Origin: an uncultured delta proteobacterium
Lineage (GTDB): Bacteria > Desulfobacterota > Desulfobacteria > Desulfobacterales > JAFDCJ01
DNA: 64,000 bases
Reading direction: 5' to 3'
Assembly (NCBI GenBank): GCA_963769935.1
Contig: CAVYNY010000013.1
Coordinates: forward strand, 416,001 to 480,000
Part shown: piece after piece, positions 1 through 64,000 of the stretch
How positions within the stretch are numbered: position 1 is the first letter of the stretch
Layout of the letters: every line of letters starts with the position of its first letter
Program-made: the position numbers and the translations under genes
Notes under the pieces: model-generated
Seen by the model: only the letters and a program-made list of their open reading frames with translations
The model's database searches: none
What the model was told of the DNA's origin: nothing

Positions 1-195
1 TGTTGATTCCGAACCAATTAAAAACAGGAACCTGTAATTCCGGTTTAAATTTTAAAATAATTCCAGTAGGTTATCATGCCATATAAAGACCTGAGCGTTT
101 CAAAGCAAGATGTGCTATGTCGATCCCGGAATCAGCCGTTCCTATTCGATCCAAATTAGAACCATATTTCTTTAAATTTCAATATGTTAAATGTT

Positions 196-211
196 TGGCA
201 CACCTATTGCT
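196..211 (+). promoter_or_regulatory. sigma54 (-24/-12) promoter
   Basis: TGGCAC-ACCTA-TTGCT matches TGGCAC-N5-TTGCW with 10 nt between GG and GC; AT-rich IHF-like TTTCAATATGTTA just upstream. Confidence 0.75.
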
Positions 212-315
212 CTTAGCGATGTGTCTTACTGCTTTGCCTTTAACTCGTCTGTGTTGATTCTTTCGAAGTACTTGATGAACCGGAATTCGAGGTCTGATGA
301 CCCGCCGAGGGTGCA

Positions 316-531
316 ATGAATCGAAGCGACAAAAAAAGTTCTGAATTTGAAGATCTGGAAGTAGATGACCAGCTTGCCGATGTCGGCCAGCCGGATTTTT
401 GGGAAAGCGACAAGGAAGCGCCGAAGCGCACTCCGATACGCAGAAAAAACCGCTCTCGCGTTGACGAATTTGAGCCGAAAAACAAACGTGACGATAAGAG
501 GAAAAACAAGCCTCTTAAATATGATTGGTGA
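316..531 (+). CDS. small charged hypothetical protein (acidic N-half, basic C-half)
   Basis: GAGG RBS; stop overlaps the dksA ATG (TGATG). Confidence 0.6.
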   Translation: MNRSDKKSSEFEDLEVDDQLADVGQPDFWESDKEAPKRTPIRRKNRSRVDEFEPKNKRDDKRKNKPLKYDW

Positions 532-893
532 TGGAACAAAACGACTTAGACTATTTCAAGAAACTTCTCACAAAGTGGCTGGCAGAACTCCTCAGTCAGG
601 CAGGTAATACTGTGCTGGGTTTGAGAGACACGGAGGACAATTTGTCGGACCCTCTGGATCGGGCTGCCTATGATACGGAACGCAGCTACCTGCTACGCAT
701 GCGGGATAGAGAAAGCGTCCTCATCAAGAAAATCAAGAGGTCATTGGAGGATATCGAAGACGGAAGCTACGGTATTTGTGAGGACTGCGGTGCCGACATC
801 TCGATTAAACGCTTAAAAGCCCGGCCCGTCGCCAGACGATGTATAGAGTGCAAAACCAGGCAGGAAAACATTGAAAAATTAATCGGTGCCTGA
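531..893 (+). CDS. dksA: RNA polymerase-binding protein DksA
   Basis: DPLDRA (DxxDxA) coiled-coil tip; YGICEDC...CIEC C4 zinc finger. Confidence 0.9.
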   Translation: MEQNDLDYFKKLLTKWLAELLSQAGNTVLGLRDTEDNLSDPLDRAAYDTERSYLLRMRDRESVLIKKIKRSLEDIEDGSYGICEDCGADISIKRLKARPVARRCIECKTRQENIEKLIGA

Positions 894-948
894 TAAAATT
901 CAACCTGTCTTCCTGATTAAATAAACTCCAGAAAATCAAACTGCGGAG

Positions 949-1173
949 ATGCTAAAAATGCCTCTAAAGCAACCGTATGAGCACACCGGCAGCCAGCGTC
1001 TATCTTCCAGGGACGAAGCAGACGACGGAGATCTGCATGAAATTGAATACAACGACAAGATGAAGGTTGAGTGCATTTGTCCCAAATGCGGCCAGAGGCA
1101 CATAATGACCTTTCATTGGATCGGCAGGGGAACACCCCGCAAGTATTGCCCCGCCTGCAAAGTTAACAATTAA
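949..1173 (+). CDS. small zinc-ribbon hypothetical protein
   Basis: CPKC...CPAC pair; lies in the operon between dksA and HU. Confidence 0.65.
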   Translation: MLKMPLKQPYEHTGSQRLSSRDEADDGDLHEIEYNDKMKVECICPKCGQRHIMTFHWIGRGTPRKYCPACKVNN

Positions 1174-1214
1174 GCAAAAATTAAAGCAAACAATACATGA
1201 AGGGAGAATTGTTT

Positions 1215-1484
1215 ATGAACAAAGGAGATCTGATAAATGAGGTTGCTAAAATTGTCAATACCAAGAAGGCGGCGCAGGAAGCGGTCGATTGCGTGCTGAC
1301 ATCAATTACCAAATCCTTAAAAAAAGGGGATGATGTTACCCTGACCGGATTCGGAACCTTTAAGGTTGTTAAGCGCAAAGCCCGCAAAGGACGCAATCCG
1401 TTCACCGGCGAAGAAATCAAAATTAAAGCAACCAAGGCTCCCAAATTCAGCCCGGCCAAAGCTTTAAAAGAGGCGGTCAAATAA
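1215..1484 (+). CDS. hup: HU family DNA-binding protein
   Basis: MNKGDLI...GFGTF...RKGRNPFTGEEIKI signature; GGGAG RBS before ATG 1215. Confidence 0.95.
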   Translation: MNKGDLINEVAKIVNTKKAAQEAVDCVLTSITKSLKKGDDVTLTGFGTFKVVKRKARKGRNPFTGEEIKIKATKAPKFSPAKALKEAVK

Positions 1485-1511
1485 GACCATAAAATACGGT
1501 TCAATATTCTT

Positions 1512-1549
1512 CAAAACGGCAGAAATCAGCTTCGATTCCTGCCGTTTTG
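1512..1549. terminator. rho-independent terminator hairpin after HU
   Basis: CAAAACGGCAG / CTGCCGTTTTG 11-bp inverted repeat including A/T tails. Confidence 0.7.
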
Positions 1550-1568
1550 TATTTGGGAAATCGCCCGT

Positions 1569-1597
1569 TTGACAAATGATATCAAGCTCATTATATA
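1569..1597 (+). promoter_or_regulatory. sigma70 promoter of glycosyltransferase gene
   Basis: TTGACA-17 bp-TATATA; AAGGAGG downstream. Confidence 0.5.
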
Positions 1598-1642
1598 GAC
1601 TGGAGATAAGATGGTAATTTAAGGAGGTCACACGGGGACAGG

Positions 1643-2905
1643 ATGGCAAAGAATATTGGATTCGTATCGACTCGATTTGCCGGAACCGATGGCGTTACCC
1701 TGGAAACCAGCAAATGGGCCCGGGTTCTCAAGCAGATGGGACATAATTATTTTTGGTTTGCAGGCCGTTTAGACCGCAGCCCCGCCAAAAGCTTCCTGGT
1801 GCCGGAGGCTTTTTTTCAGGATGAAAAAAATCGCTGGATCGATCAGCAAATTTTCGGCAGAAAACAGCGCGACCCGGCTGTCACCGAGGCGATCCACGAG
1901 CTGAAAAATTACCTCAAAATGAAGTTGCAGGCCTTCATTCAAAAATTTCGCATCGACCTGCTGGTAGCTCAAAATATACTGACCATTCCAATGCACATCC
2001 CCCTGGGCATCGCCTTGACCGAGCTTATTGCCGAAACCCAAATACCGACCATAGCCCATCACCACGATTTCTACTGGGAGCGCACCCGTTTCATGGTGAA
2101 TGCCGTCGGTGACTATCTGAGGATGGCGTTTCCACCAAATCTGCCCAACATCCAGCACGTCGTTATTAATTCAGCCGCCCAGGAGGAATTGGCGCTGCGC
2201 ACCGGGATTTCATCCATCATTATTCCCAATGTGCAGGACTTTGGCAACCCGCCCACGGTTGACCATGAAGTAACCCTGGATTTTCGCAAATCCTTGAATC
2301 TGAACCCGAATGAAAAAATAATTTTACAGCCTACCCGCATCGTTCAGCGCAAAGGCATCGAGCATGCAATCCAGTTGGTGGAAGAGCTGGAGGATCCGAG
2401 CTACAAACTGGTCATATCGCATGAAGCCGGAGATGAAGGCTACGACTATTTGGAATGGCTCAAAGACAATGCCCGGGAAAGGGGTGTGGATCTGCGGCTG
2501 GTGGATATCCATATGTCCGATCCCATAAATCCGGATGTAAACCACGTCGATAAATATTCATTGTGGGATGTATATCCCCATGCCGATTTCATCACCTATC
2601 CCAGTCTGTATGAGGGATTCGGCAATGCATTTCTGGAAGCAGTTTACTTTAAAAAGCCGCTGTTGATCAACCGCTATGCCATTTTTGTAAGGGACATCGA
2701 ACCCATGGGGTTTGATTTGATTGTCATGGACGGCTACCTGACCCGCAAAACGGTGCAAAAAGTCAAAGAAGTATTGGAATCACCTGCGCGGCGGGATAAA
2801 ATGATCAACACGAATTTTGAAATCGCCAAAAAATATTATTCTTTTGCCGTACTGCACCGCTGGCTCGATGTAATCCTGACCAACTTCTTCGGGACCGAGG
2901 TTTAG
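1643..2905 (+). CDS. GT4 glycosyltransferase (mannosylglucosylglycerate synthase-like)
   Basis: GTDGVTLE N-terminus, HHHDFYWER, YPSLYEGFGNAFLEA GT-B motif. Confidence 0.8.
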   Translation: MAKNIGFVSTRFAGTDGVTLETSKWARVLKQMGHNYFWFAGRLDRSPAKSFLVPEAFFQDEKNRWIDQQIFGRKQRDPAVTEAIHELKNYLKMKLQAFIQKFRIDLLVAQNILTIPMHIPLGIALTELIAETQIPTIAHHHDFYWERTRFMVNAVGDYLRMAFPPNLPNIQHVVINSAAQEELALRTGISSIIIPNVQDFGNPPTVDHEVTLDFRKSLNLNPNEKIILQPTRIVQRKGIEHAIQLVEELEDPSYKLVISHEAGDEGYDYLEWLKDNARERGVDLRLVDIHMSDPINPDVNHVDKYSLWDVYPHADFITYPSLYEGFGNAFLEAVYFKKPLLINRYAIFVRDIEPMGFDLIVMDGYLTRKTVQKVKEVLESPARRDKMINTNFEIAKKYYSFAVLHRWLDVILTNFFGTEV

Positions 2906-2908
2906 GGT

Positions 2909-4183
2909 TCACCTTGACTGTTCGGCCTTCTGCGGCACATCTTCCATCTTTTTAACGATGTATTCCTTAATCCGCATCCCGTCCATCTCTTTGACCGTCA
3001 CGAGAAAATCTCCCAGCTGGAATTCTTCTTTTTCCCGCGGGATGCGGCCGATTTGATCCAGCACATAGCCGGAAAAAGTATCATATCCTTTCGAATCGGG
3101 AAGGCTCATCTGCAGCTTGTCATTGACTTCGTCGATTTCGGATTTGCCCAGCACGCGCCACTCGCTTTTATTCAGTTTGACGATGTGGGGCTCGATTTTA
3201 TCGGTTTCATCAACGATTTCACCAACAATTTCCTCAAGCGCGTCCTCCAGTGTTATCAGACCCGAAACACCGCCGTGTTCGTCCACAATGATGGCCATGT
3301 GCTGCTTTCTTTTTTTAAACTGCTGAAGCAGATTGTCTAATTTTTTATTTACCGGCACAAAATAAGGTTCGCTCATAATTTTGCGAACATCTATCGGATC
3401 GGATGATGCGATGTGGTGCATGAATAAATCTTTGATATTCAAAATCCCGATGACATGGTCAATATCCTCTTCGATGACGGGAATACGGGTGTACCCGGAA
3501 CGTATGATTTCCTTAAGATCGATCGGTTCATCCACATCGATGACAAACATATCCGCCCGGGGCGTCATTATTTCCGAGGCACTGGTATCATCAAACTCGA
3601 AAATGTTTTCTATCAGCTCCTTTTCTTCCTCTTCGATGCCGCCTTCCTCTTCAACCACTTCAACAAACGTCATCAGCTCTTCTTCGGTGACATGGGCTTT
3701 TTTTTGCATCTTACCGGTCAGTTTGGGAATGAAGTTCAGCATGATAATTATGGGCGTAAACAACACCGAGAACCAGTACAACGGAACGATAACCAGACGG
3801 GCAATCAGCACATTGTTGCGGGTGGCAATTGATTTGGGAAAGATTTCGCCGAAAATCAGAATGAGAAAGGTCATAATGCCGGTAGCAATCCCCACCGCAT
3901 TGCTGGCCACAAGGTTAAGGGTAATGGCCGTCGCCAACGCCGAAGCACCGACATTTACGACATTGTTTCCAATAAGGATGGTGGAAAGCAGCCGGTGAGG
4001 GTCGTCTTTCATTTTTTTGATCAACGAATTTATTAATCCCTTGCCTTTTGCAAGATGAATGGCTTTGGCTTTGCTGATGGAGAATAAAGCAGTTTCGGCA
4101 GAGGAGAAAAACCCGGAGAGCAAAAGGAGGACGCTTAAAATCACTATTTGGTCAACCAGCATCTGTGTTCCCAGTATTGTCAT
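2909..4183 (-). CDS. HlyC/CorC (CNNM) family membrane protein with CBS and CorC domains
   Basis: FFSSAETA, GEIFPK, IMTPR, VDEHGGVSGLITLED motifs. Confidence 0.92.
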   Translation of the reverse strand: MTILGTQMLVDQIVILSVLLLLSGFFSSAETALFSISKAKAIHLAKGKGLINSLIKKMKDDPHRLLSTILIGNNVVNVGASALATAITLNLVASNAVGIATGIMTFLILIFGEIFPKSIATRNNVLIARLVIVPLYWFSVLFTPIIIMLNFIPKLTGKMQKKAHVTEEELMTFVEVVEEEGGIEEEEKELIENIFEFDDTSASEIMTPRADMFVIDVDEPIDLKEIIRSGYTRIPVIEEDIDHVIGILNIKDLFMHHIASSDPIDVRKIMSEPYFVPVNKKLDNLLQQFKKRKQHMAIIVDEHGGVSGLITLEDALEEIVGEIVDETDKIEPHIVKLNKSEWRVLGKSEIDEVNDKLQMSLPDSKGYDTFSGYVLDQIGRIPREKEEFQLGDFLVTVKEMDGMRIKEYIVKKMEDVPQKAEQSR

Positions 4184-4408
4184 CTAATTTTTCGCTTGTT
4201 TGAAAATGTCCTCTTTTCCCTGTGTGGTAAGAGTTTATGGCCATGGCAACGGTTCCGGACCACGATGGTGATCTGAGTATGTCATTGCCGGATAATTTTC
4301 TTTCCTTATTTTTGTGTGTTCGAAAGCTTTTGGCGGTGGCAAAGAATATAGTGACGCTCAACAAGCATGTCAAACGGGGCTGAGCCCGCCGGCTTTGCCG
4401 GCCGCCTA

Positions 4409-5080
4409 TCACAGCAGGGAGGCGCGTCGACGCTGCTTTCGAGCAGAGAATCCGATAATAAAACCCACCAGCAGAACGCCGGAGCCGGCTAAAAACCATT
4501 TGATATATTGGTTCAGCTCAACCCGGCCCAATTCTTCATCCAGCTTTGCGGCCCTTTTTGTCTGCTCCGCAAGATTTTCGCTGGCTTGCTTGTATTTTGC
4601 CTTAAGCGTTAGGAATTCGGCTGATCCGGCCTTCAGTTCCTTATAATCCTTGTCCACTTTCTGAAAGGTCTGTTGGGTGCTGCCGAGGGTCGACTTTAAA
4701 TTTTTGTTTTCCTCTTTAAGCTGCGTATTTTCTTCAAGCAGGGTCGCCGCCTGCTGGGACAAAGCTTTATCCTTATCCTGCAATTGTTCCAGTAAAACAT
4801 TGTGGGTCGGATCGGGGGTAAGATAGCGGGTTAAAACATACCCCTCTTTTTCGTCGGCAAGTCTCACCAGGGACCAATCTTCGCCGGGTTCCAGGACCTC
4901 TACCTTCTGGCCGGATTCAACCACAGCCAGAATTTTGTATTCGGTGCTTGGACCGCTGCGCAACGTCAGCTTAATCAGGTCCGTCACGTACATGCTTTCA
5001 GCATGCGAAATACCGGTAAAAATTGTCAGACACATAATAGTGAAAACCAGACGCTTGAGCTGTAAATTCATAAACGGCAC
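4409..5080 (-). CDS. SH3 domain protein (YgiM/TIGR04211-like)
   Basis: signal peptide, YVTD..LRSGPS SH3, coiled coil, C-terminal TM WFLAGSGV. Confidence 0.85.
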   Translation of the reverse strand: MPFMNLQLKRLVFTIMCLTIFTGISHAESMYVTDLIKLTLRSGPSTEYKILAVVESGQKVEVLEPGEDWSLVRLADEKEGYVLTRYLTPDPTHNVLLEQLQDKDKALSQQAATLLEENTQLKEENKNLKSTLGSTQQTFQKVDKDYKELKAGSAEFLTLKAKYKQASENLAEQTKRAAKLDEELGRVELNQYIKWFLAGSGVLLVGFIIGFSARKQRRRASLL

Positions 5081-5282
5081 ACTCCCTGATAGAGATTGAC
5101 TAATTTTAATTGTCGCTTTATTTTACAATATTCTGTTAAAATAGCAAATTATGCCAACAATGTCTTTAAAAATGTTGCCGGTTGTGATAATCTAATTTTG
5201 CTATCGTCGTATTTATCTAAATTTATTATTAATTCATTGAAATTCAGCTTTGAGCTGTTTCTGGAAGATCGGAATTTTCGGT

Positions 5283-5708
5283 ATGATCGCATATGATTTA
5301 CAATGTACCCATGGTCATACTTTTGAAGGCTGGTTTGAAGATCGCAAAACTTACCTCGACCAGCAAAAAAAAGGACTGATCAGCTGTCCGGTTTGCAACG
5401 ATACCTCTGTGGACATCATGCCTTCGACGTTTGCCATTAAATCTTCGCCGGCTGACAAGTCCCGGCATCTGCCGGTTGAAGAAGCCGTCCTGGAAAAAAT
5501 TAGCAAAGAAGCCATTGAATTTGTTGAAAAAAACTTTGACAATGTCGGCTGCGAATTTGCAAAGGAAGCCCTGAAAATCCATTACGGTGCCGCTGAACCC
5601 CGCAACATCCGGGGAGTCAGCACCAAAGAAGAAGAAAAAACCCTCAAGGAAGAAGGCATCGAGTTCTTCAAGATCCCGTTGCCCGCCAGGCCTGATACGG
5701 ATTCATAA
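5283..5708 (+). CDS. DUF1178 family protein
   Basis: MIAYDLQC..GHTFEGWF, CPVC, FAKEALKIHYG..RNIRG. Confidence 0.85.
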   Translation: MIAYDLQCTHGHTFEGWFEDRKTYLDQQKKGLISCPVCNDTSVDIMPSTFAIKSSPADKSRHLPVEEAVLEKISKEAIEFVEKNFDNVGCEFAKEALKIHYGAAEPRNIRGVSTKEEEKTLKEEGIEFFKIPLPARPDTDS

Positions 5709-5888
5709 AAACCACGTCACCGTGCCCGATGATTTATCAATATCGATAATTTTCTCCCCCGCCACATAGTCGCCTGTTTCATACCGGGCAATATGCATGA
5801 GATTGCGCGACAATTGCCGCAAGGCATTAAGCTGTGCTTGGGCTTGATTTCATCCGGCCCTTCTCTTACGATGTTTCGGGAGGGAACT

Positions 5889-8084
5889 CTAGCACAGTCT
5901 CGCGGCCAGTGATGTCAGCCGCAGCCGCGGCCGGTCATTTTTTAAGGCAATGTGCAGCGCTTTTTGGGTGCCGATTAAAATGACAAGCTTTTGCCCTCTT
6001 GTCATGGCGGTATATAACAGGTTTCTCTGCAACATGACATAATGCTGGGTCACCAGCGGTACGACGACGGCCGGATATTCAGACCCCTGGGATTTATGCA
6101 CCGAAATCGCATAAGCAATGGTTAACTGATCCAGTTCAGCAGCGTCATAACGAACGGTTCTGCCATAGTAATCGACGCTAAGCTCCGTCTTTTGCCGGTC
6201 GAACCTGCGAACCACGCCGATATCGCCGTTATAGACCTCCTTCTGGTAATTATTGATAAGGTGCATCACCTTGTCGCCGGCTTTGAAAGCATTGCCCGGG
6301 GCTTCGACCAGAACAGGCTGCGGATTCAGTATCTTTTGCAGCAGGTGGTTCAAGTTGATCGTTCCCACAGCGCCTTTGTGCATCGGCGTCAATACCTGAA
6401 TATCCAGAATGGGGTCGAAATTAAATTTACGCGGCAATTCCTCGCTGCACAGTCGCCCAATTTGGGCGGCCACCCGGTCGGGATCACCCTGCTCAATGAA
6501 ATAAAAGTCACAATTGTCATCAATGTGGTCCGACTGACCATCGACCGAAAAATCACCGTTGCGTACTTTGTGGGCATTTAGAATTATTGCGCTTTGCCGG
6601 TCCTGTCGGAATATTTTATTGAGGGAGAAAACCGGGATGCGGGCCGAATTGATCATATCGGAAAGAACATTGCCGGGCCCGATGGCCGGAAGCTGAGCGA
6701 CATCCCCCACCAGCACCATAACGGCCGACAGGGGAACCGCATCAACCAGATGATGCATCAGGACCGCGTCGACCATGGAGGCTTCATCGATGATAACGGC
6801 ATCGGCTCGAGCGGATTGTCCCGATTCCGAAGAAAGCCGCCTTCTATGAAATTGTAGCCTAGAAGACGATGGATGGTTCCGGCATTTCTGCGGGTGACCT
6901 CCGATAGACGCCGGGCGGCCCGGCCGGTAGGGGCAGCCAGCAGCACGCGCTTGCCCAGGGTTTCAAAGATGGCGCTGATAGATCGCAGCAGCGTCGTTTT
7001 ACCGGTTCCGGGGCCACCGGTGATAATGGCGATCCGATGGGAAAAGATCTGTTCGAGAACTTCCAGCTGCTCGGAGGACAGATTGATGGCCAGTTTTTTG
7101 TGAACTTCGGTTGCTATCCGCTCGGCATCAATTTCAGCGATCTCCAGCGGCAGCGAAAGCATGGCCTTCAACCGGTTTGCCAGGCCGGCTTCCGCCTGAT
7201 GCAGGTCCTTCATATATATGGCATTGGAGATCGATTCGCCGTCGAATGGGTTCCACGACAAGGACTTTCGCGGCGGCCATTTCCTCGATGGCATTTTGAA
7301 TGGTCCGGCGACCTGATTTGAAATTGATTTTCACAGCGCACAACAGGTTCTCCTCCTCGGCAAAGGTATGCCCGTCTTCGGCGTTTTGCAGCAGCATGTG
7401 CCGGATACAGGCCCTTACGCGTTCCGGATCTTCCTTTTCCATTCCCAGTTTCTGCGCGATGGTATCGGCGATAAAAAATCCGGCACCCGGAATGTCTTCG
7501 GCCAGTCTGTAAGGATCCTGCCGGATAAGATCCACCGCCTCCGGACCGTATTCTTTGTATATTTGCGCACCGCAAGCGGTTTGAACCCCCATTTGCTGCA
7601 GAAACTGCATCAGGCTCCTCAAGGTGTGATGCGCATGCCAGGCCGCGTGTATCATGGCGGCTTTGGCCTCGCCGATGCCTTCAACTTCAAGCAGGCGCTC
7701 GGGATTGCGCTCGATAATTTCGAGGGTGTTTTCCCCGAATACCTTTACCATTCTTGCCGCCATCGACGGACCGATACCTTTAATAATGCCGGAAGCCAGA
7801 TATTTTCCAATACCGTCCACCGCTGCCGGCAGGGTCACATCAAAGGATTGAATTTTAAACTGCTGGCCGTATCTGGGATGGGTCTCCCACGTACCTCTGG
7901 CTTTAATGGTTTCACCGGGGCTGACGCCGGCCAGATATCCGACCACGGTGATGCCGGTATCCAGATTCGCGGGTTTCAGACGGGCAATGGTGTAATGATT
8001 GGCTTCGTTAAAATAGGTAATACGTTCCAGGTGGCCTTCGAGAGTAAGCAAGGCGGGGGAGTTGTTTTTTTTATAGATGGCCAT
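5889..8084 (-). CDS. recD2: RecD2 ATP-dependent 5'-3' helicase, split by several frameshifts (about 7340, 7310, 7250, 6805)
   Basis: N-terminal HPRYG and IKGIG HhH, Walker A GGPGTGKT, APTGRAA, IIDEASM restored across a frameshift, HKSQGSEY. Confidence 0.88.
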
Positions 8085-8166
8085 TTTTACAACTCAGATA
8101 GGAGCATTTAAATAAGATTGACTAAAATTTTAGATCATTTTAGTTCATTTTCCCAATTTATCCGGA

Positions 8167-8730
8167 TCAGGTTATAGCAGCTATAATCCACCGTGTGGCC
8201 GCAGGCAGGTCGGCGGCCGCATAATCTGCCGCAACCTGCCTTTTATGCAGCTGCTGTTCGACATCGGCCTCGCTGCCGGATTTTACCAGCACGGTCCGCC
8301 CGCAGCCGGCGAGGCGGCCGCACTCAATATCCTTGGCGGAGTCGCCGACCATGACGGCGTCGGTCAGATCGATGTTGTATTTTTGCCGGGCCTGAAACAG
8401 CAGTCCCGGCTCCGGTTTGCGACATCGGCATCCGGCTTCCGGCATGTGGGGGCAGAAGAAGACCTCCGTAATCTTACCCCCCCCGGCCGCAACCTCATCG
8501 CACATCATCGCGTGGATCGCATCCAATTCCGCGATCGAAATCAATCCGCGTGCCAGCGCGGATTGATTGGTAATCACCATACACGTAAACCCGCCGGCGG
8601 TAAGATCACCGATAGCCGTAATAGCGCCGGGCAAAAATTCAAATTCGGACCGGCTCTTGATGTAATCCGGCGAATCCCGGTTAATTGTGCCGTCCCGGTC
8701 AAGAAAAACCACCTTTTTTAACAATTCCAT
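8167..8730 (-). CDS. gmhB: D-glycero-beta-D-manno-heptose 1,7-bisphosphate 7-phosphatase
   Basis: FLDRDGTIN, TNQS, CPH...CRCRKP, MVGDS. Confidence 0.9.
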   Translation of the reverse strand: MELLKKVVFLDRDGTINRDSPDYIKSRSEFEFLPGAITAIGDLTAGGFTCMVITNQSALARGLISIAELDAIHAMMCDEVAAGGGKITEVFFCPHMPEAGCRCRKPEPGLLFQARQKYNIDLTDAVMVGDSAKDIECGRLAGCGRTVLVKSGSEADVEQQLHKRQVAADYAAADLPAATRWIIAAIT

Positions 8731-8761
8731 TCGGTCTTTTAATCCTCAAATTATTCTTTGG

Positions 8762-8949
8762 CCTTTTTCCTTTGACCTTAAGCCTTTTACCTATCAGCTA
8801 TGAGCCGGCACTGAAAAAGCTCTCCCGCACCCCGCGCGTGCTTTTTACCCTATGCTCCCTGCGCTATGCACCATGCACCATGCTCTATGCGCCTATCATC
8901 ACCCGTACCTCGCAAGGCGCAATCCGCAATCCGCAATCCGAAATCGAAA
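8762..8949. repeat. composite of degenerate 7-bp tandem arrays (CCTTTNN; CNCTATG; CGCAATC)
   Basis: heptamer units readable at 8762-8805, 8848-8891 and 8918-8949. Confidence 0.8.
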
Positions 8950-8958
8950 GCCCCCACC

Positions 8959-9747
8959 CTATTCGCCCACGACAAATATATCCGGATAGCCATCTTGGAT
9001 TAATATCTCTTCCTGGGCGGCAGCCTGCTCCAGGGTGTTGAATGAACCCACACGCACACGATAGAAAATTTGATCGCCCCGGTCGTAGACTTTTATATGA
9101 GCATTTTTATATTTTTGACCCAGTTTAGAGGTCAGGCGCTCGGCATTTTCTCGATTTACAAAGGCACCCACCTGAAAGGTAAAGTTGCCCGCGTTAAGAT
9201 CCACCGGTTCATAGCGCGGTGATCCGCCGTCGGTCACAGCCGGCGTGGCCAGGGCAACAACCTCGACGCTGGCCGTACCGGCTGCAACGATGCCGATCTC
9301 TTTGGCGGCCGCGTAGGAAAGGTCGATGATTCTGCTCCTCACAAACGGTCCCCGATCGTTAATCCGCAGCTCCACCTGCCGGTTGTTTTCAAGGTTGTGA
9401 ACGCGCACATAGGTGCCGAGCGGCAGGGTTTTGTGAGCCGCAGTCAGGGCATACATATCGTAAGGTTCACCGCTGGAAGTTTTCTTGCCGTGAAAATCTT
9501 CTCCGTACCAGGAGGCGATTCCGCGTTGTCGGAACCCTTTGGAATCCGGCAGCGGCTGATACCATCTGCCGTAAACTTTATAGGGCTTGGGGTAGCCGGA
9601 TGGCTGCGGGGGAGCGGGAGGTTCATGGATGACACAGCCGATAACGAAACCAAACAACACCGCAACAAATAGAAGAAGCCCCGTCCGGCAGTTTTTCTCT
9701 GAGCAAATAGCAATCTTGTTAATTTGGTTTAAATCCGCTTGACGCAA
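8959..9747 (-). CDS. rlpA: septal ring lytic transglycosylase RlpA with SPOR domain
   Basis: GIASWYG, TAAHKTLPLGT, INDRGPF, IIDLS; C-terminal QVGAF SPOR; lipobox Cys. Confidence 0.93.
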   Translation of the reverse strand: MRQADLNQINKIAICSEKNCRTGLLLFVAVLFGFVIGCVIHEPPAPPQPSGYPKPYKVYGRWYQPLPDSKGFRQRGIASWYGEDFHGKKTSSGEPYDMYALTAAHKTLPLGTYVRVHNLENNRQVELRINDRGPFVRSRIIDLSYAAAKEIGIVAAGTASVEVVALATPAVTDGGSPRYEPVDLNAGNFTFQVGAFVNRENAERLTSKLGQKYKNAHIKVYDRGDQIFYRVRVGSFNTLEQAAAQEEILIQDGYPDIFVVGE

Positions 9748-9751
9748 CTTC

Positions 9752-12157
9752 TCAATTTTCCGTTATTTTTGGCTTCTTTTTGCCGGGCTTCATTTTGGAG
9801 CGTGGTTTCTTATCGTCCAGAGCGATATCGATGACATCCAGCATCTTATCCACGAACTGGAATTTAATATCCTTTTCGACATTTTTGGGAATGTCTTCCA
9901 GATCTTTACGATTCCAATCCGGCAGGATAATCGTTTTTATTCCGGCCCGGTGGGCGGCAAGCACCTTCTCTTTAATACCGCCGACCGGCAGGACCTGGCC
10001 CCTTAACGTAATTTCGCCGGTCATCGCCAGATCCTTGCGAATGCGGGTATTCGTCAGCAGCGAGGTCAGTGCGGTCAGCATGGTTACACCGGCCGAGGGT
10101 CCGTCTTTTGGGATGGCACCGGCGGGCACATGGATATGGATATCATGTTTATCAAAAAAGTCCTCGTCGATTCCGAGGGCGCGGGCATTGGCCCGCGCAA
10201 AACTCAGCGCCGCGGTGGCCGACTCTTTCATGACCTCCCCCAGCTGCCCGGTAAGGGTCAGGCCATTTTTGCCTTTCATGGCCGTGGCTTCAATAAATAA
10301 AAGCTCGCCGCCGGCGGGCGTCCAAGCCAGGCCCGTCGCCACACCCGGTGTGGTGATTCTGGCCTTGGTTTCGGAAGTAAAACGGACAGGGCCGAGGAAA
10401 CTGTGAATGTCGTCGACTTTGATGGTCGTGGCATCAACTTTGCCCTCGGCAATTTTACTGGCTACCCCCCGGCATATATTGGCTATTTCCCGCTCCAGGT
10501 TCCGCAAGCCGGCTTCACGGGTATAGCCCATAACAATGTGCTTTACCGCACTGCTGCTGAATTTGATTTGCCTGGCACTCAGACCGTGTTCCTCCCGCTG
10601 ACGGGGGACGAGAAAGCGATTGGCAATTTTTATTTTTTCATCCAGGGTGTATCCGTGCAGCATCAGCACTTCCATCCGGTCGTGCAGCGCCGGCGGGATG
10701 GTGTCCAGAATGTTGGCGGTTGTGATGAACATGACTTTGGAAAGATCGAACGGAACGTCCAGGTAGTGATCGGTAAAAGAAAAATTCTGCTCGGGATCTA
10801 GCACTTCCAGCAAAGCCGAGGAGGGATCACCGCGGAAATCGCTGCCCACCTTGTCGATTTCATCCAGCATGAATATCGGGTTATTGGACTCCGCCCGCCG
10901 CAATCCCTGAATGATCCGACCGGGCAGTGCGCCGACATAGGTGCGCCGATGGCCTCGGATTTCGGCCTCGTCGCGCACTCCGCCCAGGGAAATACGGTAA
11001 AATTTGCGCCCCAGAGCCCGGGCAATGGATTGTCCCAGAGAGGTCTTACCGGTTCCGGGAGGGCCGGCAAAACACAGAATCGGTCCCTTCGATTCAGGCT
11101 TCAGCTTACGAACCGCCAGGTATTCAATGATCCGCCGTTTAGGCTTTTCCAGCCCGAAATGGTCATCGTCCAGTATTTTCCTGGCCTTCTGGATATCCAG
11201 ATTATCCTGAGTACTGGTATGCCAGGGCAGGGATGTGACCCAGTCCAGATAGGTGGAGGCCACCGTGTACTCGGCAGATGACGGGTGCATGCGGGACAAC
11301 CGATCCAGTTCCCGCTCGGCTTCCTTGCGCGCCTCTTGCGGCAGATTTTTTTCCTCGATCTTGGCCCGGTATTCTTCAATTTCAACACTGGCCTCATCTT
11401 TTTCACCCAGTTCTTCTTTGATGGCCTTCAGCTGCTGCCGCAGGTAATATTCGCGTTGACTTTTATCCATATCCCCCTTGACCTGGCTTCGGATCTTATC
11501 GCCCAGCTCCAGGATTTCGAGCTGATGGTTTACCAGGCGGGTGATTTCTTTCAGGCGCTTTTTAACATCTTCCAGTTCCAGGATCTTTTGTTTTTCTTCG
11601 TGATTCGAGTTGATGGTGGATGCGATCATATCCGCCAGGGTTCCGGGTTCCTGGATGGTTTTGGCCATGTGCGCGATCTCAGGCGGCAGCCCCGGAGACA
11701 GCTCGACAACCCTCTCAAACTGGGTGAGGATATTGGTCATCAGCGCTTCAGTTTCATTGTCTTTTTTCTCGACATCTTTGATCAATGCAATCTGGGCAAC
11801 CAGGTAGGGCTTTCCGTCTTTAAAGGATTTTATTTTAAACCGGCTCAGCCCCTGCACCAGCAATTGAGTTCGATTATCATGCGTCTTGGCCATTTTGAGA
11901 ATCAAGGCGCTGGTCCCCACCGGAGCGAGATCTTCCCGATCAGGAGTATTTTTCTCCTCGGGCTTTTTCGATACGACCAAACCGATTATCCGATCTTTGG
12001 CCATCGCTTCATCTACCAGCTTAACAGATTCACCCTGCATAACCACCAGCGGCAAAACCATTTTGGGAAACAGCACCGCATCATACAGCGGCAATATCGG
12101 TAGGTCTTCCGGTACCTGCTCTGCGTCAACTTCCATGGGTGACTGTTGATCAGCCAT
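9752..12157 (-). CDS. lon: ATP-dependent Lon protease
   Basis: GPPGTGKTS, LDEIDK, PKDGPSAG catalytic Ser, VGGIKEK. Confidence 0.97.
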   Translation of the reverse strand: MADQQSPMEVDAEQVPEDLPILPLYDAVLFPKMVLPLVVMQGESVKLVDEAMAKDRIIGLVVSKKPEEKNTPDREDLAPVGTSALILKMAKTHDNRTQLLVQGLSRFKIKSFKDGKPYLVAQIALIKDVEKKDNETEALMTNILTQFERVVELSPGLPPEIAHMAKTIQEPGTLADMIASTINSNHEEKQKILELEDVKKRLKEITRLVNHQLEILELGDKIRSQVKGDMDKSQREYYLRQQLKAIKEELGEKDEASVEIEEYRAKIEEKNLPQEARKEAERELDRLSRMHPSSAEYTVASTYLDWVTSLPWHTSTQDNLDIQKARKILDDDHFGLEKPKRRIIEYLAVRKLKPESKGPILCFAGPPGTGKTSLGQSIARALGRKFYRISLGGVRDEAEIRGHRRTYVGALPGRIIQGLRRAESNNPIFMLDEIDKVGSDFRGDPSSALLEVLDPEQNFSFTDHYLDVPFDLSKVMFITTANILDTIPPALHDRMEVLMLHGYTLDEKIKIANRFLVPRQREEHGLSARQIKFSSSAVKHIVMGYTREAGLRNLEREIANICRGVASKIAEGKVDATTIKVDDIHSFLGPVRFTSETKARITTPGVATGLAWTPAGGELLFIEATAMKGKNGLTLTGQLGEVMKESATAALSFARANARALGIDEDFFDKHDIHIHVPAGAIPKDGPSAGVTMLTALTSLLTNTRIRKDLAMTGEITLRGQVLPVGGIKEKVLAAHRAGIKTIILPDWNRKDLEDIPKNVEKDIKFQFVDKMLDVIDIALDDKKPRSKMKPGKKKPKITEN

Positions 12158-12393
12158 ATTTTCCTCCCAACCTTGTTGTGAACATCAGAAAAACCTGGGT
12201 GAAGACAATCTGCGCTGACATCCGCGCGGCATATCCGGTTTACTCAATCCGAAATCCCTGGCCCAGACCGACTTTACAGAGCTTTTCCTGTACTATACAC
12301 TTGTGATGAATCTCACATACTGTCATTTTAACCAATACGGTCGCACCAGGGCGGGCCGAATTCTGCAATCCGCCAACCGCAATCGAAAAACCC

Positions 12394-12840
12394 CTATCCG
12401 TCCTGAATGGGTATTTGATGGATTTTCTCCGGGGGTTGCTTGGCCAACCGGATTTCAAGCAGCCCGTTTTGATAGGCGGCGGAAACCACCTCGGGATCAA
12501 TAGCCGCCGGCAGAAACAGAATGCGCTCAAACCGGCCGTACTGAATTTCAGCGAGTCGATAAGTTGCATCGCTGGTGCAATGCTTGGCAACGCGATTGCC
12601 TTGAATCCTCACGGCTTTGGAACTTATTTCAACCTCCAGATCATCTTTGTCGACCCCCGGGACCTCGGCCACAATGACAACTTCTTCCGGAGTTTCATTC
12701 ATATCCATGGGCGGTTTCCATGAACGCTCGGCAAGTGTGAAAGCCGGACTCATCGATCGAAACATGTCTTCGATCGTCTTTTCGAATTTGGAATCTAGAT
12801 GTCCGAAATCATCTAAAAATCGTATTTTGATGTACTCCAT
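12394..12840 (-). CDS. Hsp20/alpha-crystallin small heat shock protein
   Basis: WKPPMD, EVPGV, YGRFER, YQNGLLEI. Confidence 0.9.
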   Translation of the reverse strand: MEYIKIRFLDDFGHLDSKFEKTIEDMFRSMSPAFTLAERSWKPPMDMNETPEEVVIVAEVPGVDKDDLEVEISSKAVRIQGNRVAKHCTSDATYRLAEIQYGRFERILFLPAAIDPEVVSAAYQNGLLEIRLAKQPPEKIHQIPIQDG

Positions 12841-13032
12841 TTCCGGCTCCTAATGTTGGACTATGAGGTTTGCCAAAGTTGGAACGTTATTATCTCCTCC
12901 AAGTCAAATTGAAACGAAAATAACACCTACCGCAAGCTTTGTAAAGAGAAGATGGTTTCGATTCAGTGCTCCGTCATCGATATGAGTGATCGAAAGATTT
13001 TTATAAAAATATTGGTCCAATAAAATCCATGA

Positions 13033-13242
13033 AAATTCCAAGCACCAAAATCCAAAGTCCAAACAAACTCCAAGAACCCAAATTCAAAATTCCAAACAAA
13101 CGAATCTGCTGCAGTTGCCCCAACGGCATCATCACCTATGAGCCCGAGATCTAAGAAGCAATACGAAGCACTTGTTGTGAATGTTTTTGGTCATTGAATA
13201 TTGAAATTTGTTTGTAATTTGGTGCTTGAGATTTGGGATTTT
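13033..13242. repeat. imperfect inverted-repeat element built from 7-8 bp units
   Basis: left arm CAAGCACCAAA...CAAATTCAAAATTCCAAAC versus right arm ...TTGAAATTTGTTTGTAATTTGGTGCTTG. Confidence 0.7.
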
Positions 13243-13390
13243 GTGGTCTTATAAAGCCTACTGATGCATTAAGTTTAGATTTTGCGTTGACCTTACCCGG
13301 CGCAACACGCTCCCGGCAACCTGCCTTGACAAGGTAATCGGCATGCTTAAAGTGGTTAAAACACAACTAGCTAAACCAGGAGGTGGGATC

Positions 13391-13840
13391 ATGACACTCG
13401 TCAGATGGGACCCGTTCCGCGACGTTGCAGAGCTTCAAAACCGAATCAATCGCATGTTTGACGAATCCTTCGGCCGCACTAGAGATCCGGAGGATGAAGT
13501 CGGCTTGCGTGCCTGGAGACCTGCGGTTGACATTTATGAAATTGAAAACGGAATTGCGATTGATGTGGAACTACCCGGTGTCGCCAAGGAAGACGTTGCA
13601 GTAGAAGTCAAAGATGATGTTTTGACCCTCAAAGGTGAACGAGCCGCCAATCCTCATATTAAGGAAGATAATTACTACCGCCGCGAACGCCTCTATGGAC
13701 CTTTCAAGCGATCCTTCACCCTTCATCAAAACATTCAGCCCGCGCAAATCAAGGCAACCTTTAAAGACGGAATCCTGCGGGTAGAAATTCCCAGACCCGT
13801 GGAAGAGCGACCCAAACAGATCACGGTTAACGTTGAATAA
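13391..13840 (+). CDS. Hsp20/alpha-crystallin small heat shock protein
   Basis: AGGAGGT RBS; WDPF, WRPAVDI, ELPGV, YGPFKRSF, FKDGIL; TTGACA at 13326. Confidence 0.95.
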   Translation: MTLVRWDPFRDVAELQNRINRMFDESFGRTRDPEDEVGLRAWRPAVDIYEIENGIAIDVELPGVAKEDVAVEVKDDVLTLKGERAANPHIKEDNYYRRERLYGPFKRSFTLHQNIQPAQIKATFKDGILRVEIPRPVEERPKQITVNVE

Positions 13841-13872
13841 ACTCTTAAATTGAACAAAATGAGTGAGACAGA

Positions 13873-15018
13873 TTGCGGACAAGTTTCAGGTTCTTCATCA
13901 GTTCCCAGTACTTTATTTATTTCGGCGTGCTGGGAATATTTTTGCCCTATTTCAATCTGTACTGCTACCATCTCGGATTCAACGGTCTTCAGATCGGGGT
14001 CCTCTCCGCCTTGCGGTCCGCGGCCCTGGTTCTTTTCCCGCTGATCTGGGGATCGCTGGCCGATCGTTTTGATATTCGCAAACCAATCTACATTCTCTGC
14101 ACTTTTCTCAGCGCATCCGTCTGGGTCCTGTACCTGTTCTATGTCGATTTCTGGCCGATGCTGATGATCACCGCTCTTTACGGCATTTTTTACGCCCCCA
14201 TCATTTCCTTTTTAGAAGCCGTAACTATCGATGGGCTGGGCACAGAAAAAAAAAGCTACGGCCGGATACGGGCCTGGGGATCGATCAGTTTTATTTTCAT
14301 GGTTCTCGTGCTGGGCAAGATAATCGACCTGTATGCCGTGGATATCATCCTGATACTCATTTTAGCCGGTTCTCTGATGTTGGCGGTTATTTCAATCCGC
14401 GTCCCCGCCATCAAAATCCGCCGTAAAGATCTCAGGGCGCAAAGCGCCGATAAGCTGCTGACAAAACGTTCCGTTGTGTTTCTTTTTTGTGGGTTTCTGA
14501 TGCTGGCCAGCCACGGCGCTTACTACGGCTTTTTTTCGATCCACCTGGAAAATTTGGGATACGACAACACCTTCATTGGAATTGCCTGGGCCGTCGCATC
14601 CACCTCCGAAATCCTGGTCATGATCAAATCCGATAAAATATTTGGCCGTTTTACATTGGAAAATGTCCTCTTCTTCTCCTTTCTGACGGCTGCTGTCAGG
14701 TGGATAATCCTTTTTTTGGCCGGGTCGGCCGCAGTCATTCTGCTGTCCCAGATTCTGCATGCCGTCACCTACGGCACATTTCACATGGCCAGCATCCTTT
14801 ACATTGATCGTCTGGCGCCGGAACAGGCCAAAACCATGGGCCAGGCAGTCAACAATGCCATGAGTTACGGTCTCGGATCGATGGTGGGTTTTTTCATCAA
14901 TGGTTACGTTTATGAAATCACGGGTTCATATACCTTGTTTTTGCTGAGCAGTTTAATCGCTCTGGCAGGGGGCCTGATTTTCCAGAGTTGCCAGCTTGCG
15001 CTGCGCGGTCGCAGTTGA
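13873..15018 (+). CDS. MFS transporter (MFS_1_like, HcaT/PPP-type)
   Basis: 12 hydrophobic segments; WGSLADR, YGRIRAWGS. Confidence 0.88.
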   Translation: MRTSFRFFISSQYFIYFGVLGIFLPYFNLYCYHLGFNGLQIGVLSALRSAALVLFPLIWGSLADRFDIRKPIYILCTFLSASVWVLYLFYVDFWPMLMITALYGIFYAPIISFLEAVTIDGLGTEKKSYGRIRAWGSISFIFMVLVLGKIIDLYAVDIILILILAGSLMLAVISIRVPAIKIRRKDLRAQSADKLLTKRSVVFLFCGFLMLASHGAYYGFFSIHLENLGYDNTFIGIAWAVASTSEILVMIKSDKIFGRFTLENVLFFSFLTAAVRWIILFLAGSAAVILLSQILHAVTYGTFHMASILYIDRLAPEQAKTMGQAVNNAMSYGLGSMVGFFINGYVYEITGSYTLFLLSSLIALAGGLIFQSCQLALRGRS

Positions 15019-15030
15019 AAAAAAGCCGAA

Positions 15031-16629
15031 TCAGTTTTCGATAAAGCACGCCAGCTGACGAAGCTGGGTCGGATGCCGCAACTTCTGCAAGGCTCTGGCT
15101 TCGATTTGTCTGATCCGCTCGCGGGTCAGCGCAAAGTCCCGACTGATTTCATCAAGGGTGTGATCGCTCGCTTCGCCGATGCCGAACCGCAGGCGCAATA
15201 CTCTTTCTTCACGGGGGCTTAGGGTGGCAAGCACCTTTCGGATTTTTTCGGCGGCATCATGATTGATGGCGGCATTCAGGGGGCCGCCCGGCTCTCCGTC
15301 GGAAATGAGGTAACCCAATTCGTGCCCGCCATGTTCGCTCAAAGGTGTATTCAGCGAAAGCGGCTCTTCATCGAATTTCAACATGCTATCGACATTTTCG
15401 CGGGAAATATTCAACTCGGCCGCAATTTCATCGGTATGCCCGGCGGGGGATTCCTCCGTTATCAAATTTTTTGATGTGCGCTTGATTTTTTTGAGGTTTT
15501 CATTCATATGCACCGGGATTCGAATTAAACGGGAATGATTGTCAATGGCACGAAAAATAGCCTGTTTAATCCACCAGGTTGCATATGTGCTGAATTTAAA
15601 TCCAAAACGATAATCGAATTTCTCGACCGCCTTTATCAGGCCAAGATTGCCTTCCTGGATGCAATCCAAGAGCTGCATTTTTCCGGACGAATACCGTCGG
15701 GCAATGTTGAAAACCAGCCGCAAATTCGCCGTGACGAATTCGTTTTTGGCTGTTTGGGCCGACCGACAGCCGAATTCGATCCTCTCCCGGATTCGCAGGA
15801 ATCTCCCGGCATTCATGCCAAGCTTTTTCTCCATTTGTTTAATCGATTGAACAGCGTTTTTTAGTTCCTGATATATCGACGCCCGCTCTGAGGTTGTCAG
15901 GGAACTGCGCAATCCTGCCCACCGCATGAAGCGACTTTGATTCCCCAAATGCGCCGACACTTCCTCCGCCGAGGCATTTACCAAGCCGGCAAGTTGATAT
16001 GCGCTGGATCTCAGGGAATCCATCCGATCAGCCTGTCCGCGGATTTCATTCACCAGGCATTCAATGATTTCGGGATTAATGCGCCATTCCTCCAAAAGAT
16101 CAGCCATCCGCTTAGCCTGTTTGATAGTCGCTTTGTACATGCGCCGTCTTTTTTCGGAGGTCCGGTTATCCGCTGCAAGCCGATCACGAAGACTTTGGTT
16201 TGCACCATGCAATTTTTTAATGAGTTTGACTGCTTTTAAAAAATTATGCTCGACGTCGCTTTCATCGGGAACATCTTCACCGAATTTCACACTTCGCAAG
16301 ACCTTTCTGGCTGACAAGGCGCCCGTCTCAATCTGCCGGCCGAGGTGCAGGATATGCTCCGCAGCACACGGGGTCTGCAATAGGGCATGCATGATGATGT
16401 TTTCACCGGCTTCAATCCGTTTGGCAATGCGGACTTCATCTTCCCGGCTCAACAATTTATAACTGCCGACTTCCCGAATATACGACGCGACGGTCTGGTA
16501 ATCTGAGCCGTAAAAGGAATCGCTGCCGGTCTTAATATTCGCAGAATTGCTGTTTGCATCTTCCCGGCGCATGGGCTCGCGCCTGTTTGCAAAGCTGGTT
16601 CTTTCCAAAGTGATGTCTATGTTCTCCAT
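15031..16629 (-). CDS. sigma70-family factor, RpoD-like but non-primary
   Basis: regions 1.2, 2 (QEGNLGLIKAVEKFDY..KFSTYATWWI) and 4 (TRERIRQIE); no region 1.1; divergent 2.4. Confidence 0.9.
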   Translation of the reverse strand: MENIDITLERTSFANRREPMRREDANSNSANIKTGSDSFYGSDYQTVASYIREVGSYKLLSREDEVRIAKRIEAGENIIMHALLQTPCAAEHILHLGRQIETGALSARKVLRSVKFGEDVPDESDVEHNFLKAVKLIKKLHGANQSLRDRLAADNRTSEKRRRMYKATIKQAKRMADLLEEWRINPEIIECLVNEIRGQADRMDSLRSSAYQLAGLVNASAEEVSAHLGNQSRFMRWAGLRSSLTTSERASIYQELKNAVQSIKQMEKKLGMNAGRFLRIRERIEFGCRSAQTAKNEFVTANLRLVFNIARRYSSGKMQLLDCIQEGNLGLIKAVEKFDYRFGFKFSTYATWWIKQAIFRAIDNHSRLIRIPVHMNENLKKIKRTSKNLITEESPAGHTDEIAAELNISRENVDSMLKFDEEPLSLNTPLSEHGGHELGYLISDGEPGGPLNAAINHDAAEKIRKVLATLSPREERVLRLRFGIGEASDHTLDEISRDFALTRERIRQIEARALQKLRHPTQLRQLACFIEN

Positions 16630-16759
16630 TCAATATCCCTTAATGTTTTTGTTGATGGTGGATCATAGAGGTCCGACACGCCTGCAGGGTCAACGACCAT
16701 CTCCCGGGCATGGCCGGGGATGATTTGAGAACTTGCGGCGAATTAATCCAATTAAGGAT

Positions 16760-16802
16760 ACTATACAGCCGCATATTAACCGGAAAATGACGGGAAAATG
16801 AC
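16760..16802 (-). promoter_or_regulatory. Pho-box/OmpR-type direct repeats with -10 element upstream of the sigma gene
   Basis: minus strand GTCAT-N6-GTCAT-N6-GTTAA (11-bp period), then 10 bp, then TATAGT. Confidence 0.55.
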
Positions 16803-16921
16803 CAAAATGTTATCTACACGATCAAGCGGGATGCAACCAATTGAATTTGATGAGCATTACAATTCAAATTCAGATAGAAGACACAGCATCATTTTGGTTT
16901 ACAGGTTCAAATTTTTAAAGC

Positions 16922-16936
16922 GACCGGTTGGTATAT
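16922..16936 (-). promoter_or_regulatory. putative TetR operator copy 2
   Basis: minus strand ATATACCAACCGGTC, 14/15 identical to 17653-17667. Confidence 0.5.
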
Positions 16937-16963
16937 TAATTATCCAAGATAGCTTATAAGATT

Positions 16964-17563
16964 TTACTGTTTTTTCAGCTGCTGGATATAAAACCGCAGC
17001 TGGCGGATGGTTTGCTCCAGTACGGAGCGGTCATGGCTGGATATGTAAAGCGCCGCGGCCCCGTTTAAAGATATGATGATAAAGTTGGCAATCTCTTTAA
17101 AATCCAGGGCTTCCTTAAGCATGCCTTTTACAGCTGTCTCCTGCAGCCAGGAGCGCAGCAGACCGGAGAGGCGTACAAATCCACGCAGAATCTGCCTGCT
17201 CATCGATTCCGACTGGCCCGAAAGTTCAACCAGCATGTTGAGAAAGAAACAGCCGCCTTCAAAAACATCGGCTCCCAGGTAATTTAACAGGTCATTTTCA
17301 ATAAATTTTTCGACTCGCTTGAGCGGATCCGAATTGTTGCGGATTCCTTTGAAAACAATGCCTTTCCAGATGTTCACGGCTTCATCGTAAACCGCATACC
17401 AGATATCCTCCTTGCTGGCAAAATGGCCGTAGAGACCGCCCTTGGTCAAACCTGTGGCGTCGAGTATGTCGCTGACGGAGGTATTGTAATAGCCTTTCAC
17501 CGAAAAGAGCTGCAAGGATTTTTCAATGATATTTCGACGGGTTCGGATGCCTTTAGTGGCCAT
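16964..17563 (-). CDS. TetR/AcrR family transcriptional regulator
   Basis: N-terminal HTH GLTKGGLYGHFASKE; GGCF TetR_C. Confidence 0.95.
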   Translation of the reverse strand: MATKGIRTRRNIIEKSLQLFSVKGYYNTSVSDILDATGLTKGGLYGHFASKEDIWYAVYDEAVNIWKGIVFKGIRNNSDPLKRVEKFIENDLLNYLGADVFEGGCFFLNMLVELSGQSESMSRQILRGFVRLSGLLRSWLQETAVKGMLKEALDFKEIANFIIISLNGAAALYISSHDRSVLEQTIRQLRFYIQQLKKQ

Positions 17564-17652
17564 AATCGGTTTCGTTAATTAATCCGCTCTGAAGAATATC
17601 ACATTCAGGGTGGTAATTTGCTTTTTGACAGCTGGGAAAAGATGAATTTTTT

Positions 17653-17667
17653 ATATACCGACCGGTC
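17653..17667 (+). promoter_or_regulatory. putative TetR operator copy 1 (autoregulatory)
   Basis: ATATACCGACCGGTC with GACCGGTC palindromic core, upstream of tetR. Confidence 0.55.
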
Positions 17668-17777
17668 TTTTTATTTATAAGCTTAGTTTGCTCTTGTCAA
17701 TATAATTTTTGAATTCAATTAGGATTGCAAAAGATCATGGTAGATTTCAATGGATAGGTAAAACAACAGCAGCAGCC

Positions 17778-17815
17778 TTGACAATTAAAAAATTGTTGAC
17801 TAAACTTAGTTTAGT
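17778..17815 (+). promoter_or_regulatory. TA operon sigma70 promoter with overlapping operator palindrome
   Basis: TTGACA-17 bp-TAAACT; ACTAAACT-T-AGTTTAGT perfect inverted repeat over the -10. Confidence 0.75.
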
Positions 17816-17832
17816 TTAAAATCGGGGTGTAA

Positions 17833-18063
17833 ATGATGCGTCAAGTAAATATTCACGAAGCAAAAACTCAATTATCCAAACTCATAGCTGATGGAGAGGA
17901 AGTCATCATCGCCAAGTATGGCGAGCCCGTGGCTCGGCTGGTCCCGATAAGGCCTCCCGCTGCCAAAAGAGTCCCGGGCTCTGCTGGCGGACAGTTCAGG
18001 GTTCCTAAGGAATTTTTTGATCCTCTACCAGAGGAAATACTTAACGCCTTCGAACCTGAGTAA
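17833..18063 (+). CDS. Phd/YefM family antitoxin
   Basis: VNIHEAKTQLSKLI..GEEVII...PVARLVP. Confidence 0.92.
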   Translation: MMRQVNIHEAKTQLSKLIADGEEVIIAKYGEPVARLVPIRPPAAKRVPGSAGGQFRVPKEFFDPLPEEILNAFEPE

Positions 18064-18075
18064 TAAATCCGGAAA

Positions 18076-18462
18076 ATGAAACTTCTGTTGGATACACATA
18101 CATTTCTCTGGTGGATTACGGATGATCCTCAATTGTCGGTTCCAGCGCTCGAACTCATAGGTGATAGGCATAATAGTTTGTACTGGAGTGCGGCGAGTTC
18201 ATGGGAAGTTGCGATCAAATATGCCTTGGGACGACTGCCACTGCCTGATGCTCCGGCAATATTTCTGCCGGCTGAACTCGGCAAGAACCGTATCGAACCT
18301 CTCCCTATAGTTGATGAGCACGCCTACCAGGCCGGTTTGCTGCCCCGACATCATCGAGATCCTTTCGACCGCATGTTAGTCGCCCAGGCACAGGTTGAGG
18401 CTTTAGGGCTGATATCGAATGACCCAAAAGTTCGTCTTTATGATGTCGACATCTACTGGTAG
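18076..18462 (+). CDS. vapC: VapC PIN-domain toxin
   Basis: LLLDTH, SSWEVAIK, HRDPFDRMLVAQA. Confidence 0.93.
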   Translation: MKLLLDTHTFLWWITDDPQLSVPALELIGDRHNSLYWSAASSWEVAIKYALGRLPLPDAPAIFLPAELGKNRIEPLPIVDEHAYQAGLLPRHHRDPFDRMLVAQAQVEALGLISNDPKVRLYDVDIYW

Positions 18463-18558
18463 CATCGTAACCGGTTTGCGGATAAAATATTGGTTGATGG
18501 GATTAAATGACGATCCAATTTATTTCGAATTCTTTGCTGGCAAAAAGGAGTAGTCCAA

Positions 18559-19677
18559 ATGAAAGGCAAACCCGTCATACCGCCGGTGCATCTGACCGCG
18601 ACGTTCAAATTCGACAAATCCGATGACCTGATCGATGTGGTGCAAAACCGCAGCGGCTACCTGTATTCCAGGTGGGACAATCCTTCGGTGGTTGAAGTCG
18701 AAAATGTGTTGGCCGCCATGGAGGGCTACGATAAAGCCCTGGGATTCGGTTCAGGCATGGCGGCTATTACAACCGCAATATTCGCTCATCTCCAAGCCGA
18801 AAGCCGCATCATCGCCACACGGGAAATATACGGCGGCACCTTTGAACTGCTGGATAATATTTTGCCGAAATTCAATATTGATGCGGTATTTGTTAACAGC
18901 TGGGAGACCCGGCAGATGCTGGATGAAATTGAAAGAGGCGTTTCCATTCTGTACCTGGAAAGTCCCACGAATCCCCTGTTGAGGGTGGTGGATATCAAAC
19001 CGCTGGCCGAGGCGGCCCATAAAAAAGGTGCGGTCGTGATGCTGGATGCCACATTTGCTTCTCCGGTCAACCTACATCCTGCTGACCTTGGAGTGGACAT
19101 TGTTATCCACAGCGCGACCAAGTATCTGGGCGGGCACCATGACATTACCGCCGGTTTTGTCTGCTGCAACCAGCGCCACTTTGATCAGGTCTGGACCTAT
19201 CGCAAGATTATGGGCGGCATCATGGATCCCATGAGCGCTTTTTTAGCCTTAAGGGGGATAAAAACTTTAGAACTGCGTGTTGGACGGCAGAACGAAAGCG
19301 CCATAAAGATAGCCGCTTATCTCGATGAACACCCAAAAATCAAATCCGTTTACTACCCGGGCTTACCCTCCCATCCCGATCATGCGATCGCCCGCAGGCA
19401 AATGAGTGGATTCGGTGGCATGCTTAGTTTTGAAATCAACGGCGATTTTGATATTACCAAGCAATTCATGGATGCGCTTAAACTGATCAAACTGGCAACC
19501 AGCCTTGGCGGAGTATCCAGTCTCGCCAATCAACCCATTACCAATACCCATGCCGCCCTGAGTCCGGAAAACCGCGCCAAAGCCGGCATCAGTGAAAGCC
19601 TGGTGCGGCTGTCGGTCGGCGTTGAAAATGTGGATCTGTTGATGGAGGATCTGGGACAGGCGCTGGAAAGGGTTTAG
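18559..19677 (+). CDS. PLP-dependent trans-sulfuration enzyme (cystathionine gamma-synthase/methionine gamma-lyase family)
   Basis: YSRWDNP, SGMAAI, ESPTNP, HSATKYLGGH, RLSVG. Confidence 0.9.
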   Translation: MKGKPVIPPVHLTATFKFDKSDDLIDVVQNRSGYLYSRWDNPSVVEVENVLAAMEGYDKALGFGSGMAAITTAIFAHLQAESRIIATREIYGGTFELLDNILPKFNIDAVFVNSWETRQMLDEIERGVSILYLESPTNPLLRVVDIKPLAEAAHKKGAVVMLDATFASPVNLHPADLGVDIVIHSATKYLGGHHDITAGFVCCNQRHFDQVWTYRKIMGGIMDPMSAFLALRGIKTLELRVGRQNESAIKIAAYLDEHPKIKSVYYPGLPSHPDHAIARRQMSGFGGMLSFEINGDFDITKQFMDALKLIKLATSLGGVSSLANQPITNTHAALSPENRAKAGISESLVRLSVGVENVDLLMEDLGQALERV

Positions 19678-19813
19678 GGTTCAGTTTGTTTTTCTTCTCC
19701 TGCGTTGTTGACATCTACTCAGTTCGTTACTAAGTTCTTGAAAGTTCAGCTGATTCCGAACCAATTCCCATTGAGATAAATTCCTTTTCCAAATTGCAAA
19801 GGGGGATAACGCC

Positions 19814-20647
19814 GTGAAGAAGTGGATATTGATCGGCTTGAGTGCCATTGTCGTCATCCTGATAGTGGTCGTGGTTGTGGGCCTCTCAAAGCTCGGTCCA
19901 ATTGTCAAATTGGCAGTCAATACATATGGACCCCAAATTACAGGCACTGAGCTCAAGGTGGGTGATGTAGGTATTTCTTTGTTTTCGGGGGAAGCCAAGC
20001 TCAAAAATTTTTTTCTAGGCAATCCGAAAGGCTTCAAATCCCCGAGCGCCATGAAAATCGGCTCGATCGATGTGGAGGTGGATAAGGGTTCACTGACAAA
20101 AGACCCGATTGTTATCCAAAAAATCGAAGTGATCGGACCGGAGATCACATACGAGAAAAGGGGCAAAACAGATAATTTCCAGGCCCTTTTAGCCAACGTG
20201 CAAAAAGAATTGTCTCGGGGAGAATCAGCCAAAAAGGAGCCCGGAAAGGAAGGGCCTGGAAAACAGCTGATTATCAACGATCTGATTATAAAACAAGGCA
20301 AGGTTCATCTGGCCGTGGAAATGCCCGGCGGCATGTTGAGCGACAAGCAAATCAGCGCCGATCTTCCCGATATTCATCTCAAAGACATCGGCAAGGACAA
20401 AGGCGGTTCTTCTCCGGCAGAAGTAGCAAAGGAGATTTTTCAAACGCTGTATGCCAAAATTACAGCGCCGAATGTGATGGGGGCTTTAGATGATCAGCTC
20501 AAAAAACTGGGAGGCACTGTCACGCAGGCGGCTGGCGGGGTTGTTCAAGAGGGCCTCAAAGGGGCGACCGATGTTGTTAAGGGCGCCGGCAAAGAATCGG
20601 GCGGCGTAACTGACAAGGTCAAAGGTTTGTTCAACAAAAAGGAATAA
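19814..20647 (+). CDS. AsmA/DUF748-like membrane-anchored protein
   Basis: N-terminal TM anchor; GNPKGF motif; beta-rich body. Confidence 0.65.
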   Translation: MKKWILIGLSAIVVILIVVVVVGLSKLGPIVKLAVNTYGPQITGTELKVGDVGISLFSGEAKLKNFFLGNPKGFKSPSAMKIGSIDVEVDKGSLTKDPIVIQKIEVIGPEITYEKRGKTDNFQALLANVQKELSRGESAKKEPGKEGPGKQLIINDLIIKQGKVHLAVEMPGGMLSDKQISADLPDIHLKDIGKDKGGSSPAEVAKEIFQTLYAKITAPNVMGALDDQLKKLGGTVTQAAGGVVQEGLKGATDVVKGAGKESGGVTDKVKGLFNKKE

Positions 20648-20724
20648 AAACGCGAAAGTCCAATTTTCCCAGAATGGGAGTTCATATCATTTTATTCTGT
20701 CAAATCAAAGGCGAGGCGGGTCGT

Positions 20725-21444
20725 CTAATCTTCCCGCGCCGGAAACAGCAGATACCTCAGCCAGTGTATAAATGAATTCTCGCGCAAAAGCGCTTTGTCC
20801 GTCTGATCGAGCCCCCGAAACAGCCGGTCCGGTTCTGCAAAAAAGTGGGCCCGGGTTGTAAAGGATTCATTGGCATCCAGCTGCTTCACAATCCTGGCTG
20901 GATTGCCGGCCGCGACACAGTTGGCCGGGATGCTGTCCACCACCACGGCCCCGGCCCCGACGATACTGTTTTCACCAATGGTGACCCCCTTGCAGACGAT
21001 AGCGCTGTCACCAACCCAGACATTGCTTTCAATCTTTATGGGTGCGGTTTTCCCAAGGGATATGCGATTGTAAATATCATGCCAATCCGAGTCGGTAATG
21101 TATACATTGCTGGCGAGCATGCAATTATCACCAATTAGGATTTCGTGGGCTGAACCGATCCTCACCCCCGGGCAAATCAGGCAGTAATTCCCGATTCGAA
21201 TACACCCCTTGCCCGGTTGCTCCGACCAGATTGCCAGCCTGACCATTTTATCGGATGCGGCCACCACATTGACGTAATCTCCCAGTTCGATGGGCGCACC
21301 AAAAATTTCCACATGCCAGGGGCGCATAAACATAAAGCCTGCGCCTAAAGATTCCAGCTGGGGACGCAGAAAGTGGTTAACGTAGAATTCCTGAAACTTC
21401 AGGTAGGCTTTCTTGATAAAGTATGGGCGGTGGTCTCTGCGCAA
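20725..21444 (-). CDS. hexapeptide-repeat acyltransferase
   Basis: IGDNCMLA, ITDSDWH, VWVG..KGVTIGENSIVGAG, AGNPAR. Confidence 0.88.
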   Translation of the reverse strand: MRRDHRPYFIKKAYLKFQEFYVNHFLRPQLESLGAGFMFMRPWHVEIFGAPIELGDYVNVVAASDKMVRLAIWSEQPGKGCIRIGNYCLICPGVRIGSAHEILIGDNCMLASNVYITDSDWHDIYNRISLGKTAPIKIESNVWVGDSAIVCKGVTIGENSIVGAGAVVVDSIPANCVAAGNPARIVKQLDANESFTTRAHFFAEPDRLFRGLDQTDKALLRENSFIHWLRYLLFPARED

Positions 21445-21505
21445 AAAAAGTCCTCATCGAGTGCAGACCGTCGATGGTTGTGGATAGTGCTCAATGGATA
21501 CTAAT

Positions 21506-22546
21506 TTAATACCCAAAGCCCTTCCAGAATTCATGGCTGAACAGTTGCGCGGCCGGTGTCAGGTTATTAAGGGCATCAACTGCCATGAGAGCCACGGCGT
21601 TGGTCCAGGTAATTTTATCCTCGGGCCATATAATAATGTCGGGACAGGTAAAGCCGCACCAGTATGAGCCGTCCTCATACTTTCGGTCCGCAATCCAGCT
21701 GAATACGATTTGGGCCAGCTTGAAATTTCCCATGGCCGCCAAGGCAATAACCAGCTCCGACGTTTCGGCAATGGTCACCCACGGCTCATCGGAAACGCAC
21801 AGGACGCCACGCTCTTCGATGACATATTTTTTCCAGTACTTATCGATCCGCTTCTGGGCATCACCGCCGGTCAATACCCCGGCCAGAATCGGATAAAACC
21901 AGTACATTGAAAAGCGGGACTTGGTCATGTTAAACAGATGGGGCTTATGCCGGATGGCATCTCCCAGTTTAACCAGGGCCTGCTGCCATCCGGCAGCGGT
22001 GCGGCCCAGTATTTTCGCCAGGGAGAGAGCACATTTCAAACTCATATAAATGGAGCTTGAACCGGTCAAAAGCGCCGTGGGATCCACTTTGCCCTCCGGG
22101 CTGATCGCCCAGTGGATTTCACCATTGGGGGTTTGAAGACCGACGGCAAAATCGATGGCCGCGGCGACGGTGGGCCACATTGCTTTTACGAAAGAAACAT
22201 CCGCCGTAATAAGATAGTAGTGAAGCACCCCTACCGCGATGTACGAGGACAGGTTGGCGTCCCTGGTTTTGTCCTGGGGCCGTCCCTGCAGGTAAGCCGA
22301 ATACCAGCTTCCGTCTTCATGCTGCTTGCGGGCCAACCAATCATAGGCGCGCTGCGCCTGGGTCAGGTAGCCGCCGATACTGAGTCCCATGGCGGCTTCA
22401 ATGTGATCCCAGGGATCTGTTTTCTGGCCCTCGCACCATGGTATCTCGCCTGTTGTCAACTGGGTTTTTGCAATCAGGCTGCAAACTGCATCAATATCGA
22501 TTTGATAATCTGCCGCCGGTCTACTGATCGAAGTCTCAGGTTTCAT
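21506..22546 (-). CDS. prenyltransferase/squalene-oxidase repeat-like (alpha/alpha) barrel protein
   Basis: DPWDHIEAAM, QHEDGSW QW-like motif, WVTIAETSE, TWTNA. Confidence 0.7.
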   Translation of the reverse strand: MKPETSISRPAADYQIDIDAVCSLIAKTQLTTGEIPWCEGQKTDPWDHIEAAMGLSIGGYLTQAQRAYDWLARKQHEDGSWYSAYLQGRPQDKTRDANLSSYIAVGVLHYYLITADVSFVKAMWPTVAAAIDFAVGLQTPNGEIHWAISPEGKVDPTALLTGSSSIYMSLKCALSLAKILGRTAAGWQQALVKLGDAIRHKPHLFNMTKSRFSMYWFYPILAGVLTGGDAQKRIDKYWKKYVIEERGVLCVSDEPWVTIAETSELVIALAAMGNFKLAQIVFSWIADRKYEDGSYWCGFTCPDIIIWPEDKITWTNAVALMAVDALNNLTPAAQLFSHEFWKGFGY

Positions 22547-23316
22547 CCAACCCCACCTTTCATTTCTGTAAGCCGGATTTATTACAAAGGATCAGGATTA
22601 TAATCAAGAACTAAATGAGCGGCTCAAAGGTAAAGGTTTGCATTTGGTTAGAAAAAAAATTCTCGCAAAGCCGCGAAGGTAAATTGTTAAAATAATCCCG
22701 GCGTCTTTGCGTCTGGGCAAGTCCACCCGGGCGGATCGATACCGGCTTGTCCGGGTTGAGGATTTCGCCGGCGCAATTTTGCACCTTGACTTTGCCGACT
22801 TCTCTGTTTAATTTACCTCATACGCCCAAAAACATTTGAACACTTCAGACTGCGATTTGAAACTGCGCTAAAACCTGTTGCGGATAATTCTACCGGATCT
22901 TCACCGGATCAACTGATATTGGGCATTCATCTCTCCTGAGTGCAGGCCATGCAATTTTATCAATTATATATTTTGGCACTTATCCATTTCGATAACCCCT
23001 AACCCGAATCCGTCCCCAACGGACGCGTATCGGCGCCGAACTGCCTGGATATAGTTAACCGGCAGTGTTCATCTTTGCGAACTCCGCGGCCGGGTGATGG
23101 CCAAAATTTGCGTAGCCAACGATGAAAACGAGCAGTCTAAAAGAGCCGTCGCCGAGCCTCCGGCGGTAATGTTGGTGCCATTCAGGAGGCTTTTTGGAGA
23201 TAGTCGATCCACCTGTGACGTAAAAGTGGCAGCGTCGGTAAATCAACAACCGGCCGCTGCCGGGATTGGAACCAGAATTGTGTACCCTTTGTGAGGACAC
23301 AAGAAAGGAGGAAAAA

Positions 23317-23529
23317 ATGACTGACAGTGTATACAAAGTGATTCAACTAGTGGGCAGCAGCCCAAATTCCTGGGAAGAGGCTGCCAGGAATGCCGTAGAA
23401 AGAGCCGGCCAAACCCTCAGAGATCTGCGTGTGGCAGAGATTAACAAACTTGATATGAAGGTTGAAAACGGCAAGATTACCGCATTTCGCGCCAGGGTGA
23501 ACCTCTCATTTAAATACGGCGGCGAATAG
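23317..23529 (+). CDS. dodecin family flavin-binding protein
   Basis: AAGGAGG RBS; SVYKVIQLVGSS..SWEEAA..LRDLR..SFKY. Confidence 0.92.
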   Translation: MTDSVYKVIQLVGSSPNSWEEAARNAVERAGQTLRDLRVAEINKLDMKVENGKITAFRARVNLSFKYGGE

Positions 23530-23668
23530 ACCGCCAATGGTGTCACCCGGCTAAAAAACCGAGGATACCCCGGACCCCGGACATCAAAAATAATGTCTTA
23601 TCCAAACACCGACCGCAGCCGGCGGAAAAACCCCGGAGATGGGGTATCCCTGATTAAGGAGTTTACAA

Positions 23669-24130
23669 ATGCAGGTTGTAGCAAGACTCAAAGAGATGGG
23701 CGTCAAACTCCCGCAGGCGGTAAAACCGGTGGCCAACTACGTTCCGGCTGTTCGCAGCGGCAATCTGGTATTTCTATCCGGTCATGGTCCTTTCGATGAA
23801 GATGGTTCCTTGATCACCGGCAAGCTCGGTTCGGAATTGACAACGGAACAGGGTTATGAGGCCGCTCGGCGGGTCGCCATCGGGCTGCTGGGTTCATTGA
23901 AAGCCGAGATCGGTGATCTGGAAAGCGTTAAACGGGTGGTGAAACTGCTGGGACTTGTCAACTGCACGTCGGATTTTACCGATCAGCCCAAGGTCATCAA
24001 CGGCGCTTCCGATTTTTTAGTCGAGGTATTCGGCGCCAGGGGCAAGCATGCGCGCTCCGCCGTGGGGACAAATGCACTGCCGATGAACATAGCCGTTGAA
24101 ATTGAGATGATCGTCGAGATAGCGGGTTAA
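23669..24130 (+). CDS. RidA/YjgF family protein
   Basis: ANYVP, SGHGP, INGASD, HARSAVG, VEIE. Confidence 0.92.
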   Translation: MQVVARLKEMGVKLPQAVKPVANYVPAVRSGNLVFLSGHGPFDEDGSLITGKLGSELTTEQGYEAARRVAIGLLGSLKAEIGDLESVKRVVKLLGLVNCTSDFTDQPKVINGASDFLVEVFGARGKHARSAVGTNALPMNIAVEIEMIVEIAG

Positions 24131-24138
24131 GGGCTCAC

Positions 24139-24723
24139 TCAAAATCGATACTTGACGCCGACAGCCAGCGTGTTGGAACCGCCCCGGCCCCGCTCCTCGA
24201 CCAGGCCGAAAGCCCCGGAGCGATGGTGGATACGCAGCGAGGCCGCCCAACTGCTCTTGGGAGGGCCGAGGGTCAGTTCGCCAAACCAGTAAACCATAAA
24301 CTTCTTGGTTGAATTGTTCAGTTCGATTTCTTCCTCCGGTTCCGAGGCGGCATAAGACGGTCCGACACCGTAAGCGAGGCTGGTTGCCACATAATTTTCC
24401 CAGGGAAATCTGCTCCAGCGAATAGCTGCCGGAAGATTGAATTCCCAATTATGCTGGTCGCCGAACCATTTCCCCACCTGTCCCTCGATCTCGAAGGACA
24501 GCGCATCTCCATAAAAGCGTGCAAACGTCCAGGCAAGGGCGCCGACCACAACATAGGCATCGACAAAATCGGCCTGTCCGGTGAGGGTATCGCCGAAGTC
24601 ACTGTCGGTCATGCGTCCGGTATAAAGGGTAAGCGCAAAGTCCTGCCCCGCCAGGGATTCGTCGGCCACCGCCCATGAAGCGGCGACAAGCATAAAAACT
24701 GCAACAACACAATATTTGACCAC
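24139..24723 (-). CDS. putative outer-membrane beta-barrel (PagL/acyloxyacyl hydrolase-like)
   Basis: signal peptide, RIHHRSG motif, C-terminal KYRF barrel signal. Confidence 0.55.
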   Translation of the reverse strand: MVKYCVVAVFMLVAASWAVADESLAGQDFALTLYTGRMTDSDFGDTLTGQADFVDAYVVVGALAWTFARFYGDALSFEIEGQVGKWFGDQHNWEFNLPAAIRWSRFPWENYVATSLAYGVGPSYAASEPEEEIELNNSTKKFMVYWFGELTLGPPKSSWAASLRIHHRSGAFGLVEERGRGGSNTLAVGVKYRF

Positions 24724-24823
24724 ACCTTCACCCGCCTAAGTCAATTCCTGCTATAAAAAATTATGATTCTATGAACCTAAAAAAGGTAATCTTTGTGGGA
24801 ATATTCTAATTTCAATTTACTTC

Positions 24824-24906
24824 GGCGTGCTGGAGTACTGGAGTATTGGAGTAATGCTGAAGGTTTGATATCCTCCTTTTCAATACTCCAAAACTCCATC
24901 ACTCCA
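24824..24906. repeat. inverted pair of 8-bp tandem arrays (GGAGTANT / CAATACTC)
   Basis: GGAGTACT GGAGTATT GGAGTAAT ... CAATACTC CAAAACTC CATCACTC. Confidence 0.8.
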
Positions 24907-25468
24907 AGATCGAGACTTTCAAAACATTCTGATAAGATTCGATTACCTTATTATTGTTCATATTTCCGAAAAATTATTTGCCACCCTGTTTTCAAAGACA
25001 GCGCCGAGCATCTGGGGACCATGGCAGGGGCACCCTGACGGCATAAAGTGGGTAATATATCATAATGTCACGGAGTTTCAAACAAATTTCCCGCAAATGA
25101 ATTCAGGCTGTCTGAATACCATCCGGTCGTTCACTTTTGTAAATCTGGGGCTGCACCGCATGCATCGTCTCCCCAAATACTGTGTTTTATTACTCAAAAT
25201 GGATACTTTCCCCCATTGAATATGTTTTAAAGATATGTGATTAAATGCAGTCACTACCCAGTGGCAGCTCCCACTTGTGAAGTTCCAGCCGGAGTTCATG
25301 CAGAGTGGCTCAACTCTTTTTCTGATCCCTTTGGAAATATAACCCGTTTAACATATCTGTTTATCGTTTTGAGGTCGATAACTTCACCTGCAAAAAGACG
25401 GATGCAGAATAATGTGTTCGGACGTTTGCCCCTGAAACCAATCACCAAGCGCAAAGGAGGTTTGAATC

Positions 25469-27223
25469 ATGAAAGTCGCATTAATCGGTGCCGAGCTGGA
25501 GGAAAACATCGGCCTGCGTTACATGGCTTCCGCCCTGGAACGAAACGGCCATGAGGCCCTGATAATTCCTTTTAATTTCGACCGGGATAGACCCCAAACC
25601 GTTGAGAAGACTCTTGCGTTCGAACCGCATATCGTCGGATTGTCCATGGTTTTTACAAGCCGCGCACGGGAATTTTGTAAATTGGCAAACTCCCTGCGGG
25701 ATAAAGGCTGCCGGGGGCATATCATCGCGGGAGGGCATTTTGCATGTCTCAATGCCGGCCAACTTCTGCGGGACTTCACGGCGTTTGATTCCATCGCACT
25801 GGGCGAAGGCGAAGATATCATTTGTGCTTTAGCTGAAAACCTGAACGATCCGGGAAAAGTGCCGGGTATTTGTTTGCGCGGCCGCGACGGATCTTTGAAA
25901 ATAAATCCTTCGAAAGGCAATCCGGGCGACCTCGACGCATTGCCGTTTCCCAAGCGGACAACCTTTCACGATTATTTCGGCAAACCGATTGCGAGCATTC
26001 TAAGCAGCCGGGGCTGCTGGCGGGACTGCGCCTTCTGCAGCATCAATGCCTGGTACAAGCAGGGCGGTGGAAAAAAATTCAGAGTTCGAAGTGTGGCAAA
26101 CATCGTTGCCGAAATGAAGGAACTGTACTTTCAGCATGGTATCCGCATCTTTAACATGCAGGACGATAATTTCTTTCTACCCAACAAGACCCGGGCGCTG
26201 CGGCGCTTTGAAGACTTGCGTTCCGCGCTGCAGCGCGAAGGCGTGGAAGGCATTGCCATAGCGGTGAAAGCCCGACCCGACAGCATCACCTACGACGCGA
26301 TAAAGGTGCTGGATGATCTCGGATTGTTCCGCGTGTTTTTAGGCGTCGAGAATGCTTCCGAGCGCGCCTTAAAAAATCTCAACCGCAAATGCCGGGTCAA
26401 AGACATTCTGGAATCCTTGAAGATTCTCAACGATTTTGATGTGCATATCGCCTACAATCTTCTCCTGTTTGAACTGGATACCAACCTGGAAGATATACTG
26501 ATTAATTTACGGTTCATCGAACGGCACATCGACAATCCCTTCAACTTTTGCCGGGCCGAAGCGTATGCCGGAACCGGGCTGGAGCAAAAACTGCTGGCGC
26601 AGGGACGGCTGCTCGGCGATTACTTCGGCATCGATTATCGTTTAAAAGATCCCCGGGCGGAAGCCTTTCATCAAATCGCCAATTATGCCTTTTTCGACCG
26701 CAACTTCAGCGACAGCGGACTGCACTATTTTAATATGCAGGTCGACTTCTACTTTCAGCTCCTGAGACGCTTCCATCCTGAATTGCTTACCCAGGGTCTG
26801 CGTGGAACCGTACGCAACTTCATCAAGTACACAAATCTGGATACCTACGAGTGCCTGTGCCAAATATATGATTTCGCAGTAGCGGCCGATCCCGATGATC
26901 GGAGGCGCGTTCAGGAATTTTCACAGGATCTGCGCCAACGCGTAGACAGCCGAAGTTATGAGCTCCGCCTGCAGGGCGAACGCCTTTTAGAAAGATTGGA
27001 GGCCGTTTACCGTGATCGTGACAAAACCGACAAGCCGGCTGCATCTTCCTTCTCGCAGGTCGATCTTCCGCTTCTGCAGGGTCGTCCCGAACCTTATGCC
27101 GGTTTGGACGCTCTGACGCAATCGTCGAATACGGCGATGATGAGCGATATGGATTTATTTGGACTCGCTCCGCAACCCGTTCCCTATGATGTGTTTAAGC
27201 GTCAACTGTCTTCACACAGGTGA
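25469..27223 (+). CDS. B12-binding domain radical SAM enzyme with C-terminal extension
   Basis: AAGGAGG RBS; cobalamin-binding Rossmann motifs (GLS, AGGHFA, GEGE); SRGCWRDCAFC CxxxCxxC; DDNF; GVEN. Confidence 0.92.
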   Translation: MKVALIGAELEENIGLRYMASALERNGHEALIIPFNFDRDRPQTVEKTLAFEPHIVGLSMVFTSRAREFCKLANSLRDKGCRGHIIAGGHFACLNAGQLLRDFTAFDSIALGEGEDIICALAENLNDPGKVPGICLRGRDGSLKINPSKGNPGDLDALPFPKRTTFHDYFGKPIASILSSRGCWRDCAFCSINAWYKQGGGKKFRVRSVANIVAEMKELYFQHGIRIFNMQDDNFFLPNKTRALRRFEDLRSALQREGVEGIAIAVKARPDSITYDAIKVLDDLGLFRVFLGVENASERALKNLNRKCRVKDILESLKILNDFDVHIAYNLLLFELDTNLEDILINLRFIERHIDNPFNFCRAEAYAGTGLEQKLLAQGRLLGDYFGIDYRLKDPRAEAFHQIANYAFFDRNFSDSGLHYFNMQVDFYFQLLRRFHPELLTQGLRGTVRNFIKYTNLDTYECLCQIYDFAVAADPDDRRRVQEFSQDLRQRVDSRSYELRLQGERLLERLEAVYRDRDKTDKPAASSFSQVDLPLLQGRPEPYAGLDALTQSSNTAMMSDMDLFGLAPQPVPYDVFKRQLSSHR

Positions 27224-27345
27224 TTGGAAATTTTGAGGTGGCTTCATCCGATCCGGTTCATCCATACGAACGAACAACCGGATAGTCTGTTCGCAATATT
27301 CATGTTCAATAAAAGTTTAACCTTATCAACAAAGGAGGCGTCAAG

Positions 27346-28121
27346 ATGGACAAAAAAAAGCTGCCATAATTCGCGATTGGGTAGAACCGGCCCATCCCAT
27401 GGTGGTACGGTTTTATGATGATTTGCTGGCCATTTACCGGCGTATTCGCGATAAATTCCAGCAAAGAATAGATGAGACCTTTGATGCAACTTCGCGTACG
27501 ATCGGTTTCCTGGTTACCACAACGTTGCCGCTGACGCTTGAAATCGATAAGAAAGGAAAAGTAAAACAAATCGAACTAGGGGCCGAACATCTTAAAAATA
27601 CTCTTTTTGACAAGAACTTTTCCCCGATACTCAGAGCCATTGCCGGTGAGGACCCTGAATTTGATCCCAGCATCTCAGCCGGAACCTATAATCCCTATTT
27701 AATCTGGTTTGACGCGCTGAAGTTAAAGCTGCGCACCGACTGGGTCGAACCGGCGCACTTCCGCGACTATTTTCGAATTCGGGAACGCTTCGCCGGCATA
27801 TTCAGATTTGACTGGGTGGAGCCGGCCCACATCGCCCTGGGTGGTTCAGCCCTGGCGGCGGTGGATCCGGATGTCATGGAGCCAGCTCATTTGGGACCGA
27901 CTCCGAATCCATGGCGTGACAGGGTTCTCATCGCTGTCATCGATGAAATCTATCCGGAGCTTGGTTTGGTGGAAAGGATCACCCGACTCAAAGATCTGCT
28001 GCGCACGCGCGTGCGGCCGGACGTCATGGAACCTGCCCATTTCCGGGATATCGGGCGTCAGTTGCCCCGCGAAGCATTAGCCGAGATTGAAGCCGTGCTG
28101 CGCCGCTTCGGCTACAAGTAA
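27346..28121 (+). CDS. EPAH-repeat protein, putative substrate of the radical SAM enzyme (-1 frameshift at 27352-27360 joins ATG 27346 to ORF 27399-28121)
   Basis: AAGGAGG then ATG GAC A8 G; adding one A gives MDKKKAAIIRDWVEPAHPMVV, in frame with the listed ORF; five D(WV/VM)EPAH motifs. Confidence 0.8.
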
Positions 28122-28329
28122 TCAAGCCTGACATTAAGTTCAAGGTAAACTAAGTAAAGTGTTGCAGCAACACAGGTGGGACTTTCTCAACGATTTACAG
28201 AAAATTCCCACATATCGCGGCCGCCGCCGGGATGCCAGTCCCGGCGACAGTCAGCGTTTGAAGCAATTAGACCGCTGTAACCGATGCCATCGGATGGCGC
28301 AACCGGCCCACGGCGTTTTTTTTGCCCCG

Positions 28330-28470
28330 GGGCCGGAAACTTTTTTGAATCTTATCAAACGCATGTGCGAAAATATATTGCCCAGGCCGCGCCTGTTAAT
28401 TTTGAATTACCCGCATAATCCGACGGCCGAACTGGCTACGGTGGATTATTTTACAGAAATTGTCGCGGCG
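28330..28470 (+). pseudogene. internal fragment of a class I/II PLP aminotransferase
   Basis: PRPRLLILNYPHNPT..VDYFTEIV motif only; no N-terminus, no PLP lysine region. Confidence 0.65.
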
Positions 28471-30008
28471 CCTGGTCCCGGCTGAGCATTCCACCAGCCG
28501 CCTCCCAGGGCGGCAATCAGGGTCGCACTATCCTGATAGCGCTGGGCTTTCGACGTTAAGTATCCGATCCGGGCCTGCTGGTATTGCAGATCGGCGATCA
28601 GGACCTGCACGTAATCGGCTTTGCCCGCCTTGTAATTTTCCTGAACCAGCTTCAAGGACTGCTGCGAACTTGCCAGGGCCTGCGACTGGGCGTTTAAGGT
28701 TTGGGCGTCGTGCTCCAGCGCCCTGAGGGTATCGGCCACCTGAGCGAATGCGGCCAGCACCGTCTGACGATAGTCCGCCAGGGCGGCATCGTAGGCGGCC
28801 AGCGCGGCCTTGCGCTTGTACCACAGGGTCCCGCCTTGAAAGAGGGGCGCCGTGAGACCCACCCCCAGATTCCAGAAGTTGGAGATGGGATTGAAGAGCA
28901 GGCTGCTGTTGATAGTGGACTGACCGTAAGCGCCCGTCAAATCGATGCTCGGAAACATGTTGGCCGTTGCCACGCCGATGGCGGCACTGGCGACATGCAG
29001 CTGGGCCTCGGCCGCCAGGATGTCCGGGCGCCGGCGCACCAGGTCGGAAGGCAGACTGACCGGCAGATGCTCCGGCAGCGTGATATCCGCAAACTTGACC
29101 TCGGGCGGCGTCCAGGCCGACGGTATCTGCCCGACCAGGGTCGCCAGGAGGTGCCGGGTCTGGTCCAGAGACTGCTGCAAGGGCGGCAGGGTGGCCACGG
29201 TGGACGCCAGCCGGGCACGCATGCTCAATACGTCCTGCGAGGCGATAATTCCGGCTTTCACCTGGGCCTCCATAATGTCGAGCTGATGTTGCTGATCGTC
29301 GATGATCTCCTGGGTGGCCTCGATCTGCGCCCGGTAGGACGCTTCGGCAATGACCGTATTGATGACCCGGCCCAGCAGGGTCAGATAGGTGGCCCGGGCC
29401 TCGTAGTCCTGATAGTCCGACTGCGCCTTCAGCCCTTCGACTGTCCGGCGGCTGCGGCCGAAGAAATCGAAGTTATAGCTGACCGCGGCCGAGGCCGAAT
29501 AGACGGTAAATAGACTGCTGCCGAAGGAGCCGCCGAAGCTGGCCGAGTTGAACTTTTGCCGGGTGATATCGGATTTGCCCTCGATCTGGGGGAAAAACAC
29601 CCCATAGCCGGCCTGCAGATTGGCCTGGCTTTCGCGCAGCCGCGCCTGGGCGCCCTGCAGGCTTTGGTTGTTGGCCACGGCGAGCTGGATAACCCGGTCC
29701 AGTTTGTCGGAGTGGAACAGATGCCACCATTCACGGGAGATCTTGGCGCCCCAATCGAACTGCTGCTGCTTGCCGTCCGCTGCAATTGTCCTGGAAGGCG
29801 CTTGGCCCTGGGTGTAGCCTGCGACTTCGGGCGCCGCAGGCGGCACGAAATCCGGACCGAGGGCACACCCCCAGATTCCCATGCCGATCAGCACAAGACC
29901 GGCGGTCAAAATTAATTTCGGCCGTCGCCCGGCCTTCCTTCCCGGCGCCGCAGGCTGCCGAAGATCCGGCCGGTGGTTGGCCCGCGGTTGGATATGGTTG
30001 CGCGACAT
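28446..30008 (-). CDS. RND efflux outer-membrane lipoprotein (NodT/OprM family)
   Basis: lipobox WGC..GPDF, LPSDLVRRRPDI, ALGGGW; start overlaps the RND stop (TGATG). Confidence 0.9.
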   Translation of the reverse strand: MSRNHIQPRANHRPDLRQPAAPGRKAGRRPKLILTAGLVLIGMGIWGCALGPDFVPPAAPEVAGYTQGQAPSRTIAADGKQQQFDWGAKISREWWHLFHSDKLDRVIQLAVANNQSLQGAQARLRESQANLQAGYGVFFPQIEGKSDITRQKFNSASFGGSFGSSLFTVYSASAAVSYNFDFFGRSRRTVEGLKAQSDYQDYEARATYLTLLGRVINTVIAEASYRAQIEATQEIIDDQQHQLDIMEAQVKAGIIASQDVLSMRARLASTVATLPPLQQSLDQTRHLLATLVGQIPSAWTPPEVKFADITLPEHLPVSLPSDLVRRRPDILAAEAQLHVASAAIGVATANMFPSIDLTGAYGQSTINSSLLFNPISNFWNLGVGLTAPLFQGGTLWYKRKAALAAYDAALADYRQTVLAAFAQVADTLRALEHDAQTLNAQSQALASSQQSLKLVQENYKAGKADYVQVLIADLQYQQARIGYLTSKAQRYQDSATLIAALGGGWWNAQPGPGAATISVK

Positions 30009-33000
30009 CACAGCCCACCCCCAGGTGCGGTTGCCTGCCGGGCCGAATCTTCCGCGGGCGGAATGGTTTTCAAGCCCAGGCGCTCGGCCAGACGGGTGAT
30101 AAGAATGTAAAATACCGGCGTCACCAGCAATGTAAATAGGGTGCTGAAAACCAGACCGCCGACCACGGCCCAACCCAGCGGCTGGCGGCTCTGGGAGCCC
30201 GGTCCGGAGGCCAGGGCCAGGGGCAGGCCGCCCATAATCATCGCCAGGGAGGTCATCAGGATCGGCCGGAAACGAATCTTGGCGGCCTTAACCGCAGCCC
30301 GACCAATTCCTCGCCCCCGGCCCTCAGGCGATTGGCGTAGTCCACCATCAGGATGCCGTTTTTGGTGACCAATCCGATCAGCAGGATAATTCCGATCTCG
30401 CTGTAAAGATTGATATTGTTGCCGGTCGCAAAAATTGCCAGCAGGGCCCCGGTGAGCGCGAGCGGCACGGAGAACATAATCGTAAGGGGATGGACCCAGC
30501 TTTCAAACTGGGCGGCCAATACCAGATAGATGAAGACCAGCGATACGGCAAATGTGACATAAAGCGACGCCGACGTCTCCCGGTAGTCCCGGCTCTGCCC
30601 CGTCAGGGCGGTGCTGTAACCGGCGGGCAGGATTTTTTGGGCATTGGCCTGCATGTCGTCCAGGGCCTTGCTGAGGGGCAGCGACGACTGCAGGCTGGCA
30701 CTGATGGTAAACGAACGCTGCAGGTTGTAGTGAAAGATGGTGTCCGGTCCGTAGGTGTTGGTCAGCGATACCAGATAAGACAGCGGCACCGGTTTTCCCG
30801 CGCGGTCGCGCACGTATATGTCGTTGATCTGTCCCGGTTGGGCCCGGAATTTGGGTTCGAGTTGAACCAGAACCTCGTAGCTTTTGTTGTTCATGATAAA
30901 ATCGGAGACATGCGAGCCGCCCAGACCCACCTCCAATGCCAGGGCGACATCGGCAACGGAAATGCCGAGATCCGAGGAGCGCTCCCGGTGAAAATCCACA
31001 TTCAGCTGGGGCGTCTCGGTGGTCAGGTCCGATTGGACATTGATCATGCCCTTGGTGCGCCGGGCCTGGTCGAGCAGCTGCCGGTTGAGTTTGGCCAGCT
31101 CTTTGAGGCTCGGCCCCAGAACCACGAACTGAACTTCCTGACTCGTGGCCTGCTCTCCGAGGGAGGGCGGATTGATGGGAAAAGCCAGCACGCCGGGAAT
31201 CTGCATTAAGCGCGGAAAGAGCCGGCGCACGATCTCCATCTGGCTCATTTTGCGCTGGTCGAAGGGCTTGAGCCGCGGAAACGCGAGCCCCAGCCGGGGT
31301 GACGCCGGCCCTCCGATGGAGATGCCGATGGCCGCGAAATAGTTCTGCACCGCCGGGATATCGCTGATGTCCTTTTCGATGTCCTGCAGGTAATGCCGGG
31401 TGTACCAGAGGTTTGATCCCTGGGGTGCCTTTACGATGACCAGAAAGTAGCCCTGATCTTCCACCGGCACAAAGGTTTTGGGCAGAATAAAGTATAATCC
31501 CGCCGCAGCCCCGATGTTCAGGAGCATAAAGCAGCCGACAATCTTGCGGTGGCGGACGGCCCATTCGGCCAGCTGCCCGTAACGACCTTGGAGCCATTGA
31601 AAAAAACGCTCGCTCAAACTGAAGAGGCCCCGGCGCGGTTCGGAGAGACGCAGGATGCGGGCGCAGAGCATCGGCGTCAGGGTGAGCGCCACCAATCCCG
31701 AAAGCCCGACGGCCATGGCGACGCTCAACGCAAACTCGCTGAACAGCCGGCCGATATCTCCCCGCATGAAGGCCAGCGGAATGAAAATGGCGATCAGGGT
31801 CGCCGTGGTGGCCAACACCGGAAAACCGATTTCACGGGCGCCCCTGACGGCGGCCGTTTGCTGTTCCTCCCCCAGCTCCTGGCGGCGGTAAATGTTTTCA
31901 AGCATGATGATGGCGTCATCGATCACCAGTCCGATGGCCAGCACCAGTGAAAACAGCGTCAGAACGTTGATGGAAAAACCGGCGATCCACATGCCGGCAA
32001 AGGCGCCGATAATGGAGACCGGGATGGCCAGCACCGGGATGATGGTGGCCCGCAGCGTCCGCAAAAAGATCAGCACCACCAGGGAGACAAGCAAGAAAGT
32101 GATGAAAAGGGTTTTGGTCACCTCGTGAATCGAGTCCCGGATGTAATCGGTTACGTCCATCGCCACCTTGATTGCCACGCCCTTGGGCAGAATTCCCCGG
32201 ATGCCGGACAGGGCCTGGTGCACTTCATTGGAAATGTCGATGGCATTGGATTTGGTCAGGGGGACGACGCCCACGCCGACGACCGGCTTGCCGTTGAAGC
32301 TTGCAATCGTGTCGTAGCTTTCGGCTCCCAGCTGCACCCAGCCGATGTCCCGGATCCGCACCGGAGCTCCGTTCACCTTGCGAATGACCAGGTCGGCGTA
32401 GCCTTTGGGATCCTTCATTTGGCCGTTGGCCACGACGTTGAAAAAGAGGGCGTCGGATTTGATCTGGCCGGCCGGAAGCTGAACGTTGTTGTCGGCCAGT
32501 GTACTGACGACATCGGCCACCGTTATGCCGTAGCCGGTCATTTTGGCGGGATTGAGCCAGACGCGCATGGCCCAGGTATAATCTCCGCCGATGATGACAT
32601 TGCCTACGCCGGGCAAAATCTCCACCCGCCGCTTGACAATCAGATCGGCTATTTGGCTGAGCTGCTCAAGGGAGTAGTTTTCCCCTTGGAGCACGAGCCA
32701 GATGATCGGTTGCGCTGTAGAGCTTACTTTCGAGACCACCGGCCGCTCCACGTTGGGAGAGTTGGGCAGGTTGTTGATGGCCTTGCTCACGGCGTTGGTT
32801 ACGTCCTGGACCGCGGCGTCGACGTTGCGGTTGGATTTGAACTCGATATTGATGGCGCTCACGCCGAAAGAACTCTGCGAGGAGATATCGCGAATGTCGT
32901 CGATCGAATTGAGGCTCTCTTCCAGGGGGTTGGTTACGGTAGCTTCGACGGTTTCCGGACTGGCCCCGGTGTATACCGTGGTGACGGAGACCACCGGCCG

Positions 33001-33123
33001 GGTGATATCCGGATACTGCCGGACCGACAGGGCCAGATAGGCGGCGATGCCCACCAGCAAAATCAACAGGCTGAGCACGGATGCGAGCACCGGCCGTTTG
33101 ATGGAAATGTCCGACAGCATCAT
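30008..33123 (-). CDS. RND efflux permease (AcrB/MdtB-like), single frameshift near 30300
   Basis: IKRPV, GLVIDDAI, KNGIL; RFRPILMTS recovered in the adjacent frame. Confidence 0.9.
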
Positions 33124-34430
33124 GAGGCGCTGTTCTCCTGTGGATTGGTGAGGTCGAGCCGCTGGTTGTGGATCGGCTGGTAGGCCGATACGATCAGCTT
33201 CGCCCCGGGGTATAGCTTCTGCACGCCGGCGGTGATCACCCGGTCCGTGGGCTTGAGCCCGGATATGATCTCGACCCAGTTGTTTTGGAAAACGCCCACT
33301 TCCACGCTGCGCTGCTCGGCTTTGTCTTCCGGTGCCACAACCCACACGTACCGGGCGTCGCCCTCCGGAACAATCGCCTGGGCCGGCACGAACAGGGTAT
33401 CGGGTTTTGTTCCCACAATCAGCCGGACATGCGCAAACATACCGGGTTTGAGCAGCAGCTTCGGATTCGGGACGGTGGCCTGGACGTGGATGTTGCGTGA
33501 ATCGGCGTCCAGGGCCGGGTCGATGGTGGTCACCGCCCCTTCAAATTCTCCGGTGAGGCCCGGCACGGCAAAATTCGCTTTTTGCCCCGGCATGATGCGG
33601 CCGATGGTCTGTTGGGGAAGTTCAAAATCCAGAAAAAGAGGATCCATCTGTCTGATGCTGACAATCGCATCGCCGGCCTTCAGATAGGCACCCAGACTCA
33701 CCTGCCGCATGCCGAGCGCGCCTGTGAAAGGCGCCCGGATGCTCGTGTATTGGAGATTGACCTGGGCTTGCGCCAGTTGGGCCTCGGCTTGCTGCACGGC
33801 CGTTTCATCGCTTTGCAGCTGCTGCTCGGAAACCCCCCCGGTTTTAACCACCTGCCGGTCGCGTTCATAAACGCCGCGGGCATTGGTCAGCGTTGCTTCA
33901 GCCGCCGCCAGCGCGGCTTTCTGAATGGAATCGTCCAGCCGGGCGAGAACCGTCCCCCGCTGCCGGACCTGCCCCTGCGCGATATTGAGCAACACGGCTC
34001 GGCCGTCAATTTGAGGGGCGACAACGGTTTCCTGAGGACTGGACAAGCTGCCGACGGCGGGAATCTCCTGGTTCAATTCGGCAACTTTAACCGGGGCGGC
34101 TTCCACATGGACGGGCATCGCAGCGGCACCCATCGATTCTTCCCCGCTCCGGCAGGCTTGTATGAGGAGCAGACCCAGGATCAGGCCGACATAAAGCGCC
34201 GCACCACGCAAACCGTGGCGGACCCTTTCACCCGCTCCGGGCACGGAAAGGGTCCGGCAATAGGGGAGCGCCTGGCGGCGCCTTCTGATGGAATAGATTA
34301 TCCGCGTGATGTCTGGCATACCTTCAAATTCTCGCTTCAGCGCGACGAGGACCCGGGCGGCTGGAAAGCTAAACTCACCCAACGGTTCATTCGCCGCCGT
34401 CTTCACCCTGCCGGCCAATTTAGGGTTCAA
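33120..34430 (-). CDS. RND periplasmic adaptor (MFP); true start may be downstream
   Basis: IRAPFTG, LKPGMFA, VPAQAI, GLKPTDRVITAG. Confidence 0.88.
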   Translation of the reverse strand: MNPKLAGRVKTAANEPLGEFSFPAARVLVALKREFEGMPDITRIIYSIRRRRQALPYCRTLSVPGAGERVRHGLRGAALYVGLILGLLLIQACRSGEESMGAAAMPVHVEAAPVKVAELNQEIPAVGSLSSPQETVVAPQIDGRAVLLNIAQGQVRQRGTVLARLDDSIQKAALAAAEATLTNARGVYERDRQVVKTGGVSEQQLQSDETAVQQAEAQLAQAQVNLQYTSIRAPFTGALGMRQVSLGAYLKAGDAIVSIRQMDPLFLDFELPQQTIGRIMPGQKANFAVPGLTGEFEGAVTTIDPALDADSRNIHVQATVPNPKLLLKPGMFAHVRLIVGTKPDTLFVPAQAIVPEGDARYVWVVAPEDKAEQRSVEVGVFQNNWVEIISGLKPTDRVITAGVQKLYPGAKLIVSAYQPIHNQRLDLTNPQENSAS

Positions 34431-34605
34431 GGCTTTGTGATTTAGAAATTAACGCCGCGGCCTGCGGTACGCTATAAGTATCTGTCTGATTATGATGTAG
34501 GAAAGGTCAGGAAGTTGGTGTCGGTAGTTGTCCTACGCGGAACGATTGGGATGCGCACCGCTGACTTCATCTACTTGGATCTTGAGGGGAGGATTTTAAT
34601 TTCAA

Positions 34606-35211
34606 TTAAATTCTCAAGCTTTCTTTCAATCGCGGGTCAATCCGGGCCAGGCCTACTCCCATTCCCGTAAAGTTCGTTTGTATATCAAACTCGCAGCCCC
34701 AGATGAATGTCTTGGCATTTACGATGACGGCTACAAGTTTGGCACCCTTCAGATTGGCTTTCCACAGATCGGCACCGTTTAGATTGGCCCTGGTAAGATC
34801 GGCACCTTCCAGATCGGCCCATATAAGCTCCGCCTCTTTCATATTGGCTTCCAAAAGCTCGGCACCTTTGAGATTGGCTTTCCATAGTTCAGCGCCTTCC
34901 AGATTGACCTGAAAGAGATCGGCGCCTTCCAGATCAGCATCCAAAAGATTAGCGCCTTTGAGATTCGCGCACCGGAGATTGGCTCCCCTTAAATTTGCTT
35001 TCCAAAGATCAGCGTCTGCCAGATCGACTTTCGAAAGATCAGCGCCTTGCAGGTTGGCGCCGCCGAGTTCGGCGCCTTCCAATAAAACTGGTGCCTCCTT
35101 AATATTTTTACGCCATTCATTCCACGCATTCAGATCCCCTCTTTCTGAGCACCGGGTGAGTAATTCATAGTGGGTTCTGTTAAACTGCCTTGGGTTTACT
35201 TCATTGATCAT
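34606..35211 (-). CDS. pentapeptide repeat protein
   Basis: long run of A(D/N/E)LxG/xK pentapeptides after a WNEWR motif. Confidence 0.92.
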   Translation of the reverse strand: MINEVNPRQFNRTHYELLTRCSERGDLNAWNEWRKNIKEAPVLLEGAELGGANLQGADLSKVDLADADLWKANLRGANLRCANLKGANLLDADLEGADLFQVNLEGAELWKANLKGAELLEANMKEAELIWADLEGADLTRANLNGADLWKANLKGAKLVAVIVNAKTFIWGCEFDIQTNFTGMGVGLARIDPRLKESLRI

Positions 35212-35510
35212 TATTCTGGCTTTCTTTAAAAAGGTTGCTCAAATCGGTTCAATGCTCAAGTGTGACCTCACGCTTTCGCAAAATCCATGTGTTCGAAGCT
35301 TAATCAAAAGGTAAGACCGGGAGTTAATCGCAGGATAACGCAAAAATGATTAAAATGTTATGTTCGGTTACAATTACAGCGCTCCAGGTTCAAAGCACCG
35401 CACATGTCAAAAAATCAATGTTGACTATAAAGCCCGCTTTCGCTATCCGGATGATTATAGGTTTCCTTGAATTGGACGTCTGGGACTTGCGGCAACGGGT
35501 TGAATGAAAG

Positions 35511-36017
35511 ATGGAAAAGTTGATTCAAAAGATCGTAGTCTTCATGCCGGTATTGGGAGTGAGTCTGTTCATATTGTTGGCATTCTGGCTTGTCGCGGTT
35601 ATTTTTCAGAAGATAGTCCACGGGATGGGAGAACGATCGAGGCTCAATCCGGATATCGTCGGTCTGCTGGACCGAATCATCAAAGCCGGCATCGTCGGTT
35701 TCGGCATTGTCACGGCCCTCGGCACGGCCCACGTCAATGTATCTGCTCTGGTAGCCGGTCTGGGCCTGACCGGGTTTGCTCTCGGCTTCGCCCTGAAAGA
35801 CGCGCTTTCCAACACACTTGCCGGGGTATTAATCCTCATCTACCAACCCTTTCGACGAGGCGACCATATCAACATCAGCGGTTTTGACGGTACGGTCGAC
35901 CAAATCGATCTGCGATACACCACGCTGACTTCTGCGGGAGACAAGATCCTCATTCCCAACTCCACCATGTTTACCAATCCGATCAAAGTGGTTGGTGGGT
36001 CGAAGTCCGGAAACTGA
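35511..36017 (+). CDS. short MscS family mechanosensitive channel
   Basis: GFALKDALSN..AG, PFRRGD, IPNS. Confidence 0.85.
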   Translation: MEKLIQKIVVFMPVLGVSLFILLAFWLVAVIFQKIVHGMGERSRLNPDIVGLLDRIIKAGIVGFGIVTALGTAHVNVSALVAGLGLTGFALGFALKDALSNTLAGVLILIYQPFRRGDHINISGFDGTVDQIDLRYTTLTSAGDKILIPNSTMFTNPIKVVGGSKSGN

Positions 36018-36278
36018 GGGACGTGGCCTTTGGACACCTATCCGCCTATTCTTTAAAGATCAAGGGAACTTTGATTTCGCCGCGGATGATACGAAACCAT
36101 TCCAGGCCTTTACAGGATGTCAAAAATTCTACTAAATACGAATTCTACTCGCATCGGGGCATAAGGTCTTTCCGCCTTCAATATACATCATAGATCCCAT
36201 AAACATACATAATAAAACCCATATACGACACACCTGACATAGCCTAAACATTAAACCGCCATTTTATCCGGACTTGCC

Positions 36279-36638
36279 TTCCAGGAGGGTGAAGAGGCCG
36301 ATTACTTTTATGTCATCCGTCATGGAAGAGTGGCGCTCGACATACACGGCGCCCATCGGGGTACGATCACGATTGAAACCGTTGAGGCTGGTGAGATCAT
36401 CGGCTGGTCCTGGCTGAGTCCGCCCTATCGATGGCGATTCAGCGCCCGGGCCGTTGTAAAAACCAGAGCCATCGCACTGGACGGAAGATGTCTGCGGGGC
36501 AAGTGCGAGCAGAACTACCAGCTGGGTTATGAACTGTTCAAGCGGTTTGCGCATGTTTTCTCAGAGCGCCTGGATCATACCATCCTTCAACTGCTCGATG
36601 TATATTGTGAACCTCCCGCTAAAAAAATAAGTCGCTGA
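36279..36638 (+). pseudogene. 5'-truncated cyclic-nucleotide-binding domain protein (hydrogenase operon-associated)
   Basis: FQEGEEADYFYVIRHGRVAL..GEIIGWSWL begins without start or RBS, just after in-frame TAA at 36252. Confidence 0.7.
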
Positions 36639-36647
36639 GGAAAATTT

Positions 36648-37478
36648 ATGAATACTCCCTTTGCCGAGCCCATGCAACCGGTCCCCTGTCTTGTCCAGGG
36701 GTTTGAGCGCGAGACCCATGACACCTTTACCCTGGAATTGAAAACGCCTTCGCAACCGGTATTTGCGCCGGGGCAGTTTAATATGCTCTATGTATTCGGG
36801 ACGGGCGAAGTCCCTATTTCCATCAGCAGTAATCCGGCCGATCCGGAATCGATCAAACATACCACCCGGGTTGTCGGTAAGGTTACCCAAGCCATGCAGG
36901 CGCTCAAACCGGGCGATACCATCGGGGTGCGGGGGCCTTTTGGTAGCAGCTGGCCACTGGAGCTTGGCCGGGGCAAAGATGTGGTCGTCATTGCCGGCGG
37001 CATCGGGCTGGCCCCTTTGAGGCCCGCTCTGTTTGAGATGCTTGCCTATCGCGAACGATTTCATCGCATCATCCTGTTATACGGGACCCGCACCCCGCGC
37101 GACATCCTGTTCAGAAGCGATTTGAAACGCTGGCGATCTCATTTTGACCTGGAAGTATACATTACGGTGGATAGGGCCATGGAGGGCTGGCAGGGAAATG
37201 TCGGCGTCGTCATCAAGCTGATTCCGCGGGCGCAGTTTGATCCATCCAATGCCATCGCCCTGATCTGCGGCCCGGAAGTGATGATGCGCTTCAGCATCGC
37301 GGCGCTGCAGCAGCGCGGTGTCGGCAATGAAAATATCTTTGTATCCATGGAGCGCAATATGGAATGCGGTCTCGGTTTTTGCGGACATAGTCAGTACGGC
37401 CCCCATTTTGTGTGCAAAGACGGTCCGGTCTTTCGCTATGATCGTATCGAACCGATTTTCAGAAAAGTGGAGGTTTAA
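36648..37478 (+). CDS. FAD/NAD(P)-binding subunit of group 3b NiFe hydrogenase (sulfhydrogenase gamma-like)
   Basis: [46 protein letters not shown] (third 2Fe-2S Cys is Ser). Confidence 0.85.
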
Positions 37479-37480
37479 AA

Positions 37481-37771
37481 ATGACCAGAAATCCCAAACC
37501 CAAACTGGCGGTGTGGAAATTTGCATCCTGTGACGGCTGCCAGTTGAGTCTGTTGGATCGTGAGGATCAGCTGCTGGAAATCAGCGCTGAAGTTGATATC
37601 GCCAACTTTGCCGAAGCTTCCCGGGCCGTCGTCCAAGGCCCTTATGATCTGTCGCTGGTTGAAGGCTCCATCACGACGCCCCATGACGAGCAGCGCATTC
37701 ATAAAATTCGCCGGTGGTCGAAATTTTTGGCTCCTATTGGCGCGTGCGCAACGCCGTATTTTATTTCATGA
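37481..37771 (+). pseudogene. 3'-truncated NiFe hydrogenase small subunit (delta/HoxY-like)
   Basis: [20 protein letters not shown], then ends against the OPT stop. Confidence 0.8.
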
Positions 37772-39671
37772 TGCCTGCTGCTCCCAGCAAAGCGACCACA
37801 ACGCCCATCAGGCTTTCACCGGCAATCACGCCGGAGGCCACCGGGATGGTATAGCTTTGGGCGACTTCGCCGGCTTGCCGGGCGAGAATCCAGGCTGCCA
37901 GCGCACCGGCAAAGATGGATAAGGTGTTATAAAACGGAACGACAAAGGCCAGGCCGAGGCCCATGGCCGAGGGGATGAATGCCCGGGCCTGCTTCGGCAG
38001 GCAGCGCTCCAAAACAGGGATGATGATCCCCACCAGGCTGCCGATAACCAGGGCCCAGCGCTCGGTAACGTCGAGGCTGGACAGGCCGTGGGCTAAAAGC
38101 TCGGCCACACCTTTCCAAATTTGGGCCGCCGGAGCGGGAAACTTTTCGCCGCCCAGAACGGAGGGGTTGGGAACGATCAGGTAAAAGGCCGGCACGATCA
38201 CCAGGGCGCCGGCGAAGATGCCCAGAAATTGGGCGATAAACTGCTTGCGGGGATTGGCACCCAATAAATACCCTGATTTCAAATCCGTCAGCAGGTCGGC
38301 CGCGGAGGAGGCCGCCCCGGCTGTAACGCAGGCGGTCATCAGATTGGTAATAATTCCGGCAGGGGCGACCACTCCGTAAAAAAGCTGTGTAATTTTTCCC
38401 ATGGCCCCGACCGGGGTGATGTCCGTCTCGCCGGTTGCCCGGCAGGCCACGACAGCCAGAAAAAAAGTCATAACGACCGACGCCACGCCCATCCACCAGT
38501 GAATGGAGAAACTGACCACCTGGATGAACACCACACCAATGGCAGCCACGGCCACGCCCGCAACGAACCAGGTTCCCGGTACTTCAATCGCCTCCAAAGC
38601 AGCATGTTCTTCGATAGGAGTGCGGTGCCGTCCGAGCGGCAGTATCCGACTGACGGCCGCCAAACCGCGCCCGAGAGTCCGCCACTGGAGCCCGAGCGTG
38701 AACAGGCCGGAGGCCAGCATGATCGCCGTCCCCCCCCAAAGGCTCCACGCCACGATCCCCCGATAGCCGAGGTGCTGGATGACGCCTTGCCGATACATCG
38801 CGGGAGCCAGAAATCCGTAGTTCAACAATCCGCCCAGCAGCATGCTCCACGCCACGCGAAGGCCGATAATGGCCCCGGCAGCGACCAGGATCAGGCTCAG
38901 ATCCCAGGAGATCGTCCATTGCTTCAGCGTGTGCCCGGCGATCGTTCCGGGGAATTCCAATAAACCCGGAATCTTTAAAAGCCTTGGGTACCAGGCAAAG
39001 GTGTTGGAACGCGCGAAGGCGAAGGCCGCCCCCAGCAACCCGGAAATCCCTAAACTGCGGGCCTTCCGGGTTGCCGCCGTGCCGGTCGCATACAAAGAGC
39101 GCAGGGTCTGGGCGGCGGCCACCCCGCTGGGAAATCTGAGCTGCTCCACGTTGATCATCTGGCGCTTCATGGGGACGGCCATCATGACCCCCAGAAGGGC
39201 CAGAAAAATGGTCCAGAGCAGCAGCGTATGAAAGGGCAGGTGTTCTCCCCGGATCATCAAAAGCGCCGAGATTGCGCCGACCATGGTGCTGCCGGTGGAA
39301 TAGCCCGCCGAACTCGCCGCGGACTGCATGCAGTTGTTTTCGAGGATGCTCAGGTTGGTTTTGAGGACGCCGAATTTGGTCAGGGCGGCCCCGATGGAAA
39401 ATGACAGGATGCAGGCGGTAATGGCCACGCCCAGACCCCATCCCGTTTTCAGCCCGACATACAGGTTTGAAAGGCTCATGACCGCGCCCAGGACCATGCC
39501 GATGAGGACGGCACGCGGCGTAAGCTGGGGGATGTCTCCGCGATAGTGTTTGTCAAACCACTCCTGCTCTATCTGAAGCGGACTCTTGCCGGTCGGGTCG
39601 ATACCGAAAAACTCCTGGGCACGGTCGGTCTTTTCGATTTGCTGCGTCGATTTTTGGTCCGCTGAATCCAT
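37761..39671 (-). CDS. OPT family oligopeptide transporter
   Basis: [42 protein letters not shown]. Confidence 0.92.
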
Positions 39672-39740
39672 CTGAAAATATGCCCTTTGTCCTCAAACGC
39701 CCTTTAGGCTGATTTGATCCGCGGCAACGTTCCAGCCGTT

Positions 39741-40880
39741 TCACTTCTCACCGGCAGGCGTCGTGGCCGCCGAATACGCTTGGACGTCTGGGCTCGAGTT
39801 CCGGTCCATTTGAATGCGAATGCGCGGCAGCGTGTCCGGAAACCGCTTCTGCATGAATTCGAGAAGTTTTTCGCGCACCTCGCACCGCAAGTTCCAGGCG
39901 GAGGGCGAATCCACCGCGCTCATAAGCGCCCGCAATTCAATGACTTGCTTCGTGGCATCGGTCACCTGCAAGACGCCCACTTTTTTGTCCCAGTAGCTCG
40001 AGTCCTCAAGGATTCGTTGAAGTTCTTCGCGAACGGCCTGCACGGGAACGGTGTAGTCGGCATAAAGGAAAACGCTTCCGAGCAGATCTGCTGATTTGCG
40101 GGTCCAGTTCTGGAAAGGTTTTTCGACAAAATAAGCAATCGGCACAATCAACCGGCGCAGGTCCCAGATTCGGACGACCACATAGGTCAAAGTGATTTCT
40201 TCGATCCAGCCCCACTCGTTTTCGACAATCACCACGTCATCCAGACGGATCGGCTGGGCGATGGCAATTTGAATGCCGGCAATGACGTTTCCCAGGGTGC
40301 GCTGGGCGGCCAGACCCAGAACAATACCCATGACACCCGCGGAAGCCAGCAGGCTGATCCCGACTTCTCTCACGCGATTGAATGACATCAAAACCGCCGC
40401 GCTGGCAAGAACGACTATCCCAATGGTGATGATGCGCTCGATAACCCGTATCTGAGTATACATCCGCCGGGCCTGCAGATTGTCCCGGGCGTCGATGTGG
40501 TAGCGGCTGAGCACGAGATCCCGGCCAAAGCCAACGACTTTGAGCGAGAACCAGGCCACCGCAACGATCAGCCATATGGTCAGGACATGGCGGCTCACCT
40601 GCAATGCTTTTGGGGGAAGTTTCATAAAAGGCAGCATGATGCTGAAAAAAATTGCCGGGATCAAAGCCCGCAGGGGAGCTTTGAAATAGGTCACATGCGG
40701 CCGCATGCCTTTTTCGGCAACGCCCTTGCGGGCATGCCAGCGCTTCAAAACGAAGGTGACGACGGCATAACAAACAAGGCTGATGACGATCACGGCCAGA
40801 AACAGCAGGAGCGAGGTTTGCGCTGCCGTCAGCTTGTGCCATTGTTGCAGCAAGGCTTCGTTTATTTGAGCGATCTTCAT
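39741..40880 (-). CDS. MscS family mechanosensitive channel
   Basis: GLAAQRTLGN, QPIRLDD, WDLRRLIVP, FQNWT. Confidence 0.92.
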   Translation of the reverse strand: MKIAQINEALLQQWHKLTAAQTSLLLFLAVIVISLVCYAVVTFVLKRWHARKGVAEKGMRPHVTYFKAPLRALIPAIFFSIMLPFMKLPPKALQVSRHVLTIWLIVAVAWFSLKVVGFGRDLVLSRYHIDARDNLQARRMYTQIRVIERIITIGIVVLASAAVLMSFNRVREVGISLLASAGVMGIVLGLAAQRTLGNVIAGIQIAIAQPIRLDDVVIVENEWGWIEEITLTYVVVRIWDLRRLIVPIAYFVEKPFQNWTRKSADLLGSVFLYADYTVPVQAVREELQRILEDSSYWDKKVGVLQVTDATKQVIELRALMSAVDSPSAWNLRCEVREKLLEFMQKRFPDTLPRIRIQMDRNSSPDVQAYSAATTPAGEK

Positions 40881-40966
40881 ATTGATATCCTTACTATACG
40901 GTAGCGGCCGGCGAAACGGTCTTCATCCAGGCGTCCCCTTTTCGCTTCGCGCCGAACCTGGCACTG

Positions 40967-43900
40967 TCATGACCGGTGCTCATCTTCTTTGACGAAGCGC
41001 CTGGCATACGCCATATAATATACGACCGGCACGACCACCAGGGTGAAAAGGGTGGAAATAAAGACACCGAAAATCAGCGCCCATGCCAGGCCCGAAAAGA
41101 TGGGGTCCAGGGTGATGGGCCAGGCGGCCAGCATAACCGTCATTGAAGTGAGGAATATGGGACGGGTTCGCAAAGCCCCGGCCTCGATAAGGGAACGGAT
41201 GAGAGGTTTGCCCTCTTTTTTGCGCTCCTCGACGAATTCAATCAGCAGGATGGCGTTGCGGGTCGCAATTCCCGCCAGGGCGATCATGCCGATCATCGCC
41301 GTAGCCGTAAAATAGATCGGATTGGCAAAACCGCCGACCGCTTTGGCGGCCACCAGATTGAGCAACCAGAATCCCGGTATGATGCCGATGATGGACAGCG
41401 GCAGGGCAATCAGCTGGATGGCCGGCAGCAGATAGCTTTGGGTTTGATAAAGCAGCAGAATGTAGATGCCGAATACGGCCACCAAAAAGGCAATCCCCAT
41501 ATCGCGAAAAACCTGGAGGGTAATGTGCATTTCCCCTTCGCCGAACCAATTGATGTCATAGTCTTTGAGCCGGGGATCCGTTTTAACCTTCTCGGAGAGG
41601 GTAAACACCACCTCCGGTGGGGGAAGACCGGCCGTATCGCCGAAGACGTAAACGACCCGCTGCAGATTCTTGTGATAAATGGGCTGATCGATGACCTTTT
41701 CTTCAAAGGACCCCAGCTCTGAAAGAAATACCACATTTCCGGTTGCGCCCTTTATCGGCAGCTGCCCAAGGCTGGCTGGCAGCGTCCGCCGGTCGCGTGG
41801 CAGCTGCAGGACAACGGGCAGGGGGTGGACCTGGTCCGGCAGCCGCAGAGCAGTGGTATCCTCACCGTTAACCGCCCCCTGCAGAAGGGCCGCGATTTGC
41901 TGATCGTTAATGCCGTTGAGTGCGGCTTTGGTTCGATCCACCCGGAAGACAACCTCTTTCTGCGGGGCTACGATCACGTCGTGCAGGTCTACCACATCCG
42001 GGATCTCGGCCATAAGACGCCGCACGTTCCGGGCCCCTTCCACCAGCGCTGCGTAGGACTGGTCGAAGCTGGCCGGGAAAACTTCGGCCACCAGGGTCGC
42101 GATGACAGGGGGCCCGGGCGGGCTCTCGACAATCTGAATTTCGGCGCGGTGACGCCGGGCGATCGCGGTCAGTTCGTTCCTCAGTCTGAGGGCAATGGCG
42201 TGGCTCTGCTGGGCCCTGTGCTTCTTCGCAACGAGGTTCAACCGGATATCGCCCTGATAGATGCCGTGCCGCAGATAGTAATGGCGCACAAGCCCGTTGA
42301 AATCCATGGGGCTGTTGGTGCCCGCGAACGTCGTCACATCGGTGACCTCCGGGAGCCGGACCAGGTAGTCGGCCAGGGTGTGGGAGACCGCTGCGGTGGT
42401 CTCCAAACTGGTTCCCCGCGGCATATCGATGACGACCTGGAGCTGGTTCTTGTTGTCAAACGGCAGCATCTTGAGTGGAACCCGGCGGGACAGCACGAGC
42501 CATCCGGCAAATCCCAGGAGGAGAACGACCACCATAATGACCGCTTTGCGCAAACCCGGCGAACGGAAGAAAGGCGCCATTATCGCCCGATAAAGGCGAA
42601 ACAGGGGGCTTTCCTCCAGGACAAACGGCTTTTCAGCCGGTTTGTCGTATCCTCCTTTTAAGAGATGGTAGGATAGCCAGGGGGTGATGGTGAAGGCGAC
42701 CACCATGCTCATGAGCATGGTCAGCGGCACATTGAGCGCCATGGGCGCCATGTACGGCCCCATCATGCCGGTGATAAAAAACATGGGCAGAAAGGATATG
42801 ATCACGGCGAATGTAGCCAGAATAATGGGCGGTCGCACCTCATTCACGGCGTTGAGTACTGCCTGGAGGGGATCGTGGGTTCGCATGGCGAAATGGCGGT
42901 GGATATTTTCCACATCCACGATAGGGTCATCCACCACGAGCCCCAAGGCCAGGATCAGGGCGAAAAGCGTCACCCGGTTGATGGTATAGCCCAGCAGGTA
43001 ATTGATCAGCAGCGTGAGGCTGAAAGTGATGGGCACAGCCAGGGCAATGATCAGTCCCTCGCGCCACCCTAAAGTGTAGGCTAAAAGGGCTACCACAATG
43101 ATGATGGCGACCACCAAAGCCTCGACCAGATCGTTTACTTTGTCGTCGGCGCTGCGGCCAGAGTCCCTGGTGACGCGCAGAAAGACGCCTTCCGGCAGCG
43201 CCTGCTCGGCAAACAGCCGGGCCTCGGTTTGAACCTCCCGCGAGACTATGACCGCATTGGTTTTTTTGCGCTTGGCAACGGCCACGGTTACCGCCGGGTA
43301 CTCCTTGTAGCGCTCGATTCCGGCAGGCATTTCACTTTGGGGCGCGGCCGGATCCCATGCCGTGAAGGCGCCTGTTCCGAAGGCAATCCGAGTATAGTCC
43401 TTGGCTTCCGTCGGGCCGTCCCGGACTTTGGCCACCTCCCATAAATAAACCGGCTGATCCTGGTAGACGCCGACGATCAAATTTTTTACCGCTTGCGCCG
43501 AGGCGAGAAAACTGCCGGCTTTGAGCCGAATGTCGGCATCCTGTTGGGTCAGGTCCCCGGCCTGCAGGGCAACATTGGCTCCGGTCAGGGCGCGCTGAAT
43601 GTCCTGCATGGAGATGCCGCGGCTTGCCATGCGTTCGGGAAAGAGATGAACGCTCACCTCCCGCGGCCGGCCGCCGACAAGGTAGGTCGGTCCGGCGTTG
43701 GATACAGCCTGCAGACGGATCTCCATTTCCTCCGCCATCCGGCGGAGCTCATAGTCGCTGTATTCGGCGCTGTAAAGCGTAATGGCCACGATGGGCACAT
43801 CGTCGATTTCCTTGGGTTTGACCACCCAGCCGCTGACTCCCGGCGGCACCTTGTCGATGTTGGAACTGATCTTGTTGTAAAGTTTCACCCAGCTTCTTTC

Positions 43901-44236
43901 CAGGTCTTCGCCGACATAATAACGGACCGTGACAATGGACATCGCTGGATTGCTGACGGAATAGACATACTCGACACCGGGAATCTGGTAGAGCAGTTTT
44001 TCCAATGGGGTGGACACCTGCCGTTCTACTTCCCTGGCCGAAGCCCCCGGCATGGAGATCATCACATCGGCCATGGGGACGACGATCTGGGGGTCCTCCT
44101 CCCGCGGCGTAATGCTGAGCGCCGCAATCCCGGCAATCAAGCTGATGAATATAAATGCCACCGACATGTTGCCCTGCAGAAAGGTCGCGACGATGCGATT
44201 GATTAATTTATGGGAGGCGCCCGGGGATTCGGTCAT
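40967..44236 (-). CDS. RND efflux permease
   Basis: PREEDPQI, GLVVDDPIV, RNAILL, RTRPI, DPIFSGLA. Confidence 0.93.
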   Translation of the reverse strand: MTESPGASHKLINRIVATFLQGNMSVAFIFISLIAGIAALSITPREEDPQIVVPMADVMISMPGASAREVERQVSTPLEKLLYQIPGVEYVYSVSNPAMSIVTVRYYVGEDLERSWVKLYNKISSNIDKVPPGVSGWVVKPKEIDDVPIVAITLYSAEYSDYELRRMAEEMEIRLQAVSNAGPTYLVGGRPREVSVHLFPERMASRGISMQDIQRALTGANVALQAGDLTQQDADIRLKAGSFLASAQAVKNLIVGVYQDQPVYLWEVAKVRDGPTEAKDYTRIAFGTGAFTAWDPAAPQSEMPAGIERYKEYPAVTVAVAKRKKTNAVIVSREVQTEARLFAEQALPEGVFLRVTRDSGRSADDKVNDLVEALVVAIIIVVALLAYTLGWREGLIIALAVPITFSLTLLINYLLGYTINRVTLFALILALGLVVDDPIVDVENIHRHFAMRTHDPLQAVLNAVNEVRPPIILATFAVIISFLPMFFITGMMGPYMAPMALNVPLTMLMSMVVAFTITPWLSYHLLKGGYDKPAEKPFVLEESPLFRLYRAIMAPFFRSPGLRKAVIMVVVLLLGFAGWLVLSRRVPLKMLPFDNKNQLQVVIDMPRGTSLETTAAVSHTLADYLVRLPEVTDVTTFAGTNSPMDFNGLVRHYYLRHGIYQGDIRLNLVAKKHRAQQSHAIALRLRNELTAIARRHRAEIQIVESPPGPPVIATLVAEVFPASFDQSYAALVEGARNVRRLMAEIPDVVDLHDVIVAPQKEVVFRVDRTKAALNGINDQQIAALLQGAVNGEDTTALRLPDQVHPLPVVLQLPRDRRTLPASLGQLPIKGATGNVVFLSELGSFEEKVIDQPIYHKNLQRVVYVFGDTAGLPPPEVVFTLSEKVKTDPRLKDYDINWFGEGEMHITLQVFRDMGIAFLVAVFGIYILLLYQTQSYLLPAIQLIALPLSIIGIIPGFWLLNLVAAKAVGGFANPIYFTATAMIGMIALAGIATRNAILLIEFVEERKKEGKPLIRSLIEAGALRTRPIFLTSMTVMLAAWPITLDPIFSGLAWALIFGVFISTLFTLVVVPVVYYMAYARRFVKEDEHRS

Positions 44237-45453
44237 GGCAGGGCCACCTCCTCTCCTTCCTGCAGGCCCGTTAAGACTTCCACCCGGTCGTCATGTCTTG
44301 GGCCAAGGGTTACAAACCGCCGGTGGGGATAGCCGTCTGTGTCCAGCACGCTCACCAGGTGAAGCTGGCCGACTTCCCGCACGGCCGCCGCCGCAACGAC
44401 CAGGCTGCGATACGTTCCATAGGGAATCCCCAACCGGCCGTAAAGTCCGCTGACGAGGTTCGCTTGCGGGGCAAGCGCGATCTTGACCAGCGTGGTGCGG
44501 GAAGCAGGTTCCGCCTGGGGCACAATCTCCGCGATGGCGCCCTCCATCGTCGCCGAGAGCGCATCGATCTCCACCGTCAGGATCTGGCCCACCTCCAGGT
44601 GCGCAATGAGTGATTCGGCGATGTAGGCATGCAGCTGAGGCTGAGCGGCGACATCCAGCAGGAACAACGGCTGTCCGGGTGTCACCATATCGCCGATATC
44701 CACCATTTTTCGAATGACCCGCCCGGAGAAAGGTGCCCGGATCAGCGCGTAGCTGAGCATCGTCCGGGCCTCAAACACGGCCGCCTGAGCATGCTGCATC
44801 TGAGCCTCCATCCGCTTGACATCATCGCCGGCGGCGTTGACTTCCCGGCCGGCAGCTTGCAGCTGCGCTTCAGCCACGTCTTTCTGGGCCCGTATTTGCT
44901 GCAGCTGCTGTCCGGTGGCGGCCTTCTTGCGATAAAGGTCCTCGTAGTGCTGATAATCCCAACCGGCCAGCCGTTTTCTGGCCTGGGCCGCTTCCCGCTG
45001 CGCAACCGCGGCATCGAGTCTGGATTTGGCGGCCTCCATGGCGCGGGAGGCAGCCTCTACCTGGGATTGAGCCTGACGAAGCCGGGCCAGGATTTCGCGA
45101 TCGTCCAGCGTCGCCAACAGGGTGCCGTCGTTGCCTTCCAAACCCGGCGCTTCGACCCGGCTGCCTTCGTGGACCAGAATTTCTCTGACTTGTGCCATGA
45201 TCCGGCTGGCGATCCGCGCCTGGGTCTGGCTTCTGACCGTGCCGACCTGTTCCGCAATCAATGGGAATTCCCGCAGCTCAACCCGGGCGCTTGCAACGCA
45301 CGGCGGTTTGGATTTGGCTACCGGCGGACCGGGTTTTACTTTGCTGAGAAAAGTACCGGAAAGCCACAGCATGAGAAGTATTAAAAGCGCCAACACGCCC
45401 AGTCCCTTGGCGCTTCCGCTAAACAGCCGGCGCCTGCGCGACCGATCACTCAT
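44233..45453 (-). CDS. RND periplasmic adaptor (MFP)
   Basis: N-terminal TM, long helical hairpin, IRAPFSG, GLQEGE. Confidence 0.9.
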   Translation of the reverse strand: MSDRSRRRRLFSGSAKGLGVLALLILLMLWLSGTFLSKVKPGPPVAKSKPPCVASARVELREFPLIAEQVGTVRSQTQARIASRIMAQVREILVHEGSRVEAPGLEGNDGTLLATLDDREILARLRQAQSQVEAASRAMEAAKSRLDAAVAQREAAQARKRLAGWDYQHYEDLYRKKAATGQQLQQIRAQKDVAEAQLQAAGREVNAAGDDVKRMEAQMQHAQAAVFEARTMLSYALIRAPFSGRVIRKMVDIGDMVTPGQPLFLLDVAAQPQLHAYIAESLIAHLEVGQILTVEIDALSATMEGAIAEIVPQAEPASRTTLVKIALAPQANLVSGLYGRLGIPYGTYRSLVVAAAAVREVGQLHLVSVLDTDGYPHRRFVTLGPRHDDRVEVLTGLQEGEEVALP

Positions 45454-46903
45454 GGCGCACCTCCATCCAGTTTGCAAACTCACCCAAGGTCTGTCTCAAG
45501 ACGGTCTGGGCAATTTTGCCCTCGAATAGGGCGGCGGTGTAAGCGACCTCCGCTCGGTTCCATGCGACGGTTGCCTGCAGGAGGGCATCCACTTTAACGA
45601 TCTCGTTTTGATAAAGATTCCTGGTTTCCTCAAGCGCCTCCCGTGCGTAGCGCTTGCGGTCAGCCGCCACGCGAATCTTCTGGGCGGCGTCTTCGATGGC
45701 GAGTACGGCCTGATTGACCTCCAGGGCAATGTCCAGCGCCACCTGCTCCCCCCTGGCCTGAAGCGCTTTCAAATCGGCCTGCGCCTGGCCGATCTTAGCA
45801 AGCGTCAGTCCGCCCTGGAAAAGCGGCCAGGTGGCCTGAACGGCCAACATCCAGCTGGTGCCGCTGTCGCCGAAATCCTCGGAATCCCACTGGTACCAGG
45901 ACTGGGCGGCAAGTTTCGGCCAAAGGTCCCCCTTGGCCGACTGCACCCGGTTCAGGGCCGCCGCGATCATAGCGCTCACCCCCGCTAATTCCGGGCGGCG
46001 TTCCAGCGCCTGTTCTATCAGCCCCGCCGCTTCCTCTGTCGGTTCGGCGGCATCGGCCGGCAGCTCGGTCGGCGAAGACGCCGGCGGAATTTCAGGGGCA
46101 TCAATCGGCCGGGTTATTAGCCGCTCAAGGGCGGCCTGCAGCCTTCGAGCGCTCGTTTCAGCCGTCACCAGATTGCCGTGCTGCTCAGCCGTCTGGGTCT
46201 TGAGGCGCAGGACTTCGCTGGGCAGGGCGATTTCAGCGGCCAGGCGCGCCTCGCCCAATTGTTCGTCGGTGCGGGCCGCTTCGAGCGCCGCTTCGGCAAC
46301 GTGAATGAAATCAAGGGCCTGAAGCCAGCGGTAATAGGTTTCCGCAACCGTCGCTACAAGCCGGTTGCGGGCGGCCAAAAGCTCGGCTTCAACCGAGCGC
46401 CTCTGGTTGTCGGCCGCCTGCCGGTCGTGCCAGCGGCTGCCGCCCTCGAAAATGGACAACTCCCCTTGAATCCGCGAGGAGAAGTTTTGCTGCTGTCCGG
46501 GATGGTTGAAATTGGTCTCGACTTCAAGCTGCCGCTGGTTGATGATGTTCATGAGGGCAAAGACCGGGTTGTCCGTCACGTTGAATCCTTCCGTGACGAT
46601 CACCCGCGGGTAAAAGGCCGCCTCCGCCTGGTGCACCTGTTCACCGGCAGCGTCCAGGCGTCGTCGAATCTGCTCCAACTCCGGACTGGCCGCAAGCGCC
46701 TCCTGGATTGCCTGGTCCACCGTCAGGGATGCCGGCGATTGGCCGGCGGCTTCGCGGGCGTTTTTCGCCCAGCGCTGCCGCACAGCGGCGGCCGTGAAGG
46801 AAGTTTCGCCATATGGCGCTGCCTGATCGGAAGAGATACAGCCGGCAGCGGTCCACAGCATCAAAATCCCTAAGACTTGCAAACCCCACGTTTTTTTCGA
46901 CAT
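45446..46903 (-). CDS. TolC family outer-membrane protein (lipoprotein)
   Basis: lipobox AAGC; LTVDQAIQEAL, RRPEL, WPLFQGG. Confidence 0.9.
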   Translation of the reverse strand: MSKKTWGLQVLGILMLWTAAGCISSDQAAPYGETSFTAAAVRQRWAKNAREAAGQSPASLTVDQAIQEALAASPELEQIRRRLDAAGEQVHQAEAAFYPRVIVTEGFNVTDNPVFALMNIINQRQLEVETNFNHPGQQQNFSSRIQGELSIFEGGSRWHDRQAADNQRRSVEAELLAARNRLVATVAETYYRWLQALDFIHVAEAALEAARTDEQLGEARLAAEIALPSEVLRLKTQTAEQHGNLVTAETSARRLQAALERLITRPIDAPEIPPASSPTELPADAAEPTEEAAGLIEQALERRPELAGVSAMIAAALNRVQSAKGDLWPKLAAQSWYQWDSEDFGDSGTSWMLAVQATWPLFQGGLTLAKIGQAQADLKALQARGEQVALDIALEVNQAVLAIEDAAQKIRVAADRKRYAREALEETRNLYQNEIVKVDALLQATVAWNRAEVAYTAALFEGKIAQTVLRQTLGEFANWMEVRHE

Positions 46904-47060
46904 CCACCCTCCCCTGGGTCGGCATCATCACATCCGAATTATTTATGATTTTCGACCCGCCGCTTAAAAGGCAACCTCCGGCAATGCTGTCAGGAAGATG
47001 CCCTATCCGTCGCTGCCCTACTGCGGTCCCTTTTAAAACCTCCGAACTCCCACTTCATCG

Positions 47061-49799
47061 TCAAGTGGCGTCGTTATAATCGGGCGACAGTTGCACTTGA
47101 AAAGGCGGCATCAGCCCCAGGGTCGTCGGTAGGCCTACCGGCAGGCCTGCGATTTTGGGAGGCAGACTGGGCATGCAGCGCACGGGCAGCCGATAGGTTG
47201 CAGCATGCATCTTAAAACGGACGATCCCTCCTTCCTGCAGGCCGAGCTGCGCCATATCCCGGTCGTTTAGACCGATATAAGGCTCAGGGGCCCGCTGCGC
47301 GATTCCGGCTGCCAGCATACTCAGCTCCTCTGATCCGAAAATGTGATGAATCGCTACAACCAGCCACTGCCCCGGCGGTGGTTCGGTATGGGTCGGAACG
47401 TGTGTGAAATATGGGATCTCTTCACAGGTTTGAAACTCAAACAGGCGACGCCCCGGGTCGCCGCCGCGCAGCGGTCCGCCGACTTCCTCCTGGAACCTGT
47501 TCAGCGCCTGCACCGAATTCCATCCGGGCGCCCAATAATTGGTAATCAAAGAGGAAGGCGGCTGCCCTTCGAATCCTTCCATGGAAAAGGACAATGGCGA
47601 TTGATGATCAGCCGGCGGCTTGGATTCGTGGATCGACATGTTCGCTTCGATCGCCGTCCGGCCGCTGTACCGGAAAGTTTGGCGCGGTATCTTCATGCCC
47701 ACCTCGCGGAACCCGGCCGGCGGTGCGATGCGCGGCGCAGGGGTGAAATCTTTCAGGTCTTCGGCCATGGCCGCCAGAACGTCCTCTAGCTGCTGCCACC
47801 ATAGGCCTTCCGGGCGCCGGCTGGCGGCCATCATGTCGCGCAGCCACATCCAGCTGGGTTGAATGTCGCCCTCCGGCGCAAAGACCTGGTAGGAGCGCTG
47901 CAGACGCCCCTCGTTGTTCATCAGGGTGCCCTCTGACTCGGCAAAGGTGGCCGCCGGCAGCACGGCTTCAGCCCGCGCGGCGGTGGCATTCTCCAGGTGG
48001 TCGAGCACGATGAGATGGCCGCAGTCGTTCAGGAACCGGTCGATAACCGCGGACGGCGCCCGGCGGTAAAGTTCGTTTTCCAGGACGACGGCCGTCGGCC
48101 TGCGGCCGTGTTTTACAGCCTCAAATGCCTCGGAAAGCGGACGGCCTCCCATGAGTCGCAGACCCAGACTGTTGCATTCGGGCACCACCAGGCCCAACTC
48201 CGATGGTTGGCCGCCGGCGCACAGGGCCCAGGCGACATTAACGGCCGCCTGCATGACAGCGGCGCTGCCCAGACTTGTGCCCGAAATGATAATGGGCCGC
48301 TTGGCGCGCTTTAATTTGTCGGCGATTTCCCCTGCCAGCGGGTGCAGTTCAGCGGACAAGCCGGCAGCGGGTGGAACCATTGCGGAAAGGGCGTGAGCGA
48401 CTGCAAACCCAAGCTGTGCCAACTGATCCGGTGCTGCCCGCACGGCAGCGGCCGCGACGGCATCCAGTTTGGTGGCATGGGTTGTGGCCACATAGAGCGG
48501 GCTGGGTTCTTCATGGACAATCTCGCCGATGGCCGCATCGTTCCAGACGGGTATTCCCAGGCGGATCTCCTCTGGCGTCTGCCGCCGTCTCAGCCACTGC
48601 CGCAACGATAGGTCCAACATCGGGGCGGTATTGGTGATATCTTCTCCCAGAATCAACATGGCATCAGCCTGCTCCAGGTCTCGCAGGGATGGAGAACGCG
48701 CCGGGCCGTTGCGGTGCATATCAATGGCCAGGCCAACCAGCTCATAGTCCTGCTCGGACATCCCCAGATAAAAGTTCTCCGGCCCCACCAGGGTGCGCAG
48801 AACGAAATTGGACTCCAAGGAGGCGCGCGGCGAGCCGATGCCGATCACGTCTTGGCCCGCACCAAGCAGCTGCGCCAGACGTTGCAGGATGCTGTCCTTT
48901 GAAACCGCATTCGCCTCAACATTGACGGAGTCGCCCGGGGAGCTTTTCAGCAAAGGTCGGCGAATACGACGAGGGTGGTTGACAAACAGGTAGCCGTAAC
49001 GCCCGCGGTCGCAGAGAAAATAGCCGTTCACATCGGCGTTGTAGCGGTTCCGAATGCGGCGCAATTCACCGCAGCGCTCAGCCGGGAAAGTGTTGCACCC
49101 CAGTCCGCAGTGGACGCAGATGGAGGGCGCCGTCTGCAGGTCCCACTTGCGCGTGTAATGTCGGGCCGAGGTCTTGTCCGTAAAGACCCCGGTCGGACAG
49201 ACTTCGACCAGGTTGCCGCTGAATTCGCTCTCCAGCGGACCGTCGGCCTGACGCCCGAAGTAGACGCGGTTATGAGCTCCATATACGCCCAGGTCGAGGC
49301 CTCCGGCGTATTCGTTGTAAAAACGCACGCACCGGTAGCAGTGAATGCAGCGGTTCATCTCGTGCCGGATAAAGGGCCCCAGGTCCTGATTGCGGTAGGT
49401 TCGCTTCTTGAAGCGGAAACGCCGGCGGCTGTGCCCGGTCATCGCCGTCATGTCCTGCAGGTGGCACTCTCCGCCTTCGTCGCACACGGGGCAATCGTGG
49501 GGGTGGTTGATCATGAGCAGTTCGATCATTTGGGCCCGAAAACGCATGACCTCAGGGTCTTCAATGGAGATACGCGTGCCGTCTGCGGCGGGCGTCAAAC
49601 ACGCCATGACGATCTTGCCCGTCTGGTCGTTCTCATCTTTGAAAAGCTTAACCGCACATAGCCGGCAGGCACCCACCGAGCCCATGGCCGGATGCCAACA
49701 AAAATAGGGTATATTAAAGCCCAACGAAAGGCAAACATGCAGCAGGTTCTGCCCCTCTTCGGTCTCATACGGCCGGCCTTCAATGTAGATGGTAGGCAT
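47061..49799 (-). CDS. nuoG: NADH-quinone oxidoreductase subunit G (long type)
   Basis: CWHP..GACRLC, HPHDCPVCDEGGECHLQ, CIHCYRC, CPTG, CVHCGLGC (N7). Confidence 0.95.
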   Translation of the reverse strand: MPTIYIEGRPYETEEGQNLLHVCLSLGFNIPYFCWHPAMGSVGACRLCAVKLFKDENDQTGKIVMACLTPAADGTRISIEDPEVMRFRAQMIELLMINHPHDCPVCDEGGECHLQDMTAMTGHSRRRFRFKKRTYRNQDLGPFIRHEMNRCIHCYRCVRFYNEYAGGLDLGVYGAHNRVYFGRQADGPLESEFSGNLVEVCPTGVFTDKTSARHYTRKWDLQTAPSICVHCGLGCNTFPAERCGELRRIRNRYNADVNGYFLCDRGRYGYLFVNHPRRIRRPLLKSSPGDSVNVEANAVSKDSILQRLAQLLGAGQDVIGIGSPRASLESNFVLRTLVGPENFYLGMSEQDYELVGLAIDMHRNGPARSPSLRDLEQADAMLILGEDITNTAPMLDLSLRQWLRRRQTPEEIRLGIPVWNDAAIGEIVHEEPSPLYVATTHATKLDAVAAAAVRAAPDQLAQLGFAVAHALSAMVPPAAGLSAELHPLAGEIADKLKRAKRPIIISGTSLGSAAVMQAAVNVAWALCAGGQPSELGLVVPECNSLGLRLMGGRPLSEAFEAVKHGRRPTAVVLENELYRRAPSAVIDRFLNDCGHLIVLDHLENATAARAEAVLPAATFAESEGTLMNNEGRLQRSYQVFAPEGDIQPSWMWLRDMMAASRRPEGLWWQQLEDVLAAMAEDLKDFTPAPRIAPPAGFREVGMKIPRQTFRYSGRTAIEANMSIHESKPPADHQSPLSFSMEGFEGQPPSSLITNYWAPGWNSVQALNRFQEEVGGPLRGGDPGRRLFEFQTCEEIPYFTHVPTHTEPPPGQWLVVAIHHIFGSEELSMLAAGIAQRAPEPYIGLNDRDMAQLGLQEGGIVRFKMHAATYRLPVRCMPSLPPKIAGLPVGLPTTLGLMPPFQVQLSPDYNDAT

Positions 49800-49802
49800 C
49801 GG

Positions 49803-51077
49803 TTACCTCCACGGGCATTTCTGCCCGACGATGTGTTGCTCAAAATCATCCCGAAAGTGCTTGAGCGCACTTGCCAGCGGCTCCATGGCACCGGACGCCA
49901 AATCGCAAAAGGTATGGCCGGGGGCCATCATCTGGACCAATTCCGGCAGTAAGTCGAAGTCTTCGCTCTTGGCGCTGCCCGCTTCGATTTCGTGCAGCAG
50001 CTCCGCTACCCATGGAAGTCCCTCCCGGCAGGGGGTGCACCAGCCGCAGGATTCACCGGCATAGAACTTTTCCAGGTTATGAACCATCGCAACCGGACAG
50101 GTTTGATCGTCGAGAACGATCAGGGTGCCGGTGCCCAGCCGGCTTCCGACCTTTTGCAGTGAGGCGATATCCAGCGGTGTATCCAGTTCTTTTGCGAGGA
50201 CAAAACCGCTGGAGGCGCCTCCCGGCATAACCGCTCGTAATTTCAACCCCCCACGCATGCCACCGGCATACTGCTCCAACACTTCGCGGATGGTAATGCC
50301 TGTCGGCAGCTCCCAAACCCCCGGCTTATTAACTTTGCCGCTCACACAATAAATCTTGGTCCCGCCTTCCGCGGTTCGCCCCAGACTGAGGTACCATTGC
50401 GGACCGTTAACAATGATGGGCGGCACGCTGAAAAGCGTTTCGACATTGTTTACCACGGTCGGCTTGCCGAAAAAGCCCTCGGTCGACATGTGCGGCGGTT
50501 TATGCCGTGGAGTCGGTCGCCGGCCTTCAAGGGCGTTGATCATGGCGGAAGCTTCGCCGCAGATATAGCGGCCGGCACTGGAGTGCACGTAAAGCTCCAG
50601 ATTCATATGGGAGCCGAGGATGTTTTTGCCGAGCAGGTTGTGCGCGTACGCCTCGTCGATGGCCTTCGCCAGGCGCCCGGCGGCTTTGCGGTAGGATGCG
50701 CGCAGGAAGATGTAAGCTGTTTCGGCCTCAATCGCATAGGATGCCAAAGCGATCCCCTCAATGAGCTGATGCGGGCTGCCCTCCATGAGAAAGCGATCCT
50801 TGAAGGTGCCGGGCTCCATTTCATCGGCATTGCAGGTCATATATTTGACGGCGGAAGCTTGCTCGCCCCTGGGCATAAAGCTCCACTTGCGGCCGGTTGA
50901 AAAGCCGGCCCCTCCGCGGCCGTGCAGTTTGGCGTCCTGGACGATGCCAATCACCGCCTGCGGCGTCAGGTTGTGCAGCGCCCGGCGCAGGCCCTGGTAT
51001 CCGCCGGCCGCTTCATATTCCTTCAGGCTCAGGGGTTGTCCGTCGGAGCGGAAAGAACCGGTCATGGGCAGCTCCAT
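49803..51077 (-). CDS. nuoF: NADH-quinone oxidoreductase subunit F
   Basis: GRGGAGF, NADEMEPGTFKDR, YICGE, ESCGWCTPCREG; GGAGG RBS. Confidence 0.95.
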   Translation of the reverse strand: MELPMTGSFRSDGQPLSLKEYEAAGGYQGLRRALHNLTPQAVIGIVQDAKLHGRGGAGFSTGRKWSFMPRGEQASAVKYMTCNADEMEPGTFKDRFLMEGSPHQLIEGIALASYAIEAETAYIFLRASYRKAAGRLAKAIDEAYAHNLLGKNILGSHMNLELYVHSSAGRYICGEASAMINALEGRRPTPRHKPPHMSTEGFFGKPTVVNNVETLFSVPPIIVNGPQWYLSLGRTAEGGTKIYCVSGKVNKPGVWELPTGITIREVLEQYAGGMRGGLKLRAVMPGGASSGFVLAKELDTPLDIASLQKVGSRLGTGTLIVLDDQTCPVAMVHNLEKFYAGESCGWCTPCREGLPWVAELLHEIEAGSAKSEDFDLLPELVQMMAPGHTFCDLASGAMEPLASALKHFRDDFEQHIVGQKCPWR

Positions 51078-51314
51078 CGCTTTGACCTCCAATTGGTGTG
51101 GCCCTGCCAGTCGAATCTAGTCAATGCTTTTCTGGTGCAGGCCTCGGAATTCGACCGAATTTTAAAAGTTTTAAATTTTAATGGAGAAAATACACAAAAA
51201 TTTGAAGTGGTAGAAGTATTAAAAGTGATCTATACCACTGCCAAAATCTTAAAAAAAATGGGTTATATTGTGTATTTTAATAGAATAAGCTATGTATTTT
51301 AAGTAAAGAATCCT

Positions 51315-51503
51315 GGCCCGGAGGCCCCGCCGAAGGCGGGGTTTGACTTCACCCCAGCTTCCGGCTCGTAGAGCCTACAGCTCGGAGAGAGGGATGGTGC
51401 TGGCTCTCAGAGAACCCATGAAATAATGGAATGGTGGCCTCCGGCTCGGAGAGCCTACGGATCGGAGAGCCTACGGATCGGAGAGAAAAATGGAATATTG
51501 GGG
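51315..51503. repeat. composite intergenic element: hairpin plus 16-bp repeats (GGCTCGGAGAGCCTAC)
   Basis: CCCCGCC-GAA-GGCGGGG hairpin; several imperfect GG(C/A)TCG(G/T)AGAGCCTAC units. Confidence 0.75.
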
Positions 51504-51708
51504 ATCAAAATGGGAAACTTCATTTTCAACCCGGACGAATTCTTAAATACAGCGTAATTCTCATCCAAATACATGATCCATCTTATTTATATTTTAAGAA
51601 ACTACGGATAAAGAACAGCCGGGAGGAAAAAATGGCTCCGAATGCAATTTTTGACTCCCAAAGGCGAAAATCTCAACGTTTGGTGAGATAAAATTAAGGG
51701 ATTGTTGA

Positions 51709-52266
51709 TTGAAATACCTGACTGCCACAGCAATTTTAATCTTTGTCTGCTATTCTGCGGCCGTTTCAAATGCGGACCAGCTTTATATATGGACGGATAA
51801 AAGCGGTGAAACGCATATTACCCAGGAGCCGCCGCCGGAAGGAGCCCAAAAAAATTCGGTTATCGAATACACACCGCAGCCCGAAAAAGAAGTGAAACAA
51901 TACCAACAGCAGCAGCAGATAGAATTTGCAACCCAGCGCCTGGAACAACGGCGGCAAGAAGCTCTGGCAGCGCGCAAAAAAGCCGACGAAGCGCGCAGGG
52001 AAGCGCAGCAGGCAAGGATAGAGGCGGATACAGTAACCCGCAAGGCGCAGGAGTATATCGACACCCATAATCGAAACCAGTATATGCGCCGGGCCTTCAA
52101 GTATGATAGGAGAAAGGCGGCTGAGGGAGCCGACGCTGCCCAGGAAAAAGCCCTGGAAGCCGAAAAAAGGGCGCAAGCGGCCGAGAAGGAGGCGCAAGCG
52201 GCTGCGCAACGTTTGCAGCAGGCGCTGCAGCAGACCCCGCTGACTGATCAGAATCGCGGGCAGTGA
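51709..52266 (+). CDS. DUF4124 domain secreted protein with coiled coil
   Basis: signal peptide; LYIWTDKSGETHITQEPPP. Confidence 0.8.
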   Translation: MKYLTATAILIFVCYSAAVSNADQLYIWTDKSGETHITQEPPPEGAQKNSVIEYTPQPEKEVKQYQQQQQIEFATQRLEQRRQEALAARKKADEARREAQQARIEADTVTRKAQEYIDTHNRNQYMRRAFKYDRRKAAEGADAAQEKALEAEKRAQAAEKEAQAAAQRLQQALQQTPLTDQNRGQ

Positions 52267-52281
52267 TGCCGTGGCCTATGT

Positions 52282-53997
52282 TTACATTTTCCCCGAGCGG
52301 AATATGGAGATGATCAACCAGAACCCCAGGATGGTTGCCAGCGAGTAGCCGAGCAGGCCGAGCAGGCCGGTTATCGAAACGGTATGGCTGCCGTAGAAGT
52401 CAACCGTGAATTCCAGCAGCTTCTGGGAAGAGTTTAGAACCAGGGAGCCGGCAATCAGGGAGGCGCTGATCACCAGACCAACCGTGAGTCGATTCATGGA
52501 TTTTTCCATCCTGGCCGGAATCTCCTGAAATCCTTTGAGCCGGATTTCGATGGGACGTTTTCCGGTAGCCAAGCCTTTGATGAGATCGTTGAGCAGCCGG
52601 GGGATATCCTTCAGATAGCCGTGGGTGGACCGGATCTCCCGGCCGATGTTGTGCACCAGCTTCTGAGCGTCGTAGCCGCGCTGCAGCAGTTCTTTCGCGT
52701 AGGGCCGGGTAACCTCGAGCAGGCTGGCGTCGCTGCCCAGGATTTTGCCCAGCGCTTCGGTCTGAATAAACGTCTTCATCAGCAGCATCAAATCCCGGGG
52801 CAAGCAGATCCGATATTTGACCAGCAGCTGCATGACTTGCTCATAAACGTCTCTAACCGCAATGGTCTTCAGCGTTCGCCCGTAAAAGGGTTCGCTGATA
52901 TCCTTTAAGTCATTGCGAAAATTTTTCAGATTGACGGTCCCCTCACTGATCAAACCGGCATCCTCGAGGGCATCCATGATCATGTTGTAATCGTGTTCCG
53001 CATAGCCCAGCAACACGTTGGCCAGTTGCATCATCGTCTCTTCATCAAGATAACCGATGATGCCGAAATCCAGCAGGCTGACCCTTCCATCGTACATCAC
53101 AACGGTATTGCCGGGATGGGGATCGGCGTGGAATAGACCAAACTCCATCAGCTGCCGCGAAAAGGACCGCAAGCCGATCATGGCGATTTCTTTGGGATCG
53201 ATATTGTTGGCGATGATTTCGTCGACCTGATCCATTTTGATCCCGTCAATGTGCTCCATCACCAGGACGGACCTTGCGGTGTAGTCCCAGTAGACTTTCG
53301 GGATGTAGAGTTCTTGGCTGTCTCTGAAGTTCTGGGCAAACCGTTCTATGTTGCCGGCTTCGATATACATGTCGAGCTCGCGAAAAATGCTTCTTTCAAA
53401 CTCCTTAACCAGGTCCACAAAGCTGATGATCTTGCCGATCTCAAACGATTTTTCAATTTTCGCCGCGAAGTAGTACATCAGCCGGATGTCTTCACGGATC
53501 TTTTTGTCGATGCCGGGTCGAATAACCTTCACCACAACCCGCCGGTGCTCGTCCAGTTCGGCCGCATGCACCTGAGCGACCGAAGCCGCAGCCAGCGCTT
53601 CCTCCTCGATGGACACGAAGGTATCTGATAAGGGCCGTTTAAGCTCTCTTTCAATCACCGCCTTGATCTCTTCGAAAGGGATGGGCGGAACCTGGTCCTG
53701 CAGTTTTTTAAACTCGGCAATATATTCCGGGGGAAAGATATCGGCCCGGGTACTCATCAACTGGCCCAATTTGATAAAACTGGGTCCAAGTTCTTCGAGA
53801 ACCCGACGAATTCGCTGCGGCGACGGATAAGCCGTGCGGGCCACCCCAGGCCTGTCGTTTTCAGCGGGGACGGAGATCTTCTTACGGTTTGCGATTCGAT
53901 CCAGGATATCACCAAGCCCGTGTTTCACCATCAGCCGGGTGATAACACCGAACCGTTTGATGTTGCTGACCCGATAGGTCTTTTTGGAAAAATTCAT
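52282..53997 (-). CDS. AarF/ABC1/UbiB kinase family protein
   Basis: LGPSFIKLGQ, AASVAQVH, VKV, FHADPHPGN, LDFG. Confidence 0.93.
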   Translation of the reverse strand: MNFSKKTYRVSNIKRFGVITRLMVKHGLGDILDRIANRKKISVPAENDRPGVARTAYPSPQRIRRVLEELGPSFIKLGQLMSTRADIFPPEYIAEFKKLQDQVPPIPFEEIKAVIERELKRPLSDTFVSIEEEALAAASVAQVHAAELDEHRRVVVKVIRPGIDKKIREDIRLMYYFAAKIEKSFEIGKIISFVDLVKEFERSIFRELDMYIEAGNIERFAQNFRDSQELYIPKVYWDYTARSVLVMEHIDGIKMDQVDEIIANNIDPKEIAMIGLRSFSRQLMEFGLFHADPHPGNTVVMYDGRVSLLDFGIIGYLDEETMMQLANVLLGYAEHDYNMIMDALEDAGLISEGTVNLKNFRNDLKDISEPFYGRTLKTIAVRDVYEQVMQLLVKYRICLPRDLMLLMKTFIQTEALGKILGSDASLLEVTRPYAKELLQRGYDAQKLVHNIGREIRSTHGYLKDIPRLLNDLIKGLATGKRPIEIRLKGFQEIPARMEKSMNRLTVGLVISASLIAGSLVLNSSQKLLEFTVDFYGSHTVSITGLLGLLGYSLATILGFWLIISIFRSGKM

Positions 53998-54000
53998 CTT

Positions 54001-54252
54001 CTAATCTTTATCCTTCGCTGCGTCTTCCGGCTCGACCTTATCCCATTTGCGCGCTATTTCAGCCAGCTTTGTCTGGTCGCTGATATATCTTTCCACATAT
54101 CCGCAGTCGCCGCACACGTAGTTGTCCAAAGCAGCCATTGAGGTGAGGCCGATGGGGATGGAGTTGCTGCCGAAGGGGCCTTTTTTCAATGGAATCCCGG
54201 CTCCCGAAAAGACATTATTGGAATTGCATTTGGGACAATTTCCTGTTTTCAA
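54001..54252 (-). CDS. small zinc-ribbon protein
   Basis: GGAGGTG RBS before TTG 54252; CPKC...CGDCGYVE. Confidence 0.7.
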   Translation of the reverse strand: MKTGNCPKCNSNNVFSGAGIPLKKGPFGSNSIPIGLTSMAALDNYVCGDCGYVERYISDQTKLAEIARKWDKVEPEDAAKDKD

Positions 54253-54667
54253 CGTTTCACCTCCCTTTAAAAGTAATGGGTTCATTTTCTCCCCAAACTC
54301 GATTTTTCCGTCAAAAGCCCTATGCGGTTTCTGCTGCACTATGACGAACTTTTACTATCGTGTCAATACGTCATCCGAAGCAGACCTCACAGGTTCCGGG
54401 TTCACCGTTCAGCGTTCCGGGTTTCCTTTTTCCGCTCCAATTTGGCCAATAAAGCGGCAAAAGTTTCAGCTTGAGTAGATTCCGCATTAATTTATTGATT
54501 CCTGATTTTCTATCATGTTAGAAGATCATAACTTCAGCCGGCTCAGGTTCCCGGTCGCAAACCCCGAAAACCGACGCTCCAATCCGGGCACCTCCGGTTA
54601 AAAAACACAGGGACTATGAACGAAATCCGACTGAGTCGCGGCCAAGGATTCAGAAGGGGGAAATGCT

Positions 54668-55507
54668 ATGAAATTCAAAATAATCCTGCTTTTTGCGTTT
54701 CTGCCGGCAATCGCGTTTGCCGACACATTCAGGCAATCTCGAACCCTCGAAATGCCGGCTGCCGGTGTTCACGAATTGAAGGTGCGATGCGGCGCAGGCA
54801 GTTTGACCGTGCAGGGGTTTGAAGGGGTAGACACCATAAAAGTCACGGCCGAAATTGAATTCGAGAGCAACGATGAGGGCGAATTTAAACTTTTGATCGA
54901 CAAACTGGTTCAACTTCACCTTAAAAAAGAATCCGGCAAAGCGATGTTGCTAAGCGACATCGTCAAACAGCCGTTGACGAATGTGGAAGGCAGAATCAAC
55001 CTGAATATCGTAATGCCCGGCAAAATGGACCTCAAGATCGTTGACGGTTCCGGTGATATGGTTGTCAGGAATATCATCGGCGATCTGAAAATTGATGATG
55101 ATTCGGGCGGCATTAAGGTCGAAAATATCACCGGCCGGATAGTCATTAAAGACGGTTCGGGCGATATCGCGATTGAGGAAGTTACCGGCTCCATAAAAAT
55201 CGATGATGGTTCCGGAGGAATCAAAATCCAGAAAACCGCCGGCGATGTGATGATCAAAGATACCAGCGGCTCCATCGAGATCAATAATATCGGCGGCAAT
55301 GTCACTGTGTCGGACGGCTCCGGCAGCATCGATATCTACCGGGTCCAAAAGAATGTGTACATCCGCGAGTCAGGCAGCGGCAAACTCGAGGTTAACGGGG
55401 TTCAGGGCAAGGTGATAATTCGCAATGGCGAAGAAAAAGCGAATGAGGAAAGTCAAGTGAATGAGGAAGATCAAGACAATGCGGAAGATCAAGAGAATGA
55501 GGAATGA
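54668..55507 (+). CDS. DUF4097 beta-strand repeat protein with acidic tail
   Basis: signal peptide; repeated DGSGDI/DDSGGI units. Confidence 0.85.
   Translation: MKFKIILLFAFLPAIAFADTFRQSRTLEMPAAGVHELKVRCGAGSLTVQGFEGVDTIKVTAEIEFESNDEGEFKLLIDKLVQLHLKKESGKAMLLSDIVKQPLTNVEGRINLNIVMPGKMDLKIVDGSGDMVVRNIIGDLKIDDDSGGIKVENITGRIVIKDGSGDIAIEEVTGSIKIDDGSGGIKIQKTAGDVMIKDTSGSIEINNIGGNVTVSDGSGSIDIYRVQKNVYIRESGSGKLEVNGVQGKVIIRNGEEKANEESQVNEEDQDNAEDQENEE
55442..55504 (+). repeat. 18-bp coding tandem repeat (NEEDQx)
   Basis: AATGAGGAAAGTCAAGTG / AATGAGGAAGATCAAGAC / AATGCGGAAGATCAAGAG / AATGAGGAA. Confidence 0.75.
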
Positions 55508-55523
55508 AAAATCCTCAGCACTT

Positions 55524-57218
55524 TTATTTTAATTTAGTGGTGCGCGATGGGGAACCCGGCGTATCCTCCAGAGTATATGTTTTATAACCGCCGCTGAGGG
55601 ATTTAATGTCATATCCGTATTGACCCAGCGCGCGGGCGGCGTAGTAAGATCTCTGCCCCACAAAACAATATGTCCAGACCTCCCGATCCTTGGGGACTTC
55701 TTCCATTCGCTGCCTGAGATCGTTCAATGGAATGTTCACCGCCCCTTCGACATGGCCCGCTTTAAACTCGGATGGATCGCGGACATCCAGCAGGAAGACC
55801 CGGTCTTTTTCAAGTTCCTCCCAGTGGGCAATATTGGCATCGCCGCGCACGACATTGGCGGCGATCATGCCGGCAAGATTGACAGGATCTTTGGCGGAAC
55901 CAAATTGCGGCGCATAACACAACTCGGCTTCCTCTAAGTCGAATACCGTACCGCTATGCTGGATTGCCATGGAAATGACATCGATGCGTTTTTCGACGCC
56001 TTCTTTGCCGACCGCCTGGGCGCTGATGATGCGGCCGTTTCTACTATCGAAAATGAGCTTCAGGCTCATTTGAGTGGATCCGGGATAGTAGGAGGCATGA
56101 TGGCCGGGATGCAGGTAGATTTTTTCAATTTGCGCCGATTCCTCCCACCGCCCCATGCGTTTGAGGGTTTTCTCACCGGGACCCGTAAAGGCCGCAACCA
56201 AGCCCAGTATGCCGACCACCGACGTTCCCTGGACGCCGCGGAATACGGCCTCCCGGCCTGAGATGACATCGGCCGCGATCCGTCCCTGTCGGTTGGCCGG
56301 TCCCGCCAGCGGAATCACGCCCCATTGGCCGGTTATCTCATCCCGGACTTCGACGGCATCGCCGACTGCCCAAATGTTGTCATCGCTGGTTTGCATATGT
56401 TCATCCACCCGTATACCGCCCCGCTGCCCGATTTCCAGCCCGGCCGCCTGGGCCAGCTTTATTTCGGGTTTAACACCAATCGCCAGGATCACCAGGTCGG
56501 TCTCCTTGATCAGGCCGGATTTCAATCTGACCGACAGGCAATGATCGCCTTTGTTCTCAAACCCGACGACGGACTCGTTGAGGTGCAGCGCGACGCCGTG
56601 CTTGACCAGTTCGTCCTGAATAGGGGCCGCCATTTCCGGGTCCAGCAGCGGCATCACCTGGGCCTGCATTTCGACAATGGTCACCGCCAATCCAAGTTTC
56701 ACCAGGTTTTCGGTCATTTCCATGCCGATGTAGCCGCCGCCCACCACCACCACGCGCCCGGCGTTGTACCGTTTGATCCAGGCCTTGATTTGACGGCTGT
56801 CCGGTATGGTTCGCAGGGAAAAAATTCCGGGCAGATCAATGCCCGGCATCTTCGGTTTGATCGGACTGGCCCCGGGTGAGAGCACCAGTGCATCATAGGA
56901 TTCATGGTAAATTTCTCCGGACCTGAGATCGGTGACCTGAATCCGGCGATTTTGGCGGTCAATGTCCAGAACCTCCGACTGCACCCGTACTTCTATTTCA
57001 AATCGTTTGCGGAACAACTCCGGGGTGGCCATCAGAAGGTTTTTTTCTTTCTTGATTACATTACCCACATAATAGGGCAAACCGCAGTTGGCAAACGAGA
57101 CATATTCGCCCCGGTCGAACATGATAATTTTTGCTGTTTCAGAAAGCCTGCGGGCCCGTGCCGCGCAGGAAGCACCTCCGGCGACGCCGCCCACAATTAA
57201 GATCCGCTTTTGTTTCAT
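55524..57218 (-). CDS. CoA-disulfide/persulfide reductase with C-terminal rhodanese domain
   Basis: GGVAGG, SFANCGLPYY redox Cys, GGGYIG, YAPQF, LDVR..YCFVGQRS. Confidence 0.92.
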   Translation of the reverse strand: MKQKRILIVGGVAGGASCAARARRLSETAKIIMFDRGEYVSFANCGLPYYVGNVIKKEKNLLMATPELFRKRFEIEVRVQSEVLDIDRQNRRIQVTDLRSGEIYHESYDALVLSPGASPIKPKMPGIDLPGIFSLRTIPDSRQIKAWIKRYNAGRVVVVGGGYIGMEMTENLVKLGLAVTIVEMQAQVMPLLDPEMAAPIQDELVKHGVALHLNESVVGFENKGDHCLSVRLKSGLIKETDLVILAIGVKPEIKLAQAAGLEIGQRGGIRVDEHMQTSDDNIWAVGDAVEVRDEITGQWGVIPLAGPANRQGRIAADVISGREAVFRGVQGTSVVGILGLVAAFTGPGEKTLKRMGRWEESAQIEKIYLHPGHHASYYPGSTQMSLKLIFDSRNGRIISAQAVGKEGVEKRIDVISMAIQHSGTVFDLEEAELCYAPQFGSAKDPVNLAGMIAANVVRGDANIAHWEELEKDRVFLLDVRDPSEFKAGHVEGAVNIPLNDLRQRMEEVPKDREVWTYCFVGQRSYYAARALGQYGYDIKSLSGGYKTYTLEDTPGSPSRTTKLK

Positions 57219-57279
57219 TTAACCGGTCCTTTCGGTTCCAACTCCAGGCAAGTTTTAGGATCTGCCTGCTTTTTAAATA

Positions 57280-57912
57280 TCATTGCTTGTTTGAACTATC
57301 GATTTGAACGATAGGAATCACTTCGATGAACAGCTTATCGCCGTGGGTATAAACGTCGGCGATATCCATATTTAGTGTCCATAACTGATTGTACAATTCG
57401 GATTTTACCGGTTTTAGATTTTTCAGCTCAACCGGGTATTCGATGCCGCTTAGCGCCGTCAGCAATCCATTCAGCAAGGCATCCCCCTGGCTGAATTCCT
57501 TCTCATTTTCCGGCGCCAGCAGGTTAGGCTTAAAATACAGCGTCTTTTTGCTTTTATCGTAGTTAAATGAAACCTCCCAGCGGCTGGGTAAGTTCACTTC
57601 GCCGACCACGAAATTTACGACCTGCTTGCCGATTTTTGTCGCGTATTTGATATCTTTGCCGCTGATCAGGGAAGAAAATGAAATCTTGCCGTTGTTTATC
57701 CTGATATTTTCAATGGACTGAACATAAAAAGATCCTACAAAATTTTTACCGAGATCTATTTTATATGGCAGCAAGGGTTTAATTGCTTTGGCCAGGCTTT
57801 GCGCCGGAACCACAACGGTCATTTCCCGCAAACCATCCACTTGAGCGCTGGCTGAGGAAACGATTGAAAGAAAGATAGCCGAAGCCAATACCACTTTATA
57901 TAATCTTTTCAT
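57280..57912 (-). CDS. secreted hypothetical protein
   Basis: signal peptide ending ASA; 210-aa open frame. Confidence 0.7.
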   Translation of the reverse strand: MKRLYKVVLASAIFLSIVSSASAQVDGLREMTVVVPAQSLAKAIKPLLPYKIDLGKNFVGSFYVQSIENIRINNGKISFSSLISGKDIKYATKIGKQVVNFVVGEVNLPSRWEVSFNYDKSKKTLYFKPNLLAPENEKEFSQGDALLNGLLTALSGIEYPVELKNLKPVKSELYNQLWTLNMDIADVYTHGDKLFIEVIPIVQIDSSNKQ

Positions 57913-58028
57913 GGCACGATACCACCTTCAACCCGTAGAAAATTAAAATGGATGCAGTGCGCCAGACACACATGATCCGCACAGTCCGGGATAAGCCCCT
58001 GATCCACCCGGTGATGGCACAGGCTGCA
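57909..58028 (-). pseudogene. C-terminal fragment of a 4Fe-4S dicluster (DmsB/NrfC-like) subunit
   Basis: translates CSLCHHRVDQGLIPDCADHVCLAHCIHF; stop overlaps the next ATG; not in the ORF track. Confidence 0.7.
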
Positions 58029-58064
58029 CTAAATATTCAATCATCAATCGTCAATTGTCAATTG

Positions 58065-58245
58065 TCAATTGTCCTCCTCCGGATAAATCTTGCACAGCAA
58101 GGTCCTCACAATGGTCGCGCCCATGGCCGGGGTCTTTACCCTCCGGAAACCACCAGCCGTGCTCGCTGGATTCAGCCCCGCAGCGTTCTTTGCAGTCCAG
58201 GATTCTCCCGGCAAGGGATATCCTCTGTCCTTTCAGCTGGCGCCA
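58065..58245 (-). pseudogene. C-terminal fragment of a molybdopterin oxidoreductase (acetylene hydratase-like)
   Basis: EHGWWFPEGKDP, then in a shifted frame PAMGATIVRTLLCKIYPEEDN*. Confidence 0.65.
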
Positions 58246-58275
58246 TGGTCCCTGAATAAGATTTTTAAATCACTT

Positions 58276-58971
58276 CTAAGCAAAGTATGTCGGTTTTAGA
58301 ACTAGCAGATCATCCGTCATTCTTTCAGCCTTTAACACAAAATCACAAAGCCCGATGTCCAGACAAAGGTCGAAATCGGTTTGCGGTGCCCAGGTTACCG
58401 CCGGGTCGAAAAAAATCCGGGCGGTCTTCGAATCTTTGAGCCGGCGGTAGATTTGATTTCTTTCCAATTTGCGATTGTTCAGCCGGCCGGCTATATATTC
58501 CGCGCAAAGCGTGTCCTCGTCGTTGGGTGTAACCGCCCAGGTCCCCATGCAGACCAGGGACACTTTAGCGGGTGACTTCTTTCTGATGTAGGTCACGATC
58601 GCCTCGGCATTGACAAAGCTGCCGGTGATCAGCTCGTCGGCATCCTTGGCATTGGCAAAGCCCTGGGTCCCCGCCGAGGTGGTCTGAATGACGGTTTTTC
58701 CTGAAAAATCGACGGCCTGAATATCTGTCGGCGAGTTGCCGTAGTCAAATCCCGGCAGCATTTTGCCCTGCCGCTCCCCCATCAGAATATAGTCCGGATT
58801 TTTCTCCTTGAGTTGGTAGGCCAGCTCGACATCACCCACCGGAATAATCCCTCCGGCACCGTTTCGCACAACATAACACGCTGTTGAAAATGCGCGAAAC
58901 ACATCGATGATGACGGTAAGACCCCTGGCCTGCCTAGCGCCCTCGATTAGCTGTAATATATCGATATTCAA
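58276..58971 (-). CDS. comB: 2-phosphosulfolactate phosphatase family protein
   Basis: VIIDVFRA, GER, FDYGNSP, TTSAGT, EDTLCA. Confidence 0.85.
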   Translation of the reverse strand: MNIDILQLIEGARQARGLTVIIDVFRAFSTACYVVRNGAGGIIPVGDVELAYQLKEKNPDYILMGERQGKMLPGFDYGNSPTDIQAVDFSGKTVIQTTSAGTQGFANAKDADELITGSFVNAEAIVTYIRKKSPAKVSLVCMGTWAVTPNDEDTLCAEYIAGRLNNRKLERNQIYRRLKDSKTARIFFDPAVTWAPQTDFDLCLDIGLCDFVLKAERMTDDLLVLKPTYFA

Positions 58972-59164
58972 TTTTATTCACCTGTCTGATGATGTGAACT
59001 TAGCTTGAGCGGTTCAGGTTTTCCCGCCGCGGCTGGATTCAGGGTTGAAAAACCCGGCCGGTTCGTATCAAAATAAAATAAATTTCAAGCGAGGTAGTTA
59101 TCTATTTCCTGAACGGTTGGCAATGAATATTTTTGGCATGAAAGCCTGAAAAAAAGCCGGGGAA

Positions 59165-59370
59165 TGGTTCGGATTGCGCGCCCGCACAGACTCCAGCACA
59201 CGCAGAATTTCCTGGGTTTGCGGGTAGGCTGCATATCCCGGGTCCAGTAATTCCAGGGCCGCAGATCCATGAGCGCCTCGGCGTAAAGTGCGGCCGCATC
59301 GAGATCAGCGGGGTAACGGTCATGCAGGTCGCGCATGGCGCTTGCATAAGCGCAGTCCAGGGCACTGGAT
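59165..59370 (-). pseudogene. internal fragment of a TPR-repeat protein
   Basis: AYASAMRDLHDRYPADLDAAALYAEALMDLRPWNYW, frameshift, then YPQTQEILRVLESVRARNPNH. Confidence 0.6.
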
Positions 59371-60323
59371 ATCGCCCCAGGCTCAGTCCTCAGCACTCAT
59401 CGCTGTTCCTTTTTTGATTTGAAAGAGCGACGCGATTCCGCCCTTCGACATTCTATATTTAGCATTCGATATTCTACGGTTCGCTGTTCAGTTCAACCTG
59501 TCGCCGGCCCCGCAGCCCCCGGGCCGGGAAGCCCGGTGGGCAGAAAGCGGGTCCGGAGGTCGCCCGGCCGGGGCTAAGTTAGTTCTTGATAAATTCTGAA
59601 CCAGCAGATATATCAAAAAAGGTATGAAGCTGGTTCGCCTCGTATCTGATAAACCCGGTGCTCTTCTTTTGAAATTTGAATTCACATTTCAGGCCTAGAA
59701 AGGAGACTCTCAAATGGCGATATTTTTTATGTAATGATCCCCCCAAATTTACCGCCAATACCCGTCTGAAATCCTCAGGTTTAAAGTCAAAAAAAACGTC
59801 CCAAAGTGACAGGCCGGCATTGATTCCAAACTGAACAGTTTACGACCCTGAAGGTGCTGCTTTTCAGGGGCGGAGTACTTAGATGATCGCCAGTTGTTTT
59901 CTGGCAGAAAGCGCGAGCATAAATCAAGGAGCAGGCCGGTCTGGTCGGGCGAAAGACCAATGTTGCGGGATGCCGTCCCGATGACTGCGGTGCCAACGCC
60001 CAGAAAGAACCTGGCTGTAAACGAAGACATCGTAAGCATATTTTTGTTGCCTGTCATGTCGAATAATCCCTGATGATGCTTATGGTACTGTTATTAAACC
60101 TCCGCACGCGGCTTGCCTCTGTGGCAAAAAACATATAAAAGAAGACTCGGATAATTTCTCTGTATTTATTTAAGCTCCATTGTGAGATCTAGACAACCAT
60201 AATTTGCGGGACAGGTCGATAAATATAGAACCCGGGCCCAGAGGACCCGGCTTTGATTTCACCCCGCAAGGGTGAAGCTCACCTTTAGACATTGAATGGA
60301 AAGATGGAGTGTTGGAATAAATC

Positions 60324-61154
60324 ATGCTCCGGTTCGGCTACAATACGAATGGATTTAACTGCCACTCCCTGGAGTCGGCCCTGGAAATAATTGCCGGTCT
60401 GGGCTACCGGGGGGTGGCCATCACCCTGGACAATTACATATTGAATCCGCAGGATGCTGATCTGGACCGCAAGCTGGCCCTCACCCATGCAATGCTCACA
60501 GAACATTCGCTGGCCTGTGTCATTGAAACCGGTGCCCGCTTTCTGCTTGACCCGCGGCACAAGCATGAACCCACGCTGATATCGGCCGACGAGACCGCAA
60601 GACAAATCCGTCTCGATTTTTTAAAGCGCGCCCTAAGGATTGCCGCCCGTCTCGAGGCGCAAGCCCTTTCTTTCTGGTCGGGCGCCAGGTGTGACCCGGT
60701 TACGGAAGCCGAGGCCTGGCAGTGGCTGGCAGCAGGCTGCCGGGAGCTTTTAGACGAGGCTGTCCGATACGGTGTTTTCCTGGCGTTTGAGCCGGAGCCC
60801 GGCATGTTCATCGAAAATCTGACCCAATACCAAAGACTGAAGCAGCACCTCGATCACCATTTATGGGGTCTGACCCTGGACCTGGGCCATGCCTTTTTGA
60901 CCGAAGCGGCCGGGCCGGCCGTCTGTATCCGGCAGTTCAAGGATGATATAAAAAACATTCATGCCGAAGATATGCGCAAGGGTATCCACGAGCATCTGCA
61001 GTTCGGCGAAGGAGAGATCGACTTTATTGGAATATTTAAGGCGTTGAAAGATATTAAATATACAGGGCTCATCAATGTGGAACTCAGCCGCCACAGCCAC
61101 AATGCCGTAAAGGCGGCCGGACAGGCATTTGAATACCTGTCCAAGTTAAGCTGA
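60324..61154 (+). CDS. sugar phosphate isomerase/epimerase (xylose isomerase-like TIM barrel)
   Basis: FGYNTNG, IETGARFLLDP, FEPEPGM, LDLGH, HEHL.FGEGEID, VEL.RH. Confidence 0.88.
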   Translation: MLRFGYNTNGFNCHSLESALEIIAGLGYRGVAITLDNYILNPQDADLDRKLALTHAMLTEHSLACVIETGARFLLDPRHKHEPTLISADETARQIRLDFLKRALRIAARLEAQALSFWSGARCDPVTEAEAWQWLAAGCRELLDEAVRYGVFLAFEPEPGMFIENLTQYQRLKQHLDHHLWGLTLDLGHAFLTEAAGPAVCIRQFKDDIKNIHAEDMRKGIHEHLQFGEGEIDFIGIFKALKDIKYTGLINVELSRHSHNAVKAAGQAFEYLSKLS

Positions 61155-61288
61155 AAAGAATTTATTTTTCATAATAAATAATTAGCTGCCACGCCAATGC
61201 GGTATATTGCCGTACGGTCCACATATAAATTCAAAAGATATGGGCATGCCGAAGGCACGAAAGTATCCAAGACAGGGGATCAGACGCC

Positions 61289-62194
61289 ATGCGGTCAAGT
61301 AAATCGCGGCAATTTGCGGCTTCAGACAGGACGCAGCAGCAGTTCCAGCTGCCCGATGGAAGATCCCTGGGCTATGCCGAGTATGGAGATGCCCGGGGCC
61401 GGCCGGTTTTCTATTTTCACGGATTTCCGGGATCACGGCTCGAGGCCCGCCTGGCCGGACAAGCGGCGGTCTCATACGGCATCCGCCTTATTGCGCTGGA
61501 CCGGCCGGGGTATGGACTGTCGGATGTGAAGCGCCATCGAACGCTGCTGGATTGGGCGGAGGACACGGTTCACCTGGCTGATTTCCTGGGCATCGGGCGC
61601 TTTTCGGTAGTCGGAGTTTCCGGCGGGGGACCGTATGCGGCAGCCTGCGCATTCAAAATTCCGCATCTGGTGGACAAGGTTGCCATCGTATGCGGGCTGG
61701 GACCGGTGGTGTCCTGCGGCAGCCGAAACAGCGCCGCAGGCCGCACCGTAAACGGGCTGCTCCTGGCCGGCAGGTTCCCGATCTTCGCGCGGTTGCCGTT
61801 TGCAGCCGCGGCCCTGATGTATCGTGAACATCCGGCGCTTATGCTGGCCTTGATATCCCGCCACTTGGCGCAATGTGATCGGCTGGCCCTGCAGATACCG
61901 GAGCTCCATCAGCTATTGTGCGACTCCTTCCGCGAAGCCTTTCGCCGCAGCCTCCTTGGGCCGACCCGGGACCTGGTGCTCTATGGGCGGGATTGGGGAT
62001 TTGTCCTTCACGATATCCACGTGCCCACACGACTCTGGCACGGTGAAAAAGACGCCGTCGTGCCTCCGGCCATGGCGCATATGCTGGCGGATGAAATTCC
62101 GACCTGCCGCGCTTTGTTTTACCCGGAAGACGGACATTTTTCCATCATCGCCAATCGCCTGGGAGAAATCCTGGCGGAACTTTCGATAGACTGA
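61289..62194 (+). CDS. alpha/beta hydrolase
   Basis: FHGFPGSR, DRPGYG, GVSGGGP nucleophile, WHGEKD, GHFS. Confidence 0.92.
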   Translation: MRSSKSRQFAASDRTQQQFQLPDGRSLGYAEYGDARGRPVFYFHGFPGSRLEARLAGQAAVSYGIRLIALDRPGYGLSDVKRHRTLLDWAEDTVHLADFLGIGRFSVVGVSGGGPYAAACAFKIPHLVDKVAIVCGLGPVVSCGSRNSAAGRTVNGLLLAGRFPIFARLPFAAAALMYREHPALMLALISRHLAQCDRLALQIPELHQLLCDSFREAFRRSLLGPTRDLVLYGRDWGFVLHDIHVPTRLWHGEKDAVVPPAMAHMLADEIPTCRALFYPEDGHFSIIANRLGEILAELSID

Positions 62195-62263
62195 ATGCGG
62201 GCGCTTTGGCAATTTTGAATTGGTCCGGATGAGCTGAAATAACAATGCCGCATTATCAAACCG

Positions 62264-63340
62264 TTACTCGGCGTTTAACAAGATAACCAGCGCCAACAGA
62301 CCGAATAAAATGTTGGCAAGCCAGGCGGCCAATAAGGGTGGAAGCCTGCCGGCATAACCCAGCGACAGGCAAAAACTGTGCAGAACCCAGTAAAAAAAGA
62401 CCAGCACGAGGCCGCTGACGATGCTTATGAAAAAGTTTTTTTGGGTACTTCCCATAACGGCAATGCCGGTGGCGATGATACTCATAATCAAACAGACAAA
62501 CGGGTAAGCGAACTTGTTAAAAAAATCCACCCAGTAGACTGTCGTGTCATAGCCTTCCGACTCCACGTCCCGGATGAATGCATAAAGCTCCTTCACATTC
62601 ATCTCCGCCGGATTTTTAATGACGCGCATCAGGTCATCCGGCAGAAAATCGACCGGTTCAGTATGCTCTTTGAAAGATGCGACCTTGTAGCTGCCGTCCT
62701 GCTGATCCAATTTCTGCTCAATGACATTAAGAAACACCCATTGGCCATCTCTGAATACGCCTTCACGGGCATCAACTCGTTTGATCAGTCTGAAATCTTT
62801 ATCGAGATAATTCAGGGCAATCTTGAATATCATTTTTTTCTGCGGATCATAGTATGCAATATTGTAAATGGATCGATCCCCTTTGATCCATATATCTTTT
62901 TGTTTCAAGGTAACAGCGGACTTTTTTTTGACTTCCTTCCACCAGATTTGGTTGGCTTTGCTCAGGGTGACATGGACGACGAGCTCGGACAATAAAAACA
63001 AAAAGATGGTCGACGCCAGGCCGATGATCAGAGCAGGCCGTAAAAGAAAATATGTATTCACGCCGCTGCATCTCAGGGCCAGAATTTCATTGTTCTTTTT
63101 CATCAGACCCAGTGCAATCAGCACGCCCAACAAGATACTGAAGGGGGTTATTTCAGCGACCATCTGGGGCAGCTTGAGCTGGAAATAGACGCGCGCACGA
63201 GAAAGAGCAAGTCCGGCTTCAATAAAATTGTCGATTCTGCGAAAGAAATCGACGACGAGATACAGCCCTAGGGCGCCGACCAAAACTATTGCGCAAAACC
63301 TGAGAATTTCTCGTGAAACATACTTATCGATGACAGACAT
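62264..63340 (-). CDS. lptG: LPS export ABC transporter permease LptG
   Basis: IDKYVSRE, NEILALRCSG, LPPLLAAWLAN; follows lptF. Confidence 0.88.
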   Translation of the reverse strand: MSVIDKYVSREILRFCAIVLVGALGLYLVVDFFRRIDNFIEAGLALSRARVYFQLKLPQMVAEITPFSILLGVLIALGLMKKNNEILALRCSGVNTYFLLRPALIIGLASTIFLFLLSELVVHVTLSKANQIWWKEVKKKSAVTLKQKDIWIKGDRSIYNIAYYDPQKKMIFKIALNYLDKDFRLIKRVDAREGVFRDGQWVFLNVIEQKLDQQDGSYKVASFKEHTEPVDFLPDDLMRVIKNPAEMNVKELYAFIRDVESEGYDTTVYWVDFFNKFAYPFVCLIMSIIATGIAVMGSTQKNFFISIVSGLVLVFFYWVLHSFCLSLGYAGRLPPLLAAWLANILFGLLALVILLNAE

Positions 63341-63367
63341 AACAACGCACCCAACCGCACCCGCAGA

Positions 63368-64000
63368 TCACAGTCTTTTAAACCATGCCGGCAGTCGCTG
63401 GAATTGTCTTGCAAGAACATCCAATTTGATCGTCCGCTCTTTGGCCGTCCGAAGAATTAGATACAACGCCACGGCCCCGGTCACCACGTTGGGCAGCCAC
63501 ATACCAAAGACCGGCGGCAAGGTACCGGATTCTCCGAGAATCTTGCCCGCCGATAAAAGCAGATTATAAAACAGAAACAGAAAAAGACCCAGGATCAAAC
63601 CGAATGTCCTGTTGGTGGACCTTGACCTTGATTGCACCCCCAGCGGCAATGCGATCAGCCCGAGAGTGAAGCAGGCAAACGGCAGGGCAAATTTACGGTG
63701 CAACTCCAGCAGCACCTTATAGTAGATTTCATCTTTTACCGGCGGCGTTTGGATAAATTGCCGCAGCTCGCCCAGGCTCATCGCCTTTTGATGGATGCGC
63801 TTCTTTTTTTTATCCGGAACCGTATTTTTAGGACCGAAATTGGACGTGTATGTGCTGAAATGAATTGAACTGACGGATCCGTTCTGCAAATTGGTTCGAT
63901 GGATCGTGCCGTCAAAAAGCCTCAAGTGATGCATGCGTTTATCAGGGTCACTAAACAGACGGCCCTTCGGCGCCACAACGGTAACGAGCATATCCGGCCG
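63368..64000 (-). CDS. lptF: LPS export ABC transporter permease LptF (5' part outside the window)
   Basis: ELHRKFALPFAC, LPLG, WLPN. Confidence 0.85.
   Translation of the reverse strand, partial: RPDMLVTVVAPKGRLFSDPDKRMHHLRLFDGTIHRTNLQNGSVSSIHFSTYTSNFGPKNTVPDKKKKRIHQKAMSLGELRQFIQTPPVKDEIYYKVLLELHRKFALPFACFTLGLIALPLGVQSRSRSTNRTFGLILGLFLFLFYNLLLSAGKILGESGTLPPVFGMWLPNVVTGAVALYLILRTAKERTIKLDVLARQFQRLPAWFKRL

Follow-up and report, generated by a model that had tools for sequence, protein, structure and literature searches.

A B12-binding radical SAM enzyme and its adjacent EPAH-repeat protein: a candidate two-gene system for C-methylation of an intact protein

The window, i.e., the whole 64-kb stretch of DNA analyzed here, carries a gene for a B12-binding radical SAM enzyme followed on the same strand by a gene for a protein with five D-x-x-EPAH motifs (Table 1). 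The neighboring YjgF, dodecin and RND efflux genes do not recur at any related locus, an Rfam scan of positions 19000-35000 returned no match, and promoter and terminator counts in the window sequence were at chance level. Contigs of two metatranscriptomes (both from one study) bridge the junction between the two genes; all 30 of 30 bins of the 11-kb stretch were covered, so that DNA carry-over is possible and these contigs are only a weak hint of co-transcription. Upstream of the dodecin gene, ~209 bases (22988-23198) are missing from related strains in two RNA runs.

Table 1. Features of the enzyme and EPAH-repeat genes (positions are those of the window).
Feature	Position	Strand	Remarks
B12-binding radical SAM enzyme gene	25469..27223	+	584 aa; AGGAGG at 25455-25460
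Cobalamin-binding Rossmann domain (enzyme residues 12-121)	25502..25831	+	G57-x-S59-x-V61-x-T63, GG 88-89, GE 112-113
CxxxCxxC cluster motif (C183/C187/C190)	26015..26038	+	invariant in 79/79 orthologues
Helical C-terminal region of enzyme (residues 391-470)	26639..26878	+	conserved; helical in model; candidate substrate-binding surface
EPAH-repeat protein gene (258 aa in the organism)	27346..28121	+	AGGAGG at 27333-27338
A-run, one base short in assembly (artefactual frameshift)	27352..27359	+	extra base in public runs
Motif 1, DWVEPAH	27375..27395	+	sequence match
N-terminal folded domain of partner, predicted TolA-III/TonB-C-terminal-like	27399..27713	+	model pLDDT ~80-96
Motif 2, DWVEPAH	27738..27758	+	sequence match
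Motif 3, DWVEPAH (lineage-specific extra copy)	27810..27830	+	column filled in 6% of alignment A3
Motif 4, DVMEPAH	27870..27890	+	sequence match
Conserved helical hairpin of partner (IDE-x-YPEL)	27909..28010	+	retained even in motif-less family members
Motif 5, DVMEPAH	28020..28040	+	sequence match

As assembled, the EPAH gene is interrupted: its ATG leads to a stop after 7 codons, and the open frame begins only at 27399 and encodes 240 aa. However, contigs of 4/4 public runs and of one further run carry an extra base in the A-run, and 258 aa is the length of 9 of the 12 proteins in the 90% cluster of the EPAH protein. The frameshift is therefore an assembly error and the protein is 258 aa long in the organism, which rules out a genuine or programmed frameshift; the length of about 258 aa given in the original prediction holds for the organism but not for the window as assembled. 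A second assembly error is a one-base gap that splits the AcrB-type efflux gene (30256-30300) and is filled by three public runs. With two such one-base errors, further interrupted genes in the assembly may likewise be artefactual.

The enzyme scored 54.7 bits against PF02310 (cut-off 32.1) and 66.9 bits against PF04055 (cut-off 29.5), the G-x-S, GG and GE cobalamin motifs are conserved among its orthologues, and its modeled fold matches those of OxsB, TsrM, MgmA, CysS and TokK (Foldseek e-values 1e-20 to 5e-17). By its predicted B12 domain, CxxxCxxC domain and overall fold, it classifies as a class B (cobalamin-binding) radical SAM enzyme. HpnR, ApyD and BchE were the top NCBIfam matches, and many orthologues are labeled BchE by JGI, but among the named equivalogs (BchE, HpnR, ApyD, TIGR03975, MgmA TIGR04014 and TIGR04190) the best score was 91 bits and all were far under cut-off.

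Cofactor positions were taken from the available portions of PMC9204698 and PMC12931638 and mapped by motif, not by structure superposition. On this mapping, all 79 of 79 orthologues have V, I or M at the position of TsrM-Arg69/OxsB-Asn186 (V61 in the window enzyme), an invariant Ile (I192, two residues after the Cys motif) takes the place of TokK-Trp215, and a D-D-N (N234) corresponds to D-A-N in TokK and to Glu in TsrM and OxsB. These residues look closer to the radical methylase TokK than to TsrM or OxsB, and would favor radical methylation. The invariant Thr (T63) at the TokK-Trp76 position counts against this, since the lower cofactor face is then not fully TokK-like; according to the portion of PMC9204698 consulted, TokK tolerates changes at this position. 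A non-radical methylase of the TsrM type was rejected, as V61 and N234 replace, on the same partial sources, the Arg and the cluster-binding Glu, and the TIGR04428 score is 26.8 vs. 500. Mean column conservation of residues 391-470 is 0.83, vs. 0.82 for the barrel, whereas residues 521-584 are variable and poorly modeled, which points to the former as the likely docking surface for the partner and is consistent with the substrate-binding role originally suggested for the C-terminal extension.

The five motifs lie at the positions originally given, with residues kept and synonymous codons differing between copies, and all are in one frame. A six-frame search of the 8.0-Mb genome gave 76 EPAH matches, with no D-x-x-EPAH cluster other than this one, and in 100,000 shuffled versions of the protein EPAH occurred at most once. 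A total of 215 relatives were retrieved at an e-value of 0.001 or better (183 clusters at 50% identity), all unnamed or labeled "hypothetical"; the protein had no family match in Pfam or NCBIfam and no match among PDB sequences, and its Atlas matches were all <0.9.

Motif counts were taken over 311 distinct proteins of at least 190 aa (shorter proteins were left out); alignments A2 and A3 omit rows L048 and L061. Copies per protein range from 0 to 14, mostly 4 or 5, with all synonymous codons in use, and four motif sites occupy fixed alignment positions across the family, motif 3 of the window being a local extra. Trp is found at motif position -2 in 46% of 1403 motifs, F, W or Y at +4 in ~60% (Pro at site 1), and Arg is common at -5/-4 and +5. 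EPAH occurs 1225 times vs. twice for DPAH. When site 2 was scored at a fixed offset from the conserved helix, without anchoring on the motif, the expected residues were again predominant (E 286, P 288, A 241 and H 276 of 298 proteins). The motif His is swapped for Gln within the family, and 4/311 members lack an EP-x-H/Q/N motif. The spacers, described as unrelated in the original prediction, are indeed unrelated to one another but conserved among homologues; they are thus not free linkers, and form a conserved scaffold.

The scaffold is kept in motif-less members (L058:2235-2813, P0296, P0330 and P0338), and the archaeal L058 partner, with a single DPVN-like site, still lies behind an intact enzyme gene. 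Other Pro motifs (27885-27908 in the window) occur among the 311 proteins, namely P-x-P-[DENQ]-P-W in 37 and LNPQPLPP in 13, and are possibly further modification sites. Archaeal-type long forms (L050:7956-9347, P0334, P0268) repeat a unit made of the motif and a short amphipathic helix, and in P0004 and P0329 part of the EPAH protein is joined to unrelated sequence, probably through chimeric assembly.

In the structural model of the EPAH protein (mean pLDDT 74.7), the N-terminal domain is well folded, a helical hairpin is also present, and motifs 1, 3, 4 and 5 fall in segments of low confidence. In a comparison with known structures (VIA), the top five rows for partner residues 14-118 were all TolA-III (best Z 6.1, rmsd 3.0, 84/90 residues aligned; the tool calls a match clear at Z 8), TonB C-terminal domains were also among the matches, and the top Foldseek rows were TonB/TolA at a non-significant e-value of 0.16 or worse. 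The N-terminal domain thus probably resembles the TolA/TonB C-terminal fold in the model, a resemblance rather than membership because the membrane anchor is missing: no signal or membrane segment was detected in the partners (hydropathy >1.6 in 1/139). TolA/TonB proteins combine an N-terminal membrane anchor with TolQR/ExbBD motor genes, neither of which is found at EPAH loci, and the partner further differs from TolA-III/TonB C-terminal domains in being present in archaea and in its lack of a Pfam match. Of the five-core substrate protein first proposed, the repeated motifs are borne out, but they are set in a folded family protein rather than in a string of cores.

To evaluate how closely the two genes are associated, loci were collected with the partner protein alone as query, which yielded 58 genome loci, spread over 13 named phyla (three archaeal), and 80 metagenome loci. 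The enzyme gene is adjacent at 55/58 genome loci (orthologues 55-72% identical; 54/58 by the window's query, the last one with more queries) and 66/80 metagenome loci; the pattern that would have spoken against the original prediction, homologues mostly lacking an adjacent enzyme, was not found. Among the genome exceptions, L057 is cut off at the edge of its contig, and the enzyme lies at the edge of a different contig in that genome. L019 and L055 have no adjacent enzyme, no orthologue was found in their draft genomes, and the partner gene is broken in both (an internal stop in L019, ~45 N-terminal residues missing in L055). The metagenome exceptions were too short upstream (13/80) or had a transposase there (1/80). 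Gene order is reversed at one locus, and a hydrolase gene lies between the two genes at another.

Trees built from 79 pairs share 40/76 splits; 32 of the 38 well-supported partner-tree splits are also in the enzyme tree and 0/28 strong splits conflict, with hosts of different phyla intermixed. No third gene family occurs near the pair in more than 13/58 genome loci (that one being regulators). The absence of an adjacent protease or RRE gene, initially noted for the window, fits the wider set of 138 loci, where no conserved protease, transporter or RRE gene was found, and the enzyme itself gave no PqqD/RRE match. The cassette was detected in 0/22 congeneric genomes, no enzyme orthologue was detected outside the window's genome in samples of 400, 400 and 40 genomes (a sampling of little power), and the enzyme had no match in plasmids. 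Such rarity (0/22 congeneric genomes, two samples of 400) suggests that the cassette is transferred or lost as a block. Overall, these comparisons support the enzyme and the EPAH protein as a dedicated, co-inherited two-gene unit.

The nearest enzymes outside the family are 28-42% identical, have the E/Q-E/D-N-L loop in common with it, and group with the EPAH enzymes against more distant ones in a quick tree with long branches, in which the grouping of an own-genome paralogue with the family was rejected as a long-branch artefact. An adjacent protein with a D-P-x-[P/V/M] motif was present at 7/9 of these sister loci vs. 0/6 for the more distant enzymes, against a background of 0.4-0.9% per ORF and with a pattern defined after the sequences had been seen and three loci that are close kin; of the remaining 2/9, one has a D-E-V-P-P and one a fused tail. 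The sister systems (L170:1019-4681 from G750, L173, L147, L140, L172, L174 and L158) encode partner proteins of 74-271 aa with D-P-x-P/V/M motifs, a C-terminal helix and no family names, a layout echoed by the repeat unit of the archaeal-type EPAH proteins. At the L170 locus there are two DPAP cores, together with a RiPP methyltransferase that scores above the TIGR03975 cut-off, and the L170 enzyme has 1582 relatives at an e-value of 1e-100 or better.

Comparison with these sister motifs, which have Pro, Val or Met where EPAH has His, also narrows the candidate targets. The original prediction named Glu, Pro, His or Trp: Glu and Pro are favored, but Trp (in 46% of motifs) and His (Gln in some family members; Pro, Val or Met in the sisters) are unlikely. 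As judged from the aligned motifs, the acid-Pro pair, the element common to EPAH and the sister D-P-x motifs, is the likely target. If the modification is a methylation, Glu would be the leading candidate at somewhat less than even odds, ranked just above Pro since the acid is retained at sites where Pro is not; Pro would be a reasonable second guess, and Ala or His a rather doubtful one. Beta-methylation of Pro has a precedent in clavusporin (PMC10849626, from the part of that paper available). PbsC was discarded as a precedent for proline methylation, as the pbs papers, in the portions consulted, concern ortho-tyrosine macrocycles, and PMC12186529, likewise in part, other enzymes.

Several known systems share features with the pair. 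MgmA/QCMT and Mmp10 are also B12 radical SAM enzymes, and place C-methyl groups on Gln and Arg of methyl-coenzyme M reductase, a protein that stays intact, as the EPAH protein probably does; MgmA (PDB 9ccb) is the best sequence match of the enzyme among solved structures (e-value 1.7e-11), and QCMT also works on short motifs and on Glu/Asp variants (PMC13469106, available portion). However, the enzyme scores only 51 against TIGR04014 (MgmA; cut-off 360), and MgmA and Mmp10 act on one site of an essential enzyme, whereas the EPAH system would involve a dedicated accessory protein with 3-14 sites. In MpcB/MpcC (clavusporin), PoyB/PoyC-type (TIGR03975) and ApyD systems, a class B enzyme likewise lies beside a ribosomal substrate (putative in the EPAH pair), and MpcB/MpcC-type systems introduce several methylations including beta-methylation of Pro (PMC10849626, in part). 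Yet the MpcB, PoyC and ApyD clusters include a short precursor, a protease and a transporter, in contrast to the 258-aa folded partner without processing genes found here, and the enzyme stays well below the corresponding cut-offs (72.6 vs. 281.85 for TIGR03975, 81 vs. 750 for ApyD). TokK, CysS, TsrM, OxsB and BipD have the overall fold in common with the enzyme at 15-18% identity, but act on small molecules or short peptides. Compared with RiPP gene clusters in general, the pair has a putative substrate gene fixed beside a modifying enzyme (55/58 genome loci), but its EPAH protein, with 258 aa and a confidently folded domain, differs from a short precursor with leader and cleavable core. By analogy, the pair could be seen as the intact-protein mode of MgmA/Mmp10 crossed with a multi-core RiPP precursor, and a member of neither. 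In the literature searched, in which subscription journals were sparse and supplements set aside, neither a radical SAM enzyme linked to EPAH, DPAP, NPQPLPP or PDPW motifs nor a description of the pair was found, and the accessible parts of PMC10288494 and PMC13060819 gave no useful EPAH or B12 match; the pair thus appears to be undescribed, as first suspected.

Our main reading, to which we give a probability of roughly 0.55, is that the enzyme C-methylates multiple EPAH sites, likely at Glu or Pro, and that the partner stays intact, folded and cytoplasmic. The conserved scaffold (TolA-like domain and helical hairpin) would dock on the C-terminal helices of the enzyme in a leader-like manner, and the flexible motif segments would enter the active site one by one. 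In established class B chemistry, a 5'-deoxyadenosyl radical abstracts hydrogen and the methyl group comes from methylcobalamin, at a cost of two SAM per site. Here, the hydrogen would be abstracted from, and the methyl group given to, an unactivated carbon of the E-P-A-H site, and two SAM would be spent on each. Methylation might then make several Glu/His sites more rigid in what would be an accessory metal-binding or stress protein, a guess that is the weakest step of the proposal. Against the methylase reading stand the 4/311 motif-less members and L058, which retains the enzyme with one DPVN-like site.

The motifs could alternatively belong to a multi-core RiPP, in which the enzyme modifies them, an unlinked housekeeping protease cuts out short peptides, and the scaffold serves as a folded leader. 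The copy number, which varies and reaches 14 through tandem expansion, the Arg frequent on both sides of the motif, the loci that adjoin other radical SAM and small-protein cassettes, and the sister system with a TIGR03975 methyltransferase all fit such a RiPP; nonetheless, we consider it improbable, as conserved protease and transporter genes are absent from the 138 loci, four motif sites are fixed in a conserved fold with conserved flanks, and the flanks differ between motifs, so that freed peptides would be heterogeneous. Next in probability, and also improbable, the EPAH protein may be an adaptor or activator, docked on the enzyme through its motifs and capturing with its TolA-like domain a third protein, the one modified. 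The co-inheritance of the pair also fits this role, motif-poor members exist, TolA/TonB C-terminal domains bind peptides of other proteins (as far as the titles of the matching structures tell), and MpcB with MpcC is, in the available part of PMC10849626, a B12 radical SAM enzyme that requires a partner protein. Still, a docking motif has no need of expansion to 14 copies, the cassette occurs in 13 phyla and two domains without a common third gene, and the sister enzymes adjoin motif proteins of 74-145 aa that resemble substrates.

A different chemistry on the motifs, either an aromatic cross-link (Trp, His, Phe) or an epimerization, is a shade less probable again. BipD, a B12 radical SAM enzyme, forms a biaryl bond (PMC12707348) and QCMT epimerizes Pro in peptides (PMC13469106), both on the portions of these papers available, and the frequent aromatic residue at +4 and the Thr in place of TokK Trp76 are in keeping with it; but Trp is at -2 in only 46% of motifs, +4 is Pro at site 1, His is missing from the sister motifs, and the remaining cofactor positions are methylase-like. 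Finally, the NCBIfam matches and JGI labels mentioned above would suggest a small-molecule enzyme (database label "Mg-protoporphyrin cyclase") with an incidental EPAH neighbor, which we regard as largely refuted, and by far the least probable of these options, since the scores are far under cut-off (BchE 80.6 vs. 481), the two genes are almost always adjacent, their trees match, and the partner has decayed at loci without the enzyme.

Returning to methylation of EPAH sites in an intact partner, a broader and distinctly more tentative proposal is that of a mobile two-gene module that introduces C-methyl-glutamate (or methyl-proline) throughout a cytoplasmic protein with many such sites and a repurposed TolA/TonB fold, and that represents one branch of a large unrecognized B12 radical SAM family that reads acid-Pro motifs (EPAH, DPAP, DPIP, DPLP) in bacteria and archaea. 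B12 radical SAM enzymes number more than 220,000 (PMC12931638, available portion) and their substrates are mostly unknown; here, the neighboring gene supplies a candidate that is directly testable. If methylation of the motifs is true, it would amount to a side-chain C-methylation for which four residues serve as the tag, of use in protein engineering, provide a way into the sister family of at least 1582 proteins, and blur the boundary between RiPPs and intact-protein modification.

Additional cassettes were observed near the pair at some loci. Directly downstream of it, a second cassette (L023:8986-10483, L024/L025:8826-10301, L113, L117 and L123-L125) consists of a 107-129 aa PWW-x-VAYLII protein and a SPASM radical SAM enzyme that reaches none of the cut-offs. 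At L066 (9193-10682), the pair is followed by a 111-aa D-E-D-R-C-G-T protein and then a radical SAM enzyme. At Geobacter-like and Brocadia-like loci (L017:8838-13300, L010, L012, L074:8711-11107 and L116), an unannotated 800-aa Cys/Trp-rich protein comes after the pair; in L017, from the cultured Geobacter hydrogenophilus, it is accompanied by a SPASM radical SAM enzyme whose N-terminal extension is long.
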